A stretch of 32,000 nt of DNA from Synechocystis sp. PCC 6803 substr. PCC-P. Lineage in GTDB: Bacteria; Cyanobacteriota; Cyanobacteriia; Cyanobacteriales; Microcystaceae. The stretch is from positions 3,000,001 through 3,032,000 of the forward strand of contig NC_017039.1 in assembly GCF_000284455.1 (NCBI RefSeq), given 5' to 3'. Of this stretch, positions 1 through 32,000 are shown piece after piece. A program made the position numbers and the translations under genes. The notes under the pieces are model-generated. The model searched no databases and had not been told where the DNA came from. It worked only from the letters and a program-made list of their open reading frames with translations. The number at the start of each line of letters is the position of its first letter. Position 1 is the stretch's first letter.

Positions 1-1
1 T

Positions 2-625
2 CGGAGCGTTGAGGCCCAAACCATGGCAGTCCATGCCAAAGACGTCCTCGCCCAAGCGAAGGTAGTGGATGATTTGGCCACAGCCCTTGGCGATCGCCAG
101 CGCATCATTGCCACCAGTGCTAGGGAGCGAATATTGCAATCCCCCATGGAAACCCCCCGCCAAGCATTGCCTTGGTTGTTGGCTCCAAACCTCAAAAGCG
201 CCCTAGTATTTGGTCGGGAAGACAGTGGCCTAACCAATGAGGAACTCAACCAAGCCCACCGTTTTGTGCGGATCCCAGTCCATCCCCAATATCCCTCGTT
301 GAACCTTTCCCAAGCAGTGATGGTCTGTACTTATGAATTGTACCAAGCTAGCCTAGCCATGGAGACAAATAACCAAGTCCCTGGCGATCGCCTGGAGGAT
401 GGGTCAACCATGCCCTTGGCCACCAATGCTCAATTGGATAGTTACTGTCAGCACCTGGAGAAAACTTTGCTCAATATCGAAGTTTTATATCCCCATACTG
501 CCCGTAGTAAAATGGCGAAATTTCGCAGAATTTATCAGCGAGCCGCCCTAAACAGCGAAGAAGTGGCCCTATTGCGGGGAATTTTGGGCCAAATTGATTG
601 GTTAGCGCAACAAATTAAGCCTTAA
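2..625 (+). CDS. SpoU/TrmH-class (TrmJ-like) RNA 2'-O-methyltransferase, 5' end off-window
   Basis: The frame is open from nt 2, with no stop before the ATG at 23. 'IATSARER', 'ALVFGREDSGLTNEEL' and 'RIPVHPQYPSLNLSQAVMV' match SPOUT-knot motifs of TrmJ/TrmH. Residues encoded upstream of the ATG still look family-like, so the true start is probably upstream of the window. Confidence 0.8.
   Translation, partial: RSVEAQTMAVHAKDVLAQAKVVDDLATALGDRQRIIATSARERILQSPMETPRQALPWLLAPNLKSALVFGREDSGLTNEELNQAHRFVRIPVHPQYPSLNLSQAVMVCTYELYQASLAMETNNQVPGDRLEDGSTMPLATNAQLDSYCQHLEKTLLNIEVLYPHTARSKMAKFRRIYQRAALNSEEVALLRGILGQIDWLAQQIKP
90..97. repeat. HIP1 octamer GCGATCGC (first of 32 exact copies counted by eye)
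   Basis: Exact copies start at 90, 384, 1133, 1577, 2319, 3587, 4989, 6453, 6832, 7865, 9194, 9845, 11214, 12222, 13973, 14330, 17146, 18406, 19029, 20382, 20810, 21746, 21966, 23841, 25571, 26381, 27738, 28341, 28959, 30414, 31456 and 31615. About 0.5 copies are expected by chance in 32 kb. This is the highly iterated palindrome typical of many cyanobacteria. Confidence 0.95.
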
Positions 626-793
626 ATTAGTCATTCCGAGCAACCAAGGGGGGGATTGTGATGGCCTGGCCAATAAACTTTTGCCAAGTTCTTGTCCTGT
701 ATGGGTGCTTCGTTTTAGAGTGTTGAACTAATGGAAAGGCCGCCCTCCCTAACGACCGATCCTCCTCTGGGTTAATGCCCCTCCAGCCTCACC

Positions 794-2281
794 ATGATTA
801 CTTCCATGCCCCGCCGTCCTAAGTCTCGTCGCACCCAACGCCGTAATCTCCGGGTTATCTCCGGTACATCTACCCCCCCCACCGGCGTCACCATTGCTGA
901 GGTTGGGGAACAGGCCGGTGCTTCCACAGAAATAAACCAAGAGCAGTCAAACCAAAAGCCAGGGGAAACCAAGGTCAACCCCCTGAAGGTTGTTAGCGCC
1001 ACCGGGGTTAAATCCGTAGCCAAGGGTAAAAATGTCGGCCTACGGCCCCGCAAACCCAGTAAACCCCTCAGTTGGTGGCAAAAGAGTGTGTTGACCTCTG
1101 TTCGCCTTGGCATTGTGGGTATTGGCATCGGGGCGATCGCCGGTACGGCCATTACCACCTTCAGTCCCACTAAATTTATCCGGGGAGACCAGAATGGTGC
1201 CCCCTTGGCCACTGCGAAAGAACCCCATCAAACCCAGCCGGACCAGCCAGCTATTTACCCCCAAAAGGTGTTAGCTTCCATTGCGGGTTGGGTCACCACT
1301 GAAACCGATAAATTGCGGGGAACACCGGCAACGGCCACACCAGAAGCGACAGAAAGTCAGGAAACGACCGTGGCCACTGCCCCCAGTGCTGTCTCTGACC
1401 AGGTTCAGCCTACCCAAGAGGATCAGGCCCTAACCCAAAAATTAACTACCCTGGGCACTTCCAAAGCTCCGGCCATTAATTCCTACTCCTATTTCATTGA
1501 TGTGGATAACGGCCAGTTCGCCAATGCCAAGGGAGAAACCCAACTCCCCGCCGCCAGCACCATTAAAATTCCCGTGGCGATCGCCTTTTTTGAAGCAGTG
1601 GACCAGGGCAAAATTCAACTCCACGAAGAACTGCCCCTAACGCAAGATGTGATTGTGGGGGAAGCGGGAACTATGCAATATGACGTGGGCAAACGCTCCA
1701 GCTATCCAGCCTTGGAGGTGGTGACCAAAATGATTGTGATCAGCGATAACACCGCCACCAATATGTTAATCAAACGGCTGGGGGGTAAGGAATTTCTCAA
1801 CCAACGCTTCCAGGCTTGGCAGATGCCCCAAACGAAAATTAATAATTACCTGCCGGATTTAGAAGGTACCAACACCACCAGTCCCCAGGATCTAGCTTTA
1901 TTGCTGGTCAAACTCCAGGGAGGGGAATTGTTATCCCTTAAATCCCGTGATCGCCTGTTGGGGATCATGCAACAGACCAAAACCCGCACCCTTTTACCCC
2001 AGGGGTTGGAACCGGATGCCCAAATTGCCCATAAAACCGGCGACATTGGTACCGTCTTGGGGGATGCGGGCATAGTGGATATGCCCAATGGCAAACGCTA
2101 TGTGGGGGCCGTCTTGGCCACCAGACCCCATAACGATGTGGCGGGCCGTTTGCTAATTCAAGATATTTCTCGCACTGCTTACCAACACTACAAAGGTATT
2201 ACCCCTCCAGCTAGCAGTCCCGCCCAACCCCCGGCTAAGCAGGAAAGCCCTGCTACTGCTCCAGTGGAGCCGAGTAATTAA
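794..2281 (+). CDS. Membrane-anchored class-A beta-lactamase-like serine hydrolase
   Basis: 495-aa ORF with an ATG start. It has an Arg-rich N-terminus, one TM segment ('LGIVGIGIGAIAGTAITTF') and a Pro/Thr/Gln-rich linker. The catalytic motifs are S-x-x-K ('ASTIKIP'), SDN ('ISDNTATNML') and KTG ('HKTGDIG'), followed by a Pro-rich tail. Confidence 0.85.
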   Translation: MITSMPRRPKSRRTQRRNLRVISGTSTPPTGVTIAEVGEQAGASTEINQEQSNQKPGETKVNPLKVVSATGVKSVAKGKNVGLRPRKPSKPLSWWQKSVLTSVRLGIVGIGIGAIAGTAITTFSPTKFIRGDQNGAPLATAKEPHQTQPDQPAIYPQKVLASIAGWVTTETDKLRGTPATATPEATESQETTVATAPSAVSDQVQPTQEDQALTQKLTTLGTSKAPAINSYSYFIDVDNGQFANAKGETQLPAASTIKIPVAIAFFEAVDQGKIQLHEELPLTQDVIVGEAGTMQYDVGKRSSYPALEVVTKMIVISDNTATNMLIKRLGGKEFLNQRFQAWQMPQTKINNYLPDLEGTNTTSPQDLALLLVKLQGGELLSLKSRDRLLGIMQQTKTRTLLPQGLEPDAQIAHKTGDIGTVLGDAGIVDMPNGKRYVGAVLATRPHNDVAGRLLIQDISRTAYQHYKGITPPASSPAQPPAKQESPATAPVEPSN

Positions 2282-4468
2282 TCAAACTGAACGTAGTTCC
2301 GGGTCTTCCGTAGTTTCGGCGATCGCCTGGGCAGTGAAAATTGCCTGGGAACTCTGGCTTTGTTCCGGGGAAGCGGGACGGCGTTGCACATAGGTGCCAT
2401 CGGGCTGTAGCTCCCAAGCTTGACGATTATCGGCCAAAAGAATGCCCAAGATGGACTGTAATTCCTGTTTGAGATCCGGCTGTTCCACCGGCACCACCGC
2501 CTCCACCCGTCGGGTTAGATTACGACTCATCCAATCGGCACTGCCAATGTAAATTTCCTCTTCACCGCCATTGTGGAAATAGAAAATGCGGGAGTGCTCC
2601 AACAGACGACCAATTACACTGATTACCCGAATGTTTTCACTGACATTTTCCACCCCCGGTCGGAGGCAACAAATACCCCGCACAATCAGATCAATCTGCA
2701 CCCCCGCCTGGGAAGCTGCGTAGAGGGCACGAATGATCTGGGTATCTACCAGGGAATTCATCTTGGCCACAATGCGGCCGGTGCCCCCATTTAAACAATG
2801 GTCCGCTTCCCGCTCAATCATGGCCACCATTCTTTCCCGCATATTAACCGGAGCCACCAGCAATTTTTGGTAATCCTTTTGGCGGGAATAGCCGGTGAGA
2901 AAGTTAAATAAATTGGTCAGGTCATTGCCCAATTCCGGACGACAGGTAATCAACCCCAAATCGGTGTAGAGCTTAGCGGTTTTGGGATTGTAATTACCAG
3001 TACCAATGTGAACGTAACGACGGATATCAGGGCCTTCCTGGCGCACCACGAGGACGGTTTTAGTGTGGGTTTTTAGCCCCACCAGTCCATAGACCACATG
3101 GACGCCGTACTGTTCTAGCTTTCTAGCCCAGTTAATGTTATTTTCTTCATCAAAACGGGCCTTGAGTTCCACCAACACCGCCACCTGTTTGCCATTTTCC
3201 GCCGCCGCAATCAGAGCGTTAACAATGGGGGAATCCCCCGAAGTGCGGTACAGGGTCATTTTAATGGTCAATACATGGGGATCGTAGGCCGCCTGGGTAA
3301 TAAATTGTTGCACCGAAGCGGTGAAGGATTGGTAGGGATGGTGAACTAAAATATCTCCCTGGCGAATCAGAGTAAAAATATCTATCCCCTCCTGCTGGAC
3401 CCGGCCGTCTTCGTCCCCATCGACAAATTCATAGACATGCTTCAGGCGGGGAGGAATAACCGAAGCCCAGGGTTCGTCCTTGAGGTGGGGAGCAGGTAAA
3501 GAAAGGAAAAAGAACAGATCCTTCAGCCCCAACAGGCCGTCAATGTCATAAACGTCAATTTCTTCTAGCCCTAGATCCGTCATCAGGCGATCGCGAATAT
3601 TTTTCGGAGTTGAAGCATTGATCTCCAAGCGCACAGCGGATTTCCCCACCCTACGTTTACGCAATTCCTCTTCGATCGCCAGGAGTAGATCATCAGCCTC
3701 GTCTTCTTCCACTGCAATGTCTGCGTTACGGGTCACCCGAAATAAATGACATTCCTGGATGATCATGCCGGGAAAAAGGGAAGCTAAATTGTGGGCGATG
3801 ACCTGCTCCAGGGGCACACCGGTCCAGAGCCATGGTTTGTTGGGGTCTGGCTGACACACGTCCTCCGGCAAAGCCACAAAGCGGGGCAGAGTGGGGGGCA
3901 CTTTTACCCTGGCAAATAATTCTTCATCCGTATCCGGGTCTCGCACCACCACCCCCAAATTAAGACTAAGGTTGGAAATGTAGGGAAAAGGATGGCTGGG
4001 GTCCACCGCCAGGGGAGTTAAAACCGGGAAAATATGGTCATCATAGAATTGATGCAAATACTGTCTTTCTTCTTGGCTTAGATCTACATAATCGTTGAGG
4101 AAAATGCCCTCATCCGCTAATTTTTCCTTGAGCACATACTCAAACACCTGGTTTTGTTGATATACCAAAGGCCGCAGACTTTTGCTAATTTCTTTAAGCT
4201 GTTGGGATGGAGTACGACCATCCGCAGTCAACTTGGTGACATTCGCTTCTACCTGTTGCTTGAGCCCCGCCACCCTGACCATAAAAAATTCATCTAGGTT
4301 GGAGCAAAAAATCGCCAAAAACTTTAACCGTTCCAACAAGGGGGTACGGTCGTCTAAACCTTCATGGAGCACCCGCTGATTAAAGGCTAACCAACTCAAT
4401 TCTCGATTGAAATAGTAAGCAGGATCTTTAAAGTCAACGGTGGGAGCAGAGGGCATAGCTTGGATCAT
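2282..4468 (-). CDS. ppk: Polyphosphate kinase 1
   Basis: 728 aa. The N-terminus 'YYFNRELSWLAFNQRVLHE' and the phospho-His region 'GLKTHTKTVLVV' match PPK1. Length and PLD-like C-terminal domains are typical of the family. Confidence 0.95.
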   Translation of the reverse strand: MIQAMPSAPTVDFKDPAYYFNRELSWLAFNQRVLHEGLDDRTPLLERLKFLAIFCSNLDEFFMVRVAGLKQQVEANVTKLTADGRTPSQQLKEISKSLRPLVYQQNQVFEYVLKEKLADEGIFLNDYVDLSQEERQYLHQFYDDHIFPVLTPLAVDPSHPFPYISNLSLNLGVVVRDPDTDEELFARVKVPPTLPRFVALPEDVCQPDPNKPWLWTGVPLEQVIAHNLASLFPGMIIQECHLFRVTRNADIAVEEDEADDLLLAIEEELRKRRVGKSAVRLEINASTPKNIRDRLMTDLGLEEIDVYDIDGLLGLKDLFFFLSLPAPHLKDEPWASVIPPRLKHVYEFVDGDEDGRVQQEGIDIFTLIRQGDILVHHPYQSFTASVQQFITQAAYDPHVLTIKMTLYRTSGDSPIVNALIAAAENGKQVAVLVELKARFDEENNINWARKLEQYGVHVVYGLVGLKTHTKTVLVVRQEGPDIRRYVHIGTGNYNPKTAKLYTDLGLITCRPELGNDLTNLFNFLTGYSRQKDYQKLLVAPVNMRERMVAMIEREADHCLNGGTGRIVAKMNSLVDTQIIRALYAASQAGVQIDLIVRGICCLRPGVENVSENIRVISVIGRLLEHSRIFYFHNGGEEEIYIGSADWMSRNLTRRVEAVVPVEQPDLKQELQSILGILLADNRQAWELQPDGTYVQRRPASPEQSQSSQAIFTAQAIAETTEDPELRSV

Positions 4469-4636
4469 GGGGGCAGGACACCAATGGCATAGGGATAGGC
4501 GATCAGGTTGATCTTACCCCAGCTTAACCTGACGAAAATTATGGCCAGTTTAAGGACGGTAAAAAACGAAATTAGCTGGAAAAAGTAGCAGATGGGGAGC
4601 AAGGGACATTGAAGTGATCCTTCGCATATATTTCCC

Positions 4637-4831
4637 ATGGAAAATATAAACTATGAGCGGCTTTTGGATATAGATGGCTACTACAAAGAAAATCTGGAAT
4701 TGATTGAGTCCCTAAAAAACAATAGACAGAACATAGGCGAGATTGAATTGCAGGGAGTTTTTAATCAAACGTTCAAATACAGAAAACAGCCAGATAAAGT
4801 TGGTACTGGTGCAACCGTCAATCACAGTTAG
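4637..4831 (+). CDS. Hypothetical 64-aa ORF (weak)
   Basis: This is the only ORF in the 408-bp ppk/min intergenic gap. No recognisable motif or obvious ribosome-binding site. Confidence 0.2.
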   Translation: MENINYERLLDIDGYYKENLELIESLKNNRQNIGEIELQGVFNQTFKYRKQPDKVGTGATVNHS

Positions 4832-4876
4832 CAGAGCAAAAGACTGGTGCAGTCCATATTTCCCAGCAAAAAAACA

Positions 4877-5104
4877 CTAATTGCCCAAATTTTTCTGGGA
4901 TTTGAGCACAATGGCTGCCACCAAAGCTGGAGTGCCACCGATTAAACCGATCGCCAACCAACGACGGAAATTACGACCCTTCCCATAGGCGATCGCCGTG
5001 GCGGTGAGTCCCAGTAAACAATGGGCCGTACCGAGGATAATAACCTGGGTGACAATGGGTAAATTGGTTAACTTTGTTAGGGCATCAGTATTTGTCAAGA
5101 CCAA
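4877..5104 (-). CDS. Small two-TM membrane protein trailing minE
   Basis: 75 aa with two clear hydrophobic helices ('IVTQVIILGTAHCLLGLTATAIAY', 'WLAIGLIGGTPALVAAIVL'). The only available start is TTG at 5104, 3 nt after the minE stop codon (5108-5110). The ORF has no internal Met. Confidence 0.45.
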   Translation of the reverse strand: MVLTNTDALTKLTNLPIVTQVIILGTAHCLLGLTATAIAYGKGRNFRRWLAIGLIGGTPALVAAIVLKSQKNLGN

Positions 5105-5107
5105 CCC

Positions 5108-5401
5108 CTAACTTTCTTGTGCTTCTGATTTAGCTTTGGTTCGACGTACCCGACGCACCGGCAAATTGGCAATTAAAGCTGTCATCCGTTGGTCACTTTC
5201 CAAGGAAAACTCCATCTCTCCGGGGTCAATTTCCACATAGCGACTTACCACCTCCACGATTTCCCGTCGCATTTCCTCCATCATTTCCGGGCTTAGCCCT
5301 GATCGATCATTGGCGATGACCAGTTTGAGCCTCCGACGGGCATCTTCGCCGCTATTTTTGCCACTCCGGCTAAAGAGCCTTTCAATCAATTCCAAAATCA
5401 T
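5108..5401 (-). CDS. minE: Cell-division topological specificity factor MinE
   Basis: 97 aa. The N-terminus 'MILELIERLFSR', 'RRRLKLVIANDR' and 'ALIANLPV' are typical of MinE. It lies downstream of minD. Confidence 0.93.
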   Translation of the reverse strand: MILELIERLFSRSGKNSGEDARRRLKLVIANDRSGLSPEMMEEMRREIVEVVSRYVEIDPGEMEFSLESDQRMTALIANLPVRRVRRTKAKSEAQES

Positions 5402-5458
5402 GCTGGTTTTCGCTCACTGGCTGTTAGGTCATAACGGAAAAAGGGCAAATCCATGGGA

Positions 5459-6259
5459 TTAACCCCCCAAGAGACGACGGCGGATACGGTTGAGTAGGGT
5501 ATTGTGGGCCGCCATGAAATCCAGAAAAGGAATGTCTTGACCTTCTAGGCGACGGGCAATGTTTTGGAACGCTAACCCCGGTACAGAAAGCTTTTCTTCC
5601 ATCACTAAAGGTTCCCCTTTGTTGGTGGAAATAATAATTTTTTGATCGTCTGGCAAAATGCCAATGAGCGGCACCGCTAAAAGGTCTAAAATGTCCTCCA
5701 CACTAATCATTTGATTGAGTTGTACCATCTCTGGTCGCAGGCGGTTAACAATCAAGCTAATTTTGCCGATGTCTTCCGCTTCCAAAAGACCAATTACCCG
5801 GTCTGCATCCCGCACCGCCGACATCTCTGGAGTGGTGACAATGATTGCTTCCTGGGCCGGAGCCACGGCATTGCGAAAACCAGCTTCAATACCAGCGGGA
5901 CAGTCGATGATAATGTAGTCAAACTTATCTTTGAGTTGTTCCACCAAAGACTGCATTTGTTCAGCATTGATGGCATCCTTTGACCGGTTTTGGGCGGCAG
6001 GGAGCAGGACTAAATTGGGCAGACGCTTATCTTTTACTAGGGCTTTGTCGATGGTACATTCATCAGCTAAAACGTCGATAGCGGTGTAAACAATACGTTG
6101 TTCCAAACCCAGCAATAAATCCAGATTTCGCAGGCCAAAGTCCGCATCAATCAGGACAACCTTTTTTCCCAATCGAGCTAGGGCCGCTCCTAAATTGGCG
6201 GTGGTGGTGGTTTTTCCGACTCCACCTTTGCCCGAAGTGACAACAATAATCCGATTCAT
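5459..6259 (-). CDS. minD: Septum site-determining ATPase MinD
   Basis: 266 aa with the deviant Walker A 'SGKGGVGKTTTTANLG'. It has a C-terminal amphipathic membrane-targeting helix 'LLNRIRRRLLGG'. Confidence 0.96.
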   Translation of the reverse strand: MNRIIVVTSGKGGVGKTTTTANLGAALARLGKKVVLIDADFGLRNLDLLLGLEQRIVYTAIDVLADECTIDKALVKDKRLPNLVLLPAAQNRSKDAINAEQMQSLVEQLKDKFDYIIIDCPAGIEAGFRNAVAPAQEAIIVTTPEMSAVRDADRVIGLLEAEDIGKISLIVNRLRPEMVQLNQMISVEDILDLLAVPLIGILPDDQKIIISTNKGEPLVMEEKLSVPGLAFQNIARRLEGQDIPFLDFMAAHNTLLNRIRRRLLGG

Positions 6260-6335
6260 AGTTGGCTGATAACGTGCGGTAATAACTTGGACTCGAAACT
6301 GTTAGCGGGCAGTTAGTGAGTAAGGGGTAAGGATT

Positions 6336-7079
6336 TTATAGCAGAGCAGAACGCTGAAACTGACGCACCGGGGTCAGACGGATACCTTCTGAAGTAATAT
6401 AAGCGATTTCGGGCTCACGGCGATCAACGGCATCGGCCCCTACCCTAGCTAGGCGATCGCCAATGCGGATCTGACAGGCGGCCAACCGCAGAATCATAAT
6501 AACAGCCTGGTCATTGCCTTTGGCACCGGCATGGGCCATACCCCGCAAACATCCCCAAATAAGGATGTCACCGTCGGCCACAATGCTACTGCCCGGATTG
6601 ACATCGCCAATGATGACTACATCTCCTCCATGGCGAATTTCCCCCCCAGAACGGAGGGTATGGCGTACCACTAACGGTTTGGGGAGAGAAGGGGTCTCGG
6701 AAGGATCCACCAGGGGCTTGTCGGCCATGGTTTGATCCACGGAAAGGCCGGCACTGGCGGCGGCCACAGCGGTTTGACGACGGTTGGTTTCCACCCACTG
6801 CAAGGTCAGGTTCTGTTCCTTCAGGCCAGCGGCGATCGCCTGGAGTTGTCTAGCATCCAACAGTTGATTATTCACCGCTAACCGCACTAGGGTCTGGTCT
6901 TGCCATCGCCCCGCCATAATACGCAGATAATTACCCAAGCTTTGTTCCAGTTGTTGATGGGAAAACACCAGGCTAGGGGAGTCGGGAGCCGTCGTTACCG
7001 TCGGGAGAGTTAGGGATAATCGGACAAAGTTTCCCTGGGGGACTAATTGCCACTCAGGATGGGGTGTGTCGTCACTCAT
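6336..7079 (-). CDS. minC: Septum site-determining protein MinC
   Basis: The C-terminal beta-helix 'GGDVVIIGDVNPGSSIVADGDILIWGCLRGMAHAG' is typical of MinC. It lies upstream of minD on the same strand. The ORF track opens at a TTG (7082). I prefer the adjacent ATG at 7079. Confidence 0.9.
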   Translation of the reverse strand: MSDDTPHPEWQLVPQGNFVRLSLTLPTVTTAPDSPSLVFSHQQLEQSLGNYLRIMAGRWQDQTLVRLAVNNQLLDARQLQAIAAGLKEQNLTLQWVETNRRQTAVAAASAGLSVDQTMADKPLVDPSETPSLPKPLVVRHTLRSGGEIRHGGDVVIIGDVNPGSSIVADGDILIWGCLRGMAHAGAKGNDQAVIMILRLAACQIRIGDRLARVGADAVDRREPEIAYITSEGIRLTPVRQFQRSALL

Positions 7080-7290
7080 CAAAAAAATTTAGAATTTTGC
7101 CGTAGGATCGCCCTTTACCTTAGCACTTCACTTTCCCCGACCGTCCTCCTCCCAGGGGGTCAATTCGAGCTGGGGTGGAGATTTTTTGCCCTGGGGCCGG
7201 GAGGGTTAGGAAAGACAAATTTTTCGCTACGATTGAAGAGAATCCTGCCATACTCCGCTGTGGTATTTAACATTAATCCCTACATTATTT

Positions 7291-7923
7291 ATGGCTGTCT
7301 GTCCCACCTGTAATCACACCAATCCAGAAGGGGCCATCCAGTGTGAGGCCTGCTTTACCCCCCTGCCCACTCTGATGCCTTGTCCCCACTGTGGCAGCTC
7401 CGTGCAAAGTGATGCTACTTTTTGCGGCAACTGTGGACAGACCATTGATCCCCAACAATTAGTAGTAAGTGCTCCGGAGGAAGAAGAGGTCCCCATCCCG
7501 ATCGCCGTAGCTCCAGAAAGTGCTGAACCCATTCCGGCCATTCCCGAAGTTTCCTCCACACCGGCCCCATTTCCCGTGGGCACCCAACTCCAATCCCAGG
7601 GAGCTTCCCTTGTCCATGTGCAGACCCAAACCACGTTGGAAATTCCTGCCGGCCTAACGGTAATCCACCTAGGAAAACCCAACGATAAGGTACCACCAGA
7701 CATCGATGTATCGGGTTTTGCCAATTCCGATGTGGTGTCTAGGGTCCATGCCGATATCCGTCTGGAAGGCAATGAGTATTTCTTGGAAGATGTGGGCAGT
7801 GCCAATGGCACCTACGTTAACCACACGGCCCTCCTCCCAGGCAACCGTCATTTACTGCGTCCCGGCGATCGCCTTGCTTTGGGCAAAGGGGATTTGGTCA
7901 CATTTATATTTCAGTTGCATTAG
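7291..7923 (+). CDS. FraH-like protein: N-terminal double zinc ribbon, Pro/Glu-rich linker, C-terminal FHA domain
   Basis: The N-terminus carries 'CPTCNHTN..CEAC..CPHCGSSV..CGNCG' (4 x CxxC). The C-terminus 'SRVHADIRLEGNEYFLEDVGSANGTYVNHTAL..LRPGDRLALG' is a typical FHA fold signature. This architecture matches Anabaena FraH as I recall it. Confidence 0.85.
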   Translation: MAVCPTCNHTNPEGAIQCEACFTPLPTLMPCPHCGSSVQSDATFCGNCGQTIDPQQLVVSAPEEEEVPIPIAVAPESAEPIPAIPEVSSTPAPFPVGTQLQSQGASLVHVQTQTTLEIPAGLTVIHLGKPNDKVPPDIDVSGFANSDVVSRVHADIRLEGNEYFLEDVGSANGTYVNHTALLPGNRHLLRPGDRLALGKGDLVTFIFQLH

Positions 7924-7984
7924 GTTGCCCCCAACTTTGCTCAGGAATTAAATCCACCATTGAATATTGAGATCCCCTAGGCGC

Positions 7985-8692
7985 ATGGAAATTCCCGTCC
8001 GCTATCAACCCCGCCTTTTAACTCCGGAGGAAAGGGCAGGTTATCTAGATTGGTCTTTGGATTTTTTTACCGACGATCGCCTATTGCAAATTCCCTACAT
8101 TGATTTGACGTTGCAATTGGATGTGACCAATGCCTATGGAGTTTACCAACAACAAAAGGACAGCCCAGGCAGTTTTTTTGCTTTTTTGCTCTGGCATTGG
8201 ATGCAATGTTTGCAAAACCATTGGGAATTTCGGCTCCGCTATTACAATCAACAATGGTATGTGTTGGATAATCCGCCGGCCATGGTCAGCGTGGCGATCG
8301 GGGGCAAAGAACGTTTTTCCGAAATGCTATTGGAGAATGTCTCCCAACTTAGCTATGGGGATTTTGCTCAACTTTACAGTGAGAAATTAGCCCAAATTCG
8401 GGCAGGAAACTACGAGAGAGCTGAATATAACACCTTCTGTTTAGCTTGTATTTTTGGTAATTTACCCAACTTAAAATTTACGACTTTGAGTGTACACTAT
8501 CGCAGAGAAAAAATCCAAGGACAACCCTGGTTTTACTTCGGGCAACGCTACTGGCAGGATGGCAAATTATTAATTCCCCTTTGTTTTAAAATTCACCATG
8601 CGAATGCAGACCCCTTTGTGCTTGATCAACTAATCAGCCAATTCCAAACTCTTTTTTCTCCTATGCCATGTATTCCACCATCCTCAAGCTAA
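7985..8692 (+). CDS. Chloramphenicol-acetyltransferase-like (CAT-fold) acyltransferase
   Basis: The C-terminal 'KIHHANADPFVLDQL' parallels the CAT catalytic 'HHAVCDGFH' block, and length and layout are CAT-like. The track starts the ORF at TTG 7967. The first ATG is at 7985. Confidence 0.65.
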   Translation: MEIPVRYQPRLLTPEERAGYLDWSLDFFTDDRLLQIPYIDLTLQLDVTNAYGVYQQQKDSPGSFFAFLLWHWMQCLQNHWEFRLRYYNQQWYVLDNPPAMVSVAIGGKERFSEMLLENVSQLSYGDFAQLYSEKLAQIRAGNYERAEYNTFCLACIFGNLPNLKFTTLSVHYRREKIQGQPWFYFGQRYWQDGKLLIPLCFKIHHANADPFVLDQLISQFQTLFSPMPCIPPSSS

Positions 8693-9252
8693 GGCCAATT
8701 ATTTCGCTAACAGATCAGCAATTTGTCGCTCTCTGTCAACAAAATCCTGATTTAAAATTTGAACGTAGCTCCAACGGAGACCTAATTATTATGCCCCCCA
8801 CGGGTGGAGAAACAGGCCGTCGCAACTCAGAATTAAACACGGATTTTAATCTTTGGAATCGTCGGACTCAATTGGGTGTAGTCTTTGATTCTTCTACTTG
8901 CTTTCGTTTGCCTAACGGTGCTTTGCGCTCCCCCGATGTGGCGTGGGTAAAAAGGTCGACATGGGAAGCATTAACTCCCGCAGAAAGGGAAAAGTTTCCC
9001 CCGCTCTGTCCAGATTTTGTGTTGGAACTACTTTCCCCCAGTGATGCCCTAGCTGCAACTCAAGCAAAAATGCGTGAATATTTAAGCTGTGGAACGGAGT
9101 TAGGCTGGTTAATTAATCCGATTGATCAACAAGTGGAAATATATCGCCCTGATTCCCCGATAGAAATATTAAACAAACCCCAAACACTCAATGGCGATCG
9201 CCTGTTGCCGGACTTGGAACTCAATGTGGCTTGGTTATGGGGGGCAAACTAA
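8668..9252 (+). CDS. Uma2-family (DUF820) restriction-endonuclease-like protein
   Basis: 'FERSSNGDLIIMPPTGGETGRRNSEL', 'RSPDVAWV', 'PDFVLELLSPSD', 'KMREYLSCGTELGWLINP' and 'VEIYR' form the canonical Uma2 PD-(D/E)xK pattern that is abundant in cyanobacteria. The start overlaps the upstream gene by 25 nt. Confidence 0.88.
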   Translation: MYSTILKLRPIISLTDQQFVALCQQNPDLKFERSSNGDLIIMPPTGGETGRRNSELNTDFNLWNRRTQLGVVFDSSTCFRLPNGALRSPDVAWVKRSTWEALTPAEREKFPPLCPDFVLELLSPSDALAATQAKMREYLSCGTELGWLINPIDQQVEIYRPDSPIEILNKPQTLNGDRLLPDLELNVAWLWGAN

Positions 9253-9499
9253 TTCAGAATCTCCATGACACTTCAAAGACTTGCCTATTACCTTCATAAG
9301 AAAATAGGGATATTAATAATTGCCGAGTAACAAGGCACATATGGGTATGATAGCGCGAATTTCCACCCTAGGACAATTTTTTAATAATTAATTAACACTA
9401 GATTTAAGAAACCTATCAATTTATAAATAATTACCAACAAAATAAAGTTTACTATATCAACCTCGATAAACTGAAGGTATCGATTAGGGGTAAATAGAT

Positions 9500-11956
9500 A
9501 TGGTAAGTTCAGTCGTCGAAAAAACCTCTGTAGCCCATAAAGAAACGGCTTTAATCCTCTGGTTTGAAGAGGTGGGCACCCATGATGTTGGTTTGGTAGG
9601 GGGTAAAAATTCTTCCCTGGGGGAAATGATTCAGCAGTTGACCAACAAAGGGGTGAATGTACCTTCTGGTTTTGCCACCACTGCCTATGCTTACCGCTAT
9701 TTTATCCAAGAGGCGGGTCTGGAACAAAAACTGCGAGATCTCTTTACAGATCTCGATGTGAATGACATGGCCAATCTCCAGGAGCGGGGTCATTTAGCTC
9801 GGCAATTAATCTTAGACACCCCCTTCCCCCAAAATTTACAAACGGCGATCGCCGAAGCCTATGGTGCCATGTGTGAACGCTATGGCCAAAAAATGGGTCG
9901 TACCGGGGTGGACGTGGCGGTGCGCTCCAGTGCTACAGCGGAGGATTTGCCAGAGGCTAGTTTTGCAGGACAACAGGAAACCTACCTTAATGTCCACAGC
10001 CTTTCCTGTGTGTTGGAATCTTGCCATAAATGCTTTGCTTCGTTATTCACTGACCGGGCTATTTCCTATCGCCATCACAATGGTTTTGACCATTTTGCGG
10101 TGGCCCTATCGGTGGGCGTACAAAAGATGGTGCGTTCTGATCTGGCCACCTCCGGGGTGATGTTTTCCATTGATACGGAAACGGGTTTCAAAAATGCCGC
10201 TCTGATTACTGCCGCCTATGGCCTAGGGGAAAATGTGGTGCAAGGGGCGGTTAACCCCGATGAATATTTTGTGTTTAAACCTACTTTGAAAGAGGGTTTT
10301 AAACCAATTCTGGAAAAACGTTTGGGTAGTAAAGCTATCAAAATGGTCTATGACGTGGGCGGTTCCAAACTGACCAAAAATGTGGAAGTAGCGGAGCCGG
10401 AACGGGAAAAATATTGCATTAATGATGAAGAAATTCTCCAATTAGCCCGCTGGGCCTGCATCATTGAAGACCATTATTCTGGGGTGCGGGGAGTTTATAC
10501 CCCCATGGATATTGAATGGGCTAAGGATGGGCAAACGGGGGAATTGTTCATTGTCCAAGCCCGCCCAGAAACGGTGCAGTCGCAAAAATCCGCCAATGTG
10601 ATTAAAACCTATGAGTTAAAAGATCACAGCCAAGTGTTAGCCACGGGCCGCAGTGTGGGGGCGGCGATCGGCCAGGGTAAAGCCCAGGTAATTCGCAATG
10701 TGTCCCAAATCAATCAGTTTCGTCCCGGCGAGGTGTTAATCACCAACCGCACTGACCCGGATTGGGAACCGATTATGAAACAGGCTTCGGCGATCGTCAC
10801 TAACCAGGGGGGGAAAACCTGCCACGCCGCAATTATTGCCCGGGAAATGGGTATTCCGGCGATTGTGGGTTGTGGAGATGCCACCGACACAATCAAAACC
10901 GGGGAAGATGTCACCATCTGTTGCTCCGAAGGGGATGAAGGTTCGGTTTACAGCGGCATTTTGAACTATGAAGTTCACGAAACGGAACTGTCCAATTTGC
11001 CCCGCACCAAGACTCAAATTTTGATGAATGTGGGTAACCCAGAACAGGCCTTTGGATTTGCTAGTTATCCCGCCGATGGCGTGGGTCTAGCCCGGTTGGA
11101 ATTTATCATTGCTAACCACATTAAGGCTCACCCCCTCGCCCTGATGAAATTTGATGAGTTGGAAGATCCCTTGGCCAAGGCAGAAATTGCCGAACTAACC
11201 AAACTCTATGCTGGCGATCGCCCCCGGTTCTTTGTGGACAAATTGGCCCATGGTATTGCCATGATTGCGGCGGCGTTCTATCCCAAACCTGTGGTGGTGC
11301 GGATGTCGGATTTTAAATCCAATGAATACGCTAACCTCCTGGGTGGTCGTCAGTTTGAGCCGAAGGAAGAAAACCCCATGATCGGTTGGCGGGGCGCTTC
11401 CCGTTACTACGATCCCAATTACCGAGAAGCCTACGCTTTGGAATGCCAAGCTCTGAAACGAGTGCGGGACGAAATGGGTTTAACCAACGTCATTCCCATG
11501 ATTCCCTTCTGTCGTACCCCCGATGAAGGTCGCAAAGTTATTGCGGAAATGGCTAAACATGGCTTGAAACAAGGGAAAAACGGCTTGGAAATCTACGTTA
11601 TGTGTGAATTGCCCAGTAACGTCATTCTGGCCGATGAATTTAGCGAGGTATTTGACGGCTTCTCCATTGGCTCCAATGATTTAACCCAATTAACTTTAGG
11701 TTTAGACCGGGATTCTTCCCTCGTTGCCCATCTGTTTGATGAACGCAATCTAGGGGTCAAACGGATGGTCAAAATGGCCATTGAAACGGCGAAAGCTAAC
11801 GGTCGCAAAATCGGTATCTGTGGCCAAGCCCCCTCGGATTATCCTGAGTTTGCTGAATTTTTAGTGGAATTGGGCATTGATTCCATTAGCTTAAACCCTG
11901 ATTCTGTGCTGAAAACTGTTCTACGCATTGCAGAGGTGGAAAAAGCCCTAGGCTAG
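9500..11956 (+). CDS. ppsA: Phosphoenolpyruvate synthase (pyruvate, water dikinase)
   Basis: 818 aa. It has an ATP-grasp N-terminus 'VGGKNSSLGEM', the phospho-His swivel 'GGKTCHAAIIAREMGIPAIVG', and a PEP-utilising C-terminus 'GFSIGSNDLTQLTLG' and 'ICGQAPS'. Confidence 0.96.
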   Translation: MVSSVVEKTSVAHKETALILWFEEVGTHDVGLVGGKNSSLGEMIQQLTNKGVNVPSGFATTAYAYRYFIQEAGLEQKLRDLFTDLDVNDMANLQERGHLARQLILDTPFPQNLQTAIAEAYGAMCERYGQKMGRTGVDVAVRSSATAEDLPEASFAGQQETYLNVHSLSCVLESCHKCFASLFTDRAISYRHHNGFDHFAVALSVGVQKMVRSDLATSGVMFSIDTETGFKNAALITAAYGLGENVVQGAVNPDEYFVFKPTLKEGFKPILEKRLGSKAIKMVYDVGGSKLTKNVEVAEPEREKYCINDEEILQLARWACIIEDHYSGVRGVYTPMDIEWAKDGQTGELFIVQARPETVQSQKSANVIKTYELKDHSQVLATGRSVGAAIGQGKAQVIRNVSQINQFRPGEVLITNRTDPDWEPIMKQASAIVTNQGGKTCHAAIIAREMGIPAIVGCGDATDTIKTGEDVTICCSEGDEGSVYSGILNYEVHETELSNLPRTKTQILMNVGNPEQAFGFASYPADGVGLARLEFIIANHIKAHPLALMKFDELEDPLAKAEIAELTKLYAGDRPRFFVDKLAHGIAMIAAAFYPKPVVVRMSDFKSNEYANLLGGRQFEPKEENPMIGWRGASRYYDPNYREAYALECQALKRVRDEMGLTNVIPMIPFCRTPDEGRKVIAEMAKHGLKQGKNGLEIYVMCELPSNVILADEFSEVFDGFSIGSNDLTQLTLGLDRDSSLVAHLFDERNLGVKRMVKMAIETAKANGRKIGICGQAPSDYPEFAEFLVELGIDSISLNPDSVLKTVLRIAEVEKALG

Positions 11957-12001
11957 GAAATGGTGTTTATTTTGCCGACTAAGGCTAAACCATAAATACA
12001 G

Positions 12002-12043
12002 CCCCTTCTTTCCCGCTGGTTCAATTCCAAGGGTAAGGAGGGG
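12002..12043 (+). terminator. Putative stem-loop terminator after ppsA
   Basis: CCCCTTCTTTCCC (12002-12014) pairs with GGGTAAGGAGGGG (12031-12043) with one G-U and one mismatch. The structure lies 46 nt after the ppsA stop codon. There is no clean U-tract, so the call is tentative. Confidence 0.4.
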
Positions 12044-12217
12044 TTAAAATGCAGTCAATATTAAGAGTGGATGGTTCATTTTGGGCAAGGGTTAAAAACC
12101 TTTAAATTTTGGATGATTGCCAGGGCAAGTCTTTGACATCCCGCAGAGAAAATTATGGGAAGTAATGGCTACATCAGTTGATTCAAATCAGTTAAAGGGG
12201 CTTCGCCCGGCAAAACC

Positions 12218-14524
12218 ATGAGCGATCGCCACAAAACCAAAGCTCAATTACTCCAGGAAATGGAGAGGTTGAGGGCGGATTTAGCAGATATTCAACGCAT
12301 TGCTAAATTAGGCTTCTGGCGGTTTGACATTGCTTCCGGTGAGATCACCTGGTCAGCAGAAACTTACCAACTATTTGGTCTAGAGCCCCATCAATTTTCC
12401 CCTAGTTATGACTGGTTAGTCCAGACCATTCAGCCCGAATTTAGAGAACTGCACCAGAGTATTGCTGATAAGGTTATTGCCACCGGAAAAACCCAAACCA
12501 TAGAGTATGCAATAACTCGGGCCGATGCTTCTATGGGGTGGATTTGGGCCAGGATTGAAGCGATTATCGATGACCGGGGCCAAGTCAATGGATTGCAAGG
12601 GGTGGCCATGGACATCAGTGATCGCAAGATGGCCGAAATAGCCTTAAGGGAAAGCGAAGCCCGCTTTAGGAATTTGTTTGAGTCGAATATTGTCGGGATG
12701 TTTTTTGCTTCCAATCAAGGGGAAATTTTCGATGCCAACGACCGTTTCCTACAAATGATTGGTTTCACTAAAGAAGAATTGGACCTCGGGCTGGTGCACT
12801 GGGATAGGTTAACCCCCCCCGAATATGATCAAAAGGATCAAGAAATTATTGCCCGTTTGCGGAATCATGAAACCCCAGAGCCTTGGCAAAAGGAATATTA
12901 CCGCAAGGATGGTAGTCGCATTCCTGTGTTGGTCGGTGTTGCCAGCATAGATGTGGAGCTTGAATATACGGTCTGCATAGTGGTGGATATGACCGAACAG
13001 CAGAAAACCTTAGATCAGTGCCGATTAACGGAAGCAAAGCTGGCGGAACTCAATGCTCAGTTGGAGCAGCGTGTTTTAGAGCGGACCAAATCCCTCCAGG
13101 AAAATGAAGATCGTTTGAAGTTAGCGTTTAATGCGGCCAATATGGGCTATTGGGATTTGGATCTTCTAACTAATGGCATTGTGTGGTCAGAAAGCCTGGA
13201 GCAAATGATGGGACTTAAGCCGGGAAGCTTTGATGGCGACCTAGAAAAAGTTGCACAAATGATGCATCCCGATGATCGAGGCATTGTCTTGAAAGCTCTG
13301 GAACAAAGTATCCATAATGATGAACCCTATGATTTGGAGTTCCGGTTTATCAAACCCGATGGAACCCTGCGCTGGGCGGCAAGTCAAGCTACTGTGATTC
13401 GAGATCAGAACAATGTGCCCCTCCGTGTTATCGGTGTAGATGTGGACATTACCCGCCGTAAACAATTTGAGGAGGAACTACAAAAAGTCAATCAAGTCCT
13501 AGAGGAGCGCCTCGGTGAATTGAAACAGCGTAATGCTGAGATGTTAATTCTTTCGGGTATTACTGACTATCTCCAGTCTTGTTTTACGGTCAAAGATGCC
13601 TGCGGAGTGATTGCGGCCCTGGCTCAACCCCTATTTCCCGATTGCTGCGGGGGAATTTTTATTCTGTCTGCCCAGAATAATTGTCTAGAACGGGTCACTT
13701 TTTGGGGCAATCCGTTTTGCTCCGATGATGTGTTTACCCCCCTAGATTGTTGGGCTTTGCGACGGGGACGGTCCCATGGGGTGAAGCAGGGACAACATGC
13801 TTTGTTTTGCAATCATGTCAATGACCAACACTTACCACTGGCAAGTTTGTGTATTCCCCTCATTGCCCAGGGGGAAACTCTTGGCTTGCTGTTTCTTTGC
13901 ACTTTCAAAGGGGAAATTTTGCCCGACATACGGCAACAATTGGCAAAAACAGTGGCGGAACAGCTTGCCCTGGCGATCGCCAATTTGAAGTTACGGGAAC
14001 AACTGGAAGAACAAAGTCTGCGGGACCCACTGACCAAACTTTTCAACCGTCGTTATCTGGAACAACGCTTAAGCCAGGAACTGGCCAGGGCCAAACGTCA
14101 TCACTATTCAGTCGGTGTTTTGATGATTGACGTCGATCACTTTAAGCGCTTTAACGATTCCCTTGGTCATGACGCTGGCGATCGTATCTTGGCTTCCATT
14201 GGTACTCTGCTGAAAAATAATATCCGGACTTCCGATGTGGCCTGTCGTTATGGAGGTGAAGAGATAACTATAATTTTGCCTGATGCTACTCTGGAAGAGG
14301 CTTCCCAAAAAGCGGAATTTTTACGCCAGGCGATCGCCGAAATGAAAATAGAATACAGTGGAAAAATTGTGAATAGTGTCACCGCCTCTTTTGGGGTTGC
14401 TTGTTATCCCGATCACGGCGAAACGGGACAAGAAATTATACAAATAGCGGATAAAGCTTTGTATGATGCCAAACAAGCAGGCAGAAATCGGGTCATCGTC
14501 GCCCCCAAAGAGGTTTCCACTTAA
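12218..14524 (+). CDS. PAS/PAC (x3)-GAF-GGDEF diguanylate cyclase
   Basis: 768 aa with repeated PAS/PAC blocks and a GAF-like middle region. The C-terminal GGDEF domain has an intact active site 'RYGGEEI'. A canonical RxxD I-site ('RTSD') sits five residues upstream. Confidence 0.9.
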   Translation: MSDRHKTKAQLLQEMERLRADLADIQRIAKLGFWRFDIASGEITWSAETYQLFGLEPHQFSPSYDWLVQTIQPEFRELHQSIADKVIATGKTQTIEYAITRADASMGWIWARIEAIIDDRGQVNGLQGVAMDISDRKMAEIALRESEARFRNLFESNIVGMFFASNQGEIFDANDRFLQMIGFTKEELDLGLVHWDRLTPPEYDQKDQEIIARLRNHETPEPWQKEYYRKDGSRIPVLVGVASIDVELEYTVCIVVDMTEQQKTLDQCRLTEAKLAELNAQLEQRVLERTKSLQENEDRLKLAFNAANMGYWDLDLLTNGIVWSESLEQMMGLKPGSFDGDLEKVAQMMHPDDRGIVLKALEQSIHNDEPYDLEFRFIKPDGTLRWAASQATVIRDQNNVPLRVIGVDVDITRRKQFEEELQKVNQVLEERLGELKQRNAEMLILSGITDYLQSCFTVKDACGVIAALAQPLFPDCCGGIFILSAQNNCLERVTFWGNPFCSDDVFTPLDCWALRRGRSHGVKQGQHALFCNHVNDQHLPLASLCIPLIAQGETLGLLFLCTFKGEILPDIRQQLAKTVAEQLALAIANLKLREQLEEQSLRDPLTKLFNRRYLEQRLSQELARAKRHHYSVGVLMIDVDHFKRFNDSLGHDAGDRILASIGTLLKNNIRTSDVACRYGGEEITIILPDATLEEASQKAEFLRQAIAEMKIEYSGKIVNSVTASFGVACYPDHGETGQEIIQIADKALYDAKQAGRNRVIVAPKEVST

Positions 14525-14568
14525 GTATTTATTCATTTGTGGCAGGATTTGACTATCATTCAAAAACA

Positions 14569-14712
14569 CTGTAGGAAAGTGTTTGAAAAGTGCAAGGCTA
14601 GGTATTTATCTCCCTAAATCCCCACTTAACAAGGGAGACTTTTCTGACAGTTCCTCCCTTGGGCAGGGGAGTTAGGAGGGATTAAACAGCCAGAATTCAA
14701 CTTTCCAAACAG
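14569..14712. repeat. MITE-like palindromic intergenic element A (144 bp)
   Basis: The termini CTGTAGGAAAGTG...CAACTTTCCAAACAG are imperfect inverted repeats. There is an internal hairpin (TCTCCCT..AGGGAGA). It shares terminal motifs (TGTAGG..AAGTG and AACTTTCCAAACA) with element B at 17741-17910. Confidence 0.5.
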
Positions 14713-15010
14713 GCTCTAAGGGATAAATTTAGAGTAAATAAAGTCAGAAAAAATATTTTTGATTTGGTGGATAATTAGTCAAAATTTATACAGTTATTGA
14801 TGTAATAATTGGAACTATTATTGTTTTTCTTGTTGACTCACATTTCTCCACAACGCTATAATCTGGGGGCAACTTTATTTTCTACTATCCATTTTAAAGA
14901 ATGGTTAGGAAAATTTTTTATTAAAATCTATTCAATCTAGAATAAAAAGGGTAATTTACCAATTCCAGCTCAATTATTGAATTATTAAATTTCTAAACAT
15001 TAACTTCACT

Positions 15011-15979
15011 ATGACCTATCTGCAAACCACCGCCGACTTTTACGCTGAAGTTGCCCAGACCCCAGAAGTGGGACTCTGTTGTGTTCAGAGTAGCCCTCTC
15101 CAACTGCCGGGGTTAGTGATTCCCGCTGTCATGCAGGAAATGAATTATGGCTGTGGTAGCACCGTCCATCCCAACGAGTTGGGTAATAAGTCTAAGGTGC
15201 TTTATGTCGGTGTTGGTGGTGGTCTGGAGGCATTGCAATTTGCCTATTTTTGCCGTCAGCCAGGGGCCGTGATCGCAGTGGATCCCGTGGAAGCCATGCG
15301 CCAGGCCGCCCAGCGAAATTTGCAGTTAGCCGCCGAAAAAAATGATTGGTTTAGTGTCGATTTTGTCGATATTCGTGCAGGGGATGCTTTTACTTTGCCG
15401 GTGCCGGACAACTCGGTAGATGTGGTGGCACAAAATTGCCTATTTAATATTTTTGAGCCGGAAGATTTATCCCGAGCTTTGAAGGAAGCTTATCGGGTTC
15501 TAAAACCCCATGGTCGGTTAATCATGAGTGATCCCATTGCTGCCCGGCCTATTCCCCAACATTTGCGTCAGGACGAACGGTTACGGGCCATGTGTTTATC
15601 CGGAGCATTAACCTATGCAGAATACATTCAACATTTAATTGATACTGGTTTTGGGCAAATAGAAATTCGCGCCCGCCGTCCCTATCGTTTGCTCGATTCT
15701 GTCACCTATAAACTGGATGAAAATTTATTATTAGAAAGTTTAGATTCCGTTTCTTTCAAAGTGCCTATTCCTAGTGATGGAGCCTGTGTTTTTACTGGCA
15801 AAACCGCTATTTATGCTGGTTCAGACCCCCTATTCGATGACCAAGCTGGCCATATTCTTCAGCAGGGAGTTCCTAGTGCGGTATGCGATAAAACAGCGTT
15901 GAACTTAGGTTCTACCTATCCAAACAAAATACTCATCACTGATTCAACTTGGTACTATGACGGTGGCGGCTGTTGTTGA
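15011..15979 (+). CDS. arsM: Arsenite S-adenosylmethionine methyltransferase
   Basis: 322 aa. It has a class-I SAM motif 'VLYVGVGGGLEAL' and ArsM-type conserved cysteines ('GLCCVQ', 'MNYGCGS', 'VAQNCLFNIFE', 'RAMCLSGAL') plus a C-terminal 'GGGCC'. It lies directly upstream of an ArsS-type radical SAM gene. Confidence 0.85.
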   Translation: MTYLQTTADFYAEVAQTPEVGLCCVQSSPLQLPGLVIPAVMQEMNYGCGSTVHPNELGNKSKVLYVGVGGGLEALQFAYFCRQPGAVIAVDPVEAMRQAAQRNLQLAAEKNDWFSVDFVDIRAGDAFTLPVPDNSVDVVAQNCLFNIFEPEDLSRALKEAYRVLKPHGRLIMSDPIAARPIPQHLRQDERLRAMCLSGALTYAEYIQHLIDTGFGQIEIRARRPYRLLDSVTYKLDENLLLESLDSVSFKVPIPSDGACVFTGKTAIYAGSDPLFDDQAGHILQQGVPSAVCDKTALNLGSTYPNKILITDSTWYYDGGGCC

Positions 15980-16031
15980 TTTTAGTTTTGACCGGATATC
16001 AAATTATTCCTGCAGTTAATTTTTAAACAAA

Positions 16032-17042
16032 ATGGTTCAACAATTAGAACGTAGTCAGCAAAAATTAAAAATTACGCCCTTTGCAAAAAAGTTGGGTAGT
16101 CCCCTTGGTAAACAAACTATTTCTACCCTGCAAATCAATTTGGGTAAACGCTGTAATCTAGCCTGTAGCCATTGCCATGTGGAAGCTAGTCCCAAACGCA
16201 CTGAAGAAATATCACCGGAGGTTTGTGAACAACTAATTGCCATTATTCAAAAATTTCCCCAAATTAAAGTGGTAGATCTCACCGGGGGAGCACCGGAAAT
16301 GCTCTACGGCTTTAAGCCCCTGGTGGAAGCATCTAGGAAGATGAGAAAAGAAGTCATTGTCCGCTCTAATTTAACCATTTACTTTGAAATGGGATTTGGA
16401 GACATTCCCGCATATTGTGCCCAGCATCAGTTGAGAGTTGTGGCGTCATTGCCCTGTTACCTTGAAGATAATGTGGATAAAATGCGTGGCAACGGGGTTT
16501 ATGAAAAATCAATTAAAGCTCTTCAATGGTTGAATAATCTCGGCTATGGGAAGGATGCTAATCTAGTTCTAGATTTAGTTTATAACCCTCCTTTACTAAC
16601 CTCAGATAAATTTTCCCTCCCCCCTGCCCAGGAACCCCTTGAACAGGATTACAAAAAGTTCCTCAAAGAACATTTTGATATCAATTTTAATCACTTGCTA
16701 ACTATCACAAACTTACCCATTGGCCGGAGTAAATTTCATCTTGACAAGCATCAACTGCACCAAAAATATTTGACTTTCCTAGAAAGCAATTTTAATCCAG
16801 ATACGGTTAATAATCTAATGTGTCGTAATGAACTTTCCATTGACTATTTAGGTAACGTTTATGATTGTGATTTTAATCAAATGGAAAATATTCCTGCGGA
16901 AGATAAATCCAGCCATAAGTTAACCGTTGCTGATCTACTAAGAGCTGACAATTTAGACTTAATTCAGCAGGTTAAAACCGCCGATTATTGTTATGGTTGT
17001 ACCGCTGGTTCCGGCTCTAGTTGCGGAGGGGCATTAATTTGA
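16032..17042 (+). CDS. arsS: Arsenosugar-biosynthesis radical SAM protein
   Basis: 336 aa with the CX3CX2C cluster 'CNLACSHC'. The C-terminal Cys-rich tail 'YDCDFNQ...YCYGCTAGSGSSCGG' is characteristic of the ArsS family. There is a 52-nt gap after arsM. Confidence 0.85.
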   Translation: MVQQLERSQQKLKITPFAKKLGSPLGKQTISTLQINLGKRCNLACSHCHVEASPKRTEEISPEVCEQLIAIIQKFPQIKVVDLTGGAPEMLYGFKPLVEASRKMRKEVIVRSNLTIYFEMGFGDIPAYCAQHQLRVVASLPCYLEDNVDKMRGNGVYEKSIKALQWLNNLGYGKDANLVLDLVYNPPLLTSDKFSLPPAQEPLEQDYKKFLKEHFDINFNHLLTITNLPIGRSKFHLDKHQLHQKYLTFLESNFNPDTVNNLMCRNELSIDYLGNVYDCDFNQMENIPAEDKSSHKLTVADLLRADNLDLIQQVKTADYCYGCTAGSGSSCGGALI

Positions 17043-17088
17043 TTTTGACTGATATTATTCCTGCTTTCCTCATACATTTACACTGCAA

Positions 17089-17718
17089 ATGGCCGATTAT
17101 CTACTAAATGCTCTGCAATGGATTGATGGCTTGGGAACTTGGGCGGCGATCGCCTTTATGTTGCTTTACACAGTGGCCACGGTAGTATTTTTGCCGGGTT
17201 CCATTTTGACCCTAGGCGCTGGGGTAGTGTTCGGGGTAATACTCGGTTCAATCTATGTTTTCATTGGGGCTACACTTGGGGCCACGGCCGCTTTTTTGGT
17301 GGGACGATATCTGGCCCGGGGCTGGGTTGCCAAGAAAATTGCCGGCAATCAGAAATTTAAAGCCATTGATGAAGCCGTGGGGAAAGAAGGCTTAAAAATT
17401 GTTATTTTAACCAGACTTTCTCCGGTTTTTCCTTTTAATTTATTGAATTATGCCTATGGCATCACCAATGTTTCCTTAAAGGATTATGTGATTGGTTCCC
17501 TGGGTATGATTCCCGGTACTATTATGTATGTTTACATTGGCTCTTTAGCTGGTAGTTTGGCCACCCTTGGAACGGCAACTAACCAAGCTAATCCGACTTT
17601 ACAATGGACAATCCGAATTGTTGGCTTTATCGCCACGGTTGCGGTGACTATCTACGTCACTAAAATTGCTAGGAAGGCTTTAAATGAAGCGATTTTAACA
17701 TCGGAAGTAGATGAATAA
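17089..17718 (+). CDS. TVP38/TMEM64 (DedA/SNARE-associated) family membrane protein
   Basis: 209 aa and polytopic. 'LPGSILTLGAGVVFG', 'GATLGATAAFLVGRYL' and 'LTRLSPVFPFNLLNYAYGIT' are typical of TVP38/DedA proteins. It starts 46 nt after arsS. Confidence 0.85.
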   Translation: MADYLLNALQWIDGLGTWAAIAFMLLYTVATVVFLPGSILTLGAGVVFGVILGSIYVFIGATLGATAAFLVGRYLARGWVAKKIAGNQKFKAIDEAVGKEGLKIVILTRLSPVFPFNLLNYAYGITNVSLKDYVIGSLGMIPGTIMYVYIGSLAGSLATLGTATNQANPTLQWTIRIVGFIATVAVTIYVTKIARKALNEAILTSEVDE

Positions 17719-17740
17719 AGACTTGGTTTTTAGAGAAAAA

Positions 17741-17910
17741 TGTAGGGGAAGTGATTTTATTGCTTAGTTACGGTTTCCATAATAGGCTTTAGAGCCTGTT
17801 TTAGCAGCCCCCCTTCCCCCAAAATTTGGGGGGAAGCTAAGTGAAAGTCCCCAGTATTTCCGGAGCTTTAATGAAGAGATTTAGAGGGCGGAATAAAACT
17901 TTCCAAACAC
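17741..17910. repeat. MITE-like palindromic intergenic element B (170 bp)
   Basis: The termini TGTAGGGGAAGTG...AACTTTCCAAACAC are imperfect inverted repeats. It has an internal perfect 8-bp hairpin, CTTCCCCC (17813-17820) with GGGGGAAG (17829-17836), and a second small hairpin AGGCT/AGCCT. The termini match those of element A. Confidence 0.5.
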
Positions 17911-18128
17911 GTTCTTATTGATCATAAAAACCTCGAATCATTAATTCCCTTTAACTTGCTACTATCAACTAATTGGTATATTACCAAGAATTTCAGGGAT
18001 GTTATTAATGGAGTAAAGGAGTTAAGGTTAATTTTATTTTCGTCCCACCACATAAACAACGCTATCGAAGACTTTCTACCGCACAATGGAAGGGTTAGGA
18101 ATGTGTTGATAAGATTCTTTTCACAATC

Positions 18129-19649
18129 ATGGTTAAAAATCAAGGGGCTTGGCTATCTCGGGGACTGTGGAGCGTACTGATTTGGGGCGCTATGGCAACG
18201 GTCTGCCGAGCAGAAACTATTCCCTTTACCCTGCTCCAGCTTAACGATGTGTATGAAATTGCCCCCATTGATAACGGCCGTTGGGGCGGTTTGGCCCGGG
18301 TGGCTAATTTACGCCAACAGCTAGAACAAGCTGATCCCCACACCTACACCGTGTTAGCAGGGGATTTCCTCAGTCCTTCTGCCTTGGGCACAGCCCTTTA
18401 CAATGGCGATCGCCTGGCGGGGAAACAAATGGTGGCGGTGTTGAATGCCATGGGGTTAGACTATGCAGCGGTGGGAAACCATGAATTCGATGTTAATGCC
18501 CAACAATTTCAGCAACGGATTACGGAGTCAGATTTTCAGTGGTTATCGGCCAATATTGCTGATGGTACCGGCAATCAGTTTGAGGGCATCAAACCCTACG
18601 AAATTTTAACTATTCCTGGAACGGAAGGGGGAGAATTAAAAGTGGGCATTTTGGCCCTGACCATTGACAGCAATGCGGTGGACTATGTCACCTACAGCGA
18701 TCCCATCGCCACGGCCCGCCGCTACATAGACAATCCCCAAGGGGAAGTGGATGTTTGGGTGGCCCTGACCCACCTGTCCCTGGCCCAGGATTTGGCCTTG
18801 GCCCAAGCTATTCCCGAATTAGATCTGATTTTGGGGGGCCATGAACACGAAAATATCCAGCGCAACCATTTAATTATCAAGCCCGACAGTTCTGCAAGTT
18901 GTCCCCAGGCCAAAACGCCAATTTTTAAGGCCGATGCCAATGCCCGCACGGTTTACATTCACCAATTAACCTACGACACGAACCGGCAATGTTTACAAAT
19001 TAATTCCCAACTGCAACCCATCACTGCGGCGATCGCCAGTGATCCGGCCACCGAAAAAGTGGTTCAGCAATGGCAGGAAATTGGCTTTAATGCGTTTCGT
19101 CAACAGGGATTTGAACCAATGGCCGTTGTGGTCAACTCTCCCATCGCCTTAGATGCCCTCGATGCCCATGTACGCAGTGGCTCCACCAATCTCACCCGGT
19201 TAATTACCAGGGCCATGGAGCAGGAAAACCCCGATGTGGCCATGGTGATGTTTAACGGTGGCATGGTGCGCCTTGATGATCTCCTCAGTGCCGGAGCCAT
19301 CACTCAATACGATATTATTCGCCTCCTACCTTTTGGGGGTCGGGTAGTGACAGTGGAGATACAAGGGGATTTGTTACAAAAAGTTCTGGCCCAGGGAGAA
19401 AAAAATAGTGGTACCGGTGGTTATCTCCAGCTAGGGGGCATGGCTCCCAACAGTATTGAGCCAAGCAAAACTTACCGGGTGGCGTTAATGGAATATTTGT
19501 TAAGCGGTCAGGAGGTGGGCTTGGATTACCTGACGACAAATACCCCTGGGTTGAAGGTGATTAACTATGGCCGGGATATTCGCTCGATTTTGGTGGATTA
19601 TCTACAAAACAATGCCCAGCAAGCTTTTACCGATTTGGGGGAGTTGTGA
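18129..19649 (+). CDS. Secreted bifunctional metallophosphatase/5'-nucleotidase-family protein (UshA-like)
   Basis: 506 aa with a signal-peptide-like N-terminus ('LWSVLIWGAMATVCRAE'). The metallophosphatase motifs 'AGDFLSPS', 'GNHEFD', 'LTHLS' and 'GGHEHE' are present, and a 5'-nucleotidase C-terminal domain follows. Confidence 0.85.
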   Translation: MVKNQGAWLSRGLWSVLIWGAMATVCRAETIPFTLLQLNDVYEIAPIDNGRWGGLARVANLRQQLEQADPHTYTVLAGDFLSPSALGTALYNGDRLAGKQMVAVLNAMGLDYAAVGNHEFDVNAQQFQQRITESDFQWLSANIADGTGNQFEGIKPYEILTIPGTEGGELKVGILALTIDSNAVDYVTYSDPIATARRYIDNPQGEVDVWVALTHLSLAQDLALAQAIPELDLILGGHEHENIQRNHLIIKPDSSASCPQAKTPIFKADANARTVYIHQLTYDTNRQCLQINSQLQPITAAIASDPATEKVVQQWQEIGFNAFRQQGFEPMAVVVNSPIALDALDAHVRSGSTNLTRLITRAMEQENPDVAMVMFNGGMVRLDDLLSAGAITQYDIIRLLPFGGRVVTVEIQGDLLQKVLAQGEKNSGTGGYLQLGGMAPNSIEPSKTYRVALMEYLLSGQEVGLDYLTTNTPGLKVINYGRDIRSILVDYLQNNAQQAFTDLGEL

Positions 19650-19720
19650 ACAAATAAACTTTTGGTTACGCAGATTCCATCCCAATTGAAATAACTATGT
19701 TGAAACAACTATCAAAGTAG

Positions 19721-20236
19721 TTAGTCCGGGTACCAAAACATGCCCTTAATGCCTTCTGGGTCGAGCACAAAGCCCAAACGCCGGTAAAAATCCACCACCT
19801 GGGGATCGGCGAACAGGGTGATATTGCTAATGTCGTAATGGCGTAATTTACGGATGATGTATTGCATCAGGGCCTTACCCAAGCCCTTGCTCTGAAGACT
19901 AGGATGGATCACCACGTCCCACACGGTGGCATTGAAAGCATGGTCGGAAGTAGCCCTGGCAAACCCCACCAATCGACGCCGATTGCCCTGCATTTCCCAC
20001 ATGGTAACCACCAAAAAACTACACTCTACGGCCTTTTTGACTTTGCGAATTGGCCGCCGGGCCCAGCCCACCGCATCACATAATTCCTCCAGCTCGTAAA
20101 GGTCAATGTCCCGCTCAGTGGTGAAAAATATCCGGGCTTTATCGCCGTTATCGGTGGGAAATTCTTCTGCCCCCGTTGGGCCCAGGGATGGTGAACTAGT
20201 TGAATCGGGATTAAAAAAGCGTTTCCAAAAAACCAT
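19721..20236 (-). CDS. GNAT-family N-acetyltransferase
   Basis: 171 aa. It has the acetyl-CoA binding loop '[14 protein letters not shown]' (Q/RxxGxG/A) and the GNAT beta-bulge region 'GFARATSD'. Confidence 0.85.
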
Positions 20237-20359
20237 GCCGTTGGGCGTTCAAGAACAAGCTGGGGTGGACAAACGGAAAAACGGTGGGGGCAATGAAAAT
20301 GGTGATAATTACCTTCAAACCTTAAGTATAAGCTTTGATCGCTTCCCCCTGGTGAATCT

Positions 20360-22099
20360 CTAAAAGCCCAAATCCTCCCTGGCGATCGCCGCTTCGGCCA
20401 ATACTTCAGCATCGGTCTTGTTTGGCCAATCTTGGCAACCAATTTCACTGTAAAACTGCTGGTCGTAGGGCCGGGTCCGCACCACCACCGGCATGGGTAC
20501 TGCATGGCCTAACACTAAAGCCTGTTGTTTGGAATCTAGTTTGGCCAGCACAGAGCGTAAATTTTGCCCCCCCGCCACCCCGGTAAAAATGGCTTCAATG
20601 TCCTTTTCGTCGTTGAGTAGACAGGTAATACGGGTGCCAATTTGGGACATAACTTCATTGTCAATGCCCGATGGCCGCTGGTCCACCACCAACAAAGTAA
20701 CAAAGTATTTCCGCATTTCCCTGGCAATGGTGCCAAAAATAGTCTGGTGGACAATGGCAGAATCCAAAAAGCGGTGGGCTTCTTCAATGGTAATTACCAA
20801 TTGCCTGGGGCGATCGCCAACGTGTTTAGTTTGGAGAAATTTTTCTGCTTTTTTAACGTAAATGCTATGGATACGCCTGGTGATCATATTGGTGGCCAGC
20901 ATATAGGAAAGCAAATTAGACTGGGAGCCAAATTCAATTACCACATGTTTGCCTGCTTCTAAACATTGCAACAGTTGGTCGATGTAATTATGGGTGCTGA
21001 CTTGTTTGAGATATTTTAAATTTTCTAGTCGTTTTAACTTGCGTTGCAAAGACATGATGGAGCCGGGGTGCCCTTGTTTTTCTTCACAAAAAACCTTAAT
21101 TTCTTCATTGCTCATCACCAGTAAACGGGAAATCCAACTAGAGCCAAACTCAGAAAATAAAATATTGGCATTGTCCAACGCCGCCTCTGACAAACCTAAC
21201 TCAAAACCAACTAAACGAATATCTTCAATTTCAATTTGATCAAAACTTAAATAGAGTTCCTGGGCTCCCCTCACTCCCCGTCGCTTGGTGGACTCCGCAT
21301 CGAGGGTAAAAATTTCCACTTCCCCCGGAAACAATTGCCGCAGACCCTTAACAGTGGAAACGGTTTTGCCTTCCCTCATCGCCTCCCAACCATACTCCGA
21401 GTGCATGTCAAACATCAAATTGACCGCCGCCTGTTTGTGGATAATGCCAGAAATTAATAATCTGGTTAAAAAAGATTTCCCTGTACCCGATTTGCCAAAA
21501 ACTCCATTGCTCCGTTCCACAAAACGGTCTAAATCTAAACACACTGGCACCGCCATATCCAACGGTTCCCCAATGGCAAAATTGCGTCGAAACGGATCAT
21601 CTTCCCAACCAAATACCAAACGAAAATCCCTTTCACTGGCTTCAAAAACCTGGCTGAAATGGGCCGGAATAGTTTTCACCGGCAGTAATTCCACGTCTGC
21701 ATTACTATTAGCTTGATAGGAAGCCAAACCATTGCCATTACTCTGGCGATCGCCTTGACCGTTCATCTGTTCAACTGAACTTTCCCCATAACTCGAGTCC
21801 TTTTCTGACTCCGTTAACATTAACATGGGTGCTAATTCTAACGTGCCGTAGGTGCCACTGCCGGCCAATACATCAATTAAAAAATCATCGTTAATGTTAG
21901 GGGGATTAGCCAAAATCCTTGGATTTGCCGTTCCTAAAGAAACATCGGTGAGCAAACAAAAAAAGCGCGATCGCCTACCCTGAATAACTAAAAATTTCCC
22001 CACCCGCATTTCTTCCACGGAAACATCCGCATGGAGACGCACTTCCAAGCCTTTACTGAGGGAACCTTGGGTAACGGAGCCGAGGGCATGGTCTGACAT
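20360..22099 (-). CDS. HerA/FtsK-like (DUF87) P-loop ATPase
   Basis: 579 aa with an N-terminal HAS-barrel-like segment. It has Walker A 'GVFGKSGTGKSFLTRLL', Walker B 'LVITIEEAHRFL' and a 'VVDQRPS' arginine-finger block typical of HerA/VirB4/FtsK-clade ATPases. Confidence 0.8.
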   Translation of the reverse strand: MSDHALGSVTQGSLSKGLEVRLHADVSVEEMRVGKFLVIQGRRSRFFCLLTDVSLGTANPRILANPPNINDDFLIDVLAGSGTYGTLELAPMLMLTESEKDSSYGESSVEQMNGQGDRQSNGNGLASYQANSNADVELLPVKTIPAHFSQVFEASERDFRLVFGWEDDPFRRNFAIGEPLDMAVPVCLDLDRFVERSNGVFGKSGTGKSFLTRLLISGIIHKQAAVNLMFDMHSEYGWEAMREGKTVSTVKGLRQLFPGEVEIFTLDAESTKRRGVRGAQELYLSFDQIEIEDIRLVGFELGLSEAALDNANILFSEFGSSWISRLLVMSNEEIKVFCEEKQGHPGSIMSLQRKLKRLENLKYLKQVSTHNYIDQLLQCLEAGKHVVIEFGSQSNLLSYMLATNMITRRIHSIYVKKAEKFLQTKHVGDRPRQLVITIEEAHRFLDSAIVHQTIFGTIAREMRKYFVTLLVVDQRPSGIDNEVMSQIGTRITCLLNDEKDIEAIFTGVAGGQNLRSVLAKLDSKQQALVLGHAVPMPVVVRTRPYDQQFYSEIGCQDWPNKTDAEVLAEAAIAREDLGF

Positions 22100-22335
22100 A
22101 AATTCTGGGGCGGGTCAAAAATGGGGACAACGGTGGCGATCGGTTAATATTCAAACCTTGTGGTTAGTACTATTTTGTCATCCTACCACCTTAACCTCAT
22201 CTATCTTGCGTAAGTCCTGACGAACTGATTATTGATTTACAGAGCTTTCGTCTCTTCATTGCTATGTAAATTTTTGCTAATCTTGAGATGCCATTGCTTC
22301 TATCATAGTCATTTTTCATAAACTAGACCTGAGAA

Positions 22336-23574
22336 TTATTCATTCGGCTCTTGAGTTGCACCACATTCTTTACAATGGGGCAAATGTTGATAAGTAAGGG
22401 CATGACAGCTCACGCATTCAACATATTGATAATAACCACAGTGGGGACAATAGGAATCCTGGGGACGAATTCGCTTTGCACACTTTACACAACTGGATTT
22501 TTGAAATCGTTTAGCTGCTTGACTTTTAGAATTAAAAACAACCCTTTGGAAAAATTTGATAACTCCAAATCCCACTAAAGGAATAAGTAGAATATATAGG
22601 TAACTAATAGCAAAAATTAATCCACCAAAGACAGCTTGAACAAAATTTAAAATGAGGTCAAAAATAAGACCAAATTGTAGAAATTCAAAGACCTTTAAAA
22701 TTAGCGGTATAAGAAAAATAACTAGCAGGTGCCAACTAATCAAAGCTACTAATCCATAGCCTTTTTTCACTGCAACGCTATGAACCCAAAGAGCAGTTAA
22801 AATTAGGGGGGTTAAAAAGAGAGCCTGGAAAAAAAAACGAATAGTGGGATACCAAAATACTGCATTGATATAACTCTGATTTAATTCCTCCCAGATATCT
22901 TTTTGATTAATAAATTTAAGGAAATTAATGCTTTCTGGCTTTGCCAAAATTTGCTGTTCTAAGCTAGCAATTTCTTGTTCAAGGCTAGCGATTTTAGCAA
23001 TATTTTGATTTAATTGTTGCTTGGCTTTTTCTGGGGGAGTTTGATTAATTGAATTTTCTTTGCCTTGACCAGCAATTTTTTCTAATAGTGTCGAGTCATA
23101 TTGGGAACGAATGGTATTATTAGATTCTTCAAGCTCATTAATTTGAGCTACGGTCTGGTTAATTTTGATAATAAAATTTTGATTGTCAGTGGTTTGAATT
23201 TTATCGTGATATTGGGCGTAGGTTAAACAAACTTGGCTAACTTGACCAAGATGGCCTCTTTCTGATTCTCTGAAACTCTTCTCTAAACTGTATTGATCAA
23301 TAGGGTCAGTGGCAATAGCTTCGCGAATAATTTGAAGGTTTTTGTCAGAAATGGTTTGGCTTTGATAATTTTGCCAAGAAGCATGGCAAGGATAAGCTAA
23401 ATTAGGGGCAAGATACCATTGGCCAATATCTTCTATTCCATTAAAAACATTGATAAGGATAAAAATATCAATAAGAATGATTACGATTAAGCTAACCTTG
23501 TTGAGAGGTTCATTCTTAACTGTTCTGGATTTATTCCAGAATTGATCAAATAGCCGACGAATGGAATTAAACAT
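22336..23574 (-). CDS. Orphan membrane protein with coiled-coil ectodomain and C-terminal double zinc ribbon
   Basis: 412 aa with an ATG start. It has an N-terminal TM helix, a Q/N/E-rich coiled coil with the repeat 'IASLEQEIASLEQQI' and about 4 C-terminal TM helices. The tail is 'CVKCAKRI..CPHCGYY..CVSCHAL..CKECG'. Sampled lines give about 30% GC, well below its neighbours. Confidence 0.7.
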   Translation of the reverse strand: MFNSIRRLFDQFWNKSRTVKNEPLNKVSLIVIILIDIFILINVFNGIEDIGQWYLAPNLAYPCHASWQNYQSQTISDKNLQIIREAIATDPIDQYSLEKSFRESERGHLGQVSQVCLTYAQYHDKIQTTDNQNFIIKINQTVAQINELEESNNTIRSQYDSTLLEKIAGQGKENSINQTPPEKAKQQLNQNIAKIASLEQEIASLEQQILAKPESINFLKFINQKDIWEELNQSYINAVFWYPTIRFFFQALFLTPLILTALWVHSVAVKKGYGLVALISWHLLVIFLIPLILKVFEFLQFGLIFDLILNFVQAVFGGLIFAISYLYILLIPLVGFGVIKFFQRVVFNSKSQAAKRFQKSSCVKCAKRIRPQDSYCPHCGYYQYVECVSCHALTYQHLPHCKECGATQEPNE

Positions 23575-24063
23575 GGGGGTAATTAATTGTTACGTTAAGT
23601 TTTTAAATTAAACGTGGGAAGCCATGACCCAGTATCATGAATAAAAATCAGAATTGCCCCAGGGTTATTGCTAGGCAAAGTAAGGATAGGGATCTTCGCT
23701 TTTGCCCGGTTTCAATTGCCAAAACTAATTAGTTTATTAATTGTGCCATCTAATTTGTTATCCCCTACCATTCTGGCAAATAGCTTAACAATTTTTTTCA
23801 AATACTTGCTTTTTTTTAACTAGCTCCGAGAATTACTCCGGCGATCGCCATAATCTCATTAGCTAGAAAACTAGGAGTGCCTAACAACAGACTTACCCGG
23901 ATGGAGTTACAGTTTTGTTAAGATTAGTTACAGGTTAATCCGGCAGGGAAAAGTTAATATTCTTGACGACATTGCAAGAACGGTCGAGTTAATGCCACAT
24001 AACAAATTAAATGTAGTAGACAAAGAACAGAGTTAGGATACAAACCTTGAAATACCATCTACC

Positions 24064-25485
24064 ATGGAGCACAAGCCAAACGAGTTTGTGAAACGAGCCA
24101 TGAAAATCGATATCATTATTGTCTACATTCAGCGATATCGAAAGGGACATGAGGTTCATTTTGTCCCGCCGCTGACTGGTATCCATCTTGCTGCCCTGAC
24201 CCCGGCAAAACATACTGTTCGAGTTATTCACCAACAGGTTGAAACCGTAAATCTAGACAGCGAAGCTGATGTAATTGTCCTCTCCTTCTTCAGTGGTTTT
24301 GCCCCGGAAGCATATCGCTTAGCAACGGAATATCGAAAACGGGGCAAGATAACAATCGCGGGTGGTCCTCATGTAACTTTTGCCCCAGAGGAAGCTCTGA
24401 GATTTGTGGATAGTATTGTCATCGGCGAAGGGGAGTCGGTCTGGGAGCAAATTTTCCAAGATATCGAACAGAACACTCTTCAGCAGCGATATATTGGTGA
24501 AGCAATTCCCCTCACAAATATCCCCACTCCCCGGTACGACCTGTTACCTCCGCAGTACTTCATTCGACGGGTTGTTCAAGCCACTAGAGGATGTCCATTT
24601 ACCTGCTCATTCTGCACTGTACCCGTTCTCAATCCCGGCTTTCGTACTCGCCCTGTCGAGGCGGTGCTGAACGACATCCGATACAACAAATTCAAATGGT
24701 GGTGGCAACGAAAAACTGTCTGGTTTTGGGATGATAATTTGACGGCAAATAGACCCTATATCAAAGAACTTCTGCGCCAGATGATACCCCTGCGAAAGTG
24801 GTGGTTGACCCAAGCAAGTATGGATATTACCAAGGATGACGAGCTGTTAGATTTAATGCGAGACTCTGGTTGCATCGGAATTTTTTTCGGGATTGAGTCA
24901 TTTGGCCAGGAATCCTTGGAGGATGCGGGAAAACGCCAAAACAAAGTCGCAGAATATCAAGGCAAAATCAAAAAATTGCATGACCGTGGCATTGGCGTGA
25001 TGGCTGGTTTTATTTCCGGTTTGGATGGAGATACCCCAGAAAGCATCCGGGATATGGCCAACCAACTGGAGGAAATTGGTGTTGATGTGCCATTTTTGAG
25101 CATTCTTACTCCTTTTAAAGGCACGCGTTCATACTCAAAGATGATGGATACGGATCGGTTGCGTTCGGATTTGGGGTGGGAGTTTTACAATGGCTATAAT
25201 GTCACATTCGTGCCCAGTAAAATGACCCCTGCAGAGCTTTTAAAAGCCCACCGAGATTTGTGGAGATCAGCCTTTAGCCTGCAAGCAATCTTTCGTCGGA
25301 TTGGTAGATCCTTATTTACTTTGCGCGGGGGGGCAATGATGATGTGTAGCATCATGAATCTCTTCTACGGGCTAAAAGCTCTCACAAATAATGAACCGAT
25401 TAGCTTTGAAGGAACGGATGAATATAAATCAATTCGGGAAACTATCGATTTGATTCCATACAGTCGCCAGAATTCACTAAGTTGA
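24064..25485 (+). CDS. B12-binding-domain radical SAM protein (class B)
   Basis: 473 aa. The N-terminal B12-binding Rossmann-like region is '[36 protein letters not shown]', and the radical SAM cluster is '[10 protein letters not shown]'. An alternative start exists at ATG 24100 ('MKIDIIIV'). Confidence 0.85.
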
Positions 25486-25646
25486 TGAGCGCCAACATCT
25501 TTGCTGGTTACTAATGGAAAGCAAAGTCCACCCCGCTAAAACTTAGTTTTTTGTGGGGTCATTGGTCATGGCGATCGCCAAAAACTCTACTATGGGTCAA
25601 CCCTTAACTGTTTTGATTAGCGACAAACCGATCAACCAGTTCAACA

Positions 25647-25949
25647 TCAATAAATTGTCTTGATCAGCTCAGGGGCCAGCAGAATCCCTCCCAAAATAGA
25701 AGATGTTAATTGTCCTTGACCTCCTCCTTGAGTGTCAATTTTTGTTCGTTTTATCTATTTTTTTAGGGCACTTTTCGTCAAACCTATTTCCCTTGCTATT
25801 TGGCTTATAGGCTTTCCTGAATCTTCGACAATTTTTACTGTCTCCGATTTCTGTTCATCTGTAAATGTTCGTCTTCGTTTTTGGCTCATTTGGACATTCT
25901 CCTTGATTTTCGACTCTTTGGATTTGTCCACTTTTTTCAGTCAAGTTCA
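25647..25949 (-). mobile_element. IS3-family insertion-sequence remnant (left inverted repeat plus decayed orfA HTH segment)
   Basis: The minus strand reads 'MSQKRRRTFTDEQKSETVKIVEDSGKPISQIAREIGLTKSALKK*' over 25889-25755. This is the classic IS3/IS911 OrfA helix-turn-helix N-terminus. A TAG sits where the family has Trp, and family-like sequence ('IKRTKIDTQGGGQGQLTSS') continues after it. A TGAACTTGACTGAAAAAAGTGGACA terminus (ending at 25949) resembles IS3-family IRL. No orfB is present. Confidence 0.65.
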
Positions 25950-26153
25950 GTCCTCGTTAAGGGTAGGGAAATGAATTTGTGAAGAAAGAATTCCTTGACT
26001 AGGGCTAAAAATAGGTGGCGTTTGATAGACCGTTAATTGCGATAAAACTTGAATAACAGGTTGAATTGCACTCATTGTGATATTCCTCGTCTTTGGCAGA
26101 ACTGTAGAGTTATCGGCCCATGGGGGAAAAGTTATTCAATGTACCTCAACAAA

Positions 26154-26271
26154 ATTAATTTACTGGGCTGAAATCCTTACCCTATCAAAGCTTTGGACAT
26201 TAATATTTCACTATTAATTTACTGGGCTGAAATCCTTACCCTATCAAAGCTTTGGACATTAATATTTCACT
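26154..26271. repeat. Perfect 59-bp tandem duplication (2 units)
   Basis: ATTAATTTACTGGGCTGAAATCCTTACCCTATCAAAGCTTTGGACATTAATATTTCACT occurs at 26154-26212 and is repeated exactly at 26213-26271. Each unit contains the 10-bp palindrome CAAAGCTTTG. Confidence 0.95.
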
Positions 26272-26328
26272 TATCTAGGGCTCATTCAATGGGAGAGAAA
26301 AAATATTTTACTGATTTTGCATAACTTT

Positions 26329-27309
26329 TTAGCCCCGCCCCCGATAACTATTTGACGGTGGATCAAATCCTGGACCCGAGGCGATCGCCTGTTGGAAGGA
26401 AAGTTGCAGATCGGGGATAGTTACCCCCTGTCGTCCTGCAAATAACATCGCTGCTAGTTCTTGGCCATAGGAGGCTTCACTGTGGCCAGAGTAAACAAAC
26501 AGATCAAAACCTGGCGATCGGCGCAGAGTACGACTAAGTTGGCCATAGTCTGGCTGTAATAGTTCGGTAACTTGCACCCTCAAGCCCCTATTTTTAGTCA
26601 AATTAGCCAATATCTGGCGATCGGGTTCGAGGTCAATGCCATCACTGTTGCCAATCAGATGCAAAATTCGCAGTTCAGGGCATAGGTAACGGTGGAGCTT
26701 GGCGGTGAAATTAGTGGGATGGGTAACGGAAGTTGGGGCAGGAGTGAACGAGTATTGACAGGTATTAACCGCACAATGGATTTTTGGTGAGGCTGATTGC
26801 AGTAGGGGCCATTCCTGCCAGGGTAATTTAGCTAAAATCGCCGCTGTTTCTGGGCTGGTTTGATACAGAGATTGACCTATCTGCAAAATCAACAAAGTTT
26901 CCCCATCGGACTGGGAAAGACAGCGCAGTATTTCCTTTTCTAAATTTTGCCAAGCGGGTAGGGAAGAACTCAACCATTGCACCATGGCTTGGCGGAGGAG
27001 CTTTCTTTCCGTTCCCTGGCCTTGATACTGGTAACTGGTGGCAACGGCTTGGGTGCTAATGATCCTAATGCCCCGACGGCGATGGGCTTGCCCAGGGCGA
27101 GGACTGGTGATTTCCAAAGCCCAATCTTGGTACAGCTCCGCTAAGGGGGAAGTTATGGGGGGTAAAGTGCCGTAGAAATCCCTTTGCACCGTGGTGACCG
27201 AGGAACCATCTATCCGTTCCACATCCAACGCCACCGTAAAACCAGACTGAAAATCACCATTAATGACCTTGAGCAGAAGAAATTGCATTGCCATCAGATT
27301 TTTTTGCAC
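26329..27309 (-). CDS. CHAT-like (caspase-family) protein, apparently truncated before the catalytic Cys block
   Basis: 326 aa. The N-terminal 'LLLKVINGDFQSGFTVALDV' module and the C-terminal 'LRILHLIGNSDGIDLE...FDLFVYSGHSE...TIPDLQLSFQQAIASG' resemble the His-block half of cyanobacterial CHAT domains. The ORF ends where the Cys block would follow. The track start is GTG (27309), 1 nt after the upstream stop codon. ATG alternatives lie 5 and 7 codons downstream. Confidence 0.55.
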   Translation of the reverse strand: MQKNLMAMQFLLLKVINGDFQSGFTVALDVERIDGSSVTTVQRDFYGTLPPITSPLAELYQDWALEITSPRPGQAHRRRGIRIISTQAVATSYQYQGQGTERKLLRQAMVQWLSSSLPAWQNLEKEILRCLSQSDGETLLILQIGQSLYQTSPETAAILAKLPWQEWPLLQSASPKIHCAVNTCQYSFTPAPTSVTHPTNFTAKLHRYLCPELRILHLIGNSDGIDLEPDRQILANLTKNRGLRVQVTELLQPDYGQLSRTLRRSPGFDLFVYSGHSEASYGQELAAMLFAGRQGVTIPDLQLSFQQAIASGPGFDPPSNSYRGRG

Positions 27310-27310
27310 C

Positions 27311-28483
27311 CTAAAGATGAATATCTTCCGTTACAGCTAATTCTCCCAGGGATACCCGAATGCGAAAATCACTGCCGGGGTCAATCTCTAGGCTCATTTT
27401 GAGGAGATTTTTTCCCCCTTGTTCTTCCTCTCCAACCCCAATACTGTCAATTAACTGGTCATCGGTGGTTAACAATGCCAATGCTAATCCTGCCGGTAAA
27501 GTTTGTGTTGATTGCAAAGGTTGCAACGTAATCAAACCGGCAATGGTATGGTCACCCCTAGGCATCAAAGAAACGGTTAACGTCAACGGGATTTGCCCTA
27601 AAGCCAGGTCATGGGCAATGGTTTTGGTAACACTATGCACCGCCTGGGGATGTTTGGCATCAATGCGGGCTAGGGTGCCAGCGGCTAACCAGCGGGTATC
27701 TTCATTGTTCGTGCCATCAATGATTTCCACCAATTTGGCGATCGCCTGGGGTTGATCATTTTCGGTGGCTAATTCCCCCAGAGTAATAATTAATCTTTGC
27801 TTGGTAGCCTCATCCTTGGCTCCCTGAAATTTGTCGATAATGCGCTCCACTGTGCCCAAGCTACGGACAGGAATTAACTGGGGTACCCATTGCTCCGTTC
27901 CCAACTGCCAAGTGGTAGTGGTAACCCGTTCCACCCAAGTTTGAATCACGTCTGTCACCCGATTAACGGCATTTTGCACTACTTCCACTGGGGCGAGAAC
28001 CATTGAAGCTTGTTCCGCAGTGGCAATAACCCGGAATAGTCCTTCTATGGGTTGTAACTGTTGTTTAGGCACTATTTCCGCAGTAAAAGATTCTAAAAAA
28101 CCGAATATTTCCCCTTGGCGCAGGTCTTCACTAATTTCCACCACCGCATAGCCTAATCTGTCCTGCCAACTTTCCGCCCCAAAATAAATTTCCTCTTCTT
28201 GGTGACCAATGCCCCGACATTCCAAACGACCGAGATTAGGTAGGTAAAGATCAGCCACTGTTTCCCCTAAATGGATTGGTGGTTGACGGCTATAACTTTC
28301 CCCCTCGTCATAATCAATGCCGTAGATCTCCAACCAATGGGCGATCGCCCTAACGGCCAAAAGGTTTTTAATGAGCCGTTGAAGTTTTTCTCCCTGGCAA
28401 CCAGATTGGAGGGCAATGGTTTTCACCCATTGATGATCCGCTGAAGTTAGGGGAATTTTCAAATTATTATCGATGGCAACCAT
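27311..28483 (-). CDS. DUF1822-like protein
   Basis: 390 aa. The N-terminus 'LKNLLAVRAIAHWLEIYGIDYD...VADLYLPNLGRLECRGI...WQDRLGYAVVEISEDLRQGEIFGF' matches my recollection of the conserved DUF1822 N-terminal pattern (cyanobacteria-rich family). The assignment was not verified by search. Confidence 0.65.
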   Translation of the reverse strand: MVAIDNNLKIPLTSADHQWVKTIALQSGCQGEKLQRLIKNLLAVRAIAHWLEIYGIDYDEGESYSRQPPIHLGETVADLYLPNLGRLECRGIGHQEEEIYFGAESWQDRLGYAVVEISEDLRQGEIFGFLESFTAEIVPKQQLQPIEGLFRVIATAEQASMVLAPVEVVQNAVNRVTDVIQTWVERVTTTTWQLGTEQWVPQLIPVRSLGTVERIIDKFQGAKDEATKQRLIITLGELATENDQPQAIAKLVEIIDGTNNEDTRWLAAGTLARIDAKHPQAVHSVTKTIAHDLALGQIPLTLTVSLMPRGDHTIAGLITLQPLQSTQTLPAGLALALLTTDDQLIDSIGVGEEEQGGKNLLKMSLEIDPGSDFRIRVSLGELAVTEDIHL

Positions 28484-28552
28484 AAATATTTCCTAAAAGT
28501 AATTAATAGCGAATACAAATACTACAAAAGTGATTTAATCTTCTACAATTAG

Positions 28553-29656
28553 TTATCGGCTCTGGCTCAAATTTTTATGCACAAATTGCAAAATATGGGG
28601 CAGTAGCTGAAATTCGTAAAACCGCTCCAGTTCCCCCGGCTCCACTCCTAACGATTGCGCCACTTGGGTTAGTCCCTGCCTCGGCTTTCGGATGGTCAAC
28701 AGTAGCTCCTGCAACAGCCTTTGCCCTGTAATCCCTGGTTTTTGAGCCAAGCGAAGTTCCCTTAAAGTTGACTCCGTTTCTATCCATTCCTGCAATTGTT
28801 GTTCAAATTGGTTTTGCCTCAATTCTTTCTTTCCCAACAGTCCCCGCAGATGCTCACAGGGATTAATGGGGGTATCGGGTTGGATAAAGTCATAATTGCT
28901 TTCCATAAAGGCGATTAACCTACCGCGGCACTGACGCTCGTAGAAACTGCTCAAAGTGGCGATCGCCACCCCATATTCTTTTGCCAACTGATTCCACTCC
29001 ACTTCCTCGATAAAACGCTTTTGCAGTAATAATTGCGCTGTTATTGTTGGCTGGTTTTTAACCGTCACCCCAACTAATTCCTCCTCTAATTGCAACCAGT
29101 CTTCTATGCCCCGACGCATAATGTCAGCGTCTTGTCCGTAGGAAGGGGAGGTTATCATGGCCAGCAGATCTTCCCGATCATCCTCGGATGTACTGGATTG
29201 GACTTGTTGCCGTTGTTGATATTGCTTTTCCCGTTGGGTCTTGAACTCATTTTTGAGCCGGAAGTTTAACCAAGTAGCTACCTGGGCTTGCTGGGCGTTG
29301 TAGTCCCGATAACGACGATAGAAATATTCCAGGGTCTTCAACCACGCTTCAGCGTAGGCATCCTGGTACTGCTCTTCGTAATTACGCCATAGTTTTTCCG
29401 ATGCTTCCAGTATTCCCATAGCCTGGGCGAGTATTTCCCTTTCACACAGGGTTTTTTGGATAGGGTCAAGGCCATCCCCGGACAATTTTTTCGCCTGTTC
29501 AATGAGGAGTTGGAGTTGCAGGTTTACATCATCCCCAGCAATGCGGACTACTTCGCTGAATATTTGTCTCAGAATTTGCTTCCGCTTAGCACTAACAGGA
29601 GATAACTGTCCCAACCTCTGGCGATAATAGTCGAGGGAACAATGATCTTTTTCCAT
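28553..29656 (-). CDS. Sigma-70/ECF-like protein with two region-4-like HTH modules (tentative)
   Basis: 367 aa with an ATG start. '[16 protein letters not shown]' resembles sigma region 2.4. There are two HTH repeats: '[30 protein letters not shown]' and '[30 protein letters not shown]'. The ORF is solid, but the functional call is weak. Confidence 0.45.
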
Positions 29657-29746
29657 GGCTACATCCCCAGATATTACCGTTGCAATTCAAAACTGCTATT
29701 TTACTTTGTTGGCGATCATTTCTTTTTGGGGTGATATACCAAAACT

Positions 29747-29887
29747 TGCTATACGACATCCGATACAACAAATTCAAGTGGTGGTGGCAACGAAAGACCG
29801 TCTGGTTCTGGGATGATAATCTAACCGCAAATAGAAACTATATCAAAGAACTTCTACGCCAGATGATATCTCTGTGAAAGTGGTGGT
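29747..29887 (+). pseudogene. 141-nt relic of a paralog of the B12-binding radical SAM gene
   Basis: It aligns without gaps to 24666-24806, with about 15 mismatches by eye (about 89% identity). It encodes '[40 protein letters not shown]', against '[44 protein letters not shown]' in the intact gene. CGA(Arg) has become TGA. There is no homology on either side of the fragment. Confidence 0.85.
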
Positions 29888-30050
29888 TTATCATGCTCCC
29901 TGTTATACTACAGAGGAAGATATTACTTAATCTTTACTTTATTTACTAAAGTGATCTTTTAGGCATTTAAGTCTAAAAGGTCGTTGTCAAAAGTTTCCTT
30001 AGTCAGGGATAGTAAAGGCTCTGAGAGGAAAGATTCAGATAGTTCTGGAG

Positions 30051-30308
30051 ATGATAGAGTTGAGACTTTATAAGCAGATTTTAAATGCTTCTCACTCACT
30101 GTTCAGTCCCTATCATTATCATCAAGCTTTACAAAACGCTGTTTTGGCAAGTCAACATTTTGAAGAGGTTAGAGCCATGACGGTTTTATCTTTATTCTAT
30201 TTGTACTATTCTACGCCATTTTTGAGCCTAGTGCATGGTGATTCAAGTTCTGAAAAAGCAGCTTGGCTCAGTTGTGTTAATACTAACCAAGAAAAGATGC
30301 AAAAATAG
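30051..30308 (+). pseudogene. Detached TPR-region fragment of the downstream sensor gene (same frame, ends at an in-frame TAG)
   Basis: '...LSLFYLYYS...VNTNQEKMQK*' is followed in the same frame by 'AEHAPMNYLHKYHLVEAE'. In the large kinase/AAA/TPR/GAF sensor family this junction reads '..K W A.HAP.N..HK..LVEAE', so the TAG (30306-30308) replaces a Trp TGG. Confidence 0.6.
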
Positions 30309-30323
30309 GCGGAACACGCCCCA

Positions 30324-32000
30324 ATGAATTACTTGCACAAATATCATCTAGTTGAAGCAGAAAAAGCGCGGGTCTTAGGGCAATTCTTTGAGGCTGAAGA
30401 GTTTTATGAGCGAGCGATCGCAGGTGCTGCTGAAAATGAGTTTATTCAAGAAGAAGCATTGGCTTATGAATTAGCGGCTAAACATTATCTAGCGCGAGGT
30501 CGAGAAAAAATTGCTCGAACTTATATGAAAGAAGCGCACTATTGCTACGATCGCTGGGGCGCAAAAGCTAAAGTTAAAGACTTAGAAAAACGGTATCCAC
30601 AATTACTCAATTCCAACTTGATTCGGCAATCAACTTTGACTGAGGGAATGATCAGTCATTCGACCGCCGTGATGAAAGCGGCTCAAGCCCTCTCAGAAAT
30701 TATCCATCTTGATCAATTGATTGCCAGGTTACTGTTGATGGCTCAGGCAGCAATTTCACTAGAAAATGCTCGGCTGTATGAACGGCTAGCAAACTATGCC
30801 AAAACACTGGAAAGGAAACTAGAAGAGCAAACTCAAGCATTACAGCAGGAGATCATCAATCGCGAACGAACAGAAGACGCATTACGACAAAGTGAAGCGA
30901 ATTATCGCAATCTGCTACAAACCGCGAATTCAATCATCATTCGCTATGATCCGCAAGGACGGATTCACTACATCAACGATTATGGGGTAAAACTCCTCGG
31001 CTACAAAGAACATCAAATCTTAGGACGAACCTTATTTGAAACCATCATTCCGGACATCGAAATCTCTGGGCGTGATGTCAAACCTATGGTTCACAATTTA
31101 CTTCGCAACCCTCAATCGTACCCGCAAGGTGAGGGTGAAAACCTGTGTCGAGACGGTCGGCGCGTTTGGGTTGCCTGGTCGAATCAAGCTATTTTCAACG
31201 ATCGGGGAGAGGTGGTTGAAATCTTATCGGTGGGCAATGACACCACTCAGCGTAGACAAGCAGAAGAGGCATTACAACGTAGTGAAGCTAAGTTCCGCAA
31301 CATCTTTGCAAATTCGCAGGTTGGTATCTACCGTAGCCGTATCGGTGATGGCTTAATTCTCGATGCCAATCAACGCTTTGCCGATCTGTTTGGCTTTGAT
31401 TCACCCCAAGAGATGATTGGGATTGAACACACTACAGGCTATTGGGTCAATCTCAGCGATCGCCAACAAGGCATTGAGGTGATAAAGCGGGATGGGGAAG
31501 TGCGAAATTATGAAGCACAGATGCGAAAACGAGATGGGACAGTGTTTTGGGGACTTTTCTCTTCTTATCTGAATGCAGCCGATGACTACATCGAAGGGGT
31601 GATTGCAGATATTAGCGATCGCAAACAGGCAGAAGTCGCGTTGCAAGCCTCTGAAGCGGAACTGCGGGCGCTCTTTTCAGCCATTCCCGATCCGCTATGT
31701 ATCATCAATGCTGAAGGGCGATTGCTCTGCACAATCAAAGGAACTTCATCTTATGGAGAGGAGTGTACTGGCAAAACGCTGCATCAACTTTTTGCCAAAG
31801 AACAAGCTGATGAATTTCTGGATTACATTCAGCAGTCGGTGAGAACTCAACAAGTCCTCACCGTTGAATACAGTGATTGGATCGCTGGACGAGAAGTTTG
31901 GTTTTCGGCTCGCATTGCCCCGATTCGACATGAGCAGGTGATTTGGCTGGCGCGAGATATTACGGCGCAAAAGCAAGCAGAAGCCGCCTCGATTTTAGAA
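30324..32000 (+). CDS. Multi-PAS sensor protein (TPR tail, collapsed GAF, at least 3 PAS), 3' end off-window; probably the remnant of a much larger Ser/Thr-kinase/AAA/TPR/GAF/PAS histidine kinase
   Basis: My own translation of frame 3 is open from ATG 30324 to the window end. The ORF track omits it because no stop lies inside the window. It reads 'MNYLHKYHLVEAEKARVLGQFFEAEEFYERAI..AHYCYDRWGAKAKVKDLEKRYPQLL', then 'AVMKAAQALSEIIHLDQLIARLLLMAQAAISLENARLYERL'. Three PAS/PAC units follow, each introduced by a 'SEA.(Y/F/L)R' linker. Confidence 0.8.
   Translation, partial: MNYLHKYHLVEAEKARVLGQFFEAEEFYERAIAGAAENEFIQEEALAYELAAKHYLARGREKIARTYMKEAHYCYDRWGAKAKVKDLEKRYPQLLNSNLIRQSTLTEGMISHSTAVMKAAQALSEIIHLDQLIARLLLMAQAAISLENARLYERLANYAKTLERKLEEQTQALQQEIINRERTEDALRQSEANYRNLLQTANSIIIRYDPQGRIHYINDYGVKLLGYKEHQILGRTLFETIIPDIEISGRDVKPMVHNLLRNPQSYPQGEGENLCRDGRRVWVAWSNQAIFNDRGEVVEILSVGNDTTQRRQAEEALQRSEAKFRNIFANSQVGIYRSRIGDGLILDANQRFADLFGFDSPQEMIGIEHTTGYWVNLSDRQQGIEVIKRDGEVRNYEAQMRKRDGTVFWGLFSSYLNAADDYIEGVIADISDRKQAEVALQASEAELRALFSAIPDPLCIINAEGRLLCTIKGTSSYGEECTGKTLHQLFAKEQADEFLDYIQQSVRTQQVLTVEYSDWIAGREVWFSARIAPIRHEQVIWLARDITAQKQAEAASILE

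Follow-up and report, generated by a model that had tools for sequence, protein, structure and literature searches.

The sll0280–sll0281–sll0282 locus of Synechocystis sp. PCC 6803 is very probably a decayed copy of a cyanobacterial ECF-like sigma factor, DUF1822 and CHAT protease module

The closest described systems are those of the EACC2-caspase proteins, which carry variable C-termini, including CHASE2 with transmembrane (TM) helices, and for which the description is computational only (Kaur, Iyer, Burroughs & Aravind, eLife 2021, PMC8195603). [quoted passage not shown] Two CRISPR modules share a three-part logic with the family considered here, in that a signal-activated protease is coupled genetically to two partners, an ECF-like sigma factor and the intermediary protein holding it. 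In the type III-E module Csx29 (TPR-CHAT)–Csx30–CASP-sigma the CHAT protease Csx29 cleaves Csx30, an inhibitor of the ECF-like CASP-sigma (PMC10028731). In type III-B, CalpL, CalpT and CalpS are the protease, anti-sigma and ECF-like sigma of such a system. More distant parallels are RpoE–RseA–DegS/RseP and SigW–RsiW, in which an extracytoplasmic signal leads through proteolysis to release of an ECF-type sigma factor.

The window analysed is a stretch of 32,000 nucleotides from Synechocystis sp. PCC 6803. Three minus-strand genes were found in the ORF list exactly where a sequence-only reading had placed them, and their protein names were assigned by exact match.

28553..29656, minus strand: sll0280, divergent ECF-like sigma factor, 367 aa (ORF and family-level evidence)
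27311..28483, minus strand: sll0281, DUF1822 protein, 390 aa, soluble (PF08852)
26329..27309, minus strand: sll0282, truncated remnant of a receptor-type CHAT protease, 326 aa with a GTG start (GTG 27309 or, more likely, ATG 27294)

We are highly confident that a three-gene module common to cyanobacteria is present here in decayed form. Taken together with the working that we propose for the intact module, the explanation as a whole has a probability of roughly 0.6.

The spacing between sll0280 and sll0281 is 69 nt, as first read, and sll0281 and sll0282 are tightly packed (junction CTT TAG G GTG). The strict stop/start coupling suggested for that junction is not established, because the GTG is merely the first start by rule, whereas all sll0282 orthologues start at the equivalent of 'MAMQF'. 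The RefSeq model has 321 aa, with its ATG at 27294, 16 nt past the sll0281 stop. The locus is chromosomal, lies in an ordinary housekeeping stretch and is identical in PCC 6803-type assemblies. It is bracketed by the intact radical-SAM gene slr0309 and a fragment of it, the same fragment being found upstream of the sigma gene in Synechocystis strain B12.

29747..29888, plus strand: fragment copy, 142 nt, 89% identity to an internal part of slr0309 (24665-24806)

The three families do co-localise. A scan for DUF1822 gave 486 loci, and the neighbourhood counts use the best 80 of these, all cyanobacterial except one unclassified MAG. Within this set an ECF-like gene lies directly upstream of DUF1822 in 69 of 76 assessable cases and a gene for the constant N-terminal module (N-module) and CHAT lies downstream in 71 of 77 (67 adjacent). 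Annotated plasmid loci keep the same order of sigma, DUF1822 and CHAT gene. The sigma and DUF1822 genes overlap or abut, as typical sigma/anti-sigma pairs do; a partner gene directly behind the sigma gene is also the arrangement of the RpoE and SigW pathways. Gene set and architecture are thus those of the EACC2-caspase systems, reproduced here on the best 80 of 486 loci. The shared features include a constant α+β N-terminal domain joined to a caspase/CHAT domain; the former is probably EACC2.

In the orthologues the constant domain is followed by the CHAT protease, one TM helix, a CHASE2 sensor (E ~1e-45 in proteins of 800-827 aa) and C-terminal TM helices, with TM-like segments at ~413-437 and ~712-807 flanking CHASE2. 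The CHAT match spans both the His and the Cys blocks (profile positions ~137-272 of 289). It is weak in the Synechocystis subfamily, at 27-29 bits against a Pfam cut-off of 24 in close orthologues, and reaches E <= 1e-3 in all 37 diverse neighbours. As in other Pfam CHAT (PF12770) proteases (separase, SAVED-CHAT, Craspase), the His–Cys dyad is invariant in the orthologues: His271 and Cys316, together with G270, do not vary among 37 diverse homologues. The best Foldseek matches of the protease are SAVED-CHAT (E 3e-8), separases (~1e-6) and caspases (probability ~1). The full-length receptor model is weak overall (pLDDT 51; N-module ~70-80). Sensor types among the 37 are CHASE2 (20), periplasmic-binding-protein (16) and TPR (3), attached to an unchanging N-module; the periplasmic-binding-protein sensors belong to lineages other than that of the window copy, whose intact relatives have CHASE2.

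Against this background sll0282 is incomplete. What it retains runs from the constant N-terminal domain into CHAT, up to the end of the His block 'FDLFVYSGHSE'. The N-module profile (407 positions) is matched over positions 1-309 (E 5e-146), and sll0282 is 95% identical over 307 aa to its closest intact relative, an 810-aa protein of Synechocystis CACIAM 05. Alignments show that it diverges from its orthologues past 'SFQQAIA', 7-8 residues short of the Cys block 'FNSCAS', and continues in a tail that stands in place of the Cys block, the TM helix, the CHASE2 domain and the C-terminal TM helices.

26482..26484, minus strand: retained codon of the catalytic-dyad His ('YSGHSE'; translation)
26329..26379, minus strand: non-homologous tail of sll0282, SGPGFDPPSNSYRGRG, ending at the stop (alignments)
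26380..26389, no strand assigned: HIP1-type palindrome GGCGATCGCC, coinciding exactly with the breakpoint of the deletion or rearrangement (sequence)
26154..26271, no strand assigned: perfect 59-nt tandem duplication (2.0 copies) in degraded spacer sequence past sll0282
25755..25931, minus strand: IS3-family transposase OrfA fragment, 58 aa, HTH only (HTH_Tnp_1, E 9.8e-7, 29.4 bits against a cut-off of 24.1)

A tblastn search of the whole window with aa 306-810 of P0171 gave no significant trace of the lost C-terminal part. Pfam and NCBIfam find no CHAT match in the truncated sll0282 itself, so its identity had to be drawn from orthologues and family profiles. These bear out the assignment made from the letters, since every full-length orthologue returns the CHAT profile and all are longer (800-827 aa) with the invariant Cys present. 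The suspicion of an inactivated copy is likewise borne out: the catalytic His is kept, but the Cys, the membrane anchor and the whole sensor half are gone, and the remnant can therefore neither cut nor sense.

DNA homology to Synechocystis B12 stops at 26380, at the HIP1-type palindrome, which belongs to inverted-repeat arm I1. In the lineage of PCC 6803, everything from 7-8 residues upstream of the catalytic Cys onward was lost in a deletion or rearrangement that has its end at this site. The scar holds the IS3 fragment and the tandem duplication, both of which had been noticed beforehand.

Against strain B12, the surviving part of sll0282 shows a dN/dS of 0.15, not the ~1 expected of an old pseudogene, which leaves two readings, a recent truncation or a fragment that is still in use. 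The latter would make sll0282 a live, protease-dead regulator or decoy that binds DUF1822 or the sigma factor. All PCC 6803-type assemblies (130 contigs) preserve its open frame of 326 codons, and its dN/dS matches that of both intact genes. Most of the counted substitutions could nevertheless be older than a recent truncation, and the B12 copy of the gene is likewise split, into three ORFs. In addition, a half-domain is unlikely to fold, because the break separates the His strand from the Cys strand inside the caspase fold, and the neighbouring spacer serves as a neutral integration site with no phenotype reported. A live remnant appears to us quite unlikely, and we continue to regard sll0282 as decayed.

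In the sll0280 product an ECF-like core is preceded by a helical extension at the N-terminus (aa 1-~70) and followed by an additional C-terminal domain.

29207..29449, minus strand: sigma region-2-like core of sll0280, ~aa 70-150 (the family's most conserved block)
28895..29134, minus strand: first sigma-4-like HTH domain, ~aa 175-254 (family profile)
28577..28822, minus strand: second, duplicated sigma-4-like domain, ~aa 279-360 (repeat comparison)

W129, N131 and L134 are nearly invariant in the region-2-like block of 108 family sequences. The family profile aligns this core with sigma-2 of Rhodobacter sphaeroides SigE (2q1z_A, E 9.6e-5) and Mycobacterium tuberculosis SigK (4nqw_A, E 1.2e-3). 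It also spans the first sigma-4-like domain in nearly all relatives of 200-250 aa. Foldseek superposes the sll0280 model on region 4 of SigR (5fgm) with TMt 0.63 and rmsd 3.2 over 75 columns, the model residues covered not being reported. The two region-4-like repeats seen at the outset are genuine: BLASTP of one against the other gives E 1e-8, the family profile returns a second domain match (i-E 7.9e-10) and the AF2 model (pLDDT 79) repeats the helix/strand pattern. The second domain is specific to the Synechocystis-type subfamily. Close homologues occur in Synechocystis and Picosynechococcus only, all labelled 'hypothetical', and an exhaustive HMMER search recovers 427 representatives at E<=1e-3, mostly of 200-250 aa, that match profile positions ~70-254.

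Whether this protein is a sigma factor deserves comment. The sigma-like reading holds through family profiles and relatives, but not through a direct profile match, as Pfam and NCBIfam models find no sigma domain in sll0280; the identification consequently needed orthologues and family profiles. Searching the PDB with a profile of its close relatives yields no sigma factor. The best Foldseek matches of the model are ECF sigmas, although weak (E 0.037, probability 0.90), with none at E <= 1e-3. Such results, together with the atypical length and the duplicated HTH domain, would suit a multi-HTH transcription regulator that merely resembles sigma regions 2 and 4. However, 28 of 108 relatives match Sigma70_r2 (best E 7e-11) and six match Sigma70_r4_2, NCBI labels several DUF1822-linked relatives as sigma-70 family proteins, the profile aligns with sigma-2 helices in two structurally solved ECF sigmas, and a sigma-2-like followed by a sigma-4-like domain is the ECF order. 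We regard a non-sigma regulator as improbable and treat sll0280 as a divergent ECF-like sigma factor. A search upstream of the sigma genes for a conserved ECF-type promoter motif found none.

The DUF1822 assignment of sll0281 was confirmed by direct profile search (PF08852, E 2.2e-84, positions 1-369 of 370). No TM-like segments were seen in the protein, and a DUF1822 profile search of the PDB found no relative among solved proteins, known anti-sigma factors included. It carries an insertion seen in four of ten aligned DUF1822 sequences, present in the Synechocystis, Picosynechococcus and Planktothrix proteins and absent from most Nostocales versions.

27611..27838, minus strand: HEAT-repeat insertion in sll0281, ~aa 216-291 (HEAT_2, E 6e-5, below the Pfam cut-off)

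Both sll0280 and sll0281 are still under purifying selection (dN/dS of 0.15 and 0.17, respectively, against strain B12).

We infer that sll0281 is a candidate anti-sigma factor or adaptor, and a candidate protease substrate. By analogy with the Csx29 and CalpL modules, binding of a ligand by the extracytoplasmic domain of the intact receptor would switch on the cytoplasmic CHAT protease. The protease would then cut either itself or DUF1822, which like an anti-sigma factor would keep the sigma factor inactive, and the freed sigma factor would redirect RNA polymerase. This proteolytic anti-sigma mechanism is offered tentatively, at somewhat less than even odds. It would differ from the CRISPR modules in its trigger, presumably an extracytoplasmic CHASE2 or periplasmic-binding-protein domain and not RNA-guided Cas7-11 or cyclic oligoadenylate, and in having no CRISPR association; cleavage of DUF1822 is itself a supposition. 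The proposed passage from outside signal through proteolysis to sigma release recalls the RpoE and SigW pathways. Here, though, a single polypeptide combines the membrane-spanning sensor with the protease, a Cys protease of caspase fold that faces the cytoplasm, and the putative anti-sigma DUF1822 is soluble and has no TM segment.

DUF1822 might instead serve as a scaffold of repeat type, by which the sigma factor is tethered to the receptor N-terminal domain, with activation by receptor autoproteolysis. Kaur et al. (PMC8195603) name DUF1822 TPR-like and propose autopeptidase activation. The HEAT-like insertion of the Synechocystis protein points the same way, as does the constancy of the receptor N-terminal domain across variable sensors, which is what a docking surface should show. 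Set against this, known protease/ECF-sigma modules rely on a cleaved intermediary protein, and we consider the scaffold somewhat unlikely, retaining the anti-sigma mechanism as our working proposal.

The locus had also been read as a signalling or abortive-infection-type module. We favour signalling over abortive infection because of the lost half, in which a TM helix leads to an extracytoplasmic CHASE2 sensor with further TM helices at the C-terminus. In a counter-invader or programmed-death system, CHAT would be the death effector or an effector activator and the sigma factor an added transcriptional arm. EACC2-caspase systems are indeed discussed within apoptosis and immunity networks (Kaur et al., PMC8195603), and CHAT proteases are at work in CRISPR type III defence (PMC10028731). 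Many module copies lie on plasmids, some among toxin-antitoxin and AbiEii genes (for example locus L002). PADLOC, however, gives no match for the three proteins or the full-length receptor, the constant partner is a sigma factor and not a toxin, and the window copy sits among housekeeping genes on the chromosome. Moreover, the variable part is a CHASE2 or periplasmic-binding-protein domain in 36 of 37 cases, and sensing outside the cell therefore fits better than cytoplasmic phage sensing. A defence system is in our view unlikely, and signalling remains the preferred reading.

Compared with the EACC2-caspase systems, the window copy lacks the catalytic Cys, its TM helix and all of the variable sensor region, its sigma factor is of an enlarged subfamily in which the N-terminus is extended and the sigma-4-like domain duplicated, and its DUF1822 bears the HEAT-like insertion. 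The module had been taken as unstudied. We found no experimental work on it in the literature, but its architecture was described computationally in 2021 (Kaur et al., PMC8195603). It is thus a known, experimentally uncharacterised module that is widespread in cyanobacteria and degenerate in PCC 6803, where the sigma factor and DUF1822 pair would be orphaned from its trigger.

The three genes at this locus encode proteins that match exactly sll0280, sll0281 and sll0282 of Synechocystis sp. PCC 6803:

28553-29656, minus strand: ORF1, sll0280, 367 amino acids
27311-28483, minus strand: ORF2, sll0281, 390 amino acids
26329-27309, minus strand: ORF3, sll0282, 326 amino acids, GTG start

The sequence-only reading had placed the three ORFs at precisely these positions, with a gap of 69 nt between the first two, and 69 nt was measured. 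It had also described a TAG stop separated by one nucleotide from the GTG start of ORF3. The junction does read CTT TAG G GTG, but it does not establish strict stop/start coupling. Orthologues all begin at the equivalent of 'MAMQF' and the RefSeq model of sll0282 (321 amino acids) starts at the ATG at 27294; the real gap between ORF2 and ORF3 is therefore probably 16 nt, and the packing is tight all the same. The same locus is present in assemblies of the PCC 6803 type, among them the B. subtilis BEST7613 chimera. The remainder of the window is ordinary chromosome, with ppk, ppsA and genes for a MinD-like ATPase, a GGDEF protein and a HerA-like ATPase. The last of these (HAS-barrel and DUF87, 579 amino acids) is followed by a membrane protein of 412 amino acids that has a coiled coil and, at its C-terminus, double zinc ribbons (20360-23574, minus strand). 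The pair adjoins slr0309 and showed no linkage to the module in the other genomes examined.

The ORF3 protein of the window matched no Pfam family, CHAT included. A first homology search with the cut-short protein alone, using a word index, returned a single match of 255 amino acids, and an alignment-based profile search found more. Profile searches with all three window proteins had been proposed: DUF1822 was recovered in this way, whereas CHAT and the sigma regions were recovered only through orthologues and relatives. In syntenic loci the third gene encodes 806 amino acids (Synechocystis FACHB-383) or 800 (Picosynechococcus PCC 7003), and both proteins carry CHAT (27 bits, cut-off 24) and CHASE2 (E ~1e-45). 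Further full-length relatives from the profile search have 804-827 residues, and the CHAT scores of full-length orthologues lie at 27-29 bits against the cut-off of 24. An intact protein of 810 amino acids from Synechocystis sp. CACIAM 05, WP_162329118.1, falls in the same 90% cluster as sll0282; the two are 95% identical over residues 1-307, where the similarity ends. Since every orthologue, this one included, has 800-827 residues, 326 amino acids can be ruled out as the native length of sll0282.

The point of truncation is where the sequence-only reading had put it, after the His block and just ahead of the Cys block. The catalytic histidine is kept (codon 26482-26484). In the alignment the last stretch shared with orthologues is '...SFQQAIA', 7-8 residues short of 'FNSCAS', and the Cys block is absent because the ORF diverges ahead of it. 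The longer orthologues do carry this block, as had been anticipated: Gly270, His271, Asn314 and Cys316 are invariant in 37 dereplicated homologues from other cyanobacteria.

What has been removed can be judged from P0171, a full-length orthologue (80% identical) in which TM-like segments at about 413-437 and 712-807 lie on either side of CHASE2. This arrangement places the N-terminal module in the cytoplasm and CHASE2 outside it. An AlphaFold2 model of P0171, built from nine sequences only and of low confidence (pLDDT 51 overall, about 70-80 in the N-terminal module), was used solely to assign the fold of that module. Foldseek matched the model to SAVED-CHAT (8tl0_C, E 2.9e-8), to separases (~1e-6) and to caspase-4, caspase-11 and caspase-3 (probability 0.99-1.00), so that the predicted fold is caspase-like. 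By comparison with these relatives, sll0282 has lost the membrane anchor and the whole sensor along with the Cys block.

DNA homology to Synechocystis strain B12, 96.8% over 4.35 kb, stops at 26380. Exactly at this deletion breakpoint lies a HIP1-type palindrome, GGCGATCGCC (26380-26389). Together with another stretch that contains HIP1, at 27724-27761, it makes up an imperfect inverted repeat of 38 nt, and HIP1 may have played a part in the rearrangement. A tblastn search found no trace in the window of the missing ~500 C-terminal residues, which rules out a transfer of the C-terminal half to another position within it. The tandem duplication and IS3 remnant claimed downstream are both present, the former as a perfect repeat of 59 nt x 2.0 (26154-26271) and the latter as an HTH_Tnp_1 fragment of IS3 type with 58 amino acids (25755-25931). 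Both this OrfA fragment and the duplication lie in the slr0309-sll0282 spacer (25486-26328), which has been used for integration into the PCC 6803 chromosome as a 'putative neutral site' (PMC10939160). The 'neutral site' is the scar of the lost receptor half. A direct repeat of 142 nt with 89% identity (24665-24806 and 29747-29888) has its copies 5,082 bp apart with the whole module between them; one is internal to slr0309, a B12-binding radical-SAM gene, and the second, a fragment, lies a short way upstream of sll0280. The module may have been inserted or rearranged long ago, with this repeat as the mark left behind. Synechocystis B12 has the fragment as well, upstream of its sigma gene (locus L001, 7769-7904), so that it is older than the truncation.

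Without the cysteine, a TM helix or CHASE2, sll0282 can neither cut nor sense, in agreement with the earlier suggestion of an inactivated copy. The retained part has a dN/dS of 0.15 versus B12. A recent truncation would account for this, as would some retained role of the fragment, which we regard as unlikely. With the variable sensor region deleted and no remnant detected by tblastn, we take the window copy to be a remnant rather than a complete member of the module. The gene is intact in CACIAM 05, so the loss is lineage-specific. In strain B12 (97% identical) three ORFs of 46, 312 and 436 amino acids (L001, 10363-12768) stand in place of a single CHAT-CHASE2 gene. Compared with PCC 6803, two single nucleotides are deleted near codons 44-49, and a further frameshift follows the CHAT domain; these changes represent either independent decay or assembly error.

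In the window as in the orthologous loci, the sigma-like gene comes first, then DUF1822, then the gene for the CHAT protein. A tblastn search of plasmids with sll0281 gave 18 cyanobacterial records, in which the annotated order is a sigma-70 family protein or a hypothetical protein of ~215-250 amino acids, then DUF1822, then a CHAT, CHASE2 or CHAT-plus-periplasmic-binding protein. Planktothrix, Nostoc and Trichormus all have this order, and in many cases DUF928 and another CHAT or haemagglutinin-like gene come after the trio. An earlier scan with a single DUF1822 protein as query had found no relative; a scan of one genome per species with one DUF1822 peptide pattern yielded at least 486 loci. 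ORFs were called in the best 80 of these, all cyanobacterial save one unclassified MAG, and searched with profiles built in this analysis. An ECF-like ORF lies directly upstream of DUF1822 in 66 loci and overlaps an over-extended ORF call in three more (69 of 76 assessable), while on the downstream side the N-terminal module/CHAT gene of the receptor is the next gene in 67 and no more than 5 kb away in another four (71 of 77 assessable). Both neighbours are strictly adjacent in 53 of 68. The co-occurrence of the trio across cyanobacterial genomes, a proposed check, is thus borne out on both sides. A profile of the N-terminal ~205 residues of the receptor matched 72 ORFs in the 80 loci; the AlphaFold2 model, of low confidence, gives residues 1-200 a mixed beta/alpha secondary structure. 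All 37 dereplicated downstream proteins matched Pfam CHAT (E <= 1e-3), and their sensors comprise CHASE2 (20), a periplasmic-binding-protein domain (Peripla_BP_6 or ANF_receptor; 16) and TPR (3). The receptor family combines a constant N-terminal module with a variable sensor.

Several loci contain additional genes. A DUF928 gene often follows the CHAT-CHASE2 gene (L003, 12786-16695; L006, 10317-14090; L010, 9042-10438; 18 of 58 genome loci), and the genes beyond it encode either a large protein of the TPR-CHAT type or an S-layer/haemagglutinin-like protein together with a ShlB/FhaC transporter. DUF928 and the genes after it may form an extended module or a regulon; the window has no DUF928 gene. 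In L018 (6050-7453) a Ser/Thr protein kinase gene separates DUF1822 from the CHAT gene; in the short contig L019 (1620-3026) such a gene comes immediately after DUF1822, and no CHAT gene is seen. Downstream of DUF1822 there is an M48 metallopeptidase in a Pseudanabaena locus (L005, 8589-10520) and a chagasin-family (I42) cysteine-protease inhibitor in a Scytonematopsis locus (L081, 6210-6536). The kinase, peptidase and inhibitor at this position suggest further regulatory layers. In FACHB-383 a dense cluster of BrnT/CopG, PhdYeFM, AbiEii, MazE and ParE/YoeB lies directly downstream of the intact module (L002, 12856-16638); to judge by these toxin-antitoxin and AbiEii genes, the module of this strain may sit in a variable region or a defence island.

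The assignment of ORF1 required family-level comparison. Alone it matched no Pfam or NCBIfam model, and its close homologues, all named 'hypothetical', are confined to Synechocystis and Picosynechococcus. When the family alignment was used in an exhaustive HMMER search, it gave 427 cluster representatives at E <= 1e-3, mostly of 200-250 amino acids and covering profile positions ~70-254. Among 108 aligned relatives, 28 matched Sigma70_r2 (best E 7e-11) and six matched Sigma70_r4_2. A profile of this 108-sequence alignment, ORF1 included, searched against the PDB matched sigma-2 of the ECF factor SigE from R. sphaeroides (2q1z_A, E 9.6e-5) and M. tuberculosis SigK over sigma-2 (E 1.2e-3); a profile of the close family (12 sequences) found no sigma factor among PDB sequences. 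The Foldseek list for the AlphaFold2 model of ORF1 (pLDDT 79) is headed by ECF sigma factors, namely SigH, SigE, SigL, SigW, SigK and region 4 of SigR (TMt 0.63, E 1.8), with all E-values above 1e-3 because the domain arrangement differs. The C-terminal ~110 residues contain a duplicated sigma-4-like domain (BLASTP E 1e-8; second profile domain i-E 8e-10). On these grounds we read ORF1 as a divergent, enlarged ECF-like sigma factor with an N-terminal extension, a sigma-2-like domain and two sigma-4-like domains, its membership being assigned at the family level. The sequence-only reading, with its region-2-like stretch and two region-4-like repeats, agrees with this division into parts.

A Rosetta-stone search of longer ORF1-family members found no fusion of the sigma-like domain with DUF1822 or CHAT; one member had a Death-like match and one a Sigma70_r2 match. 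P0046, an ECF-like relative of ORF1 with 334 amino acids, has a weak Pfam Death-domain match at its C-terminus (E 3e-6, no single stretch passing alone), which recalls the Death/TRADD-N associations discussed by Kaur et al. (PMC8195603). We found no convincing motif for an ECF-type autoregulatory promoter. K-mer enrichment in 37 dereplicated regions upstream of sigma genes gave AT-rich words only, an alignment of four orthologous upstream regions contained no conserved block and a sigma-70 consensus scan upstream of sigma genes showed no excess over shuffle expectation.

ORF2 had been called DUF1822-like and is a full-length member of that family (PF08852, 284 bits against a cut-off of 25, E 2.2e-84, positions 1-369 of 370). 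A weak HEAT_2 match at residues 216-291 falls in a stretch that is an insertion in an alignment of ten DUF1822 proteins, common to the Synechocystis, Picosynechococcus and Planktothrix versions only. ORF2 has no TM-like segment, and a DUF1822 profile found nothing meaningful among known structures in the PDB. The dN/dS values of sll0280 (0.15) and sll0281 (0.17) versus strain B12 indicate that both genes are under purifying selection.

The architecture of the module has already been described, computationally and briefly. Kaur, Iyer, Burroughs and Aravind (eLife 2021, PMC8195603) reported a constant N-terminal alpha+beta domain, EACC2, and a caspase domain followed by a variable C-terminus that includes CHASE2, and proposed stimulus-induced autopeptidase activation with a transcriptional output. 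The window and the orthologous loci have the same gene set, of a caspase-type protein, an ECF-like sigma factor and DUF1822, and the N-terminal module of the receptor is probably EACC2. The variable C-terminal sensor/effector region is present in the orthologues (CHASE2, E ~1e-45) and deleted in the window copy, and of the His-Cys dyad of CHAT (PF12770, clan CD) ORF3 retains His only. The literature searched contained no experimental work on the module, and its sole mention of sll0280-sll0282 was the spacer noted as a neutral site. Neither the three ORFs nor full-length P0171 had a match in PADLOC-DB 2.0 at E <= 0.01. The proposal of an unstudied module thus stands with respect to experiment but not to description, and the window copy is a degenerate member of a module described computationally and never tested. 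The earlier observation is confirmed overall and its interpretation supported, in the coordinates, DUF1822, the His without Cys and the conservation of the trio.

Two modules of CRISPR type III systems provide precedents, by analogy, for a protease coupled to an ECF-like sigma factor by way of a third protein. Csx29 (TPR-CHAT) cuts Csx30, a protein that keeps CASP-sigma from binding DNA (PMC10028731), and CalpL cleaves the anti-sigma factor CalpT, which is bound to the ECF-like CalpS. In the present module a sigma gene is followed, often with overlap, by a gene for a soluble partner and by a protease on the cytoplasmic side with an extracytoplasmic ligand-binding domain, a layout that points to signal-activated proteolysis controlling the sigma factor. 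From this layout and the Csx29 and CalpL precedents we propose DUF1822 as the sequestering partner of the sigma factor and probably the substrate of the protease. An extracellular ligand would directly switch on the cytoplasmic caspase-fold protease of the CHASE2 or periplasmic-binding-protein receptor, the activated protease would cleave DUF1822 and the cleavage would free the dedicated ECF-like sigma factor. DUF1822 would then be a new class of soluble anti-sigma factor and the EACC2-CHAT-CHASE2 (or periplasmic-binding-protein) proteins one-component 'receptor caspases'. We hold this reading tentatively, at a probability of about 0.35. The receptor may instead cleave itself, as the autopeptidase proposal of Kaur et al. 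has it (PMC8195603), or DUF1822 may serve purely as a scaffold.

In the module, DUF1822, a family without known function, connects a caspase-fold protease with a dedicated sigma factor. The module is common in cyanobacteria, with at least 486 loci in species-representative genomes, often plasmid-borne and often several per genome. If anti-sigma cleavage by receptor caspases is correct, it would constitute a cyanobacteria-wide route of transmembrane signalling apart from two-component systems and the classical site-1/site-2 protease ECF pathways, and ordinary transmembrane sensing would share the protease/anti-sigma/ECF-sigma logic recently found in type III CRISPR. In practical terms, a 'neutral site' for strain engineering is the scar of a receptor deletion. 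The value of the PCC 6803 copy is as an entry point to the module in a model organism. The best genetic model cyanobacterium retains an intact sigma/DUF1822 pair under purifying selection and has lost the receptor-protease, of which a 95% identical version exists in a sister strain. If the mechanism is true, this pair, with its receptor naturally deleted, would offer a 'locked-off' background for the intact CACIAM 05 receptor.
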